A stretch of 64,000 bases of DNA from the IMG/VR virus record IMGVR_UViG_3300048672_000219, positions 1 through 64,000 of that record, one strand, 5' to 3'. Numbering within the stretch: position 1 is the first letter of the stretch; each line of letters starts with the position of its first letter. A model generated the notes under the pieces. The model saw nothing but the letters and a program-made list of their open reading frames with translations. It was not told the DNA's origin and ran no database searches. This DNA comes from a virus. Made by a program: the position numbers and the translations under genes. This document shows, piece after piece, positions 1 through 64,000 of this stretch.

Positions 1-96
1 CATCTTAACAAAGCTCGACTCCAAGCAAGACAAATAATATGGAACAAGGACGACACAGAAGCGTCCCTTCATAATGATACAACGAAAGGAATAACA

Positions 97-741
97 ATGC
101 AAATTACAAAAGAACAACTCGTAAAGATTATGCCAAAGCTGGCTAATCATCCAACTCTTGATAGCAAGCTGATTGCCATTAACAACACAGTAGAGCGTTT
201 TGGTATTACATCGAAAGAGAACACAGCAGCATTTCTAGCCACTCTGGCTTTGGAGAGCAATCAACTCACTACGTATTCAGAAAACCTAAGCTATTCGGCA
301 GAACGATTGCTGGAAGTGTTCCCAAAGTATTTTAACAAAGACAATGTAGAAGAATACGCATTCAAGCCCAACAAGATTGCCTCTCGTGTGTATGGTAATC
401 GTATGGGGAATGGAGACGAACGTACCGGAGAAGGATACATCTTCTGTGGTGCTGGTGCAATTCAAATCACTGGAAAGAACAATCACATGGCTTGTGCCTC
501 CTACTTTGGCATTGCTCTGCATGATATTGGTGCATGGTTGCGAGTGGATAAGGGGGCTATTCTGTCTGCGGGCTACTTTTGGCAGACACATAAGATTGGT
601 GAGTATGCTGACAAAGAAGACTTGGATGGCGTGAGGGATTTGGTGAACATTGGACATAAAACTGGTGCTCAAGGTGATGCCATAGGATTCCGAGAGTTTA
701 AAACGTATTATAATGCCGCCAAAAAGGCGCTAGGAGCTTAA
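97..741 (+). CDS. Endolysin, glycoside hydrolase family 19 (chitinase-like)
   Basis: AAFLATLALES..L...ENLSYSAERL, IASRVYGNRMGNG, G-G.IQITGKNN motifs typical of phage GH19 lysins; AAGGA RBS; followed by holin and spanin genes. Confidence 0.9.
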   Translation: MQITKEQLVKIMPKLANHPTLDSKLIAINNTVERFGITSKENTAAFLATLALESNQLTTYSENLSYSAERLLEVFPKYFNKDNVEEYAFKPNKIASRVYGNRMGNGDERTGEGYIFCGAGAIQITGKNNHMACASYFGIALHDIGAWLRVDKGAILSAGYFWQTHKIGEYADKEDLDGVRDLVNIGHKTGAQGDAIGFREFKTYYNAAKKALGA

Positions 742-744
742 ATT

Positions 745-939
745 ATGGGTAAGATGAGGGATTATGCCAACTACGTCGCTGACAGGCTCACAGAGCCTTC
801 TACGTGGCAAGGAATTGGCTTTGTTGTGGCTCTAACGGGCAGCAAAATTGGTATGGGAATGGATTGGGGGCAAGCTGCTGGACTTGGCGGTATTATCTCA
901 GCAGCAATTAAGATGATTCTCCCAGACAAGAAGGACTAG
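745..939 (+). CDS. Putative holin
   Basis: 64 aa, two hydrophobic segments, RLTEPSTW motif, charged C-terminus, lies between endolysin and spanin. Confidence 0.65.
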   Translation: MGKMRDYANYVADRLTEPSTWQGIGFVVALTGSKIGMGMDWGQAAGLGGIISAAIKMILPDKKD

Positions 940-940
940 C

Positions 941-1510
941 ATGTTCCCCTATTTGACATTGGCTAAATGGGGGTCTGCTCTAGCTTTGCTCATTGCCGCT
1001 TTCTTCTATGGTCATCACATTGGTGCTCAGAGTGTTCAGAGTGCTTGGGATCATAGTAAATTTGAAGAACAGCAATCAACAATCGGATTAGTTGTAGATA
1101 GAGCTAAAGCTATTGCAGATACAATTGTAGACAACAACATTAAGAATGTGGAGGTGAGCAATGCACATCAACAACAAGTGGATAAGCTTGGTAAGGACTT
1201 GGCTGACGCTAGGGCTACTATTAAGCGCAATGGCGGGTTGCAATACCGTGACAGTGAAGCCAACACCACTACCGGAGATTCCAAAGCCAGTGGCAACAGC
1301 GGATATGATGCAGACGCTGCCGGAACGAGGACACTTCCTGAAAGCATTACAGAACAGCTTCTCAACAACGCAGCAGAAGCAGACAGAGTTACAGAAGTAG
1401 CAAGGGCTTGTCAGAATTGGGTTGTTACACACGGATTCTATTCAAGCAATCAAGACACTGACAATAAAAAAGAAGAAGCCCCTGTTAAGGAAGCTTCCTC
1501 TGGAAATTGA
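941..1510 (+). CDS. i-spanin (Rz-like)
   Basis: N-terminal TM helix, coiled-coil body, C-terminal RACQ..V motif. Confidence 0.8.
   Translation: MFPYLTLAKWGSALALLIAAFFYGHHIGAQSVQSAWDHSKFEEQQSTIGLVVDRAKAIADTIVDNNIKNVEVSNAHQQQVDKLGKDLADARATIKRNGGLQYRDSEANTTTGDSKASGNSGYDADAAGTRTLPESITEQLLNNAAEADRVTEVARACQNWVVTHGFYSSNQDTDNKKEEAPVKEASSGN
1161..1400 (+). CDS. o-spanin (Rz1-like lipoprotein) embedded in the Rz-like gene
   Basis: Alternate frame inside Rz; GGAGG RBS; signal peptide ending in lipobox MAGC followed by Pro-rich segment KPTPLPEIPKP. Confidence 0.8.
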   Translation: MHINNKWISLVRTWLTLGLLLSAMAGCNTVTVKPTPLPEIPKPVATADMMQTLPERGHFLKALQNSFSTTQQKQTELQK

Positions 1511-1647
1511 CGTAGGGAAGTGCTCTTGCGGCATTTCCAGTCTTTGTTTAGGTTTGATTACATGTAATATACAATTCAGCCCTAAAGGGCTGTAGCCATC
1601 TTTAGATGACAATTTATTGTTGGAGGGAGCAATATAGGCTCTCTTTT

Positions 1648-1682
1648 AGCCCACTCTCCGAAAGGATTGTGGGCTTCTTTTT
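1648..1682 (+). terminator. Intrinsic terminator between convergent lysis and replication arms
   Basis: AGCCCAC...GTGGGCT stem followed by T-rich tract. Confidence 0.6.
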
Positions 1683-1866
1683 ATGCGAAAATAACAAGAA
1701 GAATACTCACGAGTGCAATCAAACCATGAATGTAAGACTTCAATGCATCACTCTGAATAGAGTGTTCTACAATCCTCGGATGTTGTCCGTAGATTGCTTT
1801 ATGCAGGTAGTCTAAAGCACTCGCCCCAAACACCACGAACAACATTGCGAGGAATATTTTCATGGC

Positions 1867-2241
1867 TTAACTCAGTTCTTCTTCTAGGGCTTCAAACAGT
1901 TCGCCCTTGTCAATTACTTTCTTCACAGCTTCTTGTTCCTTATTGCGTGCTACAAAGAATGCTTTCAGTTCAGCAGGCTTATAGCCGGATGCTTTGGAGG
2001 CAGCTTTCAGAGCTTGCTTCAGTTCTTTCTCAAGCTCACTGATTTCTTCCAGCACAGCCTTCATGTCGTCATCTTGCTCGACATAGGATTTCAGTGCTTC
2101 CTGAGATTCCTTTACAGCAGCAGCCAGTTCTTGAGCTTTCTCATCGCTTTCTTTGAAGTCTGCAATGATGTCTTTCTTTGCTTTGATTTGTCGGATATAC
2201 GGGCTAATTTCTTGTGCATACGCGATTAGTGCTTGAGTCAT
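1867..2241 (-). CDS. Coiled-coil protein, possibly GapR/DsbA-like DNA-binding
   Basis: Helical; ELKQALKAASKASGYKPAELKAFFVARNK resembles the GapR (DUF2312) core; GGAG RBS. Confidence 0.35.
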   Translation of the reverse strand: MTQALIAYAQEISPYIRQIKAKKDIIADFKESDEKAQELAAAVKESQEALKSYVEQDDDMKAVLEEISELEKELKQALKAASKASGYKPAELKAFFVARNKEQEAVKKVIDKGELFEALEEELS

Positions 2242-2471
2242 ATTTTCTCCTTAGTTAGTCATCAATTTCACAGTGGTTACAATAATCCATAGACAGCCGC
2301 TACAGAAGGCTAGAAGTGGTAACAGAATAACTCCTACACCAATTAGCCAGCCTACAGTGCCTAGAAGGCTCTGGCCTAGTTCTTTAAATAGTTGTTTCAT
2401 GTTTCTCCTTTAAGTTCCCACAAACATATTGTAACGCTCATTCTACGCTTGTGGGAATTGTTTGTCAATGA

Positions 2472-2696
2472 TTATTTGAACATTTGTTGTAGGCCGGAGA
2501 ATCCGTTGCAGAACAGCTTGCCGTCTTTGTAGAACTGAGGGACAGCCTTGTGACCCTCGGCACGTACAAATGCCATAGCCTCTGCATCTTCATCCACCTT
2601 CACTACTTCGTATGCAACATTGTTCTTGTCTAGCAGAGCAAATGCTTTATTGCAATTCACACAGTTAGCTTTACTGTACACTAAAATCATATTCAA
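2472..2696 (-). CDS. Glutaredoxin / NrdH-like redoxin
   Basis: VYSKANCVNC active site and AVPQ cis-Pro motif; directly follows nrdB. Confidence 0.9.
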   Translation of the reverse strand: MNMILVYSKANCVNCNKAFALLDKNNVAYEVVKVDEDAEAMAFVRAEGHKAVPQFYKDGKLFCNGFSGLQQMFK

Positions 2697-3762
2697 TTAC
2701 CTCACTTCCAATATCGTCAATAATAATATTCAATGCATAGTTTGCACTGTCAGCCTCTTGTTGAGCATTCTGATTCTTATTCAGATCAAGCCAGTTGTCC
2801 ATGTACTTCAAAGGATTCTTCTTAATCACAGTATGCTCAATACCAAACACACTATACACATCCTGAGCATTATAGTCAACCCATTCAATCAGAAGTTTTT
2901 CATTCAGCCCAACAACTTTACGACCTTCCGAGAACAGATATTTGCTCCACACATATTCAGCCTGTACGACAGAAACAATCAGTGCAGTGATATCTTGCTT
3001 GTTCTTTTCAAGCCATGCTTTACCACGTTCAGTGGATAGCTCAATCTCAAGAGCAAGTTTGCCAATTTCTGCATGAATGAATCGCTCATCTTGCATAATC
3101 TTTTGCACAAGCTTACCGATGGCTTGGAAGAATCCTTGCTCTACGACAGCAAAGGTTGCTGCAAACGAAGCCATAAATTGTAGACGTTCAAGACAATACA
3201 AAGCAGACACACCAAACATAATGGCACTGTATTGCTTATCTACGTCCGTACAACCTAGCATCTTTTCAGCACCTACACGCTTCAGGTTTGAGAAGATATT
3301 TGCAATAGGGGTGAGTCGTTCAAACATCTCATCATTACGCATAATCTTCTCAAACACTTCTTGTGGGTCTGGGATACATTGCCGAACAATCTCCGAGTAT
3401 GTTAGTGCATGAAGCACTTCAATCTCAGACACTTTCAGTACAGCAGCCCAATACTCACTGTTCGTGACGAATGGTGCAAACAAAGGTGCAATAGATCGGC
3501 TGGCTATAGAGTCAGCCTCCCATTGAAGGGAAAGATTCTCCACCATCAAGTCACGAGCTTCTTTAGGGCAAGTGAGCATGTCAATACGACTCTGTTCCAA
3601 ACTCAGTTCATCCTCGCTCCAATCAGCAGCTTTCTGATTCTTGTAAAGCTTGAACAGCTTTGGATGAACCGTATTGATACTGTCATACAGTGCAGGGTCT
3701 TGACCAAGAAACAAACTATAGTTGCCCTTTTTGTATTCGTCATTGTTTCGATTAAATACCAT
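2671..3762 (-). CDS. nrdB: Ribonucleotide reductase class Ia beta subunit
   Basis: W..DE, ADS, EVLHALTY, LE..QFMASFA and DERFIH di-iron/tyrosyl-radical motifs. Confidence 0.95.
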   Translation of the reverse strand: MVFNRNNDEYKKGNYSLFLGQDPALYDSINTVHPKLFKLYKNQKAADWSEDELSLEQSRIDMLTCPKEARDLMVENLSLQWEADSIASRSIAPLFAPFVTNSEYWAAVLKVSEIEVLHALTYSEIVRQCIPDPQEVFEKIMRNDEMFERLTPIANIFSNLKRVGAEKMLGCTDVDKQYSAIMFGVSALYCLERLQFMASFAATFAVVEQGFFQAIGKLVQKIMQDERFIHAEIGKLALEIELSTERGKAWLEKNKQDITALIVSVVQAEYVWSKYLFSEGRKVVGLNEKLLIEWVDYNAQDVYSVFGIEHTVIKKNPLKYMDNWLDLNKNQNAQQEADSANYALNIIIDDIGSEVIEYDFSVQ

Positions 3763-3771
3763 TACATCTCC

Positions 3772-6700
3772 TTATAGTTTGCAGCTTTCACAATCATCTT
3801 CTACCTTCAAGCCAGCGGCAGTGTTTGTGTAATACTTTGTCTTCATGCCGCACTTAATACGATAGAACCAATTAGATAGCAACTCTTTCGCACTAATTTG
3901 CTTTGGCTTACCTTCTTCAAATTGACGGTAATCGTCTGCGCTGATAGCTTGCCCACAGAACTTTTGGAAAATCGCATACATCTCAATCAGGTCTTTAGTT
4001 GCCACATCGTAAGCAGACTGATAGAAGCCTTTGAGCTTCTCCAAATCTGGTGCCAAGAATACAGTTTTGTTTGTACCAGAAGTTTTTACCACAACAAGTT
4101 CACGCACAGGGTACAGTGAATTAGTAGTGTTACCAGCAATGCTGCTACTCTCAACCGGCATGAATGCTTCTAACACACTGTTACGCATACCGTACAACTT
4201 AATCTCTTCTCGCAACCCTTCCCAATCCAGCAGCAACGGTTGATCCATAATATTGTCCACATGTTTTGCATACGTGTCAATTGGCAACCAGCCTTCTGCA
4301 TACTTAGTTTTGTCAAACCATTCGCACTTACCGCGTTCCTTTGCCAAACGCACAGAGGCTTTATGAAGATAAAAACTGTGCATTTCTGCCAAGCGGTGCA
4401 TGTAAGCTTTACCTTCCGTACTGTCGTAAGTCAGCCCCTTAGTTGCCATGTCGTGAGCTAGGTTTGTGATACCAATACCAGCAGAGCGACGAGCTTGTGC
4501 AGTACGTTTAAGATGGTGGAACGGGTAATCCATAATACTAATTACATTGTCCACCATCTTCAGAGCCAGATAAGCCGTTTCTTCATAATCCTCTGGAGCC
4601 ACCTTACCGGCTACAATTGCTGCCAAATTGCAAAGACCAATTTCTCCAGTTGCTTCTTCTGAATATAAGTCTGTGACATTCTTATATTCATTTGTCGGTA
4701 GGCCGATTTCTTGGCATTGTCCTGTCAGAATACCATTGAACATTCCCAAGTGACGTTTATGCTCAGTAAAGCAGTACGTGTCGTCGTAACGACCTTCATC
4801 AATAACACTTTCAATCTTAATAAACTGAGAGCATTCTCGGTTAGGTCGATGGCTTGTCACAATCAGTCTACGAGTTTTAAGTCCCATATCTGCAAGTTTA
4901 CTCAATCCATCGTTGCCAATCAGAAGACGATAAGAAGTTTTGCATTGATACATTTTCTTTTGACCCGTCCCATCATTTGCGGGAAGTGGTCGCATAGCTG
5001 CTTTCGCATTCATGGTAACTTTAGAGCGAACACCTGTAGTTTGCAACATCATTTGCACTTCTTTTAAAAACTCTGGCTCAACGCTGCCAATTTGGTAAGA
5101 TTGAGTATTTCCATTTACAGAAACTGTTCCATCTGAATCCATCAAACCAGCCAGCCATTCAAGCCGAGATTTGATTGAGTACTGACAATCCGGTACAAAA
5201 AACTTTTCTTTCAATTTAGTCGTGTGAGCATAAATTCGATCTTGATTTGGTTGAACAATCTTATCTACAAATATGTCCTTCAACTCATCAAAAATGGCTT
5301 TCTTTTCGCCGTAAAAATACAGACGCTGTTTGTTCCCAACCACACAACCATCACCAGAGTAGAATCCGTTTGCATAAGCATGGTCTAGCTCAAGAGTTCC
5401 CTCGATGATGGGCAGATCAAACTTAATCAGTTTATCGCCTTTTTGCAAATCTTTTGCCCGTTTTTCAATTGTCCAAGTGGTTCCACCTGTATTTCTTACA
5501 GACAGATAAAACTTGTGATCTTCCGTGCATTCCAACTCAAAACCATCCTTTGTTACAACACGCAGAAGTTTCCGGTTCTCACCAGTCTTAACCACATCTA
5601 CCAAAGACCACTCTTTACCGTTCCAAATCTCTACTTTTTGATCGCGTAGGGATGAAATCTCTTTGTAACCATCTTTAGTAAGAATGCGAGTTTCTGGTGC
5701 CACACATAAATTGCTGCTCCAAATCGTGTCCTTAAATGGTGTATGTCGATTCATTTCATAAGTGTTGTGTTCATACATACGACCAGTCTCTTGTTGCATA
5801 CGCAGAAACTCAAGAGCCAGCTTACGAGCATTGATAAACTTCCGCTTACCAGTGGTAGCATACTTCTCATAAAGTTCTACAAAACCTTTGTAGTCGTCAG
5901 AGTACATTTTCTTGTACAGGTCTGGTGCAGCTTTAAAACTAATCAGCATCCACTTCTCATTCTTTGCAGCCTTCTCTGCAAAATACGGATGGTATCCAAA
6001 ACTATAGTCAATGCCGCCAATCTTTTGCTTTGCTACAGTGGTGGGATGACGCAAACGCAACAGAGTTTCCACTTCAGGGTCAAGGCAATTAAAATGCACA
6101 GTAGCAGCACCACCACGACCACCTTGTAGGTTAGCGTGTACAGCCGCCTCAGTGGCACGATAGTAGGGCAGTTTGCCAGAATGCTTGATCGTATTGTTTC
6201 GCACTCCATCACCTTTACTGCGAGTCTCAATGTAGCCACCAATACCAGCACTAGCACAAGTCATAGTGTAAGCAATGTGATCCCCCGCAGCCAAGCTACC
6301 AGCATCGTCACCGGACTTAAACACGCAGCAAGAAGCATAGCTTCGTTTCTCAGTGCCAAGATTTACAATGTTAGGCGTTGGTGCATTAATATTGCTTTCA
6401 CTAAACTTCTTGTAATACTTAATAACTTCTTCAACTCGCGTACCTACAGGCTCATCTTTGCATACACCCAAAGCCATGCGCATCCATACAAATGCAGGAG
6501 ACTCTAGTGCAATATTCTTTTCAATATCTCGCAGAGCATACTTAGTAGAGATTTGATGAATTACCGAATGCACACTGTTCAAGTCTTTATTATGGTCAAT
6601 TACACCTTGCAGAATATTCAGTTCGTAATCCGAGTAGCCCATGTTTTCCCACAGACCAGACACAACCATCTTATGATACATTTCTGGCATTGTTGGGATA

Positions 6701-6981
6701 TGATCGTGACCGCCAAAGGCTTGCTTATAAACATCGCCAATTAGAAGTCGTCCAGCCATCAGCATGTGCGGCGTGTCTTCCATATCCATACATGCTTGGA
6801 TCATTGCATTTTGCAGTTCTACAGTGGTGCATTCTTCTGGCAGCTTCTTATAAGTTTCTGCCACAATACCAAACCAGTCCGCACCAACTTCTCCTGCCCA
6901 TTTTGCCCAACGTGTAAGCTTCTCTGGGTCGAAAGCTTCTACGTCACCATTGCGTTTCTTAACCAGAATAGTTTTACTCAA
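3772..6981 (-). CDS. nrdA: Ribonucleotide reductase class Ia alpha subunit, intein-containing
   Basis: ATP-cone-like N-terminus VKKRNGDVEAFD, APTP, ASCC, SNL-C-xEI split by intein, MRNS..MPVESSS, C-terminal CESC. Confidence 0.95.
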   Translation of the reverse strand: MSKTILVKKRNGDVEAFDPEKLTRWAKWAGEVGADWFGIVAETYKKLPEECTTVELQNAMIQACMDMEDTPHMLMAGRLLIGDVYKQAFGGHDHIPTMPEMYHKMVVSGLWENMGYSDYELNILQGVIDHNKDLNSVHSVIHQISTKYALRDIEKNIALESPAFVWMRMALGVCKDEPVGTRVEEVIKYYKKFSESNINAPTPNIVNLGTEKRSYASCCVFKSGDDAGSLAAGDHIAYTMTCASAGIGGYIETRSKGDGVRNNTIKHSGKLPYYRATEAAVHANLQGGRGGAATVHFNCLDPEVETLLRLRHPTTVAKQKIGGIDYSFGYHPYFAEKAAKNEKWMLISFKAAPDLYKKMYSDDYKGFVELYEKYATTGKRKFINARKLALEFLRMQQETGRMYEHNTYEMNRHTPFKDTIWSSNLCVAPETRILTKDGYKEISSLRDQKVEIWNGKEWSLVDVVKTGENRKLLRVVTKDGFELECTEDHKFYLSVRNTGGTTWTIEKRAKDLQKGDKLIKFDLPIIEGTLELDHAYANGFYSGDGCVVGNKQRLYFYGEKKAIFDELKDIFVDKIVQPNQDRIYAHTTKLKEKFFVPDCQYSIKSRLEWLAGLMDSDGTVSVNGNTQSYQIGSVEPEFLKEVQMMLQTTGVRSKVTMNAKAAMRPLPANDGTGQKKMYQCKTSYRLLIGNDGLSKLADMGLKTRRLIVTSHRPNRECSQFIKIESVIDEGRYDDTYCFTEHKRHLGMFNGILTGQCQEIGLPTNEYKNVTDLYSEEATGEIGLCNLAAIVAGKVAPEDYEETAYLALKMVDNVISIMDYPFHHLKRTAQARRSAGIGITNLAHDMATKGLTYDSTEGKAYMHRLAEMHSFYLHKASVRLAKERGKCEWFDKTKYAEGWLPIDTYAKHVDNIMDQPLLLDWEGLREEIKLYGMRNSVLEAFMPVESSSIAGNTTNSLYPVRELVVVKTSGTNKTVFLAPDLEKLKGFYQSAYDVATKDLIEMYAIFQKFCGQAISADDYRQFEEGKPKQISAKELLSNWFYRIKCGMKTKYYTNTAAGLKVEDDCESCKL
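4717..5706 (-). mobile_element. LAGLIDADG intein (~330 aa) in NrdA, ending in Gln
   Basis: WSSNL|CVAPETRILT ... LECTEDHKF (block B) ... ANGFYSGDG and WLAGLMDSDG ... FNGILTGQ|CQEI. Confidence 0.92.
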
Positions 6982-7580
6982 TTATTCTCTCCATTCAATT
7001 TAAACTTACGTTGTTTCTTCTTACGAGGCTTTGAATGTTCCTCTTCCTTGTGGTAGTCTTCATGCATCTTATATGCACCACTCTTCAAGAACTGACTACC
7101 ACGTACATGATACAGAATATCATTTAATTGGTCAATCTCTTTTGTAATACGTTCAGATTCCTCTGGGTCACAGTAATGGTCAAGAATGTTCATAATCTCT
7201 CGTTGTTGCTTCTCATCGCTAGAATATAGAGTTTCATAACTCACTTGCACATTAGCTCGTTCTAGCAGGTCTTTGGCAAGCTCTCGGTCTGTGTAGCTTG
7301 CAGCAATTGCCCTATCCATTGCATCGTAATATACGCTGTTTACGTGTTTGCGCAGAAGTGAAATTTCACCCGACACAAGAAAGTTGATTACCACTTTACC
7401 TTGGAGATTGCGATGCTGACAAGCATCAATTTGAATGGGCTTGGAGATGTCAAAGCCTAACTCTTCAAGAACAGGTAAGAGCAAATAATCGTAGGCGGGG
7501 CTGACAATTTCTATATAGTTCAAGTGAGAGAGGCTTGAAACTAATTTGAGGTCAGTAACGCTGATAGTTCTCAAGTTCAA
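6978..7580 (-). CDS. Hypothetical phage protein
   Basis: 200-aa ORF with start/stop overlaps on both neighbours. Confidence 0.6.
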   Translation of the reverse strand: MNLRTISVTDLKLVSSLSHLNYIEIVSPAYDYLLLPVLEELGFDISKPIQIDACQHRNLQGKVVINFLVSGEISLLRKHVNSVYYDAMDRAIAASYTDRELAKDLLERANVQVSYETLYSSDEKQQREIMNILDHYCDPEESERITKEIDQLNDILYHVRGSQFLKSGAYKMHEDYHKEEEHSKPRKKKQRKFKLNGENN

Positions 7581-8017
7581 CCCTCCTTCGGAACAAACAT
7601 GGTCAGATCGACGCTTTCATAACTCTCTGGTTTTCTAATTTTGTTATTACCATCCTTCAGCACAAACACTTTATGTTTATTGTTCAGAGACACAGTGTAA
7701 CGTTCCTTATCAGCCTTGCTTACAGTAGATTTAAACTTGGACAGATTGTTCTCACACACTGCTGTCATGGCGTATTCTACGTTGTAGCCTTGCGCTTCCA
7801 GCATTTGAATCAGTCCATCTAACACTACACGAATGTCACAAGCGCCATCCAAAATACCAATCTTATTGCCTTGTTCAAATTCATCAATTAGCTCAGACAG
7901 TTCTTCAAAAATAAGGCTGATTTGATTATCAATTTTAGCATGTGTTACGTTGTCAAGATTCCCTGCAATTTCATTAAAGCGTTTCACGCTATTATATACT
8001 GCTTGATTATTCTTCAT
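7577..8017 (-). CDS. MazG-like NTP pyrophosphohydrolase
   Basis: LIFEELSEL...LDGACD...NNLSK...KIRKP pattern. Confidence 0.75.
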   Translation of the reverse strand: MKNNQAVYNSVKRFNEIAGNLDNVTHAKIDNQISLIFEELSELIDEFEQGNKIGILDGACDIRVVLDGLIQMLEAQGYNVEYAMTAVCENNLSKFKSTVSKADKERYTVSLNNKHKVFVLKDGNNKIRKPESYESVDLTMFVPKEG

Positions 8018-8431
8018 TTGATTCCTTTCAAAAGCTGTGAAACAATATTATAACATATTTAGAATGTTTTGGAAATAGTCATCCAATGAGACATTTCACT
8101 ATTTATCAGTATCTTGTCCACATTCTGACAAGCCTTCATAACTTCTAATACCTGCTTTTCAAGTTCCTCGTACATTCCGTTAACCCAAGCACTCGGTGGA
8201 AATGTCATGAATTCTCTGTTGTTGTGGTTTTCAAAATAGTCCCACACAAATTCATCGGAGTATTCTTTCTTAGGGGTGTTTAGTAACTTTTGCAGCCATG
8301 TTCGTTGCTCAAGCTTTTGCCTTCCTTCAGATATTAACTCTACTTTCTTCGCTGCTCGTTTCTCTTCAATCCGTGCAAGAATTTCACTTCCGTGTTCCCA
8401 CACATATTCTTGAGACAGTTCTACGAAGCCG

Positions 8432-9412
8432 TTAATTTTTGCCATACTCACTCTCCAACCAATCCAAACTAATAAAGAGAGGGTCGTAGCTGCCATCCTT
8501 TACACGATGCTTCACAACAATACCCCTCCAGTGGTGGTTTCCTTGCTTGCCTTTGTAGTGTTCCTCATGCACATATCCGGCACCAACAACCAAGCCCCAT
8601 TGCTGTTGTCCACTGGCAGGAAGGAATCGCGTAGCCACATCCAAAGTTTGACGATGACCCATAGTGAAACTCTCGCCAATCGTTTTAAGCATGTTTTGTG
8701 CAGTGCCTGTCAGTGCTCGTCCCGTCATCACATTTGGGAAATAATGACAATAATTAATACCGTCAATATTGATCGGAGTGAGGAACGGAACAACTTCCCA
8801 ACCAAACTTTTCATATTGCAGAACAGACATGTCCAGAAAACCTTCCAGCTTTGGGTTGTTGTCTACATACCGAGTTAGACGGTCTTCGTGATTCCCCAAA
8901 GTAATTACCATGCGAGGATTATACACTTCCTCACCAGCTTCTTTCTGCATAGCTTGGAACTCTCGCAGAGGCTTCAGAAGAACTTCCATGCCCTTGACAG
9001 ACGCTTCAATGTCGGCAAGAACACGTTTACCCTCTGCTGATTTCTTGCCTTCATCCCACTGACTAAGGCTCTCAAAATCGCAGAAGTCACCCAAGTGGAC
9101 AATAACATCTGGTTGCTTACGAACGATGTATTCACCAATCCAGCGAAGATATTCCAAAGAGATATTTGGACTAACCTGACTGTCTGGAATAACCAAGTGA
9201 GTAATATCACCATCACTCGCAACGGCATTGTCTCGTTCAAATTTCTCATAAGCCCGAAGAAAATCTAGCACTGTCGTGCGAGGTTGACCTACCATCTCTG
9301 CAATCTGTCGGCGGCTCAGAGTGTTAGTGGAATACAGTGCCAAGGCTTGCTTGTGCCATTCTTTATGCTCTATCAAATCACTCTCCTTTATCTTGAACAT
9401 CGCCAAAGACAA
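8432..9412 (-). CDS. Calcineurin-like metallophosphoesterase with N-terminal HTH
   Basis: VIPDSQ, HLGDFCD, LGNHEDR, GH motifs; N-terminal LSRRQIAEMVGQPRTTV HTH. Confidence 0.85.
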   Translation of the reverse strand: MSLAMFKIKESDLIEHKEWHKQALALYSTNTLSRRQIAEMVGQPRTTVLDFLRAYEKFERDNAVASDGDITHLVIPDSQVSPNISLEYLRWIGEYIVRKQPDVIVHLGDFCDFESLSQWDEGKKSAEGKRVLADIEASVKGMEVLLKPLREFQAMQKEAGEEVYNPRMVITLGNHEDRLTRYVDNNPKLEGFLDMSVLQYEKFGWEVVPFLTPINIDGINYCHYFPNVMTGRALTGTAQNMLKTIGESFTMGHRQTLDVATRFLPASGQQQWGLVVGAGYVHEEHYKGKQGNHHWRGIVVKHRVKDGSYDPLFISLDWLESEYGKN

Positions 9413-10296
9413 TCTTCACATCACCATAAACAGTGTCATAAGTAATCGTCACACCGTCATTCACCAAATCACCATTGAAGTTTAGTACAGCTTGAACAAT
9501 ATAGCCTTCTTTCTCATCTGCCGTAAGAACCATCTTCTGTTCAATACCATTTAGAAGCACAGAAACATGCCGTGTATCTGCAACATAGCCAATGTCTTCA
9601 GGGTCTGCTGAAATTCTCATTTGCTCTCCTATTTAAATTTGTCAGGATGACTACCTTCACGAATTACTCGTGCCTTTGGTGGAGGTGGCGGTTCAACATC
9701 TTGCACAGAAATAGCTTGCTCATTAATGTTGTATCCTACAGTGTCAACTTTTAGCATCGGAAACCCAATAGGATTCACTTTAATACCATCTTGAATCAGA
9801 TTGCTAATTAGTCGCTGCAAGAATCTTACATCGTCTTGTAGAATTCTTAGCTCATACCGAATATCAATTTCACTCATTTGCTTTCTCCTTAATCTTCTTA
9901 TCAACACATTTCATCATCAAGCCAAGAGCTTGCTTCAAGTCTTCAAGGCTTTCTGCACCAACGTCAAGAGCTACAGAAGAAGTTGCTACAGGCTCTCCAT
10001 TCCAGAATACAGTGGCTTCACAAATATAAGCCCGTCCGTCACGTTCCTCTACAACATATTTCCATTTATAGCTGCTAGGCCAATGCCATGTTAGTTGTTT
10101 CATTTAGCCTCCTTGTATTTGTCATAGGCACGTTGTAGAGCGTCAATCAGATAAGGAATATCATCTGTGTAGATAAGGCCAACAGGGCTAGAATCTTCAT
10201 ACAAAATCTGTGTAAATTCTCCTGTGTTTTGTATGGAAACTATCTCGTCATCACCATCTTGGTTCTTGTAGCCAATTTCAATGTCCATTATTTCTC

Positions 10297-10833
10297 CTAT
10301 TCTACACTCCTAAAAATAGCTTCCACGTTTTTTTTACGTTTCTTCTTGCTGCCATTGTCGAAGAATCCATAATCTTCGCAGAATGTAATTATATCATCAA
10401 CAGACTCTTCTTTGTCAATACGAATGACTTCTTTTAGCATTTGTGCTTCAGAGAAATCAATTGACATCTTCTCAGCGTAACTCTTAGTTTTATGGCAAGG
10501 CTTACAGGCCAGCACCCAATTGTTATTACAATCAAGAAGGTTCTTCAGAAACTGGTGAGACTCTTCCCATGTATTGCACGAACCAGCTCGTTGTACATGG
10601 TCTACTTCCAAATGACTTGCTGCAAAACTATTCTTGCAATAATGACAGATGCCAAGAGACTTTGCCCGTCCTGTGTAGCCTTTAGGGGGCTTTACAAGCT
10701 GTGCAGACTTCCACTTGAGCTTTGCAGGGTATCTTGACCAAAGCAAGCGCAGATGCCCTCGCAAATATGTAAAGAAGGCTGTTTGATTCTTCCAAATGTC
10801 GGGAAAGAGTTCCCAAGGTTCTTTACTCGCCAT
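10297..10833 (-). CDS. HNH endonuclease family protein
   Basis: CHYC...EVDHV...LACKPCHKTKS. Confidence 0.8.
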   Translation of the reverse strand: MASKEPWELFPDIWKNQTAFFTYLRGHLRLLWSRYPAKLKWKSAQLVKPPKGYTGRAKSLGICHYCKNSFAASHLEVDHVQRAGSCNTWEESHQFLKNLLDCNNNWVLACKPCHKTKSYAEKMSIDFSEAQMLKEVIRIDKEESVDDIITFCEDYGFFDNGSKKKRKKNVEAIFRSVE

Positions 10834-11727
10834 ACTTAACCTTTAGCTTGCATAAGGGTACTCCCGATTATTAGGGCAGATAACTTTGTCGATAAAATCC
10901 TGCTCATTTTTCCACAACAATGCAAGCTCTGGTGAGGCAGTATTGGCTTTTACAATATCAATAGCTTTTTGGATACATGCCAGAATATCCCGATGGGTGT
11001 GCATAGGAATCTCTCCCTTGTACCAATCTGGAAAAACAACCAGCTTCTTTCTGGGAATGTGTTTCTTCTTCCGCATTTTCATTTAAAATCCTCCTTGACA
11101 ATTACATAGTCCCCTATTTCTACATAAAGATGAAAAGTTTTGTTATCAAGAAAATACCAATTATCAAATTGTGGGTGATAATACAAATTCTTGTCTTCAT
11201 CATATAGATAAATGTTGTGGTCAACTTCTCTGTCACACCACCGGAATTTAATCATTCCACCTCCAAACTATCCAGATGGCTCAGAGCTTCCATAGTTTTG
11301 ACAAGGGCTTCATCATTATCACACTTGTATGCAAAGCATTCTCCTTTTGGGAACACACGATATTTACCATTGTGAATAGCAACTTCGTGCCCAGCTTGAG
11401 AGAATTGTTTGATTTGGTTGAGCAAATCTTCTGAAGCTATAATGGAAATAGAATAGATATCTCCATATTTATCACTCACTTTAACTAGAGTATCTTGCCA
11501 ATCTACTTTAGGGGTTTCTACGAGTTGCCAATCACCCATCTGAATGGTGCGAAGAGCATGTTCTTTTCGATACCAAGTACCATTCCCCGTAGAATCCTCA
11601 TCCCAGTTCACTTGAACACATCCTTCAAAATGAGGATGCTGGGTAGCCGTGTAAACTCGTTGCGCGCTTTCATGGATGTTTACAGTAAACTTAAAAGGGA
11701 ACGGCGGCAGTTCTTTAATTTTGTTGG

Positions 11728-12750
11728 TCATAGTTTTACTCCTAATTTATCCATCACAGACTTAACATCTGTGGGTTGTTCATCGACAGACCGGAGCATT
11801 TTAGCAAGATTAAAGTTTTCTTGCAATACATACAGCCAATCTACTTCAATATCATCCCCTCTCCAACCTTTGATGACTTTAGGTTGTGGATAAAGGGTCT
11901 TGTATCCAAGCACGAGTGCTTCAAGTGCTTCCTTATCTGTCTTGCAGTTTTTCAGTAACTCATAAGCCTTCTTCTCTCCCCACTTCATGTCACTGGCAGA
12001 ATTAGCTGCGTAGTTATCACTCCTGTCGGAATCCAATATTTGTTGATAAAGCCACATACGTCCTCGGCCTTTAATATCACCTTTGTCATTTGGTTTTAGC
12101 CAACCAAATCCATCATAAGAGCAAATAGGATCATGTGTGTTTGTGTTATATAAATGCCCTGCGCATTGTAGGTAGTCTTTATCCACAAATGCTAAAACAA
12201 ATTTATCTTTATCACTCTTTGTCTTTTTCCATTTTTGGTAGGCATTGTAACTATCAATACTACAAGCATCATCGGCTTCGATACGTGTTACAATCTCACA
12301 GTTATGATGCTTAGTCAAGTAATCTTTTAGCTCATCCAAATGAATAGGTCGAAGCAATCCATCACGATTTCCTTTGTACTTGAGTATCGTAGAAATGTCT
12401 TCTCTGAATACCTTACCCCTACCTGAATATCCGTAATACTTGTCCGTTCCAACAGCTTCACAAACAGACTTAATCATCTGCTTTACTGTGTGCAGACAGT
12501 TTTCAATAGGCTCTGGTTCTTGTACATCAATAACGTCAAACTCTTCTGGCAATCGAGGCGAGTCTGCACCTTTGTTGTACTCCGCTAACCAACCACCTGC
12601 TTTCTTTTTCCAGTGTCCCCAAAACAGTGTGCGAGTGTCAAATTCATACTCATCGCCGGAAGTCCTGTGAATAGCTTTGATAGATCGTTTTTCTCCTACG
12701 CTTCCGGCTGCGTATAGAATTGGGTCGTAGTCAAATAGTAGTGTTGTCAT
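11728..12750 (-). CDS. 5'-3' exonuclease (T7 gp6/flap nuclease-like)
   Basis: LLFDYD, YKGNR, EADD, DKD, D.SDN motifs; start moved to the ATG with AGGAG RBS. Confidence 0.85.
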   Translation of the reverse strand: MTTLLFDYDPILYAAGSVGEKRSIKAIHRTSGDEYEFDTRTLFWGHWKKKAGGWLAEYNKGADSPRLPEEFDVIDVQEPEPIENCLHTVKQMIKSVCEAVGTDKYYGYSGRGKVFREDISTILKYKGNRDGLLRPIHLDELKDYLTKHHNCEIVTRIEADDACSIDSYNAYQKWKKTKSDKDKFVLAFVDKDYLQCAGHLYNTNTHDPICSYDGFGWLKPNDKGDIKGRGRMWLYQQILDSDRSDNYAANSASDMKWGEKKAYELLKNCKTDKEALEALVLGYKTLYPQPKVIKGWRGDDIEVDWLYVLQENFNLAKMLRSVDEQPTDVKSVMDKLGVKL

Positions 12751-12763
12751 ATCTCTCCTAAAC

Positions 12764-12796
12764 AAAAAGCCCGACTCCCGCAAAGGAAAGTCGGGC
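12764..12796 (-). terminator. Intrinsic terminator after SSB-like gene
   Basis: GCCCGACT...AGTCGGGC stem with T tract on the minus strand. Confidence 0.7.
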
Positions 12797-12810
12797 AATA
12801 TTATACTACA

Positions 12811-13854
12811 TCAAAACGGCGCATCTTCGTTGTCGTCGCCCTGCCCATGTGCAGATGAAGGACGTTCAGGCTTCTTCGGCTTTGCAGCTTTAGGAGCTTC
12901 CTTCTGTTCCACAGGAGCTTCGCCATTAGTGGGTTGACCATTTGGATACAGCTTACGAATCTCAATCAAATCACGATCAGTTTCAATGATCTTCTCGTAG
13001 ATTTCTTTAGCTTTAGCCACTACTTCCGATTCATCAAAACGCTCACGAATAGCTGCTTGCATGTTAGAGCCTTCATAATCTTCTGCCAGAACAATCTTAC
13101 GAATGTCAGCAATACGCAGCAGATCAATCTTGGCAATACCGCCAAGCTCATCCTTAACTTCCAACAGGTCATCATCATTGAAGTTGACAGACACAGAAGC
13201 TTGCAGAGCATCAGGAACAGCCATTCCCTTCATCAGAGGCACAGGAGACTTGATTTTGGTATTAACAAACGTCTTACCGTCTTTCTCCGTCTTAGCTACT
13301 TCCACATTAGCCATGAAAGGCTTACCAAGCAGTAGCCCGATGTTGTTGTGGTCTTTGTTCTTGTAATCCGCTTCAAAGATTTTGTCTTGCTTCGTAGCAT
13401 CAGCAATCTTTTTCCATTGACTTGCTGGAGCCAGCGACCAAGGCTTACCTTTGATATAATTACCATCCGGATCACGAGGCGCAACAGTGGTGAAGTTCAG
13501 GCCATCGGTCATGCCACGGCTTACAGGGTGCAGAGGCAGACGAATGTTACGTACACCAATATCACCTTCATAGTCGTGTTGTTGTGTCAGCAGATCGATA
13601 TAGACAGCCACTTTCTGCTCAATACCTTTGTCACCATCTTTAGGCCAAATGATTTTGTCATTGCCATCTTCATCCTTGTCTCGCTTACCATTCGTGGTGG
13701 CAAACTTTGGAGTTTTGCGATGCTTGCCTAGATCGACCAGCATACCCACATGTACAACTTGCAGACCGTCTTCTGGAACAATAGGAACGAATTCTTTTTG
13801 TTCCGAATTTTCAGTACGTTGTGGTTGATTGCTACGGGGCTTAAAATTGCTCAT
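12811..13854 (-). CDS. Putative single-stranded DNA-binding protein
   Basis: Located in replication block; MLVDLG and LLGKPFM..V motifs; acidic tail ending DDNEDAPF. Confidence 0.55.
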   Translation of the reverse strand: MSNFKPRSNQPQRTENSEQKEFVPIVPEDGLQVVHVGMLVDLGKHRKTPKFATTNGKRDKDEDGNDKIIWPKDGDKGIEQKVAVYIDLLTQQHDYEGDIGVRNIRLPLHPVSRGMTDGLNFTTVAPRDPDGNYIKGKPWSLAPASQWKKIADATKQDKIFEADYKNKDHNNIGLLLGKPFMANVEVAKTEKDGKTFVNTKIKSPVPLMKGMAVPDALQASVSVNFNDDDLLEVKDELGGIAKIDLLRIADIRKIVLAEDYEGSNMQAAIRERFDESEVVAKAKEIYEKIIETDRDLIEIRKLYPNGQPTNGEAPVEQKEAPKAAKPKKPERPSSAHGQGDDNEDAPF

Positions 13855-13925
13855 AGTATTTTCCTTTATAGTAAATTGTGTGAAAGCCCACACAGGCGTT
13901 TGCCGAACACACGGCAATTCTTAAA

Positions 13926-14216
13926 TTAAATACAGCTATGTACAAGCCAGCCAATTGCCAAAACACCCAGTGGCTCTACAAGAGAATAAATAATACGTTC
14001 TTGATGATTTGGCTCAGGCTCTACAACCCACACTTTAACATGTGTGAAATATTTGATAGTTGCTACAAAACCAACAGCTTGCCAGAAGCCTAGCATTGGC
14101 ACAGAAACAATTGGCATAATAAACCAAGCCCAGAGTTGTTGTGCAGCGTAACCACCAAGTAGGAATGCGATAGTGCCAATGGTAATGTAGCCTAGAATTT
14201 TTACAAATGTGTTCAT
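13926..14216 (-). CDS. Membrane protein
   Basis: Three hydrophobic segments, LWAWFIMP...LGFWQAVG. Confidence 0.6.
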   Translation of the reverse strand: MNTFVKILGYITIGTIAFLLGGYAAQQLWAWFIMPIVSVPMLGFWQAVGFVATIKYFTHVKVWVVEPEPNHQERIIYSLVEPLGVLAIGWLVHSCI

Positions 14217-14234
14217 GATTCTCCTTTAAATGTT

Positions 14235-14348
14235 TGGTCAGCCATTTGGAATCGAACCAAAATCAGTGACTCCTCCACAACCACTAAACATGAAACATCT
14301 CAATCATAGTGGTTGCTGTCACTAGCTTTGCCATTAAGCTATTAGCTG
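14235..14348 (-). ncRNA. tRNA-like RNA with D-arm, T-arm and CCA, anticodon loop replaced by a long hairpin
   Basis: CAGCTA/TGGCTG-A-CCA acceptor; GCTT-AATGGCA-AAGC D-arm; TTTGG-TTCGATT-CCAAA T-arm; AGTGAC/GTCACT extended by CAACCACTA/TAGTGGTTG. Confidence 0.65.
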
Positions 14349-14354
14349 GTTGTT

Positions 14355-14441
14355 TGGTAGAACGTGGAGCATCGAAGCTCTCGACTTCCTTCTCACTGTT
14401 TAACGTCGGTGCTTTAGAAGAACACTGTGAGGACACGTCCC
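14355..14441 (-). ncRNA. tRNA-like RNA with Arg(UCU)-type anticodon hairpin, no D-arm, possible pseudoknot
   Basis: GGGACGT/ACGTTCT-A-CCA acceptor; GTGTT-CTTCTAA-AGCAC hairpin; GAGC-TTCGAT-GCTC T-arm; crossing pairings CTCAC/GTGAG and CGAC/GTCG. Confidence 0.65.
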
Positions 14442-14453
14442 AATGTAACGCTC

Positions 14454-14483
14454 ATTGTACAGCAATTTTAATGTGTATGTCAA
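14454..14483 (-). promoter_or_regulatory. sigma70-like promoter for the tRNA-like pair
   Basis: TTGACA-N18-TACAAT about 12 nt upstream of the first RNA. Confidence 0.65.
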
Positions 14484-14960
14484 GCTCTTTATAGAATCCT
14501 TTTGCTGAGAAAGCTTCCACTAATTGTCCAATGACTTCCAGCAAGAACAAGAGATGTTCCTAAATTGACAATAGGAATAATACTTATTAGTGTCAGAGGA
14601 ATCAGCCCACCAACAGTGACATAACCAAAGTCTTTCTTAGCTGCCCACAGGAGCAGAGGAAGAGAAATTAGAACACTAAGAATGTAAAGAAAGATAATCA
14701 TTTGTCATTCTCCTGTCCATCAATCTTACTCAGCTTATAAACTCCATATTTGCAATCCTTGTTCTTGCTCTGAAGATGCTCAGAGACAGACTCAGCCTCT
14801 TCAATAGTGAAGAAAATATTCATACTGTATTCATCTTTCCAAGTAAATCCGTGATAAGGGTCTTCAATCATCACGCAAAACTTATCTTTTGTGGACTCTA
14901 CAAACTCTCGTTCTTTCAGAGGTAGAGCTTGCACCTGAGCTTTTATAATTTCATAGTCGT

Positions 14961-15482
14961 TCATTTGTTGCCCTCTGGAGTATACCAATGCTTAAACTCA
15001 TCAGCAAAATATTTCACTTTGTTCATATCATAAGCAATGCTCACGCCATCCTTGCCACGACCTTGAGAGGCTTCATAAGCACGGCGGCAAGCCTTGACAA
15101 TATTGCACAGATCGTTGTCGTTTCCAAAAGCAGCACGAAGAATGTCCCCAAGTTCACATTCAAGCTGCTCACCTTTCTTGTTGACGATAGTGAGCTTGTA
15201 ATAGCTGCTGCTACCACCGTCAGATACTACTGGAGAGTTTTCCACAATTTCTACAGGTGTAGCAAAATTGAACTCTTTTAAGTGATGGTCTTCATAATAT
15301 TCACGATCATCACGATTACTGTAAGTAATCAAGCCATCTCCATAAGAATCAAAATAATAACCACCTTTATTGTACTCATCTACAGGTGGACTTCCCCACT
15401 TCCCACCCAAACTCTTCATATAATTTAGAATGCTCTCAGCTTCCTCATCCGTATTTGCCCACATTTTAAATGGCTTGTGCAT
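14961..15482 (-). CDS. Hypothetical protein with DUF3310-like C-terminal domain
   Basis: DGGSSSYY...ECELGDI...NIVKACRR...YDMNKVKYF. Confidence 0.45.
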   Translation of the reverse strand: MHKPFKMWANTDEEAESILNYMKSLGGKWGSPPVDEYNKGGYYFDSYGDGLITYSNRDDREYYEDHHLKEFNFATPVEIVENSPVVSDGGSSSYYKLTIVNKKGEQLECELGDILRAAFGNDNDLCNIVKACRRAYEASQGRGKDGVSIAYDMNKVKYFADEFKHWYTPEGNK

Positions 15483-16762
15483 CTTTACTCTCCTTTAAAT
15501 TTATTCCTCATCATCTTCATCTTCGTCTTCTTGGCATTCTGGATAATCAGTACGGCACCAGTTGATGGTAATGCCATCAATTTCCAAACTTTCAAGGACA
15601 TCTGCAATGTGGAAAATATCTTCCTCATCTCCGTCGTAATTAATTTCAATAGTTCCAAAATATTCTTTAGCCATCATCATTCTCCTTTTCAATTTGCTTC
15701 TCAGCATCAGCTAATTTTCTATCAATCTCTCCCTCCATCCTAGCAAGAGAGTGCGAAATTTCCATCACATCAAAATAATTGTGATTGGAATGTCCTTCAT
15801 TATACAGCCAATCCATCAGCTTGTCAGTTTTTATTTTGTATATGTCTCTTGTTGCGTCATAGCGTTTCCTTACGCCTTTGGGGAAGCTGTCAGCAAACTT
15901 TACAAAATATGGGAACAAAGCATATACATTCTTCTCTCGCTTGATTATTGCTGCTGTGGCAGCTTCTACAAGCTTTTGATAGGTTTCCTCGTCAGCTTTG
16001 TAAGTTCGGTCAACGAGGTGCGATGGTGGTCTGCCGTTTCTCTTGAGAGCTATGTCTTCCGAAGACATTACAGCCGTTCCTCCAAATCCTCCATAAAAGC
16101 TTTCTTCTCAGCTTCCTCTTCTTGCTTTCGCTTTGCATTGAGGATGATAATTTGTCGAAGATAGTCTTCAAATTCAATGATGCCTTTGTTCCATGCTTCG
16201 TAGGTTTGTTCTAGGATTTTGTTCATTTGATCTCCAAGTCTACAATATAGGCGTCTTCACTCAGACGTTCCACAAGTTCATCAATGCTTTCCTGTACTGC
16301 AATCATTGTGTCCGAATGATAATCATCAGAAAGCAGTTCATTAGGTACTGCAATGGTTACATAAAATTTCAACTGTCGCATTAGTCTTCTCCAAATTCTT
16401 CAAGAATCTCTTTCACATACTGACGGTATTGTTCGTATGAGATTTCTCCATTGCCATATTGATCTTCAACTTCTTCTAGGTACTTCTCCGTCTGTGTCAT
16501 TCAATTCTCCTTCGGTTTATAAATAGTGTTACGAGTTTCAATCACTCCTGTTTCCTTGTCATAGCTTACAACATACGATGTATGAATGCAAGGGAAATCG
16601 TTCAAATGTATTGCAGGATGGTCTACAACAGTGAGGACAGCACTGTATCCTTTCTCTGGAGTGTTCCAGAGAGTTGTGTAGTGGACGATTGGTTTATCGT
16701 AATCGGCAGGGCGATTGTAAATCACTTTGTCGAAATACTCTTGTTCGTTTTTGAATGTCATT

Positions 16763-17029
16763 TTAGTCTCTTCCTGTAGTGTAGTGTGGATAACAGCATT
16801 TCCCATAGCCTTCGTTACGCATGTGGTAGGATAGCTCACTGCTTTTAGTTGTAGGAGGGTTCTGCTCAAAATAAGCGTATTGGAATCCTTTTCTCCAGTA
16901 ATGAGAAGCCCATTTAATTCTGCTATCCTTGTATGGATTAATACTTAATGAGTAATGGCACAAAAGCGTAAAATACGCTTTTTTTCCTTCGGAAAATATA
17001 GTTTCTAGTGGCTCTAGTGAGGTAATCAT
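16763..17029 (-). CDS. Small protein with Rmf-like motif
   Basis: FSEGKKA...NPY...WRKGFQYA pattern. Confidence 0.35.
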   Translation of the reverse strand: MITSLEPLETIFSEGKKAYFTLLCHYSLSINPYKDSRIKWASHYWRKGFQYAYFEQNPPTTKSSELSYHMRNEGYGKCCYPHYTTGRD

Positions 17030-17109
17030 TTAGCCGTTCTCCTGTTGTGTGAATGCTGAGATGGGGACAAAAACCCACCCGTCCAAATATGCGTAGTCTG
17101 GTTGTGTTT

Positions 17110-17631
17110 TCATTTCTTTGTAATTTCCTCAAAGACAATTTGCTTGGGAAGCAAGTTTGAACAAATATAAACACTGGAGAATGGAGGATTCAAAGAAGGT
17201 TTTTGTTCAGCAAAGTCTTTAAAATATGCCACTCGTCGGTTCATGTACATAATCTCAAACGTGTTATCTCGGAACATTTCAAATCGCTTTTGACTTTCAA
17301 AAATACCTACAACACCTAACAGCATTCCAAAAGGTTTACCTCGTTTAAATAACTCTTGTAACACTTCTGTTTTCAAGGAATACGGAGGATTACTTAAAAT
17401 CAAATCACAATCAGGAGTTGCAGTTGTGAAGAAGTCTTGTCCGTTCTCCAAGTGAGTGTTAATCACTTCACATCCATGAAGCCGCAAGAGCTTCACAAAG
17501 TTAGAACTATCGTTGTCAAATGGACACCACACCTTGCTTCCAGTTTTAATGTATTTCAAAATAGGATTAATTGCATAGTCTGGTGTGTAAAATTCGTCAT
17601 TACCACTGTTTGCTACTTGATCTAGTTTCAT
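17110..17631 (-). CDS. Small DNA N6-adenine methyltransferase
   Basis: DEFYTP, VWCPFD, GQDFF and catalytic SNPPYS. Confidence 0.8.
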   Translation of the reverse strand: MKLDQVANSGNDEFYTPDYAINPILKYIKTGSKVWCPFDNDSSNFVKLLRLHGCEVINTHLENGQDFFTTATPDCDLILSNPPYSLKTEVLQELFKRGKPFGMLLGVVGIFESQKRFEMFRDNTFEIMYMNRRVAYFKDFAEQKPSLNPPFSSVYICSNLLPKQIVFEEITKK

Positions 17632-17640
17632 TTGTGCTCC

Positions 17641-20076
17641 TTAGTGGCATTCTGCCCAATTACGGCCAAGAATGTAATCGGCAGATAAAGTTACATTCAA
17701 ATCATAGTATCTACTGGCCTCTTTCACAGATTCCTGAATCAATTCCCCTGCGCGGCAATATCCTACATAATACCCTTTATCTGAATGCCCAACTTCAGAC
17801 CAAGTAGGGTTTTGAGCACGGAATTCTTTAGCTTCTTTCTCTTCCGCAAACATCTTCCATTTTACCAAAGCTTTTTGCATCTCCATCTGTGCTTCGTCAT
17901 GGTACGCGATAAGCTGCTGAACAAACTTTTTAGATTTCCAGTCGTCCTTCCAGAAATTTACAATAAGCCCTTCAGCTTTCAATTTTCGATTGTGAATAAC
18001 CATGGCACGTTTAGCACAAATAACACCAGCAGATTGGAACAAGAAATTAATCAAGGCACTAGCAGAGCGTGTTGGAACTTTGCGCCCATCCAAACCAAGG
18101 ATAAAAGTTTTCTTGCCCGTGGTTTCCCAATACTGCTTTAGCTTCTCTGCAAGAGCTTTCAGAGGAAAAGCAGATTCCCAATAAGCCGTATGAATCTTTC
18201 TTCCGTCATCCAAATCACAACCTACTGTTTTTGCTACCCGTGCAGGTTGCCCACCGTACGCACAGCAGTATTTTACAGACTTTGCGGGCGTTCGTCCAAA
18301 CACTCTCCCTAGCACTTCTGAAATCTTACTTGCAGTTTTAGTATGCACATCGTTAGGTTTCTCTTGTGTCAGAGAATGGCAATACGCCTTATCCTCTGCA
18401 TCATAACGCCAGCAATAATGAGATTCAATCATTGCTTCGAGCGATGCGAAATCATAGCCAAGTTGGACAAAACCTTGTGCCACATCAGTCCCAAACAAGC
18501 TGCGCATATTCTCACCATACAGCGAAGTAACACGGGGGATGTTCGTGCAAACCCGATGCTTGAATCTAGAGCTAGCTGCCCCGCAAGTATCTGCTGGAGT
18601 TGGAATGCGATGATCTTGGTTTATTCGATCAACACTTAGCCAACCTTTTTCCATTTCATCTTCATCATCATCTGGATCAATACCACCACCCAAAATACTA
18701 TTCCTACGATGGCTGTAAGTCAGGTAATGTGAAACATCCTCTGCATGGTTGAACGTTTCTTTCATAGCCAGCAAAGCAGGGTCAATCTCTTTCTCAACAC
18801 CCACTGTCAAAGTTGGGTTAGTGTAAACCTTCATTGGACGCTTCATATGGTCATGCTTCAGAAGCTTATCCCGCAAACCCTTTTCGGAATACACTTCTAA
18901 ATGCTCCATCCTATCCTTCTTAAACGGACTTGCCATTGTCTGCTCTATGTAGCGTTCTACAGCATCGACATACTTCTCAAGAGACAGCTTCTGCTTGCGG
19001 CTATCTACTGTCAAATCTCGCTCTTTGTACTGACTAGCTTTCCAACCTTCTTCAACAAGCCAGCCCTTAATATGCGTTGTGTCTTTAATTGTGGCAGGAA
19101 CATGCGTGACAATTGGTTCTTGCGGAATAGGCAGCACATATTCTTTGTCAAAGATTTTTGCTCTGAACTGCAACTCATCGAGTATGTTTTCAATCGTACC
19201 ACCATGTTTTTCTACCCACTTGACAATGTTAGCACTTAAAGTTCCATCTTTTTTAAACTGATTTTTTGGAGGAATAAATTCTTTTGCTGCTGTCTTACCG
19301 ATAGGTTTGGGTGGGATAAGAGGTTCTACAATTGCCCGTAGATTCTCCATCTTTTCATCTAAGTCCTTGACAAGCTCAATTGCTTTCTCTTTGTCAAAAT
19401 AGAAGCCACGATGTTCTTGATGAGTAATAATCTCAGCAACTGCTTTCTCAAGTTGGTAAGCATCATTCCACTTCCAATCACCCCATTCATTGCACAGGTA
19501 TTTCCAAATTTTAATCCCTACATGGCAATCTCGTTTGCAATACACAAGCATCTCTGGATGATATTGCAAGAACTCTGCCCCTCGTGGGGCATTGCTTTCA
19601 ATTAAGCCAAGCTCAATTGCTTTAGCTCGCCACTCAATCTTTTCAATACCTAGCAGTCGTCCGAAATAATCGACACTATGCGCACTACGAGTTGGATTTA
19701 GCGTCTTAGACATCACTAAAGTATCAGTGATTGTCATAGGTTTGCCACAAACAGAATCAGTACCTACATTGTAAAATTTACTTTCAGACCCTTGGCTTAC
19801 ACCAATTTCAAAGTCTACATCGTAAGCAGCCATCATAACCATGTGGTCATACGAAATAGAATTGTGTGCAATAAGCTCCGTGCAATTTTCAGCAAGAAAA
19901 TCTTTCACCTTTGTAAGCTCATCTCCTACAAACTCATATTCTTCCATAGTATCCACATTGATAAATACTGCACAATGCACTTTGAAATCATCTTTGAGTT
20001 TGTACGGGGACTGAGTGTAGTCCACTGAATCTGAATTCAGTAAGTTTGTTGCCTCAATGTCCCAATACAATCGCAT
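17641..20076 (-). CDS. polA: DNA polymerase family A with 3'-5' exonuclease
   Basis: Exo WDIEAT, HN..YD, YCKRD; motif A GYDFASLE; motif B RTPAKSVKYCCAYG (Tyr at the 762-equivalent position); motif C YHDE. Confidence 0.95.
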   Translation of the reverse strand: MRLYWDIEATNLLNSDSVDYTQSPYKLKDDFKVHCAVFINVDTMEEYEFVGDELTKVKDFLAENCTELIAHNSISYDHMVMMAAYDVDFEIGVSQGSESKFYNVGTDSVCGKPMTITDTLVMSKTLNPTRSAHSVDYFGRLLGIEKIEWRAKAIELGLIESNAPRGAEFLQYHPEMLVYCKRDCHVGIKIWKYLCNEWGDWKWNDAYQLEKAVAEIITHQEHRGFYFDKEKAIELVKDLDEKMENLRAIVEPLIPPKPIGKTAAKEFIPPKNQFKKDGTLSANIVKWVEKHGGTIENILDELQFRAKIFDKEYVLPIPQEPIVTHVPATIKDTTHIKGWLVEEGWKASQYKERDLTVDSRKQKLSLEKYVDAVERYIEQTMASPFKKDRMEHLEVYSEKGLRDKLLKHDHMKRPMKVYTNPTLTVGVEKEIDPALLAMKETFNHAEDVSHYLTYSHRRNSILGGGIDPDDDEDEMEKGWLSVDRINQDHRIPTPADTCGAASSRFKHRVCTNIPRVTSLYGENMRSLFGTDVAQGFVQLGYDFASLEAMIESHYCWRYDAEDKAYCHSLTQEKPNDVHTKTASKISEVLGRVFGRTPAKSVKYCCAYGGQPARVAKTVGCDLDDGRKIHTAYWESAFPLKALAEKLKQYWETTGKKTFILGLDGRKVPTRSASALINFLFQSAGVICAKRAMVIHNRKLKAEGLIVNFWKDDWKSKKFVQQLIAYHDEAQMEMQKALVKWKMFAEEKEAKEFRAQNPTWSEVGHSDKGYYVGYCRAGELIQESVKEASRYYDLNVTLSADYILGRNWAECH

Positions 20077-20085
20077 TACTTCTCC

Positions 20086-20694
20086 TTATTGTCCATGTGT
20101 TTCAGAATAATCTTTACCCTGCTCAATTAGCTCCGCAATCATTTTAGCACGATATTCACAGGCTAGTCTATATGCTTCCTCTTTACCTAGCTTACTTATA
20201 TTGAAGTGTTTGCCTCTCAGAACTCCATCTACATCGTACCATCTTGCTACATAATATTCGGTAACTTTATGGTCATTAGGAAATGGGTGTGATTTCTTAT
20301 TCAGGCAAACACCTGTAGTGTCATCCAATCTGTTTTTAAACTTTGGGCGATTCCGTTTATTAGTGTCTTGTGGTACTTTGCGCAGATTTTGCAAATCGTT
20401 ATTTAGCTTATTCTGATCTGCATGGTCAATCTCAAACTCTGGTGTCAAATCTCCATACTCCATTTGGTATAGTATCCTAGCTAGTGAATAACTCTGACGT
20501 TTTAAAACTACTCTATAATATCCACAGTCATCTATATAAGTATTCACACGTTTTCCTATACGCTCACTTTTTCTACCTTTACTCAGAGTGCCGGGGTCTT
20601 TCCAACAGACGAAATTATTAATAACGCAGTAGTGTTGATGCAACCATTCTTTACTTGGTAACTCTTTAATATATGTAGGCATTTTGAAGTCCAA
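20086..20694 (-). CDS. HNH homing endonuclease with AP2-like C-terminal domain
   Basis: EIDHADQNKLNNDLQNLR; TGV...YVARW...KHFNISKLGKEEAYRLACEYR; sits between helicase and polymerase. Confidence 0.85.
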   Translation of the reverse strand: MDFKMPTYIKELPSKEWLHQHYCVINNFVCWKDPGTLSKGRKSERIGKRVNTYIDDCGYYRVVLKRQSYSLARILYQMEYGDLTPEFEIDHADQNKLNNDLQNLRKVPQDTNKRNRPKFKNRLDDTTGVCLNKKSHPFPNDHKVTEYYVARWYDVDGVLRGKHFNISKLGKEEAYRLACEYRAKMIAELIEQGKDYSETHGQ

Positions 20695-20743
20695 TAGTTA
20701 TTCAGACGATCATTATACCAGAAAACATCACTGTTGTCAAGTT

Positions 20744-22459
20744 CTAGTAGAATCCCTTGTTCTCAGCAGGTTGAAACTCAGAAATACGTTCAGCCGCACT
20801 CTCCAAGAAGCCTTCCGGTGGTTCCAAATACTCACCTGTATCTTGGTCGTAATACACTTTGAAATAACCGCTGCGCCCGTATTTACGATCTTCCAGCAGA
20901 ACAATAGTCGAAGTGTTACGCTCTTTGTTAGAGATGTCTGGGTCTTTGTTGCGTTCAATACCCCACATATAATATGTAGAGCGCATCATAGCTCGACTAC
21001 CTGTGAATTGGTGACTCTGTACCTTACCCCCTCGTTCATGTGGTGGGCCGCTTTCTGGAGCTTTTAAGTGGCAGAAACAGTAGTAAATAAAGCCTAAGTC
21101 TTTTGCCATCTTGGAAAGCTCATCTGCAAAACGTTCCAGCAGCGTATTAGCCTCTGCTGCACTGACACCTGCCACCATACGAGAGATTGGATCGAGGACA
21201 ACATCTGTTACACCTTCCACTAGCACTGCATGTCGAATAGCCCCTTTTACAACATCCCAAGAACAAGCACCATAGTTATTGTAGTAAATGACATTATCAC
21301 CCACTTCATTTACTGCGTCTGTCAGAGTCTTTTGGTCAAAATACCCACGCGTAATATCGTAGATTTCTTTTCCATAAATATCTGTCAGAACCCCATCCTC
21401 TTGGACAAAAATAACTTTCTCTGGATTAGTGAAGTCTTTGCCATAAATCTTACCAGCAACTTTCTTACACGTAACTTCAGGTTCTTCTTCGAACTTAAAG
21501 AGTGCAATACGCCCACCTTCAGTTTTAATGACAAACTCACTTAACTGATTGACAAATTCGCTCTTACCTATCTTCACCCCTGCGCCAATATAGTGTCCCT
21601 CACCCAAACGTCGTCCAAGACTTAGTTTGGTCATGGAAGGCCAAGGCCAAGGCTTGCCTAGTTTTGGAAGCTCACAAGCTTTCTCTTTAAATGTCTCATA
21701 CTTGATAAACCCATCTGGTGTGTATTGCACTGGCTTCATACAAGCCCAATACAACTGATCTGCCATACCCTCCCGAATCATGTCCACAGGATCGTATTCA
21801 TCCGGCAGTGCAGCAACTTGAATCTCAGGCATTAGACTATACACTGCTGCAACAGCATCTTTGCCTTTCATAATCTTCTGCTTCTCACGTTCTTCTTGAG
21901 TTGCTTTATCTGCATCAAATACTAGAACACATTCTGCGAACTTTTTAATAAAAGCTTGATTTTGTTTTTGACCAAGATTTTGTACTGCATTGGCTGTACC
22001 ACTTGAAATGCTCACTACATTAGGATTACCTTGGGGGTATTTCTCTTTTAAGACACTCCAAGTTGCTGCACAATCGTACTCCCCCTCCGTAATGAACAGC
22101 TTCTTGCCGCCCGTCTTATTGGCTGCTACCATGCCGAACACATCGCATTTAGCACTTTGAAATGCAATGGTAGTGAAATGGAATGGTGCAACTTTGGGAA
22201 TGCACAAATCCCTCTTTTTAAATCCTACAATTTCCCCGTCAATTGTGTATGGGAAATAATGGGCAATCGGCGTTTTACCATCCTTCGGACTTAGTGCTGT
22301 GCGAATCTGGAAATGCTCTGCTGCTGCTTTGGAGATAAACCTTTCTGGAATAGCTAGAATAGGATACTTTAGTACATCCTCGATAGTCTCTTGCTCATAT
22401 TTGTTATTACTACTTTGTTTTGTCGCTGCCAAGTTTTTCTCTCCCTTAAAATACCCCAT
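20744..22459 (-). CDS. DNA primase-helicase (T7 gp4-like TOPRIM + SF4 helicase)
   Basis: ITEGEYD and FDAD TOPRIM motifs; AGVKIGKS Walker A; FEE; LDP; HLK; GSRAM; DRKYGRSG. Confidence 0.9.
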   Translation of the reverse strand: MGYFKGEKNLAATKQSSNNKYEQETIEDVLKYPILAIPERFISKAAAEHFQIRTALSPKDGKTPIAHYFPYTIDGEIVGFKKRDLCIPKVAPFHFTTIAFQSAKCDVFGMVAANKTGGKKLFITEGEYDCAATWSVLKEKYPQGNPNVVSISSGTANAVQNLGQKQNQAFIKKFAECVLVFDADKATQEEREKQKIMKGKDAVAAVYSLMPEIQVAALPDEYDPVDMIREGMADQLYWACMKPVQYTPDGFIKYETFKEKACELPKLGKPWPWPSMTKLSLGRRLGEGHYIGAGVKIGKSEFVNQLSEFVIKTEGGRIALFKFEEEPEVTCKKVAGKIYGKDFTNPEKVIFVQEDGVLTDIYGKEIYDITRGYFDQKTLTDAVNEVGDNVIYYNNYGACSWDVVKGAIRHAVLVEGVTDVVLDPISRMVAGVSAAEANTLLERFADELSKMAKDLGFIYYCFCHLKAPESGPPHERGGKVQSHQFTGSRAMMRSTYYMWGIERNKDPDISNKERNTSTIVLLEDRKYGRSGYFKVYYDQDTGEYLEPPEGFLESAAERISEFQPAENKGFY

Positions 22460-24114
22460 CACCCCTCCCGCCAAATATCGCCAACCTTCTCCATCAGTCT
22501 ATCATATTTATCCTTCAGCGTATCATACTCGCCACAGAGAATGTCATAGTCTTCAAATGTGACGTATTTACCCCACTTGTATTCCTTCATTTCCCAAATA
22601 TCCAATTTGACACAATGTAAGTCATATCGTTTAACAGTCATCACCCCTCCAAACACAATATCAAAAATCCAATCACAAATACCCACCAAGGAGCGCTGTA
22701 AGCTAGACAAACAATCAGGGCGAATATGGCAACCATCACGTCCAGTCCTTCACAAATTCAAGTGCTGTATAAAGATCGTCCGTCTCAAATGTCTGCACGT
22801 CTTTGTCGCAAATTTTCTCAGTGACAATAAACATACCACCCTCTTGCACAATAACAAATTGTCCATCATAAGCATCCATAATCTGTGCTGTACGATTTTC
22901 GTCATTGAAGACAATTAGTAAATTTCTGTAAGTAATAGCCATCACACTCTCCCATTCAAAACAATAAACTCATCCAGCCATTCTTTAGGAATCTTCTGAC
23001 CATCTGCCAAATATCTCCCAATGGCTTCGTGAATTTCCTGCAAGCGAAGCACTCGCACAACTTCCATAGGACGTAAGCCGATTGGTGGCTTATGTGCAGT
23101 TGTTGAAACACAATCACTAGGAATCCATTTTGAATGACAATTACATTCTTCCAAAGGACTTGCACCACAATGTCTGCAATCGTAATGTGCCATTACTCGC
23201 TCCAAAATTCAATATATTCTACAGGCTGCATTTCATGGACAGCCTTGAACCGATTCTCAGCAGTTTCTTGTGAGTCTCGCCATTGGATAAACTCTTCATA
23301 CTCAGGAGAGTCCCAGAACACTGTGTTGGGTTTCTCTTTTTCATAATCAACTCCAACTCGCTCACACGCTTTTTTCTTGTAGGCTTCATAGACATCATTC
23401 TCCATCTCGTCCAAAAATTGCTTGAACTTTTCCCAATCCTTCAAAGTGACAGGATGATCTGTTTTGTACAAACCACTCACTTTGTACTCTTCGTATGTGC
23501 CTGAAGCAAATGTAAAGAAGTAATTCATCACTCACCCTCCAGCCGAGCAATAGCATGTTCCATAGCCAGAGCCTTCTTCAGATATTTCTGATAGCTCACA
23601 AGCTTTGCGAGTTGTTTGCGATATTTTTGTAGATAGGCATGGCAATCATATTCCTCTTCCAAATCCCCTTCCTCATCGGCCTCTTTCTTCCAATTTTTAA
23701 AGTCTTGAATCAGACGTTCCGTGAAAGAAATCTCTTCACGAGTTTTAGAAATCATCGACTGGATGGTGCTTGCATAATTCATTTGTGTTCTCCTTATCGT
23801 TTAGCATCAATGAAAGTGTTATCCAAAGCCTGAACTACAACAGGGTCAGTGATGAACACACAATGATTGATATTGATACCAGCCCATTCATTACTCACCA
23901 GCGGATAATAGTAATTCTCTTCATCACCTACTCGTGCTTGATAGATAACCTTATAGACATCTCCCACTTTATACCAATTATAATCCTTTGCTTCCTTCAC
24001 AACAACATAAACTTGCTCAGGCTGGTGCAAGTCTTCCATTTCCTTTTGAATCTCTTCCAGTTGCTTCTGTAGAGCTTTCAGCTTTTGTTCTTTAGTTGTG
24101 TTCACTTGTTCTCC

Positions 24115-24687
24115 TTATTTATAAACTGCAATCAACAGTTCTCCCAGATTATCATAATACTGAAAATCTTCAAATTTGTCCAACACTTTCTTGAGATAAG
24201 CATTACCTTGTGCGTACAAAGTATTTGTCTTAAATATCGAGTTGTGTTTCACAGTGATGTTAAAGTCTTTGTCAGTTTTAATTTGACCATTCTTGTACCA
24301 AGCCTTGCAAATACTCAGCGGAAATTGATTCTCAACTTTGAAAGGACTGTCCTTGACAAGAATAAGCTGCACGTCAACATCATCAATCTGAGCGTTAAAC
24401 ACAGCACGAATATTTGGATTATGGTTGTACCAGTTTGGCAAATCGTCAGCAGCCTTGGACGAATCTACTTCAAATCCAGCAATCTTCAACATCTTATTGA
24501 TAATACCAATTTGCACATGATCTTTCACAGAGAAGAACAAGTCAATGTCTTTTGCTGGCTTGTTGAAATACCAGTCTCGCGGAGCGCCACCCGCAACAAT
24601 TGCAAATGGGTCAATAAGATAACTCATTGCCAAAGCACGATCTGCAACTGCTTGTTGCTTCTTGATTAGATTTTCATTTTCCGTCAC
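24115..24687 (-). CDS. Nucleotidyltransferase (CCA/poly(A) polymerase head-like)
   Basis: VAGGAPRD...PAKDIDLF motif. Confidence 0.75.
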   Translation of the reverse strand: MTENENLIKKQQAVADRALAMSYLIDPFAIVAGGAPRDWYFNKPAKDIDLFFSVKDHVQIGIINKMLKIAGFEVDSSKAADDLPNWYNHNPNIRAVFNAQIDDVDVQLILVKDSPFKVENQFPLSICKAWYKNGQIKTDKDFNITVKHNSIFKTNTLYAQGNAYLKKVLDKFEDFQYYDNLGELLIAVYK

Positions 24688-24754
24688 TTTGTTCTCCTGT
24701 TATAAACGTCATTTTGACGCGATGTGTGTATGATAGACTAAATTTTACGGGTTG

Positions 24755-25423
24755 TCAAGTGGCTTTCCACGTTTCTTCTACAACAGGAAATGCTTGATTA
24801 ACAGCTTCAGCAATCAAACGTGCCAGCATGACATGTTCCTCTTGTGTAACACCTTTCTCTAGTCGCACTTGCAGATAATGCACCCAAGAACGAATCGTAC
24901 CATTCACATAAGCACGAGACATTGTTAGCCCTTCCGGCAGCAAAGTTCTGGCAACCTCTTTAGCAATGCCTTTCTCAATTGCTTGAGTGTAATAATGCTT
25001 AACACTGTCAAGAAGATACTTCTGAGACTGTAACCACCACTCAGCAAGCTCTTTGTCATTCGTTTCAATACTATTCTGACGATTCTTATTATCTTGCAGG
25101 CGAACATCCCGATAACAGAAGGCATCACCCAAAGAAGTTACATCAGCATAACGCTGAGAGAACTCTTGGAAACTGAAGCTGCGATGACGCAGAAGTTGAC
25201 GCATAATATCGCGGGGCGCTTCCACTTCTACAACGGCATTAGCCATCTCAAGAGGACTCCAATGGTTATGCTTGACAAGGTACGCAAGCAGCTTGTCAGC
25301 AGTGTCCATATTCATTTGATTGTTTGGATTACTCACTCGTGCGCAGAACGCAATCAGTTCTTTGGCATTGTCAATACCTTCTACAACAGGTTTAGTTACT
25401 GCGATTAGTTTTGCATTCAGCAT
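24755..25423 (-). CDS. thyX: Flavin-dependent thymidylate synthase
   Basis: HWSPLE, RQLLRHRSFSFQEFSQRY signature, KEVAR.LLP. Confidence 0.95.
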   Translation of the reverse strand: MLNAKLIAVTKPVVEGIDNAKELIAFCARVSNPNNQMNMDTADKLLAYLVKHNHWSPLEMANAVVEVEAPRDIMRQLLRHRSFSFQEFSQRYADVTSLGDAFCYRDVRLQDNKNRQNSIETNDKELAEWWLQSQKYLLDSVKHYYTQAIEKGIAKEVARTLLPEGLTMSRAYVNGTIRSWVHYLQVRLEKGVTQEEHVMLARLIAEAVNQAFPVVEETWKAT

Positions 25424-27511
25424 TAATTCTTCTCTCCTTGTTCAATTCCCTTAAACCAACCATCTGCATATTCCACCATCCCAAACAGCCAAGCACAAGC
25501 CCATGCACCAATTGACTGCCAAGAAAACCCATCCTTGAGTATGTACATGCAAACGGCAAACTGTAGTGCAGAACTTACCCACCACAAGGGTTGCTTATAG
25601 AATGGCTTCATTTCTCAAGTCCTTCCACACGATAATAAACATCCGTCAAATTAACAAGCTCGTAAGTGTCTTGCTCATCAAATTTAATCGCCACATACCC
25701 TACATTATTAACCCACACTTTATTTCGCTGTGCAAAAGCATTCTTGGCATTGCCAGCCTTAGTCCAAGCACAACGAGAGTTGTATGCTTGAAACTCTCCC
25801 GTTTCCTTATTTCGGATTGCAAATATTTGTGTGCTCATTTGTCTAGCCAATCTTCGATAATTTCATCAACATTATCCCACAAAATCATTCCACCCTCAAA
25901 CCATTGGTAGAAGAATTTGCACACAAACCCTGCCAGCGTGAGAGGCCAGAGGATTGCAAATAGGCTCCATCTGATAATTAGTCGTTTCTTATTCATCATT
26001 TCCCCTTATAAAGATTTTGCACAGCTTCAATAATTAATTCTTGCATATTCTCTTTCAGTTCAGCAATTGTAGCTTCTTGCACATTAGCTTCCACAATCTC
26101 TGCAATCAATGGCTTCTGTTCGTCAAGACACTTCTGCAAATATCTCCACATTTCATTGCTTCCATCATCCCACATGTCAGGAGCTTTGAACACAGTGTAG
26201 CTTGACAGTTCTTTCACAACACGAGTGGCATTCTGCTTGATAAGCTCTGCCATGTCAATGTTTAGCGTATCGTCACAAGCCTTACTAACAGCTTGATAGG
26301 CTGTATTGGAAAGGAACCGTTGCAAGTCTTGTTCTGTGTTGAGCTTACGCTGAATAAACTTACGAAATTCTTGTTCAGCAATTTCCTGCATTGTGTCTTG
26401 TGAGAGATGATCTTCTAGGTTGATTTCCATCTATTCTTCCTTATCAAAAGTTTTAGGTACTACTCGACATTCATATGTGTCTGCACAATTATTGCAAATT
26501 GCCGCCCAATCTCCAAGGCGAGATAAGCCTGTTGCTGGAAATTCCGCAAAGTCATAATCCAAATTTGCGTCGTAGAATGTCTTACAACCACATACATCAC
26601 ATAGTCGATAATCAGAAGCTGCCATTATGCACCCACATAAACAGTAATGGTTTTCTCAACAGGCTTCACCTTACGGAAAGTAGGATCATAACGCTCACCA
26701 TATCCCCAATAACCGCAGTTATCTCGAACTGTGGCCACTTCAAAGTATTCATCCGTAGGAACATCATTCAAAATAAGCTGAAACACTTCCGTAACTGTGA
26801 CAGTTTTGTGTTCTGCTTCTTCCTCAAAGAACACACGTTTAAACTCCACACCATCTACCTCAGAATACACTTCACCATCTTCGTAATGGTTGTCGATAAA
26901 TTCTTGCAGATTCATCATTCTTCCCCCTTATATTGTTCAAGCACATCGTCAAGATTAGGTACTAAGTCCATCAGAAAATCCAGTTTGTTTGCCAAGTCAT
27001 TGTACAACTCTTCATAATACTCTGCTTTAGCTTTGTACAAATCTTCTTTCGTTGCATACATACTCATTGAGAATTCTTGCATTATGTTCCCCTATTTCTT
27101 CTGCACACAAACAAATTTATATTCTTTGCTAGTTTCCTTCACAAAGCCCTTAGCAGCCTCTCCAGCTTGTTGACATGCTACTTGGCTAGAGAAGCCTTCA
27201 ATCGAATGCAGAGCTACAGAATCACCCTTAGCCCATACGCCAGCATAAATATACATCACGAGTACCCACGTCATTTGTTTTCTCCTTTAACGGCTGATAA
27301 TTATTTCATGTCCAAGATGATTGATAATATCTTTCAGGACATTTTTTAGTTCATGATTGGTTCCATCATAACAGTGAGCAATCGCCGGATAGTCTCCAAA
27401 TGGCTCTCCATCAATTGTTACATTAAAGCCATTCGACCAACTGCTGCCGCAGTCTTCACAGTCGTACTCATCGAATGTGTGTTCAATTCTAATTAGTGAC
27501 ATGTTTTCTCC

Positions 27512-27922
27512 TTATTTACTGTAATAAAAATGACCATCCACTTTAAGAAGTAGCTTGCCATATCCTTTGGGAAAGCGTTTCGTATTAAAATACCAGCCAG
27601 CTTTCCCTACAACTGGTGGATATTGTAGCACATCAAAATACCTTTGCAACTCTTTTTCAGTGAAATGCCAATCTTTCTGTGCAGCTGCCCAAGGCCATTG
27701 TCCTTTAGCCATTACAACTTGGCAATAGCTCTTGTGCTCCACTCTGGAACGATTCTGAAGCGTCTCCAGCACAGCCTTAGCGCCTTTCAGAGAACAACCT
27801 GCGCATTCCTTCACAAGGGTACGGACAGCACACTGTAAGTTGCTAGGAGGCTTCCTCACGCCTTTCCCATGTGCCACAGAGCAAGCTAACACTAAGAGAA
27901 CGGCTGTGAGGAACTTAGTCAT
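27512..27922 (-). CDS. SleB-like cell wall hydrolase
   Basis: Signal-like N-terminus; C..RTL..E...KG..AV...L.NR...C.VV...GQW...GHFYY pattern. Confidence 0.6.
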   Translation of the reverse strand: MTKFLTAVLLVLACSVAHGKGVRKPPSNLQCAVRTLVKECAGCSLKGAKAVLETLQNRSRVEHKSYCQVVMAKGQWPWAAAQKDWHFTEKELQRYFDVLQYPPVVGKAGWYFNTKRFPKGYGKLLLKVDGHFYYSK

Positions 27923-28274
27923 TCGTCTCGATCCGTCCAGTAACGCATATAGCCTTCACCAATCAGAAAGTCTTGAAACACATCACAATCGTAATGATCG
28001 TTCAGCAGCCCAAACAAATCATCAGCAAGAGCTTGTCGTTGTGCGACAGGGATATAGTGGTGGATCATTATGTTGTTCAATCGCTCATTCATTATCATTT
28101 CCTTTCAAATCAGCATACAATGCTTCGTCTAAATATGTCAAATATTCTTCTGGAAGGATTTGCACAAAATCCATGTCTCCGATTTTGAAGCTATCCACTT
28201 GGAACAGATCATAATCTCCGTCACTATTGGAAGCAGCTTCAAATGTGTATGTTACATCGCATAGGATTTTTGTT

Positions 28275-29297
28275 TTATAGTTTTTCATTCATTTCCTCTA
28301 AAATAAGTTGTTTCTCAATAAATTCTATCACATCTAAGTAGTTATGGTAGTACGTCGCCTCTGTTTTAAATCCAGATATTTTCTGAGGGTGTAAAACAAA
28401 AGTTTTCTTGAGTTTCCTTTCTATTTCAAAAGCAGTATTACCACCCATTTCAAAAGTTATAAGTTCATCTACAATACAGCCAACGTCTTTTAAATTTTTT
28501 CTGTGTTCTGCTAGTCTCTGGATGAATTTGTTGGATATACCATACCCTGTAAATTCAAAACTTCCGACTATTTTCAAAACATACACCACGGCAGATTTTT
28601 CTCTGTGAAATCCTGCTGGGCTAGGGCATCTGCAAGGTTTTCGACCTTTTCTTAGATTTGAAGTAGTGGATTTAAAAATTCCAGAGCATTTTCCAGATGT
28701 GACTAACTCATCACAACTACAGATCGGGCAAATTACATCCCAAAGACATCTTCCTGAAACATTATAAGTTTCCTCTCGGCGTTTGAATTTCCAACCGTCT
28801 GAGAACAAACCTTTAGATAGGAGTTTATTTGTAAAATCTTCATCACTCATTCTCCACGAATTAGCTTTTATTGCAATTTTACATTTAGGGCAACCATTTT
28901 TATTTTTGATAAAGCACGTGACACTAGTAGAGTCCCAGACATGACCATCTTTTAAGCATTTCAAAATTATTTTGTCTTTGGCTCTTACTTTAACATCATT
29001 GTTTTTGTATCCAATGAAGTCATAATTCTTTTCTTCACATAATCTTTTTATTACAATACTGCATTGTTCTTTTGTTTTGCTATATGTATTTGAGCAGGCG
29101 CAAGGGATATGTCCAGATTTCAAAGACGATGCCGCTATTTCAAACTCACCATTTCCGTATAGCTCTTGATCTTTGCAGCAGATGTGACACTTCACTATGC
29201 AGTATTTTGTTGATTTGTTTTTTAAGAAGATATTTAAAACTTCTAAGTGATTCATTTCACCAAATGAATCTCCAATTTCTACAGAACTTTTCTTCAC
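28275..29297 (-). CDS. Putative homing endonuclease: Zn-finger repeats plus C-terminal GIY-YIG-like domain
   Basis: Repeated CxxC/GCPKC/PCRC modules; VVYVLKI...GYGISN...RL..H...FEIERKLK...G..TE; GTG start abuts the upstream ORF's stop. Confidence 0.7.
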   Translation of the reverse strand: MKKSSVEIGDSFGEMNHLEVLNIFLKNKSTKYCIVKCHICCKDQELYGNGEFEIAASSLKSGHIPCACSNTYSKTKEQCSIVIKRLCEEKNYDFIGYKNNDVKVRAKDKIILKCLKDGHVWDSTSVTCFIKNKNGCPKCKIAIKANSWRMSDEDFTNKLLSKGLFSDGWKFKRREETYNVSGRCLWDVICPICSCDELVTSGKCSGIFKSTTSNLRKGRKPCRCPSPAGFHREKSAVVYVLKIVGSFEFTGYGISNKFIQRLAEHRKNLKDVGCIVDELITFEMGGNTAFEIERKLKKTFVLHPQKISGFKTEATYYHNYLDVIEFIEKQLILEEMNEKL

Positions 29298-29483
29298 TTA
29301 CAAAGTCTCCAGCAATCTCACCAGTTTACGTTTACGCACAACAGCCCGTGCGTCCTTAATCTTCTGCACAATATCATCATGACCCTTTTTACGATGATAT
29401 ATAAGCTGTTGTGTGATACGTTGAGCACTAGAAATTTCAATGTAATCTGCCAGTTCTTCTACAGTTGCCAATTTATAATCCAT
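29298..29483 (-). CDS. Small helical protein, paralog A of a three-member family
   Basis: GGAGG RBS, first gene after a consensus promoter; similar to 37979-38161 and 47383-47595. Confidence 0.75.
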   Translation of the reverse strand: MDYKLATVEELADYIEISSAQRITQQLIYHRKKGHDDIVQKIKDARAVVRKRKLVRLLETL

Positions 29484-29506
29484 AATACCTCCAAGGTTAA
29501 AAAGGT

Positions 29507-29535
29507 ATTATAGCATAACATTTAGTAAATGTCAA
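29507..29535 (-). promoter_or_regulatory. sigma70 promoter
   Basis: TTGACA-N17-TATAAT with extended -10 TGn. Confidence 0.85.
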
Positions 29536-29559
29536 GGGAGTGCCTTACAACTTGTGGGG

Positions 29560-30924
29560 TTATCCGGTAGTTATACCTTTTGCCGCAGACAGAATTGCAA
29601 CACACTCATCGTAGCTGTTTGCTTCAGTTTTGTCAAGGCGTTCTTCTACAAACACTGGAAGGAAACAACTGAATGTATCGCTTCCGCGCTTGCTGATAAT
29701 GTCGTTGGCTTTGATAGTGACGATCTTACCAATCATGTCGTGCTTGTGCATCCAGAACACTTTACGCATATCGTCTGTCATGCCAGTTCCAACATCCGTT
29801 ACAAGCTTCCCACAGGAACTGGTGAGTTGCAAAGCACCACACATTCCAGCAGCTTTACCAGAGCCTTCAACAACACCTGTGATTTTCAGGTCAATCTCAA
29901 ACTCTACTTTCATCTTCACACAATCTTTGCTTGTGCCATCTTTCCAGAGGAAGTCTGTAGTTTTCAGTACAGCGCCTTCTTTACCTTGTGCAGTGAATTC
30001 AGAGTAGATTTTAAAAGCTTCTTCCATGGAGTGTACCTCAAAGGTTTCCACAGATTGAATACTCTCTACGACACTGCTTTTACTCAAAACATCTAATGCA
30101 GCAAGACGTTGTGAATATTTACGAACACTTTTTCCTGATTTAAATTCTTCCATGCTCAGAATATCCCAAGCATACATCCTATAGATATAGTTACTATTTA
30201 CTTCACCACCTTTAAGGATGCTGTTAAGAATACCATTACCTGTTTTGCGGTCAAGAAGCTGCATCTCCCCGTTGTAAATCGGGTTTGTGAACACGACAAT
30301 CTCACCAGCTAGCACAATATCATTTGGCAAACCTTTTGCGATTTGCGCAGAGAATTCCTTTGGATATATGCTTCCTGCGCGAGTAATTACTTGAGGTTCC
30401 GCATCTACTCCTTTTGCTACATAGGCGAATGCCCCATCAAATTTCTCTTGAATCAAGTAAGAATTCAGTTTGCTAAACTTCTCCTTAGCTTTCTTATCTA
30501 GCAAACTGCAACGCTGATAAGGCACTGAGAAGTACAAATTCGGCCACGTTTTTAATACCATAGTGTCGCCCACGCCAGCACCAATGGAGCGATTCATCAT
30601 TAACTGAATGAGTGTTCGTCCTTCATCGTTTAGTGCCGACACATGCCCGTTCAAGCTGGCTTCTGCTGCAAGTCCTGTCACTTTACGACCTGCAATTTCA
30701 TTCAGCATAAAATGAATGTCAATGGAATCAAACTCTTGAGTCCCTGACCAAGTTTTCAGGTCTGAATGTTGCAGCTTCTTTTGCCAGAAATTAATGGCAG
30801 GGTCGTAAGTCACTCGCATGTATTCTTTCAGCAGAGCATTGTCCTTATGCTGCATCAGAATAGCTTGCTTTGCATTGCTTCCTTGAGCTTCTTGCAAGCT
30901 CTTGATAATTTCGTACAGTGTCAT
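29560..30924 (-). CDS. ATP-dependent DNA ligase
   Basis: EKFDG adenylation motif, LAGE, AWD, EGAVLK, VKMK, VGTG, FLPVF..ERLDK. Confidence 0.92.
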   Translation of the reverse strand: MTLYEIIKSLQEAQGSNAKQAILMQHKDNALLKEYMRVTYDPAINFWQKKLQHSDLKTWSGTQEFDSIDIHFMLNEIAGRKVTGLAAEASLNGHVSALNDEGRTLIQLMMNRSIGAGVGDTMVLKTWPNLYFSVPYQRCSLLDKKAKEKFSKLNSYLIQEKFDGAFAYVAKGVDAEPQVITRAGSIYPKEFSAQIAKGLPNDIVLAGEIVVFTNPIYNGEMQLLDRKTGNGILNSILKGGEVNSNYIYRMYAWDILSMEEFKSGKSVRKYSQRLAALDVLSKSSVVESIQSVETFEVHSMEEAFKIYSEFTAQGKEGAVLKTTDFLWKDGTSKDCVKMKVEFEIDLKITGVVEGSGKAAGMCGALQLTSSCGKLVTDVGTGMTDDMRKVFWMHKHDMIGKIVTIKANDIISKRGSDTFSCFLPVFVEERLDKTEANSYDECVAILSAAKGITTG

Positions 30925-31443
30925 TCCATCTCCTTAAAGTATTCCTTCATCACATCATAATTTATTACAACACCCATCAAATTACCCTGCGTATCTTCTA
31001 CAACAGTGTGGGCATCCTCAATATAGTATTCACTATGACTAGTACCATAAGCCACATAACCTTTAGCCATAGCACCCTTCAACTCTTCCAATTCTTTCTC
31101 CAACTCTGCAATACGTGCTGCAATGCTCATCTCATTTCTCCTTAATTTCATCATTAAAAATTGGCTCAAACACAACTGGTGAATACTCACACAGACGCTC
31201 CACTATAGCATGTTGTACAAGCTCTCGCAAGTCTTTTAGTTCACCTAGAGTGAAGTTTCCAATATAAGAAAACCTATCGTCAGAGTTGACTATCATTTTG
31301 CTTTGAAGCCACAACTCTAACTTCTCATTAGCATTGTCCATCACAACTCTCCTTATGAATTTGTATAAGCCATTTTAGAGTATATTTTGGAGCATGTCAA
31401 GTGAATCCTTCACTAATTTCAAGTGTTATGAAATGTATAGGCG

Positions 31444-31480
31444 AAGAAAAGCCCACCCGACCTGTTAGGGAGGGGTGGGC
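31444..31480 (-). terminator. Intrinsic terminator closing the 936-aa gene unit
   Basis: GCCCACCC/GGGTGGGC stem plus TTTTCTT. Confidence 0.7.
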
Positions 31481-31718
31481 CAACTCTTAGTTTACAGATT
31501 TTTTAGTATCTTATTCAAGTCTTCTTCAGATAGAATTACTACTACGTCATCAAGTAGCGGATGTTTTATGTTGCCGCCATACTCATTAAACGCCGCAACA
31601 GAATACACTCCTTCTTCAAAAACATCAATCTGAAGTGTTCCTTGATCTACTGCAACATTTGCTTGTTTGTGCATCGCACAACAGTCTTTGTTGCTCCATA
31701 CTAAGTCTTTTACGTTCA

Positions 31719-34529
31719 TTACACATTTTCCTTTACTTCTTTAATGTAAACATTGCTCAGTTTAATAGTACCTTGTGCTGCAACTGCAACCGTAAGCTGA
31801 TAAGGGAAATCAACCGCTGACGCACGTTTAATATTTGGAGAATAAGCTTTATTATTATTTGATCCAAATATGGCAGTTTGTGCATCGGCTGTACCCGCTG
31901 TCACTTGCACTGCAAATACTGTGTCAACTGTACGCCGATAAGGGCTGGTAATTACCACTTTACCAGCAACAGCCGATGCAGCGTTCCAAAACTCTGCTGG
32001 ATAGGTCCCACTTGCCTTAATCGCTGCGTTGATGGCAGCAGCAACTTCAGCAGCAGTGACAGCAGTGTTAGAAACCGCCCCAGATGAACAGTCAATGTTT
32101 GAAATCACACCAACATTATCAATATTCAAGCTGATTTGTTTATTAGTAGACAAGTTAAATGGCTCGGCCACATTTCCAATAATCTGACCTAGTGGGTTCG
32201 CGTTGTCGTCATCAATAAAGAATCGCTGTACAACAGTTTGATTTCCATATACTGCATGAGATAGGAATCCTTCTGTGCCAGCAGTTTCTCTTGGCGAATT
32301 TAACGGTAGCAGTTTTCTAGATTTTACAATTTGCAGCCTCAAATACCCGCCAGAGGATACACCCACCATTTCAACATCCATACCCATTTCGTACTCTTTG
32401 CCACGTTCTAGGGTAATGTACTGTGTCACAGGATTGATAGATGCATTACTTGTTGTAGTGATTGTAAGAACACCATCTTGAGCAGTCATGGAGGCAATAT
32501 TTGATGACGCCCCAGAAGTAACCCAGCCCGGAATCCTTGCACCTGCCCCACTAGGAACCCTAGTTTGATTACTTTCATCCACTAGCAAAGTTTCCCCTGA
32601 ACTGACAAAGTGGGGGTTGAATACATAATTATCGGGGGCTGGAGCGCTTTGACGAGCCAAAGCAAATTCGTAAGGCGTCACTTGCTGAATTTTTCCTGCC
32701 TGTACTAATTTTTGTATGTAAGACAGAGCACCATTAAATGTGTATTCTGAACAGTCACCATACTCTGGGGCAATTGCTCCTGCTGTCAATCCCGTAAATT
32801 TACTGCTTCCGTCTGCATAAATACTGTGAATTAGTCGATTGATATAAAAACCTTTAGAATCTACCAAAGCGTCTAGTGCAGCACGTTCCCGCTGAAGTCC
32901 AACAACACTTGCTGAAATCGGTGCTCCATTGTAGCCTATTGTATTCTTTGCATTGTACGGCGATGCGCCTCGGAACAGCACGCTGCTAGAGTCGTGATTG
33001 GGTGAAGCTTGGGTGGACAGTCCAAATGCTGTGGCCGACCAACCAGAAACTGCTGAAACAGCATCAATAACCTGCTTGATAGTGGCATAAGCAGGCTGCT
33101 TCAAGTCAAACGAGAAGCTGTTAGGTGCTCCTGTCACAACACCATTCAAGAACCCTTTAGCATCTAATTCAATTGTCGCTGTACCAACACCAGAATAGTA
33201 GCACAAAATTCTAGGGCTATTAATGTTCTGATGAATGTGCGCATTTGGCTGCTTGGATGTGCGAGAAATCCCCATCACAGGGCCAACTGATATGAGATTT
33301 GGACTACAACGATGGCTAATAAATTTAGATGCCCCCGGAATTGTCCATGGGAAGTAGTTTGATCCAGATTGTATAAACCCTTTTAACTCAACACCGTTAG
33401 ACGCTGCTGTGGCAGCACATGTCTCTTGTTGATTTTGAATCACTTTACTCCGAGACATGTAGCAACTGTCCAAAGAAACAGTGCGTTGTCCTAACTCTAA
33501 ATTTTCAAAGAATTTGAGGCATAGTGTGGACTCATTACCTGTCAGAGAGTTATAAGAACGAGAAGTCCAGTTAGACAAGTTTCCATTAGTGCAAAGATTG
33601 GCTGTCAAGCCACTTACACCCAAAGAGTTAATGGCAGATACCAGCGAAGATAAAGTTGTCTGAGTCAGCGCATTCCAGTTGGCCAGTTGCACCCCATCAC
33701 CATACAAAGTGATGTTATTACTATTATAAGGGCGAGAAATAACCATGCGCTTGTAGGCTGTACCCTCGTATCGCAGAAGAATTGCACCACCACCCACTGA
33801 AAAACCGACAGCAGTAAATGGTAATTTTGTCAAAGTTATTGGAGAAACATGACCTAAAAGGTATGCCGATGGTGTTCCAGCAGGAAGCGATGTATCCACT
33901 TCACAACCCCACTTGCCAGTGGCATTAATAGCTGCTGCCAACAATTCTAACGTTGGATACGATGCCACTGGCAATGTTATGTTATCATTATTAGATGATG
34001 ATACTAGCTGAACATTTGCTGGAACAGGTTGTGCTCCTACATTGGTATAAGTAACTTGACCTGTTGCAGATGAATCATTTCCTGTATACCAAACAGCAAT
34101 CCCCGTCGAAATTTGCTCCCAAATTGCCGGATGTTTTACGCCATGTGCGTGAATCTCTGCGCCTGCATTTTTAATTTGTAGCAATTGCTGCCAACTTAGG
34201 CACCCATCGCCTGTTGGTGCTGCACCAGTTAATGGGTCTGTGCAAATTGCAATATATGGCTTAATACCATAATTTTGATATGCTGCCATCATTCCGTCAT
34301 CGCCTTTATTTCCGTACCATGCTCTGTACGCATGATCCCCACCAATCATGACCATGGGCAGTGATCCGGTTGGTTTGTTTCTCATTACTGCTGCGACTTT
34401 ACCACTTGTTGTGGTGGGGACAAAACCATCTGAAACAAATCCGGTTACGTAATTACTACCTTGACCTTCATCAAATACAATCTCACCAAGCTCATTGACA
34501 GGCCATACTGTACTAGGCGTATTTGCCAT
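31719..34529 (-). CDS. Large protein with polysaccharide deacetylase (NodB)-like domain, repeated inserted domains and a CBM-like region
   Basis: VMIGGDH...YGIKPYIAI...LSWQQLLQIKNAGAEIHAHGVKHP resembles NodB; repeats T(L/I)..L..AIN; NYVFNPHF...IPGW jelly-roll start. Confidence 0.5.
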   Translation of the reverse strand: MANTPSTVWPVNELGEIVFDEGQGSNYVTGFVSDGFVPTTTSGKVAAVMRNKPTGSLPMVMIGGDHAYRAWYGNKGDDGMMAAYQNYGIKPYIAICTDPLTGAAPTGDGCLSWQQLLQIKNAGAEIHAHGVKHPAIWEQISTGIAVWYTGNDSSATGQVTYTNVGAQPVPANVQLVSSSNNDNITLPVASYPTLELLAAAINATGKWGCEVDTSLPAGTPSAYLLGHVSPITLTKLPFTAVGFSVGGGAILLRYEGTAYKRMVISRPYNSNNITLYGDGVQLANWNALTQTTLSSLVSAINSLGVSGLTANLCTNGNLSNWTSRSYNSLTGNESTLCLKFFENLELGQRTVSLDSCYMSRSKVIQNQQETCAATAASNGVELKGFIQSGSNYFPWTIPGASKFISHRCSPNLISVGPVMGISRTSKQPNAHIHQNINSPRILCYYSGVGTATIELDAKGFLNGVVTGAPNSFSFDLKQPAYATIKQVIDAVSAVSGWSATAFGLSTQASPNHDSSSVLFRGASPYNAKNTIGYNGAPISASVVGLQRERAALDALVDSKGFYINRLIHSIYADGSSKFTGLTAGAIAPEYGDCSEYTFNGALSYIQKLVQAGKIQQVTPYEFALARQSAPAPDNYVFNPHFVSSGETLLVDESNQTRVPSGAGARIPGWVTSGASSNIASMTAQDGVLTITTTSNASINPVTQYITLERGKEYEMGMDVEMVGVSSGGYLRLQIVKSRKLLPLNSPRETAGTEGFLSHAVYGNQTVVQRFFIDDDNANPLGQIIGNVAEPFNLSTNKQISLNIDNVGVISNIDCSSGAVSNTAVTAAEVAAAINAAIKASGTYPAEFWNAASAVAGKVVITSPYRRTVDTVFAVQVTAGTADAQTAIFGSNNNKAYSPNIKRASAVDFPYQLTVAVAAQGTIKLSNVYIKEVKENV

Positions 34530-34631
34530 ACTAAATCCTCTCTATAAACGCCAAAAGCCCTCATACGAGAGCCATTAGCTTTTGTTTCCTTTGCGCAAAG
34601 GGGCTTACACACAATATGCAAGCCAGAGAGG

Positions 34632-34660
34632 ATTATAACAGAGGAAGCTCTATTTGTCAA
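34632..34660 (-). promoter_or_regulatory. sigma70 promoter for the 936-aa gene
   Basis: TTGACA-N17-TATAAT. Confidence 0.8.
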
Positions 34661-35013
34661 TATGCAACAAATTCTAGCCTCGCAGCAAACAATACAACAC
34701 AAATCCCCACAATGCAATATTAAACAGCATTGAAATAATGAATTCAATGTTTAGTGATTTTAGGAAAGCTTTCATACAAAGTCCTTTGCATCAAAATTAA
34801 TCATCCCACCTTCAAAGACACTCTCGTAGCCTAGAATCATGGATTCTCCAAATATACGAAATAAATGCCACAGTTGTTCTCGCAGAACAGTTCCTTCTTC
34901 CATCGTAGTGAGTTTGTAATACTCTGGAATTTTTCTATTCTGCTGGTACTCATTATAAATCTGTGCTCCACGCTTTGTCAATACCACTTCTACGTAATTA
35001 TTGAAGTTGAATT

Positions 35014-35346
35014 TCATAATCTCTCCCTAGTTCTCAAATGTTGTTTCAATTCATAAGGAATACTGTCTTGTTCATCAAATATAACTTTGTGAACCTCTAT
35101 ACCCATGATTCTTTGTGGCGCTGATACAAAAATGCTGCTGCCGTTATTGAACAGTATTTCTCCAGTTTTGTCTTTTATGAGAACATCTTCCCATATAACT
35201 TCTGAGTTGTCAACATAAGAAAGAACATCCTTAACAGATTGTTGAGAGCTACAGAAGAATGCCACTTTTGTATTAGGATTTGTAAAGCAAACCCTTGCGG
35301 CTTGCAGGAGCTTAGATCGGTTTTCTGAGTTCATATTATCCCTCAA
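35014..35346 (-). CDS. Small protein resembling a terminase ATPase sub-fragment
   Basis: GEILFNNGSSIFV...RIMGIEVHKVIFDEQ Walker-B-like stretch. Confidence 0.4.
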   Translation of the reverse strand: MRDNMNSENRSKLLQAARVCFTNPNTKVAFFCSSQQSVKDVLSYVDNSEVIWEDVLIKDKTGEILFNNGSSIFVSAPQRIMGIEVHKVIFDEQDSIPYELKQHLRTRERL

Positions 35347-37944
35347 TCAAATGTCCAAATACATCACTGCCAATATCCCTAGCATCACGTTTCTTGCCAG
35401 TGTAAGGATTGTACAGCCAAGCCACTTTGCCATGCCATTGGCGATATTGTTCTGCTTCACTAGGAAAGACATCCTTCTTCTCGCCTGTCACTGGATCGTA
35501 TTGCATTAGTCCTTTTACAATAGGAGTTGGGCAGTACGGATTGCATTCTTCCATGTCAATATCAAACTCAACACCAATAGGAGCTCCGCGTGGCATCCAA
35601 GAAGTAATTGAAACATTTCTGATGTAGAATTTAGTACCAAGAAATTCTACAGGAGTTCTCGATTCTCCTGCATCGGAGAGTTTCTCGTGAAAGTTATTCA
35701 CATCGTCTTTAGTTACGAGTACTTTCATTTTATTCTCCTAGAAATTCCTTAATATTCTTCATGTGCTGAATACTGTCAGCGGTGTGATACGACACACGAA
35801 GTAGTTCTTTAGCTTGCTTCAGGGCTTGCTGGAGTGAAGCAATTTGATCTTTGGCTAAAGCTAGCTCAGTTTCGTTGTCGGCTCTTGTCTGATGACTTGC
35901 CCATTCTTCAAACAATTCAAAACGAGACTCCATCCAACTAAGCTTTCCACCGTCGATGTAGTATTCTGGTTCGGGATGACTATAGGGAACAATACCAGTA
36001 ATCTCGTAAGTTTCTCCAATTTGCAATTCATACTCGGCAAAATCAACATTTTTGCAAACCACTTTGTCACCGATTTTGTATTTAGTCATCCCCATCCTCC
36101 ATTTCAGCAATCTTCAATGCTATATGCCCCATTAACATGCCTCCGAGAAAGCCAACCAAATTGTTAAATACTGTGCTTTCCATATTGTAGGTAATTATAC
36201 CAAAAATGTAGAAAGAAGCAACAATTGCCATCCATTTAATACGTATCATTTCAATGCCCTTTCACCAATTGTGCTGCATATTCAATCAAATACATCTTAG
36301 GAGCAATTAGAATTTTTAGCCATTCTTCGAGGAAATCTACTTCTGTCACTTGACTGGCTGGCGCGGCCTGCGCGGTTTCTCCACTTCGTGTCGTTGTGGG
36401 CTGGGTGGCAAGAATTTGACCTAGTGCCCAATCTAAATTTTGAGCAATCGCACCAAAGTCTGCCGATTCAGGAATACGTGCAACAGCAAACGAATTCATT
36501 GCCAAATCACGAGCATCTTTCAAAGCACGAATTACGTCTTTGTCCATCTCACTCCCCTTTATTAAAATCACGTTTGTCTTTAGCAGGACGCTGCCATTCA
36601 TGTTTCTCTCGTTTCATTTTCACATTCTCTTTAGGCTTCTTTACAAGTTTTACGAACGTCGAATTAGATTGCATTTTGTGTCTTTCTAAATTGTTTATCG
36701 TGAACATATTGTGACAGGGATTTTTGAGGCTGTCAACAGAAATTTATATATTGTGTTTAACAGCGTCTGGAAACATCCACAAAGGCTTTGTCAAGTCAGC
36801 TATCTTCTGGTTGAGCCACATTTCCTCTGCTAGAGGGTATTGCTTGATTGTGAAACAATTACGTTCAAATCCTTTACGCTTTCCATCCTCAATAATGTTT
36901 GTAGGATAGACAACAAAACTCTTTCCGTCCTTATCCTTTGCCATGCAAGGCTCTGCTACAACACACATGTCGTGGTTGTTGTAGGATTTGTCAGCAGCAT
37001 TATGAATTGTGCATATAGTGCCAACAGGGACGTATGTGAAGCTCCCGTATGTGTAATTATCGTAGAGGGACATTATGTTCCTACCTTTTCTTTATCAATC
37101 AAATTCCAAACAGAACCGTGAATTGGTGGATAGAATTCACTCATGGCAAACTTACTCCATCGTCTGTGGCGTCGTTTCTGCTTGTGTTCAAAATCATCAC
37201 ATGGTCGGTAATATCCTGCATAGTAACCCTCTCGTTTGTTACGCGATTGTATAACTTTCATTTGGTTCTCTCCTAAGAAAAGAGGAATGCAACAAGTATA
37301 ATAAGCATATCGATAGTTATGCCCACCAATCCCCCTATAAACAAACCGTCGAAAATGGCCTCATCATATCCACGAATGGCTCCACGGATGCCGCCTACAG
37401 CAGTAGACAACAATAGCACAATAACTAAAGCCTTAACGGCCAAAATATCATTACTGTGTTCTTTTGGATGCAGATATTGCACACATTCAGCATAGCTTTG
37501 CATAGCTTCCGTAGAAGCATTCTTGCTGTCATATTTATCAATCACTAGCTGGCATTGTTCCGCATGTGATTGTGCTGCCATATTAGCGTTAATTGCTGCT
37601 ATGTTTGCATTTGTTGCTGCTGTGGTTGCTACAATTAATGCTGTGCTCATTTGTTTTCTCCTTAATTAAGTAGAGCTAATCAGTTCATCTTCAAGCCACA
37701 ATTCAATGCTCTGAACATCTTCATACATTGGATCGCCGCCAGTATAGACGGAGTTTGTAACAGTTTTGATCTGTAAGTTTTCTCGTAGGTAGTCTTTCAC
37801 ATCCTCAAGGAATGCTTCTTTACGAGCTTTGCTGGTCATTTCTTCCATTGTCATTTTGTTCTCTCCTATAAATTCCCACAAGCCCTATGCTCATGTGATG
37901 TGTATTGTTGCATGGATTTGATTGTGTGTCAAGCTTGTCTCCAC

Positions 37945-37973
37945 AAATAATAAAGCCTCCCCAAAAGGGAGGC
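37945..37973 (-). terminator. Intrinsic terminator after paralog B
   Basis: GCCTCCC-TTTTG-GGGAGGC followed by TTTATTATTT. Confidence 0.7.
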
Positions 37974-37978
37974 CATTG

Positions 37979-38161
37979 TCATTGAAGCTGTGCTTCCAGT
38001 TTACGTTGCTGCATGAGAACAAAAGCGAGTTCAAGCTTTTCGCCCAGAGGTTTGCCGCGATGACGCTTACGAATAGAGTGTACAGCTTGAGCACTAGCAC
38101 GTTGGAAGTGCGTTGCAATCTGTTCCACAGTGGCGAGTTCGTAGTTGAAATGAGTTGCCAT
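37979..38161 (-). CDS. Small helical protein, paralog B
   Basis: FNYELATVEQIA...SAQ...RKL; monocistronic between promoter and terminator. Confidence 0.75.
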   Translation of the reverse strand: MATHFNYELATVEQIATHFQRASAQAVHSIRKRHRGKPLGEKLELAFVLMQQRKLEAQLQ

Positions 38162-38190
38162 GAAATTTCCTTAGAGGTTAATGATACGAC

Positions 38191-38264
38191 ATTATAACAG
38201 ACCAGTTTAGAAAAGTCAATACAAAATGCTAAAACTTGACAAAAGTTTACAATCATGTTATAAT
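38191..38264. promoter_or_regulatory. Back-to-back divergent sigma70 promoters
   Basis: Minus strand TTGACT-N17-TATAAT (38219-38191); plus strand TTGACA-N17-TATAAT (38236-38264). Confidence 0.8.
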
Positions 38265-38305
38265 TCTGTTAGGTGATATTGCCGTATTGACATAGAGGAT
38301 TTAGG

Positions 38306-39361
38306 ATGAAAGAGGATAAGAAAATTGCCAGAGTTGGTGATAAGTATATGCTGAAATGTGGAGTAGAAGTTGAAATTGTTGAAATAATTTCAAACAAAGA
38401 TGTATTAGTTACTGACGGAAAAGCTTTTAAGAATTGTCGGTTTTACAATTTAGTAAAAGGAGGTGTCGCATGGATCGTTGACGGTATTTTACGCACTGCG
38501 TACTACACTGGAAATGTAAAGAAATGTGAGCCGCCGGTTAAAGTTGGTGAGATTTTCAAATTAAATTGTGGAGTGTCTGTCTCAATTAAAGAGTATTTAG
38601 GGAGCGACAGAGTTTTAGTAGAGGATGAGCATCAAAATTTAAAAAACGTATCTCTTAGTTCACTGAGAAAAGGTCATGTTTCGTGGCTTGGAAAAACTAA
38701 AACAGAGGTGAATAGACCACCAGTTGAGATAAACATAGGAGATGTGTTTTCAAGTAAAAGATTCGGTGAGTTTGAGATAATAGGGTACTCTTTCCATAAG
38801 AAAAACTTATTTAATGTCAGATTTAAAAATTCTGGCGGTGCTATGTGGAATGTATCTGCTGTATCCATCTTAAAAGGTACACTTTCCGACAGAAGTAAAG
38901 AGCATGTGTTCAGAAATAAACCCTATAGGCTAGGTGGTAGATTTTATTCAACGGTTTCTGGGTGGTGTACAGTAATTGACTTAGAGTCAAGTACGAACAT
39001 TACTGTACAATGGGATCACACAGGAAACATTCAAAAGACATCATATAGAACTCTAAAGAAAACTACATTCTGTGAAAATGTTAAGGAAAGTCCTTTGTTT
39101 GAGCCAAAAGGACATTACGTTTACATCGCTAAAACTGGTGGGGAGATTGTTTATATCGGTTCTGGAAAAGAACAAAGGTACATGCATTGTATAGACGGAA
39201 GATCGAGTAACTACGACCTTAATAGATTGCATTTCAGTAAATACAAAGTTGAAGTCGAGATTTTCAAAGAGGGTCTTACTAAAAGAGAAGCCCTTGATCT
39301 TGAACTATCTTTAATTAGAAAACATAATCCAATTTGTAATATATCTGGTAAATCTGATTAA
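38306..39361 (+). CDS. Putative endonuclease: four N-terminal beta repeats plus C-terminal GIY-YIG domain
   Basis: Repeats VGDKY..CG/VGEIF..CG/IGDVF..FG/LGGRF..SG; HYVYIAK...IVYIGSGK..R..H...EALDLE...P.CN. Confidence 0.75.
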   Translation: MKEDKKIARVGDKYMLKCGVEVEIVEIISNKDVLVTDGKAFKNCRFYNLVKGGVAWIVDGILRTAYYTGNVKKCEPPVKVGEIFKLNCGVSVSIKEYLGSDRVLVEDEHQNLKNVSLSSLRKGHVSWLGKTKTEVNRPPVEINIGDVFSSKRFGEFEIIGYSFHKKNLFNVRFKNSGGAMWNVSAVSILKGTLSDRSKEHVFRNKPYRLGGRFYSTVSGWCTVIDLESSTNITVQWDHTGNIQKTSYRTLKKTTFCENVKESPLFEPKGHYVYIAKTGGEIVYIGSGKEQRYMHCIDGRSSNYDLNRLHFSKYKVEVEIFKEGLTKREALDLELSLIRKHNPICNISGKSD

Positions 39362-42300
39362 ATCGTTAAAACTTTTCTAAGTGGTGGATTTTCAAAAAGT
39401 ACTCGACTCGTTCAAGTGTCGTGAAAAAATGATCCACCGCATTTTCCAGAAACTTTCATTTTGGAATTTGAATTTTCATTTTGGAATTAATTTCGTCAAA
39501 ACTCCCTGAAAAATTTTAGCCCTTATTAGAGAAAATTTAGATAGTGCGCTACATAAATTGATGACATAATTACAATATTGTCAGATTGTCTTGCCAGAGT
39601 GTCAATTTCTCAACAGCAATGTTGCTATTATGCAAGACGAGCGATGCCATTGTCGCTTTTATGCAACATTCTGAAATTAAAAAGCAAACGCGCAGGAGTG
39701 ACGCTGCGTCGCCAACGCATAATTGAATTCTACTCTTCTCACAGGAAAACGCAAGCGGAATTTAAATTTATTTTGGGAATTTGCAACATGAAAATATGAC
39801 GAGCAGGAGTGACTTAGACGATCGGTGCTTTCATGTCGCAGCAAAGCATCACCGTTAGACATATAGTATTACAAATTCCTGAATCGTGCAAAGCTTATTT
39901 GCATTTGTCGCATAAATGTTACGTTATGCCCTGTAATGTCTTTTCTATGCATCATATGCACAAAAAGCTTGCCATGCTGGAGAATGCTGTATATTATGGC
40001 TACATGTCCTGTAGCACAGGGCTACATGTTCAACGCAATACACGAAAGGCAAGCCATGAATAACTACTCGCAAAAGACCATCGCCGAACTACTGTATATC
40101 CAACAGGATGCATACGAGGCCGCACAATGCGCTAAAAGCTTAGGCAACAAAGAAGCGGAAGCCAAATATCTGGATCAGGTGAACGACGCCTCCAGCGAAC
40201 TGCATAAACGTCAGAAAGGGAATTAATTATGGTAACGATCAATAAACAGGTGGAAGCTGTCAAGCTTGTACAGTACATTAATAATGACGTGCGAATGGGG
40301 TTTAGTGCCACCTCGCATTACGATACCGTATTATTATCTTTTACAGGATACGGTGAAGAGTTTGAAATTTCCCTAGAATTTTCCCATGAATACAAAGTAT
40401 GGATGCTAGATTTTTGCCAGTATTCTGTAAAAGGGCGATTACCTAACTTTGCTAGTCATAAGTCACAGCTAGGCTTTATCACACTGGCGATTGCTAAGTA
40501 CAATGTCGCATTAGAAAAACGCCTATCAAAATAAACTCTTGCAATAGCTCTAAAGCGTGATATACTAGAGCCAATTCAACGCACAAAGGAATATCATGTC
40601 AGATAGTAAAGCTAAACATACAGCATGGCGTTATTTCAACGGCAAACAAATTGGTTATGTAGAATCATTTGATTGGTCGCCATTCCGCAAAGGCGATCCA
40701 TACAGCTACACTAACGATCATGCCAAAGCCTTACAAATGACTGAATCGCAATGCCGTAAATTTTGCAAGTATATGTCGGATTGCGGTACTATTGGATTCT
40801 GGAGCTAATATCATGTCAGACAATATCGCAATTCTTGACGGCTACACAGAGCCATACATGGCATATAGCAGTAATGGTGAATACGAGATACCTATTCTCG
40901 TCAAGTCTGACACAGATTTTGATAGTTGTTTTAAAGCATGGGACAGTGACGAGCAAAAATATATCTCAATCTTAGGCTGGCTATGGGATTGCGAACCTGT
41001 TACAGAGGATAACTGACATGACTAAGCTAATGAGCATACAGGCCGCGTTTAACGGCGGTCTAGCAGCCTTTTACCGGCACTGCCTTCGCTACGGAACAGT
41101 GACACAATACCGTGATTATCTGGATGAATCTGGCGCGGAATGCCGTGATGTTTCTGTTATCATCCAAGGGCATTTTGCTGTGATAACTAAGCGGCGTGGT
41201 GAAGTGGTAGCAGCGCAATATTATTCTAACTGAAGGCATATTATGAAAATCGAATCAAGCAATATGACACATGAAGAGTATTTCCGTTTAAACGGCATAC
41301 TGTCCATAGAACGCACTGAGCAAGTATTACAGGCGCTACAAGAGGCGCAAGCATTGGACGTGCGAGAATTTGCCGCCTATGCTCAAGAGGCGCGCTCAGG
41401 CTTTGCCAGTGAAGATTTTCTAGTGCCAGAAGTGATATTGTTGCGCCAGCTAGCAAAGCGCTTGAGAGGCGACAATAAGCAAGATTTGCTAGTCATCATC
41501 GAAGTGATCGAAAACGAATTGCAACAATTACAAAGTAGTGCGGAATATGCAAACGATCAATTGTCTAACATTGTGCGCACTGTTACAAAATAACGATTGA
41601 CAGGCTGAAATATGCCTGTTATTCTAAGCACATATAGACAAATTCCTGAAAGGCTGCAAAATGAAAAACTACAATCTCCCTAAAGCCAAAGCGCAACAGG
41701 CTATTAAATCAGCCGATGACGCATTGTATAGCCAACACTACAAAGGTATTTTTGATGAGTCTGACCCTAATCATCCAAAATATAATAACGGCTACAATTA
41801 CGCTACAGGTCAATTTGTAAGCCTGTTCGGATATTCTGAAAATGAATTGCTTGCTAAACAACACAAATAAGGGCTACAAAATGAAAGCACGTTTCCCTAT
41901 TGGCTTAGTGTTCCAGCGTAAGCGGTTTCATAAAGCCAAAGAATTAACAGAGTACACAATCAAAGATATTTACAAGACATTCAACAATGCCGGTGAATGT
42001 GTCAAGCTGGAGTATCTTGTTACACATGAATTCTTTGGGCAAGAAATAGGCGAAATGATGGTTGATACAACAATCGCCCGAAGCTTGACGAATGCGCAAT
42101 TAGCAGAATTTTTGTAAATAATTCTTGCAAAGCCTGAAATTGTATGTAATAATGGTTTCAGGCTAACAAAACAGAGGAAATACCATCATGTACACTCACA
42201 AAATCAGCTACACTAAACAATTTCTTTCCGGTAATCTGGCAGGTTTTAAAGTGGAAGAGAATTTTCGCACTACCTCCGATGCACTACAATTGCATATTGC

Positions 42301-42518
42301 AAAATTTACCAAAGTAAATAAGAAATTTATTGTAAGTAATGTTACTGTGGAGAAAATTTAATGAAACTACAAAGATGGTATGAAGTGATCGAAGGAATAG
42401 CTTATATCTACGATTCAGGACATAAGAGATATTCCCTCAGTGTTTCTATCGTACCGGTTGCGGATTTGCAATATTACAAAAACAATTTTATACTTCGGAA
42501 AATTTGGAGCTAATTCTT

Positions 42519-42543
42519 GCCGCCTTCGGGCGGCTTTATTTTA
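42519..42543 (+). terminator. Intrinsic terminator
   Basis: GCCGCC-TTCG-GGCGGC-TTTATTTT. Confidence 0.85.
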
Positions 42544-45500
42544 TCTATTGCATTATAAATACAACGCCCGCTCTCGCCTTAGAGCTGCTCCTAAGTGGAC
42601 ACGCTATGAATTAATTATAATCCCACTTCCTGAATCCAGCAAGCCCTATTTTGCTCATGCCACAAATAAACAACAAAATAAATTTTGTGGCGAATATGCA
42701 CAAAACGCTTGCTTAATTTTCTGAAGGGGCTATAATTACTTACATCAACAACGCAACCGGAGAAAATCAAATGTCCAATCTTACTAAAGCCGCTTACCTG
42801 AAAGCACGTCGTTGCGTGCTGCTGTCGAGCATCGCTGACCGTATCTGTGACGATCTGCCATACGGCAACCAAATGCAAGAGTTAGACAAAGTGGAAATGG
42901 CTATCAAGGCGCTCGGCTTTGATCCTCTCAAACCTCTGTAATAGGCGACAAAATGAAACTCAACAGTGAACAATATAAAACCATGTGCGCAGAATTCCGC
43001 AAGACATGCGGATATGCAAACAATCTGATACAGGCCACACAATACGCCTTCGGCAGTGTCGATAACGTGTTGGCCTACTACCCAAAAGGGCTGGTTATCT
43101 TTGCTAACGGAGAGCGCTGGATACACAATCTTAACTGGAATCATGGCCGATTCTATCGTGTAGATATTCGCTCGGATGAATTCAAGAAATCAACGGAGAA
43201 ATAATTATGGACATCACACAAACCAAAGCATACAAGGCAGGCTGGCAAGACTTTATGACAGGCCAACAATTGTCCCGCAAGGGGACTAGCAGCTCTACGC
43301 TGCAATTCGCCAATCGTTACATGTGGGCAGCGAATGCACATGATTTTAACAATTGTAGCCGTAAGGCTACTAATTCGCTTTAGCGAATAATTGGCTTGAT
43401 GGCTGGACGGCAGCGGCTAATGTTGGCAAGCAAGAAGCCGATATTATTAATGTTAAACTGTGAGGGAATGATATGAGCGTAAAGAAACACTCTAGCGGCC
43501 TATGGACTGTGCAACAATCTAACGGGCTTGTAATGTTTAAGAGCTTGTCGCGTAAGACGTGCAGCGAGTGGCTACGGCGCTATAATGGGGAAGATGAAGA
43601 AATTTATTAAATAAACGCTTGACAAGCCACACAGAAACGATTATTCTACATACATGGGCTGACGCAACAGTGCAAAGCCAAAACAAAACGGAGCTTTCCA
43701 AATGAACATGACCAAAACTCAAGCAAACAAAATCGTTCAAGACCTGTTTAACAAAATTCCTAACATCTATCACGGCTACCGCTACATTGCCGACAAAATG
43801 TATGACATGGAATTGAAAGCAGAAAAAGAGCATCGCAAGAGTCGTGATTCTGTAAAGGGTTTTAGTGTTGGACAAGCTGCAAAGTATTTCACTGTCAAAC
43901 ATTTGATTGAAGGCAAAACTTCGGCATACAATGTAGAAGCAATTCTAGACATTCGCCATGAATGCCTGATTGCTCAAGCATACGCCACCCGATATGCTGC
44001 CGAATTGGCTGATTGGTTTGCGCTGGTAGAATCCAGTGAGTTTAACAAGATTGATTATTCCGATATGATGGAATAATTATTTTCTGGAGCATCTTTACTT
44101 TCTGTAGGATGCTCTGTAAAATAATCAACGAAGCACATTAAAGGAAACTTTAAAATGAAACGTCCTGTCACTCACTCGCGTTCGCCAGAGCGCATCACTG
44201 TTAATCGCTGGTTCCAGAAAACCTATGGCAATACGTATTTTAGCGCCTATGTAGAATTTGATGATGGCTCTAGCGAATGCCTGATTAAATTTGAATACGG
44301 ATACGGCGATCATGGCTTATATCAAGCACTGAAGGCATTGGACAAACAAGGGTATATTACTTTGCCAAATCGCCATTCTAACGGCATGGAAAGCTATAAT
44401 GCAACAATTTACTTGCGTGAAGTGATGAAATGCGAGTACACTATCAATGACGTGCAACGTAAAAAGGATATGTAAATGAAATTCTTTAAGCGGTTGTTTT
44501 CCCGCCACAAACACGAATTCTCTAATTGGCAATTCGTCAAAGCGATGTATAATGACATTGGGCAAGTGAAATATGTACAGATGAGAGCTTGCAAAACTTG
44601 CAAATTTGTCGAGATTCACATACAGGAGAAATAAGTCATGAAACAGTCAATTATCGGAATTCCTGCTACAATCACTATAGAGCCGACTGTCTACGGCGAG
44701 GAATTCGTTTATTGGAAGCTGGAAGATAGTGAGATGATTGCATGTCATGCTTTAATAGGCTATTATGCCAGCAAAGAAGAAGCAACGAAGGCGGCAAGAG
44801 AGTATTACAATGTATTCGGTGCATTAAAAGGAATGTAACATGAGATATAATATTACACGGGTCAGGCCAGAAGTCTATTCCATTGCTTACTATGACTGGT
44901 GCGGCGGGTGGGTTTTGTATATCGGGGATTTGCCAAATATAGACAAACCTATCTACAACACGAAAGAGGAAGCAGAACGGGCAGCTTATGAGCATTACAA
45001 CAATTCTCTGGAGAAATGATTATGTCTTGGAAAGTAATACATTGCGACGATCGCCCATTCAGAATTAAAATTGCAGATGAGAAAGATAACTCCATTCTCG
45101 TTTTAGATATGCCTGCCTATTCCTCAACTAGCAATAGTGTATTTGATGTGATGAACGGGAAAGGATTTAAAGGAGAAGAAAAAGAGAAAGCAAAAGAGCT
45201 TAATAAGAAACAGATTGAATTGGCTTGTTTGCTAGCTGCTGCACCTGAACTGCTGGCAACTTTACAGGAAATAGCCGACGGTGTATTTTGTGACTTGCGA
45301 AGTGTGGAAGAATACGCAGCCCGATCACTTCAGAAAGTAACTGATTCTATTGCAAAAGCTAAAGGAGATTGCTAGAATGAGCCAACAAGAACATAAGGCA
45401 TGGTATGAGCAACATATCGCATGGCTAAAGGCTTTTCGGGAATATAAGGAAAGCTTATTTAAGGCAAATTCACAGGATGGGCAAAAGGAGAGTAAATAAT

Positions 45501-47320
45501 GGAAATTTCAAAGTATTTTGACAAAAACGGCTCTTGCCCTAGTTTAGGTGATCCGTACCGAGAGCAAACAGAAACAGCTAAACTGATTTTTGATGAGGAC
45601 GGAGACGTTAGATATAATGTCTATTTTGACTTAGTAACATTCTGTCAAAACAACCCTGTAAAGCCATTTTCCGATGCTGTGCGCATTGTCATGGCGCAAG
45701 AGATGGGAGGAAATACAAAAGGAAGTTATCCTGCCATTTACATGTGGCGATGACATAGCGCCTAGAAAGCCTTTAAACGGGTTTCTCGCTAACGCTCGCC
45801 CTAACGGGTTTTCTAGGCGTTTGGCTACGGTGCCTCATAATTTCTACGTTATGAGCTTGTAGGGTGCTTAAAATCGTTCCTAGCCACGTTTAAAGCGAAA
45901 TAATCGGGTAGACATAGCAGGCCAGCAAAGAAACAACACAAATTTACACAAAAGCCTTGCAATTTCCCGAAGAGGCGGGTATATTGGACACATTGTCACT
46001 GTTTAGAACAAAGGAGAAAATTATGTCAAAATATAAGGTAGAAAAACTCGATACCCAAGCAACGGAAAGCGGGTATTGGTGGGTGATTTGGTTCCACAAT
46101 CATGATGTTGTATTTTGGTCAGAAGATGCGGCAAATGAAGCTTGCGAGGCTTTGAATGCTTATGCTAACATCAAGAAATTGAAGCGTAAAGCAAAAGACT
46201 TGGCAGCATCTCTAGAAGTATTTAACGAAGAGTAATTTCTAAGGAGAAACACAAAATGAAAGCCACTGTAAAACGTAATGACGAGCAAAGCAACATTTTC
46301 AAACAGGCTGAAATTGGTGATTCATAAATCCGGCTATCTAGTTTTAGTGACTAAGGATGCACAGGAGCATGAATCTATCTTTGAGGGTGTGCAAATTGAT
46401 GGTGCTTATGACAATGGGACATTTATGCCAGATTGGTACAAAGCAAATTTCTCCCTGTTTAGTGATAGTGTTTTGCTGGAGCAATAGGGTATGAATCATA
46501 GATTTGCCAATCTCCCACAACAAGACGTAATAGCACATCTCAAGAAAACTATTGCTGGTCTTGAGAGTGGGTTGTTTACAATGTATTATTGTGGAATAGA
46601 AATTGATGAGGAAAAGCCCCGTATGCTCGGGCCTGATGCAAGATATGGATATGCTAAGGCTGACAGTAGGGCAGTTAAATGGGAATTGTGTATTGTTGAG
46701 AGGATGGAATAATGACAACGATTAGGATTCGCTTACGCTTATCCTACGCTCTGGGGCCGCGTAGGCCCTTCTTTCGTAGCCTTCGGCTTCGTTGCACACA
46801 AATAACTATGTAAGGCGCTAAAGGCTTTGCACACAAACAAGAAGATACAGTTATACTATATGGGATCGTGTGGCGCTTGCGTAGCAAGATCTCACACAGG
46901 GTTATATGTTTCATTCAGTGCGGGACATTGCCGCGTAAGCCACTCGAAGCACGCTAGTGCTGAGAGTGAGGCAATAGATTATTGGTTGCACCAACAAGCT
47001 GCAAGGTTGTATATTCGACCGATAGGGAGAATAAAATCATTACATTGTATAGGTCTTGTTTAGTGGCTAGCGTTAGCAAGACACACAAACAGTTTCTATA
47101 CAATCGCTAGCTGTTTACTTTAGTTGCTTAAAGTCAAAACCTTGCTACGTTTGTTGGTTAATAAGTAATTAAATAAAGGCTAGTCATAAGGCTGGTGGTT
47201 TTCTTAGTTCTACTGCATTCGCACTAACGTGCTCACAAAAGCTGTAAGGCATTTAGTTGTCTTATAGCTTTTATCTATTAGTTCTATTGTTTTAATAGTT
47301 ATAATTATTGCCTTAAACTA

Positions 47321-47349
47321 TTGACAATACTACACTATCGTGCTATAAT
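47321..47349 (+). promoter_or_regulatory. sigma70 promoter
   Basis: TTGACA-N17-TATAAT with extended -10 TGn. Confidence 0.85.
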
Positions 47350-47382
47350 TCTGTTACGTGAAACCACTATAAGAGGTAATTA

Positions 47383-47595
47383 ATGACTAAATTTAACTGG
47401 CAAATGTCTACTGTACAATCTCTAGCAGAACACATTTTCAATAGTCCGAAGGAATCTATACGGCAACAGGAAAACTACTATAAAGCATCCGGTAATGATG
47501 TTATGCTTGATAGGATCACTAAGGCTAAAAAGCTTGTTTTGCTGTGGAACTTGGAGAAGCAGCTAGAAACACTTAGAAAGGAAATGTATGAGTGA
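47383..47595 (+). CDS. Small helical protein, paralog C
   Basis: GAGG RBS; aligns without gaps to paralog A (TV..LA..I..S...I.QQ..Y....G.D.....I..A...V....L...LETL). Confidence 0.75.
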   Translation: MTKFNWQMSTVQSLAEHIFNSPKESIRQQENYYKASGNDVMLDRITKAKKLVLLWNLEKQLETLRKEMYE

Positions 47596-48283
47596 AGATG
47601 ACGTAACGGCTTCAGATACAATTTGTTTTATGCTGCTTGATGGAGAAGTAACTAAGTGTAAATTAGATTTAGATACAGGTGAATGGGTAAAAGTAAGACC
47701 ATATCACAAAAAGAAATACAAGATTAAAGCTAAACAAGATGATGGTACAGAGACTATCTATAGCTGGAGTGTTGACCCTATAGACATAGAGCAAGCATCA
47801 AGAGATGAAGAGATTAGAGACTTAAATATATCTACTGAAACTAGAGGGAGAAAACCAAAGGTGTACGATAATTCTTATGTGAAAAGTATGTTATCCCCTT
47901 GTCAAACTTATGATAGTGCAAATAAGACATTTCCTTTCTTTGATGAAATTTTAGTTTCTGTTGCTAACTTGCATGATGGTAACAAGCCTTTAAGTGTTGG
48001 TCTATTGTTTAAGCTTTTAGTGTTACTTGATAATGTTAGCACTGATACTGTGCAACGTGTATCTAATAAGTCCGAGAGATACAGCCGTACTCTTTCTACT
48101 GCTGTACAGATTGCCTCTAGGCAGCTTTCAAAGAAGCTTGAGGGCTTTGTATTTGAGTACGCCGATGGAGAGTTGCCCACTATTGACAAAGAGCAATTGT
48201 TGATAGATAGAAAAGAATATATTGGTTGGTTCAAAGGTCAACAGGCAAAGGGTATGTACGAGGGCTTTTCTGTACCTAAGTAA
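47588..48283 (+). CDS. Hypothetical protein, possibly DNA-binding
   Basis: Overlaps paralog C; RGRKPK motif and HTH-like VSTDTVQRVSNKSERYSRTL. Confidence 0.55.
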   Translation: MSEDDVTASDTICFMLLDGEVTKCKLDLDTGEWVKVRPYHKKKYKIKAKQDDGTETIYSWSVDPIDIEQASRDEEIRDLNISTETRGRKPKVYDNSYVKSMLSPCQTYDSANKTFPFFDEILVSVANLHDGNKPLSVGLLFKLLVLLDNVSTDTVQRVSNKSERYSRTLSTAVQIASRQLSKKLEGFVFEYADGELPTIDKEQLLIDRKEYIGWFKGQQAKGMYEGFSVPK

Positions 48284-48295
48284 TATTCTCTACTA

Positions 48296-48364
48296 ATAGA
48301 AGCCGAAATAAATTGTTGTTTATGTGCAACGTTTAAATTGTCTTTATATAGAAGCCGAAATAAA
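48296..48364 (+). repeat. 17-bp direct repeat, two copies
   Basis: ATAGAAGCCGAAATAAA at 48296 and 48348. Confidence 0.85.
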
Positions 48365-48410
48365 CAACCGTCCTAGAGGCGGTTTGTGCATTGTGAAAGG
48401 ATTGTGTTGT

Positions 48411-49112
48411 ATGAATGAGCATTATGTGTATATGGTAAAACTCGGTGATGAGGTTGTGTACGTCGGAAGTGGAAAAGGTGATAGGTACAAGCATGTAACC
48501 AGCGGTAGAAGTCACAACGAATCTTTGAACTTATTACATAGGCAAGGTATTGCTGTTGTGCAAGAGTTTGAATATGAGGGCTTAACTGAGATGACAGCTA
48601 GAGTGCTAGAGCAAGAGTTAATCGACAAGTACAAACCTCTGTACAATAAAGGTAAGGCAGCGAACGAGGAAAAGAAAGCTTTACACAAAGAACTTAGTGA
48701 CGAACTTAAAAGAATCCGTGAGAGTGCCCAGCCTACGGAGTATGCCAGATACATGGCTAAAGCTTTGTTTGCATTGTGGAAAGCTACCGGAAACTATCAT
48801 ATCTTGCAAGCATCTTTCGCAGTATCAAGAGCTAACCCAGATTCTAAGATAGTGATTACCCAGAATGAGCTATCAGAGTTTGTCAGCAAGTATCAAAATC
48901 AATTCAAAGACAAGATGTTCTTTATGCAATGTAAATCCTCTGTCGGTCAAGAAGTTTCTTATATAACAAGTGTGGATGAAATCTTAGATGAGATCAATAG
49001 AGAAGAATCAGCGCAAATAAACTTTATGCACAGACAAGCAAAGAATTTTAACGATTTTGTGCGGTTACAAAATAAAGCTTTGTCTTTGCGCGGGCAGGGT
49101 GTACTATTCTAA
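48411..49112 (+). CDS. GIY-YIG nuclease domain protein (N-terminal domain)
   Basis: HYVYMVK...VVYVGSGKGDRYKH...GRSHN..LN...LEQELI....PLYN, closely similar to the C-terminal domain of 38306-39361; start taken as the ATG after AAGGA. Confidence 0.75.
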   Translation: MNEHYVYMVKLGDEVVYVGSGKGDRYKHVTSGRSHNESLNLLHRQGIAVVQEFEYEGLTEMTARVLEQELIDKYKPLYNKGKAANEEKKALHKELSDELKRIRESAQPTEYARYMAKALFALWKATGNYHILQASFAVSRANPDSKIVITQNELSEFVSKYQNQFKDKMFFMQCKSSVGQEVSYITSVDEILDEINREESAQINFMHRQAKNFNDFVRLQNKALSLRGQGVLF

Positions 49113-49647
49113 GTATGCTTAACTTTTAAAGGAGAAACACAATGCAAATAATGCTAAATGACGAGCAAGCCGACCAGTTCATGGCTCAAATGCTAATGAA
49201 TGATTACCAGTCAATCAAGAATGGCGAGTGGTCGGAAGATTGCAAGCGCTTCCTACCAGCATACGAACTGTTGTTCGAGTCCTATCTAACTCAAAAGCAG
49301 ATATGGGAAATTAAACAATGATTATCGGCAAAACAGATCAACAGATACACGAAGCCCGTCAGAAACGATTAGAGCGCTTATACAAGCAAGATAAGCGGGT
49401 GTTCCTATGGTGGCCTAGAAAGCTAATAGACGGGCGTATAGCGTGGCTAGAATGGGCTGAGAAAGACTACATGGTGATTGAAAATGCCTAGATTAGCTGT
49501 GCAGCTAATAAGCCCATAATAGCTAATGCACGCTGTTGCTAAAATGAGACAGACAACTAATTTGTATGTTTTGTGCAAATAGGGCTTGCATTCTGCTCTG
49601 ATCGGTGTAGAATAGAACTTATTCGATAACGCAACGGAGCAAATATT

Positions 49648-49800
49648 ATGAGTGCATGGAATTTGGGTTACAAGGAAGCAATGAATGATTGTGGATCAAT
49701 CTACAACAATCCTTTCAAGTACGGTGAAAGTGGCTATGCTGATTGGATAGCAGGCTATGAAGCACGAATTATTGAAGAAACCGAACGGATGGGTGCATAA
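49648..49800 (+). CDS. 50-aa Rmf-like protein (below the ORF-track cutoff)
   Basis: MSAWNLGYKEAMNDCGSIYNNPFKYGESGYADWIAGYEA...; GGAG RBS; promoter just upstream. Confidence 0.5.
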   Translation: MSAWNLGYKEAMNDCGSIYNNPFKYGESGYADWIAGYEARIIEETERMGA

Positions 49801-49980
49801 TTATGAAAACCTTCTCTTTCGATACCTTCGCAGCTAACGGCAAATTCCTGAAAGTGGTTCGCGTAGAAGCCGCTCTCCGTTCGGAAGCTAAAGCAATTGC
49901 AGGGGCAATGGACGGTGTTGCTAAGGCTGTATGCACTAGCGTTGCTTAATGAGTTACAGGCCACAAGCGGGACATGTGAC

Positions 49981-50006
49981 GCCACCTTCGGGTGGCTTTG
50001 TTGTTT
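49981..50006 (+). terminator. Intrinsic terminator at the end of the early genes
   Basis: GCCACC-TTCG-GGTGGC-TTTGTTGTTT. Confidence 0.8.
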
Positions 50007-50024
50007 GTGCGGTATGTATCTAAA

Positions 50025-50110
50025 TAAGAACTATTCTCATCTACTATCAGTATTCTATATGAGAATCATTCTCAATACGCTGCTGTAATCCTTAATAAGA
50101 ACTATTCTCA
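50025..50110. promoter_or_regulatory. Three Fur-box-like sites
   Basis: TAAGAACTATTCTCA (50025), TGAGAATCATTCTCA (50060, perfect 7-1-7 palindrome), TAAGAACTATTCTCA (50096). Confidence 0.6.
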
Positions 50111-50824
50111 ATTGGCAGTCTGTTACACATCCACTCGCCTCCCTTCTTACCTTCCCCGATCTGTCCTCCAAAAGTCATCTCGACAATGCCTCTTCGCCAG
50201 TGCCAGAATCCTTATTTAGAATGAACGTTCAGTCTTAGTAGACCAGTCGTCTACAACAAGCCAGCAATTATCCGCAGCGAACATACGAGCATAGCGAGTA
50301 GACCCTTGCCAATGACAGATTTCCAGCAGCATGGGAACGTGGATAGGAAGCGAATACAAGCCGCTGGTGAGGATTTTGCAGAGGTGGCAATGGGGGTGGT
50401 AGCGTGGAGGGTGGATAGGGGCTGTAACGGCTCATTTTCAGGAAGCCGAGATATCATGCTGGTGAATGGGGAATTGAGTGTAAAAAGGCGCTAAAGTGAA
50501 AATCCTTATCAACGATTGGCCTTTAGATGTAGCGGGTTTGCGACAGAAATACCCTATCAAAAGTGATTTTGAGGGCAATATCAAATATTTTGTTGACAGA
50601 GTGATCGGGATGTGGTATGATAGGGGCGTGGTTACACAACACTCGCGTTACTGGCTCATTAGATATTCTTATCAAACATACAATAAATATTTGCCATAAA
50701 GTGACTTCCAGAAAAAATTATTTTTAAAAATTTGAGAAAATATTTTAGAAAACTCTTGCGCATAAAATAGCAGTGATATATAATGTCTATATTAGTTGGA
50801 AATTATTCTGCAAAGGAGGATGAA

Positions 50825-51484
50825 ATGAAGAAACTTATAGGCTACTGTAGGGTCTCCACGGAACGTCAATCGAACGTCCGAAACGGTCTTTTAGCGCAGC
50901 GAGAAGAGATTTTAAGGTTCGCAAAGACGCACGGATACGAGGTCATAAGTATCGTTGAAGAGTCAATTTCGGGTAAATATGGTCTGGAATACCGCCCTAT
51001 TTTGTCCGAAGCAATTGAACAAGCAAACAAGATTGGAGCAACAATTGTTGTCTCAAAACTTGATCGTTTTAGCCGTGATGCTTTGTTCGTAATGCAGCTT
51101 ATGAAAACGAAATTGAAGTTTGTTGTGGCAGAGTTGGGAGAGGAAATCACGCCGTTCATGTTGCATATTTATTGTGTCTGTGCAGAACAAGAACGGGTGG
51201 TTATTGGCAAACGTACAAAAGCCGGACTTGAGCAAGTAAAAGCCAAGGGTGTGGTTCTGGGCAATAAAAAGAATCTCGATGTTGCTGGAAAGAAAGGCGC
51301 AGTGGCTACAGCGGTGATGGCAGACAAGTTTGCAGACATTATGAAACCAATTGCAAAGCCTATGTTGGAGTCTGGTATGTCCCTTCGTGCTGTAGCAAAA
51401 GCACTAAATGATAAGGAAGTTAAAACTGCACGTGGTGGGGTGTGGACTGCTCAGACTGTAGCCAACATCCGGTCTCGGTGGTAA
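50825..51484 (+). CDS. Serine recombinase (resolvase catalytic domain plus short recombinase DNA-binding domain)
   Basis: GYCRVST..Q, E.ISG..RP.L, KLDRFSR, AEQER..I..RTKAGL, SLRAVAKALN...KTARGGVW. Confidence 0.92.
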   Translation: MKKLIGYCRVSTERQSNVRNGLLAQREEILRFAKTHGYEVISIVEESISGKYGLEYRPILSEAIEQANKIGATIVVSKLDRFSRDALFVMQLMKTKLKFVVAELGEEITPFMLHIYCVCAEQERVVIGKRTKAGLEQVKAKGVVLGNKKNLDVAGKKGAVATAVMADKFADIMKPIAKPMLESGMSLRAVAKALNDKEVKTARGGVWTAQTVANIRSRW

Positions 51485-51539
51485 TCAAGAAGCTACTCAA
51501 ATCTATTCGGTTTGGGTGGCTTTAATTTTAACCAGACTA

Positions 51540-52001
51540 TTAACTATTTAACAGTATGTCATCAATAGTCTTCAATGTATTTGAAACAGACTTAGCATAC
51601 CATTTCTTACCTCTGGCTGTTTTCACTTCCATCTCATTTAGGTAATCAGCTATTTCTCTATAGACCAAACCCATTTCACGCATTGGTATAAGATATAGTG
51701 ATACACTTTTTGCAAAATCTACTTTCTCTTTCTGTATCTGAGCATTTGCCAATTCTCTAGCTTTTTCTCCATGCAGAGAAATTTTAGGATTCGCCATACC
51801 GTGAAGTTTTCCTTGAGACTTAGCTCTTGCAAACCCTTCTTTAGTCAATTGCGCATGGTTGTCTCTTCGTTTCCATCCACCATCATGTACTTTGTTATGG
51901 CACTCACCACACAGAGGTATCGTCCTAGTCCCTCCCATACTTTTAGGAATTACATGGTGGTCTTCTGTAGCAGGTTTATCACATTCAAAACAATAGTTCA
52001 T
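51540..52001 (-). CDS. HNH nuclease fused to a serine-recombinase-like C-terminal DNA-binding region
   Basis: CFEC...HHVIPKSMGG...LCGECHNKVH, then TKEGFARAKSQG...YREIADYLN...KTARGKKW. Confidence 0.75.
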   Translation of the reverse strand: MNYCFECDKPATEDHHVIPKSMGGTRTIPLCGECHNKVHDGGWKRRDNHAQLTKEGFARAKSQGKLHGMANPKISLHGEKARELANAQIQKEKVDFAKSVSLYLIPMREMGLVYREIADYLNEMEVKTARGKKWYAKSVSNTLKTIDDILLNS

Positions 52002-52047
52002 ATTTCCCTTCCCATAAAAGAAAGGGAGCACAAAGGCTCCCTGTTGA

Positions 52048-52275
52048 TTACATTTTTCTTACTTTAGAAATCAAGTCTTGCAACTGAGCAATTACTTCTT
52101 TCTTGAATTCCACTTTAAACTCATCTCGTTTAATACTTCCTTTCTCTACATTCCGAAGCTCCTTAGAACACCATGCAACACTACAACCTAGTTGTTGGGA
52201 TATTTCTGCAAAGGACATGCCCTCTTGTCGCATTCGTTTTGCTTCCTCAATATCAAATTTTCGTACATTAGTCAT
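52048..52275 (-). CDS. Small HTH DNA-binding protein
   Basis: AKRMRQEGMSFAEISQQLGCSVAWCSKEL. Confidence 0.75.
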   Translation of the reverse strand: MTNVRKFDIEEAKRMRQEGMSFAEISQQLGCSVAWCSKELRNVEKGSIKRDEFKVEFKKEVIAQLQDLISKVRKM

Positions 52276-52302
52276 ATTACTCCTTTCGTGTAATTAACAG
52301 AT

Positions 52303-52331
52303 ATTATAGCACAAGAGTTCAGTTTTGTCAA
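52303..52331 (-). promoter_or_regulatory. sigma70 promoter for the HTH and HNH-fusion genes
   Basis: TTGACA-N17-TATAAT. Confidence 0.8.
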
Positions 52332-52627
52332 ATCTCCTCTACATATGTATCATCATTCTTTAGGATTCCTTTTGGATTATTATCAATCCAGATAATACCA
52401 TTCTTCCTATACCCATGCATCTTCAAGAATTTCTTCTTAGCCATACCAGAAGTGTAATAAACAAGGTTGTTAGGAAACTGGCGAACAACCACTTCAGCTT
52501 CATCCCCATGACGTGCTGTAACAACAATCAATGGTTGATCGTTCTCATTAGCAATCCTCACCACTTGCTCCCAGAATATAGGATTGTCCGTGTAAGTACC
52601 ATCATAGTCTAGTGCGATTGTTTTCAT
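52328..52627 (-). CDS. Minimal HAD-superfamily phosphatase
   Basis: IALDYDGT, VVTAR, KK, WIDN motifs. Confidence 0.75.
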   Translation of the reverse strand: MKTIALDYDGTYTDNPIFWEQVVRIANENDQPLIVVTARHGDEAEVVVRQFPNNLVYYTSGMAKKKFLKMHGYRKNGIIWIDNNPKGILKNDDTYVEEI

Positions 52628-52775
52628 CGTTGTTTCTCCTTTAATTGAAAATCGGCCACTTCTTTTAGTTGTCCCAACATCCTACTCATTTCAGCAGGAG
52701 TAGTGTTATGAATCCCCTCCAGCATAAGCTGCAATTTCTTCTTAAAGTAGTCGGCATCTAGCCCATACTCATTGT

Positions 52776-53381
52776 TCATTTCTTCTCCTTTGTCAATTCA
52801 TAATAACGCTTCAAGAATTTCTTATATGCCATCTTACTACTCCAAGGTTTAATCACCTCATCCAGAGGCTTTACGTTGCGGTACATGCGATCAAGTTTGG
52901 TCGTAGGAGACAAATCCCTACGCTCTGTAACAAATGCAATAGTGTCTGCCAGCTTGATTTCCTTATCAAATGGAAACTGAATACCAAAACGCTTTGCCAT
53001 GTCTGCTTCTAGCTTGTGTTCGATTTCACTATAAGCTGGAATCATAACTTTCAAGGGTTTATTAATGTCCTTCATAAAACCCTCTACGGCATCATGCAGC
53101 AAACCATCCAATGCTAGGTGCTCTGGTACAATATAACTTACGAGAACGCAATGCTGTGCAACACTCATAAATTCAGACGTATGCCCATTACTTCGGCTTT
53201 CACGAGACAAGCCTAGAGCAATGTCTTCAATATCATACACAGAGTTCTCAGGATTGGCAAAGTCAATGAAATGCCCATTCATAAGCTGCATAACAGGTTT
53301 TAGTTTGTTTGTGTCAACCAACAGTGTTCTCCTTAAAATTAACAATACAAACATTATCACACATAAAAGAAAAACCTGCAA
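52776..53381 (-). CDS. HD-domain phosphohydrolase (5'-deoxynucleotidase-like)
   Basis: DIA..LS...R.NGHT...SVAQHC...LLHDAVE...D...P.K...K.AD; true start probably further downstream. Confidence 0.8.
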   Translation of the reverse strand: MQVFLLCVIMFVLLILRRTLLVDTNKLKPVMQLMNGHFIDFANPENSVYDIEDIALGLSRESRSNGHTSEFMSVAQHCVLVSYIVPEHLALDGLLHDAVEGFMKDINKPLKVMIPAYSEIEHKLEADMAKRFGIQFPFDKEIKLADTIAFVTERRDLSPTTKLDRMYRNVKPLDEVIKPWSSKMAYKKFLKRYYELTKEKK

Positions 53382-53412
53382 GTCCCCTTTTGAGACTCAC
53401 AGGCTAAATTAT

Positions 53413-54093
53413 CTACGCTTCTTTAGATTTTGGAGTGCGCTTAGGCTTTGCTACAGGTTGTGGTGTTTCTGCAACAGGCTGTTCCTTGAACACATTCTCT
53501 GGCAGTTCAGCGGCAGCACGTTTGTCTTCTCGTGCGTCAAAGCGACGATGACATTCATCACTATCAAAGTAAAGTTCTTTGCCATCCAGCAAACGGAGCA
53601 TCTCTGCTTCAGTAACAAAATCAGTGTAAATGTCTCGTACAAATTTCTCAATAGCTTTTGTGCTATGGGTCACATGAGCATCCATGTTGCCAGAATGTCC
53701 ATAGAAGCCGTAGCTTGCTGTGTGGAGCATTACTGTGCTGTACGGATTTACATAGCAAGAATCTGCCAACATCATAATCACAGTACCTGCACTAGCCGTA
53801 TCACTCTCTACATGAACATGCACATAAGCATCTGTGTTCTGCATAGCATTAATAAGAGGAATAATTGCATGTAGAGCACCACCATCAGTAGACAGGCGAA
53901 TCTGTACGCAATCACCTTCATTTGCACTGTCAAGAATATCCACCAGTTGTGCAAATTGTTGTACATCAACAAAATCATCATTGATAGTTACTCGGTGAAT
54001 CATGTTCAGTGGTTGAGAAATCACTTCAAACTTGTCTAGTTCTGGTTGAATCAGTTTGAGCAAGTCAACGTTTTGTCGGATTGGTTGTTTCAT
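53413..54093 (-). CDS. ClpP-like serine protease
   Basis: LSTDGG, TASAGT (catalytic Ser), VMLH (catalytic His). Confidence 0.75.
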   Translation of the reverse strand: MKQPIRQNVDLLKLIQPELDKFEVISQPLNMIHRVTINDDFVDVQQFAQLVDILDSANEGDCVQIRLSTDGGALHAIIPLINAMQNTDAYVHVHVESDTASAGTVIMMLADSCYVNPYSTVMLHTASYGFYGHSGNMDAHVTHSTKAIEKFVRDIYTDFVTEAEMLRLLDGKELYFDSDECHRRFDAREDKRAAAELPENVFKEQPVAETPQPVAKPKRTPKSKEA

Positions 54094-54107
54094 TTGTTCT
54101 CCTTAAA

Positions 54108-54854
54108 TTAATATCCTGCTTTATCAAAAGCCATAATTGCGTCTTTGCAAAGCTTGCTTCGTACAATGTGTTCATGCTTGTCGAATTCAATCAGGGCAGC
54201 ACTCTCTTGCAGTCGTGGGGAGCCATCAAGAATATTGGCAAAGATAGCCAGTCCAGACTTGTCTTTCAGTGCTGACTGAAGAATATCTCCACACAGAATC
54301 ATCTTGCAACCAGCACTACGAGTAACAATGCTTTTGATTTCTTCGATTGTGCAATCCTCCACTTCGTCTGCAATCACCCAAACATTTTTGCCAAAGGACA
54401 TACCTTTGATTGTCTCCAATGGTTGCAGAAGAATGTTTCCTTCTTCAATAGCGAGGTCTACAACAGGTCGTCCTAGACGTTCATACAAGACAGAAAGCAT
54501 TGGCATGAGCCAGTTAAAAAGCTTTTGATTTACATCTCCGCTAAAAAACCCCAAGCTACGCGAATTACTCACCGCTGGTCGTGCAAGAACAATCTGTTTG
54601 GCTTCTCCTTTGTAGAATGCATCAGCAGCAAGGCATGTGGCTACATAAGTTTTGGACGTACCGGCATAGCCAAGAGCTACTACTAAATCTTTATTGTGAA
54701 TTGCTTCAAAATACTCCGCTTGCCTCTCATTCATTGGATAGATAGGCTTACTGGCAAGCTTTTCTGCGCGTTGATCCTTAAATTTATCTTTAATGACTCG
54801 TTCTTCCTTAACAACAGCTTGTTGTGCAGAACGACCTCGGTGTGTTTTGCGCAT
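54108..54854 (-). CDS. phoH: PhoH-like ATPase
   Basis: GYAGTSKT, RPAV, LGF.SG, IADE.ED, CGD..QS, IVRS. Confidence 0.9.
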   Translation of the reverse strand: MRKTHRGRSAQQAVVKEERVIKDKFKDQRAEKLASKPIYPMNERQAEYFEAIHNKDLVVALGYAGTSKTYVATCLAADAFYKGEAKQIVLARPAVSNSRSLGFFSGDVNQKLFNWLMPMLSVLYERLGRPVVDLAIEEGNILLQPLETIKGMSFGKNVWVIADEVEDCTIEEIKSIVTRSAGCKMILCGDILQSALKDKSGLAIFANILDGSPRLQESAALIEFDKHEHIVRSKLCKDAIMAFDKAGY

Positions 54855-55375
54855 AATCACCCTTTCATGCAATGTTATATACAGAGATATTGCTGTACTG
54901 TTAAATAATACCACAATATCCCTGTTACGTCAAAATTTGCTACAAAGCAACATTAGTGAGGTTCTATCCAGAAAAGTTCGTCTGCATCAACTCTCATAGA
55001 AGTCTGCAATGATATGTCATCATTTATATTTAGAACGTCATTTGATGAAAAGCCACAAACATGATAATACTGGCCTTCCCAAATTACAACAGTACCAGCC
55101 TTCACTTTCCAAACATCCACTTCTGTATTTGCAAATTTGATTTTATTCACAGAACATATCCTTTCTCGCTATCAGACTGATTGCGCTCAATAATCTTGTG
55201 CAGACCATTCTTTAGTTGATGATAAGTGATTGCCAACATTTGCTGACGCACATCTGCGTTCTCTGGCAGCATTCCTGTTGAAGCAGCACGAATACATTGT
55301 TCAAGATAGACAATGTGCTGTTCAGCTTTGCACAATTGTTGGTACAACTCTTCATATGTCATTGGTTCGTCCATA

Positions 55376-56110
55376 TTACTTCTCCTTTAAATTTTGTGCG
55401 TCTTCAATTCGTTTCTTAGCAATATTAAAATAATTTTCATCCATTTCAATACCGATGAAGTTTCTGCTCAAATTGGCACAGGCTACACCTGTTGTTCCAC
55501 TACCCATTGTGAAGTCTAATACAGTTTCACTTTCATTGGTGTAAGTTTTGATTAAATATTTCATCAAAGCTACAGGTTTCTGTGTAGGGTGTAGCCTTCC
55601 TCGTTGATCCGCATTACTAACTTCTAAAATAGACTTAGGATGCTTGTGCGTATAACTACGAATCTTTCCATCATCTTTTTGCAAGTGAGTGGAGTCACCC
55701 TTTGAGAAAGTTGTACGTACTTTAACAGTGTCTCGTTCGGTCATTACCGGATAGTAGTTATGTGTATCAAAAGAAAATACACAAACATCTTCATGGACTT
55801 TCATAGGTTGATATTTAGCTAACTGAAAGTTTGCAGATTTCTTTTTATCCCATACCCAGTTATATTTAAAAGCTTTTATGTTAGAGTTGATTAGAATTGT
55901 GGTAAACGGCTGTGATGCTGTCATCACAATAGCTCCGTTAGGTTTGATAATACGTTTCAATTGTTCCCACATCTTCTCAAGATCAATAACACTATCCCAC
56001 TTACAAGCTGTCGTTCCATAGGGAGGGTCAGCTAAAATCATATCCACACTACTGTCAGGAATTTCCTTCATCTTTTCTAAACAATCACCGAGCATCAAAT
56101 TCACCATCAC
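55376..56110 (-). CDS. DNA methyltransferase, N6-A/N4-C beta class
   Basis: DPPY, HPTQKPV, LDFTMGSGTTG. Confidence 0.92.
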   Translation of the reverse strand: MMVNLMLGDCLEKMKEIPDSSVDMILADPPYGTTACKWDSVIDLEKMWEQLKRIIKPNGAIVMTASQPFTTILINSNIKAFKYNWVWDKKKSANFQLAKYQPMKVHEDVCVFSFDTHNYYPVMTERDTVKVRTTFSKGDSTHLQKDDGKIRSYTHKHPKSILEVSNADQRGRLHPTQKPVALMKYLIKTYTNESETVLDFTMGSGTTGVACANLSRNFIGIEMDENYFNIAKKRIEDAQNLKEK

Positions 56111-56702
56111 TTCTCCTTTGCAAGACGAGGCTTACGTGCTACAGGCTCTACTTTCGTATGTTCTGCTTTTGATACTTCAGGTTCATCAGGAATCTCACGC
56201 TCTAGGAAAGCCTCGTAATTAAACAAGTTATTGACTGGAAAGTCAGTAGTGGACAGGCTGTAGCCTTGCTTAATCTTTTCTTCCAGTTCATAAACGAATG
56301 CTGTAAACGAATTCACTACTACGATTTTTTCAATTGCCATTTGGTTCTCCTTTAAAAATTGTCATCATCTAAGTCTTGCATATTTTCTTCATGCTGCTCG
56401 TACTCTTCAATCATTTTATCTAAATCAAAATATTCTTCAGACATCAATCCTCCTTATTTAATAGATATGAGTACAGCTTCTTTGTAAGGAAGCGAGTTCT
56501 TCATCAGTGAATCTTTAACGGCTTTGATAGCACCGTTTATGCTTCTATAGAACGTGGCATCTGTTCTATGGAGTTTTCCGTTTTCTTTATAGTAGCAACG
56601 ATATACTTTTGGATGCGGTGTGAATGCCATGTTCTCTCCTTGTTGTTTGTGATGTTGTGAATTATACGTCATATATTTTCTTTGTCAAGACTAATTTGCA
56701 TA

Positions 56703-56731
56703 TTGACAAAAACAGATTGCCATGATACAAT
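56703..56731 (+). promoter_or_regulatory. sigma70-like promoter at the start of the virion arm
   Basis: TTGACA-N17-TACAAT. Confidence 0.7.
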
Positions 56732-56759
56732 TCTGGGATTAAGAATTCAGGAGAATGTT

Positions 56760-57128
56760 ATGGCAAGGGTAAAGGCAAGGCAACGAGAAGTTGCCATTAA
56801 GGAGCACGGTAGTGAAAAAGCTCTAAGGGAGATGAAGCAAAAGAAGCTCTCTAGCAAGGCTTTGGCTGTATTAGAAGCAGGACTGACAAGTGAGGATAAA
56901 GACTATGCTTTCAAATGTGCTAAGATGATTTTGGAGCATGAGCGTAATCTTGAGAAAGATATTGACAGCAGCGAGATTTCACGTATAATTCTATCCATGA
57001 AGGCTGGAACGGATTTGACTACAGTACCTCAACAGAGTAATGTAGTGTTGAATTTTAATGAAATTAATCCAGATTTTCGTGATATTGAAGCAACAGATTT
57101 TAGTGAAGTGAAAGCTGTTGGCGAATAA
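56760..57128 (+). CDS. Candidate terminase small subunit
   Basis: Helical 122-aa ORF with AGGAG RBS, first gene of the arm upstream of tRNAs and terL; positional inference only. Confidence 0.35.
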   Translation: MARVKARQREVAIKEHGSEKALREMKQKKLSSKALAVLEAGLTSEDKDYAFKCAKMILEHERNLEKDIDSSEISRIILSMKAGTDLTTVPQQSNVVLNFNEINPDFRDIEATDFSEVKAVGE

Positions 57129-57129
57129 T

Positions 57130-57158
57130 TTGACAAAAACTTCATGTTGTTGTATAAT
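57130..57158 (+). promoter_or_regulatory. sigma70 promoter for the tRNA cluster
   Basis: TTGACA-N17-TATAAT. Confidence 0.85.
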
Positions 57159-57341
57159 TTCGTTCGTTAAGGAATGACACGCCTTTTCAGAAAGTGTCTA
57201 GTGGCTTCTTACGAGGCCACAAAAGAGAGTGTTCCTCTGCCTGCTACGCAATTCTCCGGCTATAGGGTGGGAATGTGAGTTGAACACTCCCTTTTGTTAT
57301 TTCAAGCTAAGGTACAAGTGGCTTAAAAATAAATTAACAAC

Positions 57342-57416
57342 TCCCCGTTAGTTTAACATGGTAAAATCTCGCCTTGTACGCGAGCATAGCGGTTTCGAGC
57401 ACTGCACGGGGAACCA
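57342..57416 (+). tRNA. tRNA-Thr(UGU), somewhat atypical
   Basis: TCCCCGT/ACGGGGA-A-CCA; anticodon arm CTCGC-CTTGTAC-GCGAG; T arm GCGGT-TTCGAGC-ACTGC. Confidence 0.75.
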
Positions 57417-57422
57417 AACAAT

Positions 57423-57496
57423 GCAGCCAATCTAAAGGTTAGACGCCAGTGCTCCACACTGCACAGGGAAGATTTCGATTATCTCTGGCTGCTCCA
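57423..57496 (+). tRNA. Degenerate tRNA-Gly(UCC)-like
   Basis: GCAGCCA/TGGCTGC-T-CCA Gly-type acceptor; loop GCTCCAC lacks U33; abnormal D and T arms. Confidence 0.55.
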
Positions 57497-57604
57497 TTTT
57501 CTTCTACCTTAGAAGACTGTTAGCCTTACGGCTATCGAGGCTTGGAGAACAAGCTAATGAGTGAGGTGGAATTCCTTGCCGAATATTAACACAAAGGAGA
57601 GAAT

Positions 57605-57835
57605 ATGACATACCATGAGAACGCAGGTAAGGGTTCGTTTCGCCGTGAGCGAGATAAAAGTGTAACCACTAAAGAACAATTTGAAAGTAATTGGGATCGT
57701 ATCTTTGGCAAAAAGACAGTCAAGGTCGATCCAGAGCAAGCCGAAGCTAAAGGGTTTGTTTGCAAGGCTTGTCAAGGCAAAGGTGGTTGCATGGATGCTG
57801 GCTGGTATTACGAATGTCCTGAATGTGGTAAATAA
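57605..57835 (+). CDS. Small phage protein with C-terminal Zn ribbon
   Basis: AGKGS.RR...FESNWDRIFGKK plus CKAC...CPEC; AAGGAG RBS. Confidence 0.65.
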   Translation: MTYHENAGKGSFRRERDKSVTTKEQFESNWDRIFGKKTVKVDPEQAEAKGFVCKACQGKGGCMDAGWYYECPECGK

Positions 57836-57838
57836 CAA

Positions 57839-57928
57839 GGAAGATTGGCTGAGAGGTTTAAGGCAGCACTCTTGAAAAGTGTCGAACTTTAAAAGGTTCC
57901 GTCCGTTCAAATCGGACATCTTCCGCCA
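57839..57928 (+). tRNA. tRNA-Ser(UGA)
   Basis: GGAAGAT/ATCTTCC-G-CCA; GCACT-CTTGAAA-AGTGT anticodon arm; long variable arm. Confidence 0.9.
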
Positions 57929-58144
57929 GAATTTGGTTGCAGTACCTTCGTCGTAAAATGGAATGCCAACGAGAGCATAGCACATTCTTGCTTCTTCTCG
58001 TAATAAATTTTCGCTCAATAGGGACTTCCAGATGGTATCCTGCTAGAGTGAAAGCACAGCCGAGAGGCTGTTAGGTGCAGGGCAGAAATATGTTCTGCTA
58101 GGGTATATGGCATGGTTGTGTGGCGCTATACCATTGTTGTAAGG

Positions 58145-58180
58145 AGCCGCTATTCCGCAAGGTTTAGCGGCTTTTGTTTT
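58145..58180 (+). terminator. Intrinsic terminator after the tRNA cluster
   Basis: AGCCGCTA...TAGCGGCT-TTTGTTTT. Confidence 0.7.
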
Positions 58181-58181
58181 C

Positions 58182-58260
58182 GTGGCGAACGGATTGATCC
58201 TCCTGTTCAGGCTCTACTCCTGAACTAGCCACACTGATTAACCTAGTAGAGAGGAAACAA
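58182..58260 (+). promoter_or_regulatory. Structured leader with a loop complementary to the RBS region
   Basis: GTGGC/GCCAC encloses hairpin GTTCAGG-CTCTACT-CCTGAAC; loop CTCTACT pairs with AGTAGAG (58245-58251) overlapping the SD. Confidence 0.55.
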
Positions 58261-59217
58261 ATGGGTAAAGACAATATAAAGCGTACAAATGAGTACATTA
58301 TTGACAAGTCAAAAGAGTTACATGGAGAGCATACTTACGGGTATGATAAACTTGAGTACATCAACACTAAGAGTAATATAATATTGCTGTGCAATAAATG
58401 CAATGATTATTTCAGCGTCACGGCAGGAGCACACGTTGGAAGCAGAAGAGTAGGCTGTCAAAGATGTAGTGCAGAACGTAGAACCAAAGCTCAGACAGGA
58501 AGTAAAGAGCAAATGATTGCAAAAGCATTGTTAAATCACCCTCACGGAGCTTTCAATTATGATCGAGTAGAGTACAAAACGGCGAGGATTAAAGTTGAAA
58601 TAGGCTGCAATACATGCGGGGTGTGGTTTTGGCAAGAGCCACATCAACATACAATAGGTGTTGGTTGCAAGAATTGCAGAAACATTAAATTGGCAAAAGA
58701 CAGAAGTCATTCCAAAGAACAATTTATAGAGGAAGCTATCAAGATCACCGGAGATAAGTATGATTATAGCTTAGTAGAGTACAAGAATGCAAGAACATAT
58801 GCAGAGATAATCTGCAACGACTGTGGATCACATTTCAAGAAGAAGCCTACTGAGATATTGAATGGTCAGGGCTGCAAATGCCACAACAAAGGTGGATATG
58901 GATATGATCCAAAACAAGCTGGAATTCTTTATGTGCTAGAATGCGGAGACATAACTAAAATCGGTATTACAAATAAAAGATTGTCAAGTAGAATAAAAGC
59001 GGTAAGTTCTTCGTTTGGTGCAAAATTTAAAGAAATTAAAACTTATAATCTTGAAGGTCAATTCTGCACCGACTTAGAGACACAGTTGCTAATTGAATTA
59101 CGAAGTAAATATAGAAATCCTATTCAAAAGTTTGATGGGTACACAGAATGTTTTTACTATGTAGATAGAGCAAAATTACTGAATAGAATTGAAGAATTGA
59201 TTAAGGAGAATAAATGA
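58261..59217 (+). CDS. Free-standing putative homing endonuclease (DUF723-like Zn repeats plus C-terminal GIY-YIG-like domain)
   Basis: Three YDY..VEY....I.C..C..F...H..G.GC repeats; ILYVLE...KIGITN...R...LE...FDGYTECF. Confidence 0.8.
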   Translation: MGKDNIKRTNEYIIDKSKELHGEHTYGYDKLEYINTKSNIILLCNKCNDYFSVTAGAHVGSRRVGCQRCSAERRTKAQTGSKEQMIAKALLNHPHGAFNYDRVEYKTARIKVEIGCNTCGVWFWQEPHQHTIGVGCKNCRNIKLAKDRSHSKEQFIEEAIKITGDKYDYSLVEYKNARTYAEIICNDCGSHFKKKPTEILNGQGCKCHNKGGYGYDPKQAGILYVLECGDITKIGITNKRLSSRIKAVSSSFGAKFKEIKTYNLEGQFCTDLETQLLIELRSKYRNPIQKFDGYTECFYYVDRAKLLNRIEELIKENK

Positions 59218-60922
59218 CTGAAAAAATTGTGTATGGCCCCGACAGTTTTGTACAGAAAACTTTCTTAGATTGTAAGTCGGGGTTGATTATCTACGGTGGT
59301 GGGGCTGAAGTTCATCCGGCCCATGTGTAAGTAATTATACATGCAAACTCTTTTAATTCGGTAGAATCCTAACGTAAAGGCGAGGGCTATACCGAGCTAG
59401 GCTAAGGCCGAGTGTAACGACTATCGAAACCACGCTATGCGGAAGGGAGTAGAGTAGTTCCAAGTGGAACGAAACTGAGAGCATCCTTCTAGGATGATGA
59501 GCTAGTCTGCTCTTTATGGAAACATAAAGCGATGCACGTAATGGTGCGGGGAGAACGTAACGAATTCTCTTGAACAACTGAGGATGTGGTAAATCGCACC
59601 AAGCATTACTGCTCGTGCTTAAATATTGTCAAGACCCTAATTTCAGGGCAGTTTTCATTCGTGAAACTAACGGGCAGCTTTCTCAAAGTGGTGGACTTTT
59701 TGAGGAAGCAAGGGTAATGTGGGAGAAACACTTTGGGGCTAAATTCAAAACTCACCCAAGTATGATGGCAACCTTCCCATCTGGCGCAACCGTCCAGTTC
59801 AAGGTATGCGGTTCAGACAGGGACGTTTCAAACTATGACGGTGGTCAATACTCACTTGTTGTGTTTGACGAAGCTCAAAATCATACAGAAGTTCAAATCC
59901 GTTATTTGGAGTCGCGTATTCGCTCTAGGGCAAAAGGCCCACACCAACTTATACTTACATGTAACCCAAAATACGATCACGATTATTTGCTTAAATTTGT
60001 CACCCCGTATCTTGACCCTGAAACCGGCATACCGCGTAAAGAGATGTTTGCTAGGGAAATGTATTATGGGGCATATAATGGGCAAGTTGTTGTAGGCACT
60101 TCACAAGCTGAGTTGGAAGAGAAGTACCCCGGAATTTCGTGCCAAACATATACATTTATAGCCGCTACCGTGTACGACAACCCTCGCATGAGGAAAATCA
60201 ATCCTACATACGTTACTCGTCTTGAGAATCTAAAACGAGTTGAACGTGAGCGTCTTCTGTTAGGAAGTTGGACAGCTAAACCACAGAACCAAGGGTTGTT
60301 TAAGCGGGAGTGGTGCAATATGATTGATGAAGTTCCTAATGATGTGGTTGACCGTGTTAGGGGTTATGACCTTGCTGCAACTTTGCCATCAGAAACTTAC
60401 CCTGATCCAGATTGGACTGCCTGTGTGCGTATGTCAAAAACTAAATCAGGTCGTTATGTAGTAGAACATGCTTGTAGAACTAGGCAACTTGCTCACGGGG
60501 TTCTTGATTACATTGAAAAGAATTATTTCGATGATCTCAATGATGGTGTTGCGGCTACTGTATGGCTTGAGGTTGACCCCGGAAGCTCTGGTAAACATGC
60601 TGCCGGATTTATGGTTCAGTATCTTGTGGAGCATGGCGTAGATGTTCGTAAACAGGATGTTAATCCTTCCAATGGTAAATTAGCAAGATGCAGACCGTTC
60701 CTTTCTCTGTGCGAGGCTGGCAGCGTTGATGTTGTAAAAGGCGATTGGAATGAAATGTGGTTCAATGAAATGGAAGATTTTATTGAGGGTAATAGGCGTC
60801 AAAAGGACGATTTATTCGACTCGACGGCTAGTTCTTGCAAAGCTTTGATGAAAAATAGAACAATCCCCACCTTCTCAATCCCCATTTCAACTCAACCTTC
60901 AGTAATACCAACATTGTCTTGA
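59214..60922 (+). CDS. terL: Terminase large subunit, two exons (59214-59306 and 59582-60922)
   Basis: Exon 1 ends IIYGGGA and exon 2 starts GCGKS, rebuilding the Walker A; VVFDEAQ Walker B; TCNP; RGYDLA and KDD..D nuclease motifs; AAGGAG RBS. Confidence 0.93.
59307..59581 (+). mobile_element. ORF-less group I intron (IA2-like) in terL
   Basis: P1 GGGCU/GGCCC with U.G; P10 CAUCC/GGAUG; P2 CATGTGTAA/TTATACATG; P4 TCGGT/ACCGA; P7 GACTA/TAGTC; P7.1/7.2 inserts; P8 CATCC/GGATG; P9 CTTTATG-GAAA-CATAAAG; ends uncertain by 1 nt. Confidence 0.9.
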
Positions 60923-60932
60923 CGTAACAAAT

Positions 60933-60961
60933 TTGACAAAAACGCATTCCTATGTTATACT
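60933..60961 (+). promoter_or_regulatory. sigma70-like promoter upstream of the portal gene
   Basis: TTGACA-N17-TATACT with TG extension. Confidence 0.7.
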
Positions 60962-61045
60962 TTTGCCTAATTGTGAAATTAAGGCTTCCCACTATATTGT
61001 ATAACATAGGGTTTCTAATTTCAAGTGTTATTTTAAGGAGAATTT

Positions 61046-62548
61046 ATGGCCGCTAAAAAGAAGCCTCCGCAGGATAAAACGGCTGCATTAGCGGCTGATG
61101 AGGGTGCGGTGATTCCACGGATTAGCTTAGGCGAGAGTGGTTTTACAGGTTTACGCACCATTTGGGGAAAAGTAATTGATGATCCCCAACGAGCTTTCCG
61201 GCATCCTTATTTCTTGCGTACATGCCAAGAAATGCGTAATGATGCTGTAATTGCTTCAGTATTTAATACATATCGAATGTTCTTGTCACGAGTTGACTGG
61301 AATGTTGTGGCTCCAATTGGTGCTACAGAAGAACAAAAAGAACGAGCTAAGTTTGTAGAGTCCTTGATGGATGATATGGAAATTAGTTGGGCAGCGTTTA
61401 TCTCTGACGTTCTTGAGTATCTTCCTTATGGTTTTTCCGTACAAGAAAAAGTGTTCCGTCGTCGTCTGCACAAGAATGGTAGTCGATATAATGATGGTAA
61501 GATTGGACTGCGTAAGCTTTCCCCACGATCCCAAGACAGCATTCTTCGCTGGACATTCTCAGAAGATGGGCGAGAACTTCTAGGTTGCGAACAATCAATT
61601 TATCAAATGGAGCATGGTGCTCTGTTTATGGATCAAGCGAATGAACGTGGATTGATTCCAATTAAGCGTGAAAAATTCCTGCTGTTTACAGCAGACGCTA
61701 CAAAAGGTAATCCCACAGGTAACTCAATTCTAAAGGGCGTATATTTAGCCTATAAAGAAATGACGTTGCTGAAAGAACAAGAAATGGTAGGAATTGCGAA
61801 GGAAGCTGCTGGCCTTCCCCTTCTGCGCCTCCCTCCAGAGTTTATGGCAGATGACGCTTCGGATGATAAGAAAGCTGTCTACAATGCTTGCAAAACTCTG
61901 CTTGACACAATGCAAGCTGGCACTAATAAGGGTATCATCTTCCCTACTAAAACTGACCCTGACTCTAAGAAGGATATGTTTGACATTAGCCTTCTGGAAA
62001 AGAAAGGTGTGCAGGGTGCAAATATTGACGCTGTTATTAAACGATATACAGACAATATCCTAAGTGCTCTGAGTGTTGACGTTTTAAAAAGCGGTAACAA
62101 TCAGCAAAGTTTCTCGTTGAATGATGGTGACACCTCTGTGTTGGCTATTGCGCTAAGTCATCGTACAAATGAGATTGCTGACGTACTGAATAAAGATTTG
62201 ATTCCTCAGATTTTTGCCTTGAATGGTTGGACTGATGAAGTTCTTCCTAAATTCGTTCCGGGCGATATTTCTGCGCAGAGTCTTGAAGAATTGTCGAAAT
62301 TCTTGCAGCGTACTGCTTCTGTAGGATTGCTGACCAAAGACTTACCTGTTCTGAATAAGATTCGTACTGCTATGGGTGTTCAAGAGTTTCCTGATGACAC
62401 TAAAGTAGAGGATTTGAATTTCACTATGGACAGCAGTAAATCAAGTGCAGGAATGCAAGTTGGTAAATCTGGAAATGGAACAGCCAACATTGGTGGTGAT
62501 AGTTCAAATCAAGATACTTCGGTTAACAACTCAGATAACAAAGCTTAA
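61046..62548 (+). CDS. Portal protein (DUF935-like)
   Basis: 500 aa after terL; EMRND..I, YGFSVQEKV, NPTGNSILK, GLP, LIPQIFALNGW. Confidence 0.88.
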   Translation: MAAKKKPPQDKTAALAADEGAVIPRISLGESGFTGLRTIWGKVIDDPQRAFRHPYFLRTCQEMRNDAVIASVFNTYRMFLSRVDWNVVAPIGATEEQKERAKFVESLMDDMEISWAAFISDVLEYLPYGFSVQEKVFRRRLHKNGSRYNDGKIGLRKLSPRSQDSILRWTFSEDGRELLGCEQSIYQMEHGALFMDQANERGLIPIKREKFLLFTADATKGNPTGNSILKGVYLAYKEMTLLKEQEMVGIAKEAAGLPLLRLPPEFMADDASDDKKAVYNACKTLLDTMQAGTNKGIIFPTKTDPDSKKDMFDISLLEKKGVQGANIDAVIKRYTDNILSALSVDVLKSGNNQQSFSLNDGDTSVLAIALSHRTNEIADVLNKDLIPQIFALNGWTDEVLPKFVPGDISAQSLEELSKFLQRTASVGLLTKDLPVLNKIRTAMGVQEFPDDTKVEDLNFTMDSSKSSAGMQVGKSGNGTANIGGDSSNQDTSVNNSDNKA

Positions 62549-62556
62549 GGAGGAAA

Positions 62557-63639
62557 ATGGCATTTGTATATCACATCCATCTCCCAGAACAGTCGGGGGA
62601 ATATGATAAGGGTTATATTGGGTTTACTGCAACAACTGTATCTGAAAGATTTAAAGAGCACGTTGCTCTGGCAGCCATTGCGGAAAATACCTACACATTA
62701 CATAATGCGATTCGTAAACACGGTGATGCTCTTGTCGTGACCACTTTGGTAGAAGGCAGCAGCGAATATTGTCTAGATATAGAGTATAGGTTGCGACCAT
62801 ATCCAAATATCGGATGGAACATTGCCTGTGGTGGTTCTGCACCCATGTTAGGTAGAAAACATAGTGATGCAACACGTACCAAGATAAAAGCTATATTTAC
62901 TCCAGAGCATATTAAGAAGATTTCTGATAGGCAAAAAGCTATACCTACTTGGTGCCGAGGTTCATCCGATAAAGCAGTATGGGCAACCGCTTCTGAAATT
63001 TTCAAATGCTACAACGCTAATAAGGATGTAGGTGCTGTTGTGATTGGAAGGGCGTTTGGTCTTTCAGAAAAGAAATTGGAAGCAATGCTAAAGAAATTTA
63101 AATCTGGGTGGGTTCCAGATAATGATGAGGATTGGAAGATTTGGTCTGAGGATAAACCGAAACTAGAAAAAATTTGGGATGATTCTCAAGGAAAACTTCA
63201 AGCTAAAGCTGCTGAAATTACACCAGAATTAAGGGCAGCGCGGTCAAAGGGAGCGTCAGGGCGAGTCTGGACTGAAGAGATGAAGGATGCTCTTATTTTA
63301 CGAAATAAAGGTAAACGGCACACCGAAGAATCCAAGTTAAAAATTTCCAAATCAAAAATAGGTAAAAAACATACTGAAGAACAGATTCAAGCTAGGAAAG
63401 ATCGACTAGCCAAGCAACCTTGGACTAATGCGGCTAAACCCTACTTTTGGACAAAAGCTGAAGACATACGACAATTCTTGTTAGCTGGAAAAACGCAAGC
63501 AGATATATTGAGGTTCTTTGGTCTAGACAGAAAGAGTGGTTCACTTGCTGTGATAATTAAGAAAATAAAGTTTGGTTGGAATCCATCCGAGGATGAAGAT
63601 TGGATTTCCTTCAAAGAAAATTATGCAAAGGAATCATAA
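62557..63639 (+). CDS. GIY-YIG homing endonuclease with NUMOD3 motifs and a duplicated C-terminal domain
   Basis: FVYHI...GYIGFT...RFKEH...GWNIA.GG; GRKHSDATR/GKRHTEESK/GKKHTEE; repeat KK.K.GW.P..DEDW. Confidence 0.88.
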   Translation: MAFVYHIHLPEQSGEYDKGYIGFTATTVSERFKEHVALAAIAENTYTLHNAIRKHGDALVVTTLVEGSSEYCLDIEYRLRPYPNIGWNIACGGSAPMLGRKHSDATRTKIKAIFTPEHIKKISDRQKAIPTWCRGSSDKAVWATASEIFKCYNANKDVGAVVIGRAFGLSEKKLEAMLKKFKSGWVPDNDEDWKIWSEDKPKLEKIWDDSQGKLQAKAAEITPELRAARSKGASGRVWTEEMKDALILRNKGKRHTEESKLKISKSKIGKKHTEEQIQARKDRLAKQPWTNAAKPYFWTKAEDIRQFLLAGKTQADILRFFGLDRKSGSLAVIIKKIKFGWNPSEDEDWISFKENYAKES

Positions 63640-64000
63640 TGGCAAATCACAGTCTTTTACGACTTACCTCTAAAATATACAACACTCCACATCTAATTAC
63701 AACCGATTCTTTCAATGTAATTTTGGATTACTTGGATAAACGTAATTCTGCAACCTTTGAGATGCCAGATGAACCTGTAGAACTCCCTGAACAAGAAACT
63801 CCTTATAAAGACGGATTGGGTGTTTTGCAAGTATCTGGTAGTCTTACTTATCGCCCTGTTTACGGACTTTGCGGTGAAGTTGGCACGAGCTACACTTCTC
63901 TTGTTGAGCAAGTTGAATGTATGGTTGAAGCTGGTGTGAAAACTATCGTAATGTCCGTTGACTCTGGGGGTGGTGAGGCAGCACACGTTTTCGAGACAGC
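63639..64000 (+). CDS. Prohead protease, S49 family (partial, runs off the window)
   Basis: MANHSLLRL...YNTPHLI...GVLQVSGSL...IVMSVDSGGGEA; follows the portal. Confidence 0.8.
   Translation, partial: MANHSLLRLTSKIYNTPHLITTDSFNVILDYLDKRNSATFEMPDEPVELPEQETPYKDGLGVLQVSGSLTYRPVYGLCGEVGTSYTSLVEQVECMVEAGVKTIVMSVDSGGGEAAHVFET

What the first reader, a model, noticed from the sequence alone, without database searches (positions are those of the whole stretch)
14235..14483. Pair of remodelled tRNA-like RNAs with their own promoter, far from the tRNA cluster
Seen (minus strand): promoter TTGACA-N18-TACAAT, then two CCA-ending RNAs 6 nt apart. RNA1 (14441-14355) has an acceptor stem, T-arm and a clean Arg(UCU)-type anticodon hairpin but no D-arm. 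Instead CTCAC/GTGAG and CGAC/GTCG pairings cross each other (pseudoknot). RNA2 (14348-14235) has D-arm, T-arm and acceptor, but its anticodon loop is replaced by a ~50-nt extended hairpin. Each lacks what the other has, and both carry a similar purine run (GAAGGAAGTC vs GGAGGAGTC). Inference: tRNA mimics such as decoys for anticodon nucleases, synthetase or ribosome modulators, or a two-piece RNA. Stable CCA-ended non-tRNA species are known from T-even phages, but I cannot assign these to a family.
Basis: partly seen in the sequence, partly recalled or inferred. Interest (0 to 1): 0.74.

Follow-up and report, generated by a model that had tools for sequence, protein, structure and literature searches.

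The report
Rewired arginine tRNA plus tRNA mimic
One promoter of an uncultured freshwater phage drives two tRNA-sized RNAs: an arginine tRNA whose core is a pseudoknot instead of a cloverleaf, probably a working tRNA that gene finders miss, and a tRNA-shaped RNA with a long hairpin where the anticodon should be, which has no known relatives or function.

Summary
On the minus strand a near-consensus promoter (14483-14454) precedes two CCA-ending RNAs 6 nt apart.

RNA1 (14441-14355) is not an orphan mimic. It belongs to a widespread, unannotated phage family of tRNA-Arg(UCU/CCU)-like genes. These have no D hairpin; the strand after the acceptor stem pairs with the variable-region loop.
- A covariance model built from 19 homologs, without the window, finds RNA1 full-length (72.4 bits, E 5e-19).
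- On 21 sequences, 99.4% of cells pair and 17 of 25 pairs show changes on both sides. The crossing helix was not in the model and still pairs throughout.
- Aeromonas phage AhSzw-1 has many ordinary tRNAs but only Arg(ACG). Its two rewired copies carry CCU and UCU, so a decoding role is likely.

This scan had already found the family on other DNA. I found no paper on it.

RNA2 (14348-14235) has an ordinary tRNA body (Rfam tRNA 28.6 bits, cut-off 29) with a 47-48-nt hairpin in place of the anticodon loop. No homolog turned up. In an independent metagenome contig it is unchanged, while the neighbouring gene differs at 13 sites. I read it as an anticodon-less tRNA look-alike of unknown function. 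The two-piece idea found no support.

The parts
14454..14483 (-). Sigma-70-type promoter TTGACA-N18-TACAAT, about 13 nt upstream of the first base of RNA1
   Evidence: 11 of 12 consensus matches. In run X2 the only listed difference here is 14476, in the spacer. That transcription starts a few bases before 14441 is inferred.
14355..14441 (-). RNA1: an 87-nt rewired, pseudoknotted tRNA-Arg(UCU) with encoded CCA
   Evidence: Model R1, built without the window, scores 72.4 bits, E 5.2e-19, positions 1-87 of 87, and this is its only hit in the window. All 25 pairs form.
14416..14418 (-). Anticodon UCU inside the loop CUUCUAA (14414-14420)
   Evidence: Sequence. The loop is CUUCUAA in 19 of 21 family rows; one has GUUCUAA and one CUCCUAA.
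14427..14431 (-). CUCAC, the 5' strand of the rebuilt D-stem (pseudoknot helix)
   Evidence: Pairs with GUGAG at 14392-14396. This helix was not in the model, yet it is 100% paired in 21 sequences and 3 of its 5 pairs change on both sides.
14392..14396 (-). GUGAG, the 3' strand of the rebuilt D-stem. It lies in the variable-region loop and is followed by the purine run AAGGAA.
   Evidence: AAGGA follows this strand in 19 of 21 rows; two Vibrio phages have UCUGGAU. Collection bias applies: see the full report.
14382..14408 (-). Variable-region hairpin CGAC...GUCG, which crosses the D-stem helix
   Evidence: Helix 4 is 98.6% paired. The window's copy differs from the family's commonest pair on both sides at two pairs.
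14349..14354 (-). 6-nt spacer AACAAC between the CCA of RNA1 and the first base of RNA2
   Evidence: Spacers of the same kind: AACAAU after the window's tRNA-Thr and after the rewired tRNA in Vibrio phages D260 and D430; AAUAAU between the two AhSzw-1 copies.
14235..14348 (-). RNA2: a 114-nt tRNA-shaped RNA with encoded ACCA end, D arm and T arm, a 6-bp acceptor stem and no anticodon loop
   Evidence: RF00005 scores 28.6 bits against a cut-off of 29, model positions 1-71. No difference is listed in the contigs of runs X2 and X3 that cover it.
14271..14317 (-). 47-nt insert replacing the anticodon loop: a long irregular hairpin (10 bp, a 4x4 internal loop, 4 bp, a tetraloop) followed by unpaired GGAGGA
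   Evidence: Folds; limits. No repeat or antisense match above chance in the phage genome.
13926..14216 (-). Downstream 96-aa membrane-protein gene with its own Shine-Dalgarno sequence, probably on the same transcript
   Evidence: ORF. PHROG phrog_2169 'membrane protein', E 1.6e-12. No terminator-like site between RNA2 and the gene. Co-transcription is inferred.

Best explanation
The promoter at 14483-14454 makes one transcript that starts with two tRNA-shaped RNAs and probably runs on into the membrane-protein gene. The host's tRNA-processing enzymes would cut both RNAs out: RNase P at the 5' ends, and 3' trimming back to the encoded CCA. This step is inferred from the acceptor/T-arm geometry and from the short AACAAY spacers that also follow ordinary tRNAs.

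RNA1 is an arginine tRNA for AGA codons built on a non-cloverleaf plan. The acceptor, anticodon and T arms are ordinary. The D hairpin is missing. Five bases after the acceptor stem (CUCAC) instead pair across the anticodon arm with GUGAG in a long variable-region loop, crossing the small helix CGAC/GUCG. The purine run AAGGA(A) that follows may stand in for the D-loop.

RNA2 is an ordinary tRNA body whose anticodon loop is replaced by a 47-nt hairpin plus GGAGGA. It cannot read a codon. I take it to be a kept, functional tRNA look-alike that occupies some protein recognising the tRNA body or its CCA end.

Shown: the anatomy, the family membership and covariation of RNA1, and the conservation of RNA2 in close variants. 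Inferred: processing, charging with arginine, decoding, and any role for RNA2.

The confidence of 0.6 is for the whole statement. By part: RNA1 belongs to the family, about 0.95; RNA1 is a working decoder, about 0.65; RNA2 is a functional look-alike rather than a dead or split gene, about 0.45.
For: RNA1 membership:
- Model R1, built from 19 homologs without the window, hits 14355-14441 at 72.4 bits, E 5.2e-19, full length, and nothing else in the window.

RNA1 structure:
- On the model-fitted alignment of 21 sequences, 99.4% of 511 cells pair and 17 of 25 pairs change on both sides.
- 0 of 500 shuffles reach any of the five measures; slid controls pair at 40-54%.
- The same holds on a plain MAFFT alignment of the 19 without the window: 99.3% paired, 13 of 25 pairs.
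- The crossing helix was not in the model and is still 100% paired, with CUCAC/GUGAG, CCCAC/GUGGG, CCAGC/GCUGG, CCUGC/GCAGG, CCCUC/GAGGG and CCGAC/GUCGG variants.
- The window is the most divergent member. It alone changes both sides at pseudoknot pair 12:50, at two variable-stem pairs and at T-stem pair 68:76.

Decoder reading:
- The anticodon is UCU in 20 of 21 sequences and CCU in 1.
- AhSzw-1 carries the CCU and UCU copies in tandem. All 37 RF00005 matches of its whole genome lie in the stretch I scanned with ARAGORN. There the only Arg is ACG, and none of the three extra matches shows a UCU or CCU anticodon (one reads UCC, one has a 9-nt loop holding CAU, one I could not read).
- Acinetobacter phage Stupor has no ordinary Arg tRNA among its 7 matches.
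- G1.U72 occurs in 17 of 21 sequences and is shared with T4's ordinary tRNA-Arg, as read.
- AGA plus AGG make up 256 of 869 Arg codons in 92 long ORFs of this phage. No other Arg tRNA was found in it.

RNA2:
- RF00005 aligns it end to end at 28.6 bits.
- Run X2, from another study, has a contig over 13900-14470 with 16 listed differences (the piece table counts 17). Fourteen lie at 13941-14218, of which 13 are in the downstream gene and one in the gap before it. Two are in RNA1 and none in RNA2.
- The two in RNA1 keep the fold: U.G becomes U-A in the anticodon stem, and G becomes A in the A-rich linker.
- Run X3's contig over 14170-14369 lists none in RNA2.
- By my own arithmetic, the chance that 14 of 14 differences miss 115 of 434 bases is about 0.013.
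Against: - No RNA data: no listed sequencing run is on record as RNA. Discrete transcripts, their ends, charging and decoding are all untested.
- The window's T-loop has 6 nt instead of 7, and its pair 53:61 is C-G, which could disturb the elbow.
- The discriminator base varies across the family: G in 12, A in 6, U in 3.
- From recall, the main E. coli ArgRS identity base A20 sits in the D-loop, which has no clear place here.
- Nine of the 19 model sequences were collected with a pattern that fixes AAGGA and the T arm. Invariance of those columns is therefore partly built in. The sequences are related, so the shuffle controls overstate significance.
- The three closest viral relatives lack both RNAs and carry no Arg tRNA, so the pair is dispensable in this lineage.
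- RNA2 has no homolog beyond near-identical variants, so its fold has no covariation support.
- Its conservation rests on one contig with 17 differences and one 205-nt contig. Many of the neighbouring gene's differences may be silent.
- A recently disrupted tRNA gene would look the same.
Confidence: 0.6

Rival explanations
1. RNA1 is not a decoder. It is a decoy or resistant stand-in that soaks up an anticodon nuclease or another enzyme aimed at tRNA-Arg(UCU), and is never used on the ribosome.
For: The anticodon loop is kept exactly as a nuclease would need it, while the body differs from every host tRNA. Phage tRNAs that evade tRNA-targeting defences are described in papers of which I saw only the listing and the start of the abstract (PMC10264068, PMC11464382, PMC11555353). 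The window's 6-nt T-loop is odd for a ribosome substrate.
Against: A decoy need not keep a 7-bp acceptor stem, N73 and CCA in all 21 members. It also need not come as a CCU plus UCU pair exactly where the ordinary set lacks the AGR readers. The two roles do not exclude each other.
Confidence: 0.2
2. RNA2 is a dead tRNA gene. An ordinary phage tRNA lost its anticodon loop to a 47-nt insertion and is drifting, carried along only because it lies between a used tRNA and a used gene.
For: No homolog in any collection searched. One base is missing from the 3' acceptor strand, and the score is just under the Rfam cut-off. The closest relatives do without it.
Against: No listed difference over 114 nt in two independent contigs, while the adjoining 319 nt differ at 14 places. 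The insert is itself a well-formed long hairpin, and the whole RNA folds better than shuffles (z = -2.39, 5 of 200). D-loop GG, T-loop UUCGAUU, U8 and A14 are all intact. tRNA bodies with 30-60 nt in place of the anticodon loop recur in 23 distinct forms among viral contigs, several inside tRNA clusters.
Confidence: 0.25
3. RNA2 is a split tRNA gene. The hairpin is a small intervening sequence that is cut out and the halves are rejoined, giving a working tRNA.
For: Intron-bearing pre-tRNAs also show an extended anticodon helix (recalled). ARAGORN reports a tRNA here when introns are allowed. Earlier notes of this scan describe phage tRNA genes split by unclassified inserts (e1-5803131).
Against: No choice of cut leaves a normal loop. 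The bases flanking the hairpin, A and GGAGGA, supply no U33, and the canonical 37/38 position would give G33 and C37 (read). From recall, 47 nt is far below group I intron size. Rfam finds no intron or ribozyme here. ARAGORN's own solution needs a 20-nt intron at 32/33 and a forced extra arm. No bulge-helix-bulge motif is visible in the folds.
Confidence: 0.07
4. RNA1 and RNA2 work as one two-piece RNA, each supplying the arm the other lacks.
For: Tight linkage (6 nt apart, one promoter) and similar purine runs, GAGAAGGAAGUC and GUGGAGGAGUC.
Against: RNA1's family is complete without RNA2. Among the homolog loci read, neighbours differ: a rod-like RNA in D260 and D430, a second rewired tRNA in AhSzw-1, other tRNA-like genes in Stupor and some viral contigs, and an ORF or a terminator elsewhere. 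The best RNA1-RNA2 duplex is matched by 49 of 300 shuffles, and co-folding gains nothing.
Confidence: 0.03

Closest known systems
Ordinary bacterial and phage tRNA-Arg(UCU), for example the T4 gene (NC_000866 71173-71247)
   Same: 7-bp acceptor stem with G1.U72, a discriminator base and CCA; the anticodon loop CUUCUAA; a T arm with UUCGAU(U); position among phage tRNA genes.
   Different: RNA1 has no D hairpin. One D-stem strand lies after the anticodon arm, so the fold is a pseudoknot, not a cloverleaf. RF00005 and ARAGORN do not report it. In the window's copy the T-loop has 6 nt.
The rewired phage tRNA-Arg family as noted earlier by this scan on other DNA. It is not in Rfam or in GenBank annotation, and I found no paper on it.
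   Same: RNA1 matches a model of that family over its full length and keeps every helix. Like one earlier case, it has its own consensus promoter.
   Different: It is the most divergent member I collected: U-A in the pseudoknot helix, CGAC/GUCG instead of UAGC/GCUG, an extra A after AAGGA, and a shortened T-loop. It is followed by an anticodon-less tRNA body.
T4 stable RNAs species 2 and 1 (rnaD, rnaC)
   Same: Two stable non-tRNA species sit 6 nt apart directly behind a tRNA-Arg in a phage (annotation). Their function has been unknown for decades (recalled).
   Different: No sequence or model similarity. R1 does not hit them and the Rfam tRNA model does not match them, whereas RNA2 nearly passes it. 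Here the first RNA of the pair is itself the Arg tRNA.
Engineered 'tRNA scaffold' RNAs (Ponchon and Dardel; PMC3753655 seen only as a search listing)
   Same: A tRNA body whose anticodon stem carries a foreign hairpin, which by recall makes the RNA stable and processed like a tRNA. RNA2 has exactly this layout.
   Different: That is a laboratory design. Nothing shows that RNA2's hairpin is a cargo with a function of its own.
YrlA / bacterial Y RNAs with a tRNA-like domain
   Same: tRNA look-alikes without an anticodon that are thought to act by binding proteins.
   Different: By recall, in YrlA the RNA ends lie on the long helix and the acceptor-like stem is closed. In RNA2 the ends are on the acceptor stem, with CCA. 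No Rfam match.
Armless mitochondrial tRNAs (nematodes, mites; recalled)
   Same: Working tRNAs that lack a D hairpin.
   Different: Those simply lose the arm and shrink. RNA1 keeps a D-stem-like helix by rewiring and is longer than a normal tRNA.

Membership tests
   72.4 bits, E 5.2e-19, model positions 1-87 of 87. The other members score 90-110 bits.
   CUCAC/GUGAG and CGAC/GUCG all pair. Family helices 2 and 4 are 100% and 98.6% paired.
   CUUCUAA at 14420-14414.
   Only indirect: the CCU and UCU copies fill the gap in the AhSzw-1 tRNA set.
Canonical tRNA (Rfam RF00005), applied to RNA1 | Score at or above 29 bits; cloverleaf with a D arm | tested here: not met
   No RF00005 match to RNA1 at E up to 10 or in the genome search. 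ARAGORN is silent.
Canonical tRNA (Rfam RF00005), applied to RNA2 | Score at or above 29 bits | tested here: not met
   28.6 bits, E 1.5e-4, model positions 1-71. This is a near miss caused by the insert and one deleted acceptor base.
Canonical tRNA (Rfam RF00005), applied to RNA2 | A 7-nt anticodon loop | tested here: not met
   48 nt stand where the model has 6 loop positions. They fold into a closed hairpin.
T4 species 1 / species 2 RNAs (rnaC, rnaD) | Sequence or structure similarity to the T4 genes | tested here: not met
   R1 gives no hit at L006 4909-5172. The Rfam tRNA model does not match rnaC or rnaD. Only the 6-nt spacing and the place behind a tRNA-Arg are alike.
tmRNA | tRNA-like ends with G3.U70 and an internal tag reading frame; detection by ARAGORN or Rfam | tested here: not met
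   ARAGORN -m finds nothing. No Rfam tmRNA match. RNA2 has G3-C70. RNA1 does have G3.U70 (14 of 21 in the family) but carries a normal anticodon arm.
tRNA with a group I or bulge-helix-bulge intron | Removal of the insert leaves a normal anticodon loop; an intron fold is recognisable | tested here: not met
   No intron family in Rfam searches. The flanks give no U33. No bulge-helix-bulge motif in the folds.
Phage modules of anticodon-less tRNA look-alikes beside a peptidyl-tRNA-hydrolase-like gene (earlier notes) | A neighbouring Pth-like or RF-1-domain gene | tested here: not met
   No PF01195 or PF00472 match at E up to 1 in the whole 83-kb record.

The most novel reading that the evidence does not exclude
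The pair is a small early 'tRNA-defence kit'. RNA1 is a working arginine tRNA whose rewired core hides it from host enzymes that recognise the normal D-arm and elbow. RNA2 is a sponge with a tRNA body and a CCA tail but no anticodon. It draws off defence enzymes that attack tRNA acceptor ends or bodies, for example tail-cleaving nucleases of the kind reported for Cas12a3 (PMC12851939, seen as a listing and the start of the abstract only), without disturbing translation. If so, non-cloverleaf tRNAs and anticodon-less tRNA bodies would be two sides of one arms race over the tRNA pool.
Probability: 0.12. Interest if true: 0.85.

Novelty: new variant of a known kind. Interest (0 to 1): 0.7.

Why it matters
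If RNA1 is charged and used, the cloverleaf is not the only natural plan for a cytoplasmic-type tRNA. A whole class of phage tRNA genes would then be invisible to tRNAscan-type tools and to GenBank annotation. About 344 of 50,697 phage records match a two-copy query, and none of the 60 listed rows shows a tRNA annotated under the match. That would change counts of phage tRNA sets and codon-compensation analyses. It would also offer a natural test of which parts of the tRNA core ArgRS, EF-Tu, RNase P and the ribosome really need.

Several carriers are cultured (Aeromonas phage AhSzw-1, Acinetobacter phages Stupor, Kimel and B9, and Vibrio phages of the D260 type), so the question can be settled at the bench.

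RNA2 adds a clean example of a natural 'tRNA scaffold' without an anticodon, made together with such a tRNA. Its target, if any, would point to a tRNA-binding host factor that matters during infection.

Tried and rejected
Rfam: gathering thresholds on the whole window gave nothing. E-value mode on 13900-14800 and 14150-14420 gave only chance-level matches. The tRNA match to RNA2 appeared only on a 121-nt stretch and in the genome search.

Related loci:
- blastn of 901 nt against phage records gave no match at 1e-5.
- Synteny search with the 347-aa downstream protein found three viral relatives. None has the RNAs at that place, by blastn or by model R1.
- The same protein query found no relative in metagenome contigs.

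Patterns that led nowhere:
- An exact 24-mer of RNA2 in viral contigs: 0.
- My pattern was mis-specified: it could not match the main family type. Its single hit (L011) is not a tRNA-like locus.
- GGAGGA-N-GAT-N3-T-arm found only one family, in gut-type viral contigs, which the pattern had already found (58 stretches). The shared GGAGGA may therefore be coincidence.
- An RNA2-specific pattern: 0 in metagenome contigs and 0 in genome contigs.

Other checks:
- Sequencing runs: no RNA holder listed.
- Repeats or antisense targets of RNA2 in the phage genome: the best are 12-nt matches at E 0.15-0.43, which is chance level.
- RNA1-RNA2 pairing: none above shuffles.
- Pth-like or RF-1 genes: none.
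- Pfam on seven neighbouring proteins: no family.
- PAK_P3 ncRNA1 and ncRNA2 (PMC10914365, passages read) lie at the other end of that genome. I did not compare them further.
- tmRNA and the mitochondrial-type ARAGORN search: nothing.

Literature: searches for a phage tRNA without a D arm or with a pseudoknotted core and for T4 rnaC/rnaD listed no paper on this fold. I judged these by titles and the starts of abstracts only. Supplements are closed and subscription journals are not covered.
Full report
WHAT IS THERE

The window is the first 64 kb of an 83.4-kb viral record, estimated 97% complete. Its family-A DNA polymerase is 54% identical to that of Aeromonas and Pseudaeromonas phages and 46% identical to that of the PAK_P3 group.

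On the minus strand, TTGACA-18-TACAAT (14483-14454, 11 of 12 consensus positions) is followed by two RNAs that end in CCA:
- RNA1, 14441-14355.
- A 6-nt spacer, AACAAC.
- RNA2, 14348-14235.
- Then a Shine-Dalgarno sequence and a 96-aa membrane-protein gene (13926-14216; PHROG 'membrane protein').

No terminator-like site lies between RNA2 and that gene. The RNAs are therefore probably cut out of the head of an mRNA, which is inference. The surrounding genes belong to the replication module: an exonuclease, a DNA methyltransferase and the polymerase.

RNA1 IS A MEMBER OF A LARGE COVARYING FAMILY

By itself RNA1 folds no better than shuffled sequence (z = -0.17), and neither Rfam nor ARAGORN reports it.

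How homologs were found:
- A permissive blastn gave a 72%, 87-nt match (E 0.7) in an unannotated gap of three Vibrio phages.
- The pairwise alignment showed changes on both sides of pairs in the acceptor stem, the anticodon stem, the crossing helix and the small variable-region helix, with an identical anticodon loop.
- Searching on from that copy and from Aeromonas phage AhSzw-1 gave 344 phage records at E up to 0.01: Vibrio 304, Acinetobacter 32, Aeromonas 3, Escherichia 2, and Salmonella, Salicola and 'phage' 1 each. In none of the 60 listed rows is a tRNA annotated under the match.
- A motif scan found 17 stretches in IMG/VR.
- The same motif occurs in 1 of the 185,579 species genomes. The family is essentially phage-borne.

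Membership and structure:
- I built model R1 from 19 distinct homologs without the window. It finds RNA1 at 72.4 bits, E 5.2e-19, over all 87 positions, and nothing else in the window.
- On the MAFFT alignment of the 19 sequences, 99.3% of cells pair and 13 of 25 pairs change on both sides.
- On the model-fitted alignment of 21 sequences, including the window, 99.4% pair and 17 of 25 pairs change on both sides. No shuffle out of 500 reaches any measure, and slid controls pair at 40-54%.
- The crossing helix was not part of the model. It is still paired in all 21 sequences, with six sequence variants.

Caveats:
- Nine of the 19 model rows were collected with a pattern that fixes AAGGA and the T arm.
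- The alignment is fitted to the nested helices.
- The rows are related, so shuffles overstate significance.
- The seven Acinetobacter-type rows are misaligned by two columns in the small helix and counted as gaps there, although by eye UACU/AGUG and UACG/CGUG pair.

The window's copy is the most divergent member. It has U-A in the crossing helix, CGAC/GUCG in the small helix, an extra A after AAGGA, and a 6-nt T-loop closed by C-G.

DECODER OR DECOY?

For a decoder:
- All 21 sequences keep a 7-bp acceptor stem, a discriminator base and CCA. All keep U33 and A37. Twenty have UCU and one has CCU.
- The CCU copy sits 6 nt before a UCU copy in AhSzw-1.
- All 37 RF00005 matches in the whole AhSzw-1 genome lie in the 16 kb I scanned. 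ARAGORN names 34 tRNAs there, and the only Arg is ACG. Of the three extra matches, one reads UCC, one has a 9-nt loop holding CAU, and one I could not read. The two rewired genes supply exactly the missing AGR readers.
- Stupor, a T4-like phage, has no ordinary Arg tRNA. T4 has one at the corresponding place.
- G1.U72 (17 of 21) is shared with the T4 tRNA-Arg, and one viral-contig member has the same acceptor stem as T4 (read).
- In this phage AGA plus AGG are 256 of 869 Arg codons in a rough set of 92 ORFs. No other Arg tRNA is found.

Against:
- There are no RNA data.
- The discriminator base varies.
- The place of the ArgRS identity base A20 (recalled) is unclear.
- The window's T-loop is short.

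G3.U70 is present in 14 of 21 sequences, including the window. By recall this is the AlaRS identity pair, so mischarging should be tested. It is absent in 7 members, so it cannot define the family.

RELATIVES WITHOUT THE PAIR, AND CLOSE VARIANTS WITH IT

The three closest viral contigs have a 64-76% identical neighbouring protein. At this place they carry only small membrane-protein genes, in a different order. They have no R1 hit, and their tRNAs are only Thr, Pro, Gly and Leu. The pair therefore looks like an acquired cassette with its own promoter.

In an aquatic metagenome from another study (run X2), a 2,783-nt contig covers 13900-14470:
- 14 listed differences lie at 13941-14218. Thirteen are in the downstream gene and one, at 14218, is in the gap before it.
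- Two are in RNA1, at 14412 and 14404. By my mapping these turn U20.G30 into U-A and change G38 to A in the A-rich linker. Both are harmless to the fold.
- None is in RNA2.
- These 16 are the differences the table lists; the piece table counts 17, and the table leaves out differences close to a contig end.

A 205-nt wastewater contig (run X3) covers 14170-14369 and lists differences only in the downstream gene. A third difference is unlisted. Because the table leaves out differences close to a contig end, I infer that it lies near an end.

RNA2

- The Rfam tRNA model aligns RNA2 from base 1 to the discriminator (28.6 bits, cut-off 29, E 1.5e-4).
- U8, the D arm UAGCUUAAUGGCAAAGC, a 5-6-bp anticodon stem, a 4-nt variable region and the T arm UUUGG-UUCGAUU-CCAAA are all in place.
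- One base is missing in the 3' acceptor strand, giving a 6-bp stem with A7 unpaired.
- 48 nt stand in place of the loop.
- The insert is one unpaired A, then a 10-bp helix, a 4x4 internal loop, a 4-bp helix and a tetraloop, then unpaired GGAGGA.
- It offers no 7-nt loop and no U33, so RNA2 cannot decode. I see no cut that would restore a normal loop.
- It has no repeat or antisense target in the phage genome, no pairing with RNA1, and no homolog in phage records, earlier notes, metagenome contigs or genome contigs.

A looser pattern used the D-loop, then 56-76 nt, then the T-loop. It found 88 stretches in IMG/VR, in 23 distinct forms. Nine representatives were scored, and all pass the Rfam tRNA cut-off as 103-131-nt 'tRNAs' with 30-60 nt in place of the anticodon loop. 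Several sit inside tRNA clusters. None is a clear homolog of RNA2; L058 is the nearest. The pattern itself imposed the D-loop and T-loop. RNA2 is thus one instance of a recurrent but heterogeneous design.

Earlier notes of this scan describe similar anticodon-less look-alikes, some always beside a Pth-like gene. This phage has no such gene.

COMPARISON WITH KNOWN THINGS

- T4 rnaD and rnaC share only the layout: they lie behind tRNA-Arg, 6 nt apart. Neither R1 nor the tRNA model matches them.
- tmRNA, YrlA, and group I or bulge-helix-bulge introns fail the tests listed under membership.
- The nearest analogue to RNA2's design is the laboratory 'tRNA scaffold'.
- For RNA1 the nearest relative is an ordinary phage tRNA-Arg(UCU), from which it differs in topology.

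VERDICT

RNA1 is a new and unusually divergent member of a rewired tRNA-Arg family. The family is unpublished as far as my four searches show, judged by titles and the starts of abstracts, and this scan has already noted it many times on other DNA. RNA2 is an orphan tRNA body without an anticodon. It is conserved in close variants, and its function is unknown.

Noticed in passing
window 57342-57497 (+): The tRNA-Thr(UGU) that ARAGORN finds ends in CCA. It is followed by a 6-nt AACAAU spacer and then a third unannotated CCA-ending tRNA-like RNA (about 57423-57496). This RNA has a 7-bp acceptor stem GCAGCCA/UGGCUGC, a mini D hairpin CUAA-AGG-UUAG, a T arm AGAU-UUCGAUU-AUCU, and only a 5-nt loop where the anticodon should be. 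So the phage has a second 'tRNA plus companion' pair. The motif CCAAACA follows RNA1, RNA2 and tRNA-Thr (3 of 22 occurrences in the genome).
   Followed up: partly
window 57342-57416 and 57839-57928 (+): Neither of the two tRNA genes ARAGORN calls (Thr-UGU, Ser-UGA) reaches the Rfam tRNA gathering score in the window scan or E 0.01 in the genome search, while RNA2 does reach E 2.3e-5. All tRNA-like genes of this phage seem atypical.
   Followed up: no
L005:2589-2690 and L013:504-595 (Vibrio phages D260, D430): Six nt (AACAAU) behind the rewired tRNA-Arg lies a 92-nt RNA ending in CCA. It folds into one long rod (z = -3.19, 0 of 200 shuffles) and is overlapped by an annotated 'hypothetical protein'. 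It is not similar to RNA2.
   Followed up: partly
L005:2413-2490 (Vibrio phage D260): Another unannotated tRNA-like gene lies directly upstream of the rewired tRNA-Arg. It has an acceptor stem with G1.U72, a T arm, CCA, an odd anticodon arm with a 9-nt loop, and no clear D arm.
   Followed up: no
L009:700-780 (Acinetobacter phage Stupor), also in Kimel (L010): Eight nt behind the rewired tRNA-Arg lies an unannotated tRNA-like gene with a CUGUUAA loop on a 4-bp stem and an enlarged D region. In Kimel a 'hypothetical protein' is annotated on the opposite strand across the rewired tRNA itself.
   Followed up: no
L045:11051-11160 and about 57 further IMG/VR loci (L046...L132): A nearly invariant 110-nt tRNA body (Rfam tRNA 53.9 bits) carries about 44 nt in place of the anticodon loop, ending in GGAGGA at the same distance from the T arm as in RNA2. 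It occurs in 58 viral contigs of 5-56 kb. A second family (L059, L070, L082, L090, L097, L104, L120) has a covarying inner hairpin and GAAGGAGG.
   Followed up: partly
window 14489-14726: One low-depth contig of run X2 joins 14489 to 14726, skipping 236 nt, which is the 70-aa membrane-protein ORF just upstream of the promoter. That ORF seems optional in the population.
   Followed up: no
window 13926-14701 compared with L002-L004 3400-3950: The small membrane-protein genes flanking the RNA pair occur in a different order and number in the three closest viral relatives. The RNA pair sits exactly at this variable joint.
   Followed up: partly
window 14961-15482 (-): A 173-aa protein with no Pfam family has a weak PHROG match (E 1.1e-4, residues 67-161) to a family named 3'-phosphatase/5'-polynucleotide kinase, an RNA-repair type of enzyme. 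It lies about 0.5 kb upstream of the RNA pair.
   Followed up: partly
L133:4231-4317 (Spirabiliibacterium pneumoniae contig): This is the only bacterial genome among 185,579 species with the main-type motif. It carries a full-length rewired tRNA-Arg (109.8 bits), presumably in a prophage.
   Followed up: no

Follow-up and report, generated by a model that had tools for sequence, protein, structure and literature searches.

The recombinase gene and its surroundings

When a serine recombinase gene converges on a gene for an HNH protein whose C-terminal region resembles that recombinase, are the two products partners, or is the nuclease gene a selfish neighbour? The question is raised by a freshwater phage with an 83-kb record (IMG/VR IMGVR_UViG_3300048672_000219), the first 64,000 nucleotides of which are referred to here as the window. 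The 153-aa HNH protein is probably a free-standing homing-type endonuclease with a serine-recombinase-type recognition module, and its gene is an optional, replaceable cassette with defined boundaries in a large family. An intact plus-strand recombinase gene facing a minus-strand ORF had been noted earlier, and this arrangement is borne out, with 50825-51484 (+) converging on 51540-52001 (-). The features on the recombinase side are:

50756-50784, plus strand: promoter-like site 5' of the recombinase gene, TTGCGC-17-TATAAT (read from the sequence; missing from the promoter scan because its first hexamer fits at 3/6 only)
50825-51484, plus strand: serine recombinase gene, 219 aa (ORF 50783-51484; likely start ATG 50825 behind AAGGAGG)
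51489-51531, plus strand: intrinsic terminator of the recombinase transcript, a 15-bp stem (51489-51523) and a U-rich tract

The recombinase is laid out as a catalytic domain, helix E and a truncated recombinase-domain helix-turn-helix (HTH) tail (residues ~129-219). It matches Pfam Resolvase at 86.8 bits (E 2e-24) and Recombinase (PF07508) at 25.4 bits, it falls in PHROG family phrog_125 (DNA invertase, 3.2e-32), and it matches the solved Gin, gamma-delta and Tn3 chains with E values of 1e-12 to 1e-16. The catalytic domain (PF00239) is present with its conserved Arg/Ser motifs; across 51 relatives, R81, S83 and R84 never vary, and R9 and S11 hardly do. The sole PF00239 match of the 83-kb record lies in this gene (50837-51253), and no tyrosine integrase was found in the genome. 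The earlier note considered a recombinase unexpected here, a view that we do not share, since the gene is kept in all 20 syntenic loci and ~220-aa relatives exist in Phapecoctavirus records.

The hairpin previously reported between the convergent genes was located at 51489-51523, yet it is strand-specific. As plus-strand RNA, its 15-bp stem has a folding energy of -21.6 kcal/mol (z -6.4) and is followed by UUUAAUUUU, whereas the minus strand reaches -8.2 kcal/mol (z -0.55). Because it is strong on the plus strand only, it is predicted to act as a terminator for the recombinase transcript only.

Relatives carry the recombinase gene in either orientation. Active inversion of the gene was considered and rejected: the catalytic parts of the oppositely oriented genes are only 36-48% identical, the sole long inverted repeat is tail-derived, and no inversion joint was seen in the contigs of four runs, in which rare forms are invisible. 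Three 20-nt repeats at 50020-50110 are candidate res-like sites, with two exact copies of a 17-nt core (8 of 100 shuffles were equal). A 14-nt match between these repeats and the start of the HNH gene (pairs I9 and I11) was set aside, about one such match being expected by chance on a rough estimate. An Rfam search of 49500-52500 returned nothing at E<=1.

An HNH domain joined to a recombinase-type tail

The opposing gene and its parts are:

51540-52001, minus strand: HNH-tail nuclease gene, 153 aa (ORF 51540-52031; likely start ATG 52001)
52001-51867, minus strand: HNH (His-Me finger) domain, residues 1-~45 of the HNH-tail protein
51860-51564, minus strand: helix-E remnant, arm and HTH tail, residues ~48-146 of the HNH-tail protein
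51404-51459 / 51586-51641, no strand assigned: imperfect inverted repeat of 56 nt formed by two tail-coding segments, 71% complementary (pair I1)

The N-terminal HNH domain proposed for this ORF scores above the Pfam cut-off (PF01844, residues 4-40, 22.5 bits against 21.4) and reaches 23.3 bits in a genome-wide profile search; two further HNH ORFs were found in the genome. The catalytic, metal-binding and zinc-binding positions of an HNH domain are conserved in 77 HNH-tail sequences: C4, C7, H15, C31 and H35 never vary, and conservation is at least 90% for H16, C34 and H39. By eye, no counterpart of the classical middle Asn of the H-N-H motif could be made out in the family. Among solved HNH domains, IscB and McrA provide the nearest by sequence (E 9.6e-10 to 4.6e-6). 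An AF2 model (mean pLDDT 88.3) shows a helical tail preceded by a beta-hairpin and helix (residues 13-38); the strands at 13-16 and 27-30 and the helix at 32-38 form a beta-beta-alpha fold at pLDDT ~90. Judged from its conserved ligands and predicted fold, the nuclease looks active.

The tail matches Pfam Recombinase (PF07508) at residues 111-144 (24.9 bits, cut-off 21.1), a match that spans profile positions 17-50 of 102 only, and the Pfam search gave neither a zinc-ribbon match nor a match to Resolvase, the catalytic serine domain. Lacking that domain, the HNH-tail protein cannot carry out recombination.

That the C terminus of the minus-strand ORF mirrors the recombinase is upheld for the last ~100 aa, which are homologous from the end of helix E. 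BLASTP aligns residues 131-214 of the recombinase with residues 53-141 of the HNH-tail protein (37% identity, E 2e-11), and a profile-profile comparison of the C-terminal halves (hhalign, 77 HNH-tail proteins against 51 recombinases) likewise finds homology, with a probability of 99.8% and E 1.6e-27 over 97 columns that start inside helix E. Foldseek of the model against the PDB returned nothing at E<=1e-3, and a wide VIA-align search returned generic three-helix HTH folds only (best Z 7.4). Alignments of the model tail with the recombinase domain of a serine integrase (9dxd_A, Z 5.6, 68 residues) and with the HTH of Tn3 resolvase (5cy1_A, Z 5.5) rank no higher than the generic HTH matches, so the recombinase-like character of the tail cannot be argued from structure alone. 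Against PDB sequences, the HNH part alone of the family profile was matched.

The joining of an HNH domain to a recombinase-type arm and DNA-binding domain implies a domain swap at some point in family history. The catalytic-domain swap put forward in the earlier note therefore stands as an event somewhere in the past of the family, but it was neither local nor recent. In a tree of tails, each window tail has its sister in another locus, L050, the HNH tail pairing with the L050 HNH tail (98/98) and the recombinase tail with the L050 recombinase tail (98/88). In two other lineages, neighbouring HNH and recombinase tails are each other's closest relatives, with 56% identity in L164 (99/96) and 45% in L010 (100/80). 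The two window tails share 31% identity in a global alignment and 37% in a local one, no more than the 39% between the HNH tail and the Escherichia phage ESCO13 resolvase; thus, from sequence, recognition of the same sites by both window proteins is unproven.

An optional cassette in a variable slot

Upstream of the nuclease gene, and around it, the following features are recognized:

52303-52331, minus strand: consensus sigma-70-type promoter of the HTH/HNH unit, TTGACA-17-TATAAT with TG, 12/12 matches
52048-52275, minus strand: gene for a helix-turn-helix protein of 75 aa (Pfam HTH_38 at 7.3e-5, HTH_23 and HTH_7, all below curated cut-offs)
52023-52042, minus strand: terminator-like hairpin between the HTH and HNH genes (7 pairs, 5 of them GC, T-rich tail)
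51486-52035, minus strand: variable cassette; contigs from another study match the window up to 51485 and from 52036, and differ between

The small HTH gene behind a perfect sigma70 promoter, as first described, is present, with 12/12 matches at 52331-52303, though the Pfam scores of the HTH protein are below cut-off. As read from the sequence, the HNH-tail gene has its own ribosome-binding site just after the hairpin at 52023-52042. The fold is not significant (-15.3 kcal/mol, z -1.44), also when taken as a second hairpin over that ribosome-binding site. In relatives, the HTH gene precedes either an HNH-tail gene or an unrelated larger ORF.

The position was compared across 20 syntenic loci of related ~85-93-kb phages, a set that includes near-identical contigs and so represents fewer independent genomes. 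The recombinase gene is present in 20 of 20. An HNH gene like that of the window occurs in 12 (7 with this tail, 5 with another C-terminus) and is absent from 8. The HNH-tail gene thus shows the sporadic presence among syntenic relatives that is seen for free-standing homing endonuclease genes. The closest relatives found (L054/L056), whose recombinase is 70% identical to that of the window in its catalytic part, carry a different gene at this position, between those for the HTH protein and the convergent recombinase; its product, an unrelated protein of 351 aa, has an HNH_5 domain (E 1.3e-10) at the C terminus. All syntenic relatives carry one gene or another there, and no empty allele was seen among them; homing itself is accordingly inferred, as are cleavage by the HNH-tail protein and its target.

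The boundaries of the cassette are given by contigs of run X2, from another study, which leave the window at 51485, right after the recombinase stop codon, and rejoin it at 52036, inside the hairpin upstream of the HNH gene. In this run the recombinase gene has a depth of 253-366, with 26 differences in 780 nt, and the HTH gene a depth of 230, against 18 for the window-like HNH allele; these population data are assembled contigs, which lose rare variants and sum strains. At >=85% likeness, natural samples cover the tail to a depth of 11-47 and the HNH part to one of ~100-110.

Family size and recombinase adjacency

The HNH-tail family comprises 426 clusters (50% identity) at E<=1e-10 and 1370 at E<=1e-3. 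Among 150 clusters listed, HNH domain and tail occur together in 103 (median 149 aa), and in 45 the HNH domain comes with another C-terminus. No full-length relative was found in GenBank phages (50,697 records), where none of 65 matching records covers at least 80% of the query, and a megablast of 50400-52700 against GenBank phages gave no match. A pattern scan of cellular genome contigs, with a narrow pattern, returned two loci only, which hints that the family is rare in cells.

Of 73 distinct HNH-tail ORFs, 9 lie next to a recombinase gene, and adjacency is seen in 5 of 49 clusters at 60% identity. When only distinct members with at least 1 kb of flank on both sides are counted, 7 of 27 have an adjacent recombinase and 20 do not, which goes part of the way towards the outcome that the earlier note named as refuting it. 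Against an outright refutation, all 11 recombinases found in flanks directly adjoin the HNH gene, and sister tails occur in two other lineages. The adjacent pairs vary in layout (HNH then recombinase, recombinase then HNH, or convergent).

Proposed mechanism and relation to known systems

In the homing endonuclease that we favor, the recognition module would be built from the last part of helix E, the arm that enters the minor groove and a small HTH domain, as in serine recombinases of ~220 aa. This tail would bind a specific DNA site, and the HNH domain, fused directly to the arm, would be held near the middle of the site, roughly where the catalytic domain of a recombinase sits, and would nick or cut there. 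When two phages infect together, the break would be mended with the nuclease-bearing genome as template, and the gene and its flanks would thereby be copied into the rival. The slot between the small HTH gene and the 3' end of the conserved recombinase gene would then be a nuclease hot spot, and the likeness of the neighbouring tails would reflect old, repeated shuffling of a DNA-binding module between HNH and recombinase genes, and not a partnership in this phage.

Free-standing phage HNH homing endonucleases include the T4 Mob proteins and enzymes of the I-HmuI type. Like them, the HNH-tail protein joins a small HNH module to a separate sequence-reading module, and its gene is optional among syntenic relatives, lies between conserved genes, has its own translation signals and resides in a genome with several nuclease genes. 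NUMOD-type DNA-binding modules are known from homing enzymes. Here, in contrast, the module for DNA binding is of serine-recombinase type (helix-E end, arm and HTH), the HNH domain is N-terminal, and homing activity is predicted. Other points of comparison are small serine recombinases (Gin, Hin, gamma-delta, Tn3) and the recombinase domain of large serine integrases. The tail is homologous to that of the neighbouring small recombinase, and its match to PF07508, the large-integrase domain, is above cut-off over profile positions 17-50 of 102; the protein differs in having no catalytic serine domain and in giving no zinc-ribbon match. Engineered chimeric enzymes include zinc-finger recombinases (PMC3616721). 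In such chimeras, catalytic and DNA-binding domains are likewise exchanged at the helix-E/arm junction; in the HNH-tail protein, nature has kept the recombinase DNA-binding part and changed the catalytic part.

A further analogy is offered by IS607/IS605-type elements, in which a transposase is reported to be paired with a homing nuclease (TnpA with TnpB; 10.1101/2023.11.20.567912). As an analogy only, the locus similarly has a serine recombinase gene beside a nuclease gene that is perhaps aimed at the recombinase's sites. Targeting here would involve a shared protein domain and not a guide RNA, most family members have no recombinase neighbour, and no transposon ends were found.

Alternative explanations

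A purely selfish reading leaves unexplained the frequent siting beside a serine recombinase (7/27, with 11/11 adjacent and sister tails in L164 and L010). It is this recurrent direct adjacency, in several layouts (11/11 flank recombinases, 5/49 clusters), together with the sister tails of those two lineages and the co-inheritance of the window and L050 pairs, that would favor a working partnership, in which the nuclease cuts the vacant or recombined recombinase site so that repair restores the element, or blocks or steers recombination. We regard this as unlikely, given that 20 of 27 members with at least 1 kb of flank have no adjacent recombinase, that this HNH gene is missing from 8 of the 20 syntenic loci although the recombinase is kept there, that the window tails are only 31-37% identical, and that the fusion retains only the last part of helix E, which, by analogy with gamma-delta resolvase structures, is probably not the dimer-forming part. 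A directionality or dominant-negative factor, as suggested in the earlier note, is unlikely on the first two of these counts, and the HNH ligands, conserved in 77 sequences, speak against a mere blocker. A protein-guided counterpart of TnpA-TnpB is quite unlikely as well; here the nuclease would borrow, and in some lineages re-copy, the DNA-binding module of the recombinase and cut its vacant or recombined sites, repair would restore or spread the recombinase segment, and stand-alone members would be escaped descendants.

Guided by the tail, the HNH domain might instead act on the DNA of the host, of a competing phage or of a satellite, or on a site of the phage's own that needs nicking in replication or packaging. 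Such a non-selfish nuclease would suit the early-type region behind a consensus promoter, and the tail is where alleles vary most, as changing targets would lead one to expect; but the gene is optional in the clade and swapped for other nuclease genes, which is unusual for a needed function, and it does not lie near the packaging genes, so that we think this improbable. In some loci the HNH-tail ORF begins immediately behind the recombinase (gaps of -87 to +7 nt), as it would shortly after an HNH cassette overwrote the 5' end of a duplicated recombinase gene. That the protein is merely a functionless, decaying remnant of such an event is nevertheless hardly credible in view of the intact frame, the confident model, the invariant ligands and the hundreds of clusters in which both modules are conserved.

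Significance

A literature search, beyond the reach of which lay the supplementary architecture tables of PMC5714182, yielded no description of an HNH domain with a serine-recombinase tail, and the available part of that article makes no mention of a recombinase-type DNA-binding domain. If the homing endonuclease reading is true, the DNA-binding arms of serine recombinases are a natural targeting module for nucleases, and site-specific nickases or cutters of compact size (~150 aa) could be drawn from a family that is so far known from uncultured phages alone (426 clusters at E<=1e-10; both modules in 103 of the 150 listed). Neighbouring recombinase and nuclease genes have shared the module repeatedly, a clear example from nature of catalytic domains being exchanged while the DNA-reading scaffold stays fixed, and this raises the testable question of whether some of these pairs act on the same sites.

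Gene organization of the convergent pair

The virus record is 83,454 bp in length and 97% complete by IMG/VR rating; the window comprises its first 64 kb. At about 51.5 kb, where the sign of the GC skew flips, a small serine recombinase gene faces a gene for an HNH protein with a recombinase-type tail (the end of helix E, the arm and the HTH at the C-terminus), here called the HNH-tail protein.

Features of the window
10297-10833, -, further HNH-matching ORF
50825-51484, +, small serine recombinase, 219 aa (Pfam Resolvase 86.8 bits; short match to PF07508, Recombinase)
51540-52001, -, HNH-tail protein, 153 aa, converging on the recombinase gene with 55 nt between
52042-52023, -, terminator-like hairpin upstream of the HNH-tail gene
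52048-52275, -, HTH protein, 75 aa (Pfam HTH matches, every one under cut-off)
52331-52303, -, sigma-70-type promoter (12/12 consensus positions)
57342-57416, tRNA-Thr (TGT)
57839-57928, tRNA-Ser (TGA)
58261-59217, +, further HNH-matching ORF

The recombinase matches 'DNA invertase' in PHROG (3.2e-32) and is the single serine recombinase of this genome, which has two further HNH ORFs and in which no tyrosine integrase was found. As the earlier note had claimed, the facing ORF carries an HNH domain, in its first ~40 residues (Pfam 22.5 bits; cut-off 21.4), and the promoter ahead of the HTH gene is perfect. The HNH-tail protein also matches PF07508 at residues 111-144 (24.9 bits; cut-off 21.1). 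The hairpin said to separate the convergent genes is strong on the recombinase-transcript strand (-21.6 kcal/mol, z -6.4) but weak on the opposite strand (-8.2, z -0.55).

Several other features lie near the locus. A 20-nt unit (CTAAATAAGAACTATTCTCA type) occurs at 50020-50110 as three direct copies with 35-36 nt spacing, shortly behind a terminator-like hairpin of the + strand (49981-49996); the recombinase gene follows ~700 nt downstream. Each copy contains an AGAA...TTCT palindrome, and the copies could be protein-binding sites. Contigs assembled from run X2, another study's sequencing run, give next to no cover at 50001-50202. The stretch at 50300-50470, richer in GC than its surroundings and lacking an Rfam match, is matched by many short contigs of several strains (85-92% identity), with a run X2 depth of 645-730 against 250 alongside; it represents either a 62-aa ORF (50306-50494) or an element that is conserved or multi-copy. 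A 262-aa ORF (48324-49112) shows GIY-YIG-like motifs by eye (YVY...YVGSG...YN), with no Pfam or PHROG match. One run X2 contig (depth 332) joins 52622 to 52775, and the 152 nt skipped remove a 51-aa ORF (52624-52779) almost exactly.

Homology of the tails

The C-terminal halves had been proposed to be homologous from helix E onward, and comparison of the two proteins bears this out. Recombinase residues 131-214 and HNH-tail protein residues 53-141 are 37% identical (BLASTP, E 2e-11). Alignment of a profile of 77 HNH-tail proteins with one of 51 recombinases by hhalign gave a probability of 99.8% (E 1.6e-27) over 97 columns, beginning within helix E (ER..I..RTKAAL vs ..LTK.GL) and ending at the C-terminus. 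Judged from these alignments, the common tail reflects genuine homology.

This case rests on sequence because structure searches added little. The AlphaFold model of the HNH-tail protein (mean pLDDT 88.3) predicts a beta-hairpin and helix at 13-38, a helix-E remnant at 49-62 followed by a lower-confidence linker, and helices at 79-109, 114-123 and 136-152. Foldseek returned no match for it at E<=1e-3, and a wide VIA-align search retrieved three-helix HTH folds of a generic kind (Z up to 7.4), above which neither the recombinase domain of a serine integrase (9dxd_A, Z 5.6 over 68 aligned residues) nor the Tn3 resolvase HTH (5cy1_A, Z 5.5) stood out.

A large, unnamed family

HNH-tail proteins form a large, unnamed family. 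Searching 1.84 billion cluster representatives with phmmer yielded 1370 relatives at E<=1e-3, of which 426 reach E<=1e-10. Among 150 matches listed, 103 combine HNH and tail, with a median length of 149 aa, and another 45 join HNH to a different C-terminus. Across 77 members, C4, C7, H15, C31 and H35, which are zinc and catalytic ligands, do not vary. Ten family clusters looked up bore no informative name, one having a COG1961 tag. A pattern scan over prokaryotes, with each species represented by one genome, found 2 loci in all, and similar scans found 43 in viral contigs and 147 in metagenomes. Matches occur in 65 of 50,697 GenBank phage records, none reaching 80% query coverage; among the matches listed, which are mainly from Phapecoctavirus, every one spans residues 50-140, and the features there, where annotated, are mostly resolvase, DNA invertase or hypothetical protein. 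Full-text literature searches gave no description of the HNH and serine-recombinase tail combination, and passages from the paper classifying His-Me finger nucleases (PMC5714182) do not mention it.

Tandem HNH-tail genes (152 or 149 aa, then 137 aa), ~200 nt apart, were also seen in marine/aquatic contigs:
L015/L119, 4120-5181
L118, 132-1193
L150, 37-1113

In one 902-aa protein (P0050), a single chain matches the recombinase catalytic domain twice and the tail three to four times; the protein may have multiple domains, or its gene may be mis-called.

An optional cassette

Syntenic loci were anchored on the nearby gene for a dNMP phosphatase-like HD protein, and 20 were taken in which the genes for PhoH, the Clp-like protease and the HD protein keep their order and sufficient downstream sequence is present. 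The recombinase is present in 20/20, 1.3-4 kb downstream of the HD gene and in either orientation, and a window-like HNH gene in 12/20, near-identical contigs making for fewer independent genomes. Seven of these 12 have the tail and five another C-terminus. In five of the seven, the HNH gene precedes the recombinase on a single strand; the other two (L050 and L052) share the window's convergent layout behind an HTH gene. In L052 (9674-10898) the two ORFs overlap by 71 nt.

Six of the eight loci without a window-like HNH gene were mapped, and have the HTH gene followed by an ORF of another family. This ORF has a C-terminal HNH_5 domain in L048/L057 and L054/L056 (E ~1e-10) and no Pfam match in L062 and L058. 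Of the recombinases found, that of L054/L056 is the most similar to the window's (catalytic part 70% identical), and there an unrelated 351-aa HNH protein fills the window's exact slot, from HTH gene to convergent recombinase. No empty site was found among syntenic relatives. In this phage clade, the HNH-tail gene is an optional cassette.

Natural populations reveal sharp cassette boundaries at 51485 and 52036. One run X2 contig departs from the window at 51485, directly past the recombinase stop codon, and another rejoins it at 52036, within the hairpin upstream of the HNH-tail gene. Depth is 253-366 for the recombinase gene (26 differences in 780 nt), 230 for the HTH gene and 18 for the window-like HNH allele; these assembled contigs sum strains and show presence, not absence. 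At >=85% likeness, depth is 11-47 over the tail-coding part versus ~100-110 over the HNH-coding part, and therefore it is the DNA-binding half in which alleles vary most.

Links with recombinase genes

Outside the window, 94 HNH-plus-tail ORFs (73 distinct) were found in 125 loci. A survey of their co-occurrence with resolvases, which the earlier note had called for, gave a divided answer. All 11 recombinase ORFs in the flanks adjoin an HNH gene (gaps -87 to +65 nt), in agreement with a Pfam check of 20 whole viral records, where the Resolvase domain occurs in five and adjoins the HNH gene by coordinates each time. However, a serine recombinase is directly adjacent to only 9 of the 73 distinct ORFs, or to 7 of 27 where both flanks reach 1 kb or more, and the clusters concerned number 5 of 49 (60% identity).

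On a carefully built tree of 70 tails, three changes between HNH and recombinase labels are needed, and none of 200 bootstrap trees permits a single origin; a quick tree of 254 tails needs six changes, at least three forced. Neighbouring HNH and recombinase tails are sisters in L164 (99/96, 56% identical) and L010 (100/80, 45% identical). The window's HNH tail is sister to that of L050 (98/98), and its recombinase tail groups with that of the L050 recombinase (98/88). Hence the two were co-inherited, with no recent exchange, which speaks against a recent, local domain swap as the source of the window's fusion. The trees are unrooted, and recombinases were sampled narrowly (close relatives of the window's and ESCO13).

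Proposed function

The HNH-tail protein is probably a free-standing homing-type endonuclease. Its architecture, its conservation, the optional distribution of its gene, the re-use of the slot by other genes and the sharp boundaries are observed; cutting, the target and gene conversion are predicted. The main rival of this reading is a true partnership, in which nuclease and recombinase act at common sites. Direct adjacency of the genes and sister tails in neighbouring genes would fit this, but many HNH-tail genes stand alone and some relatives have the recombinase without an HNH-tail gene; we consider a partnership unlikely. A non-selfish targeting nuclease seems equally improbable, and a dead relic very much more so.

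In gamma-delta resolvase-DNA structures, the minor groove at the site centre is occupied by the last part of helix E and the arm behind it, and the adjacent major groove by the HTH. Given this geometry, an HNH domain fused directly to the arm would be held over the centre of the recognized site. As a homing-type endonuclease, the HNH-tail protein would cut its target and give rise to gene conversion, a mode of action that may resemble that of phage HNH homing endonucleases, from which it differs in having a DNA-binding module of serine-recombinase origin.
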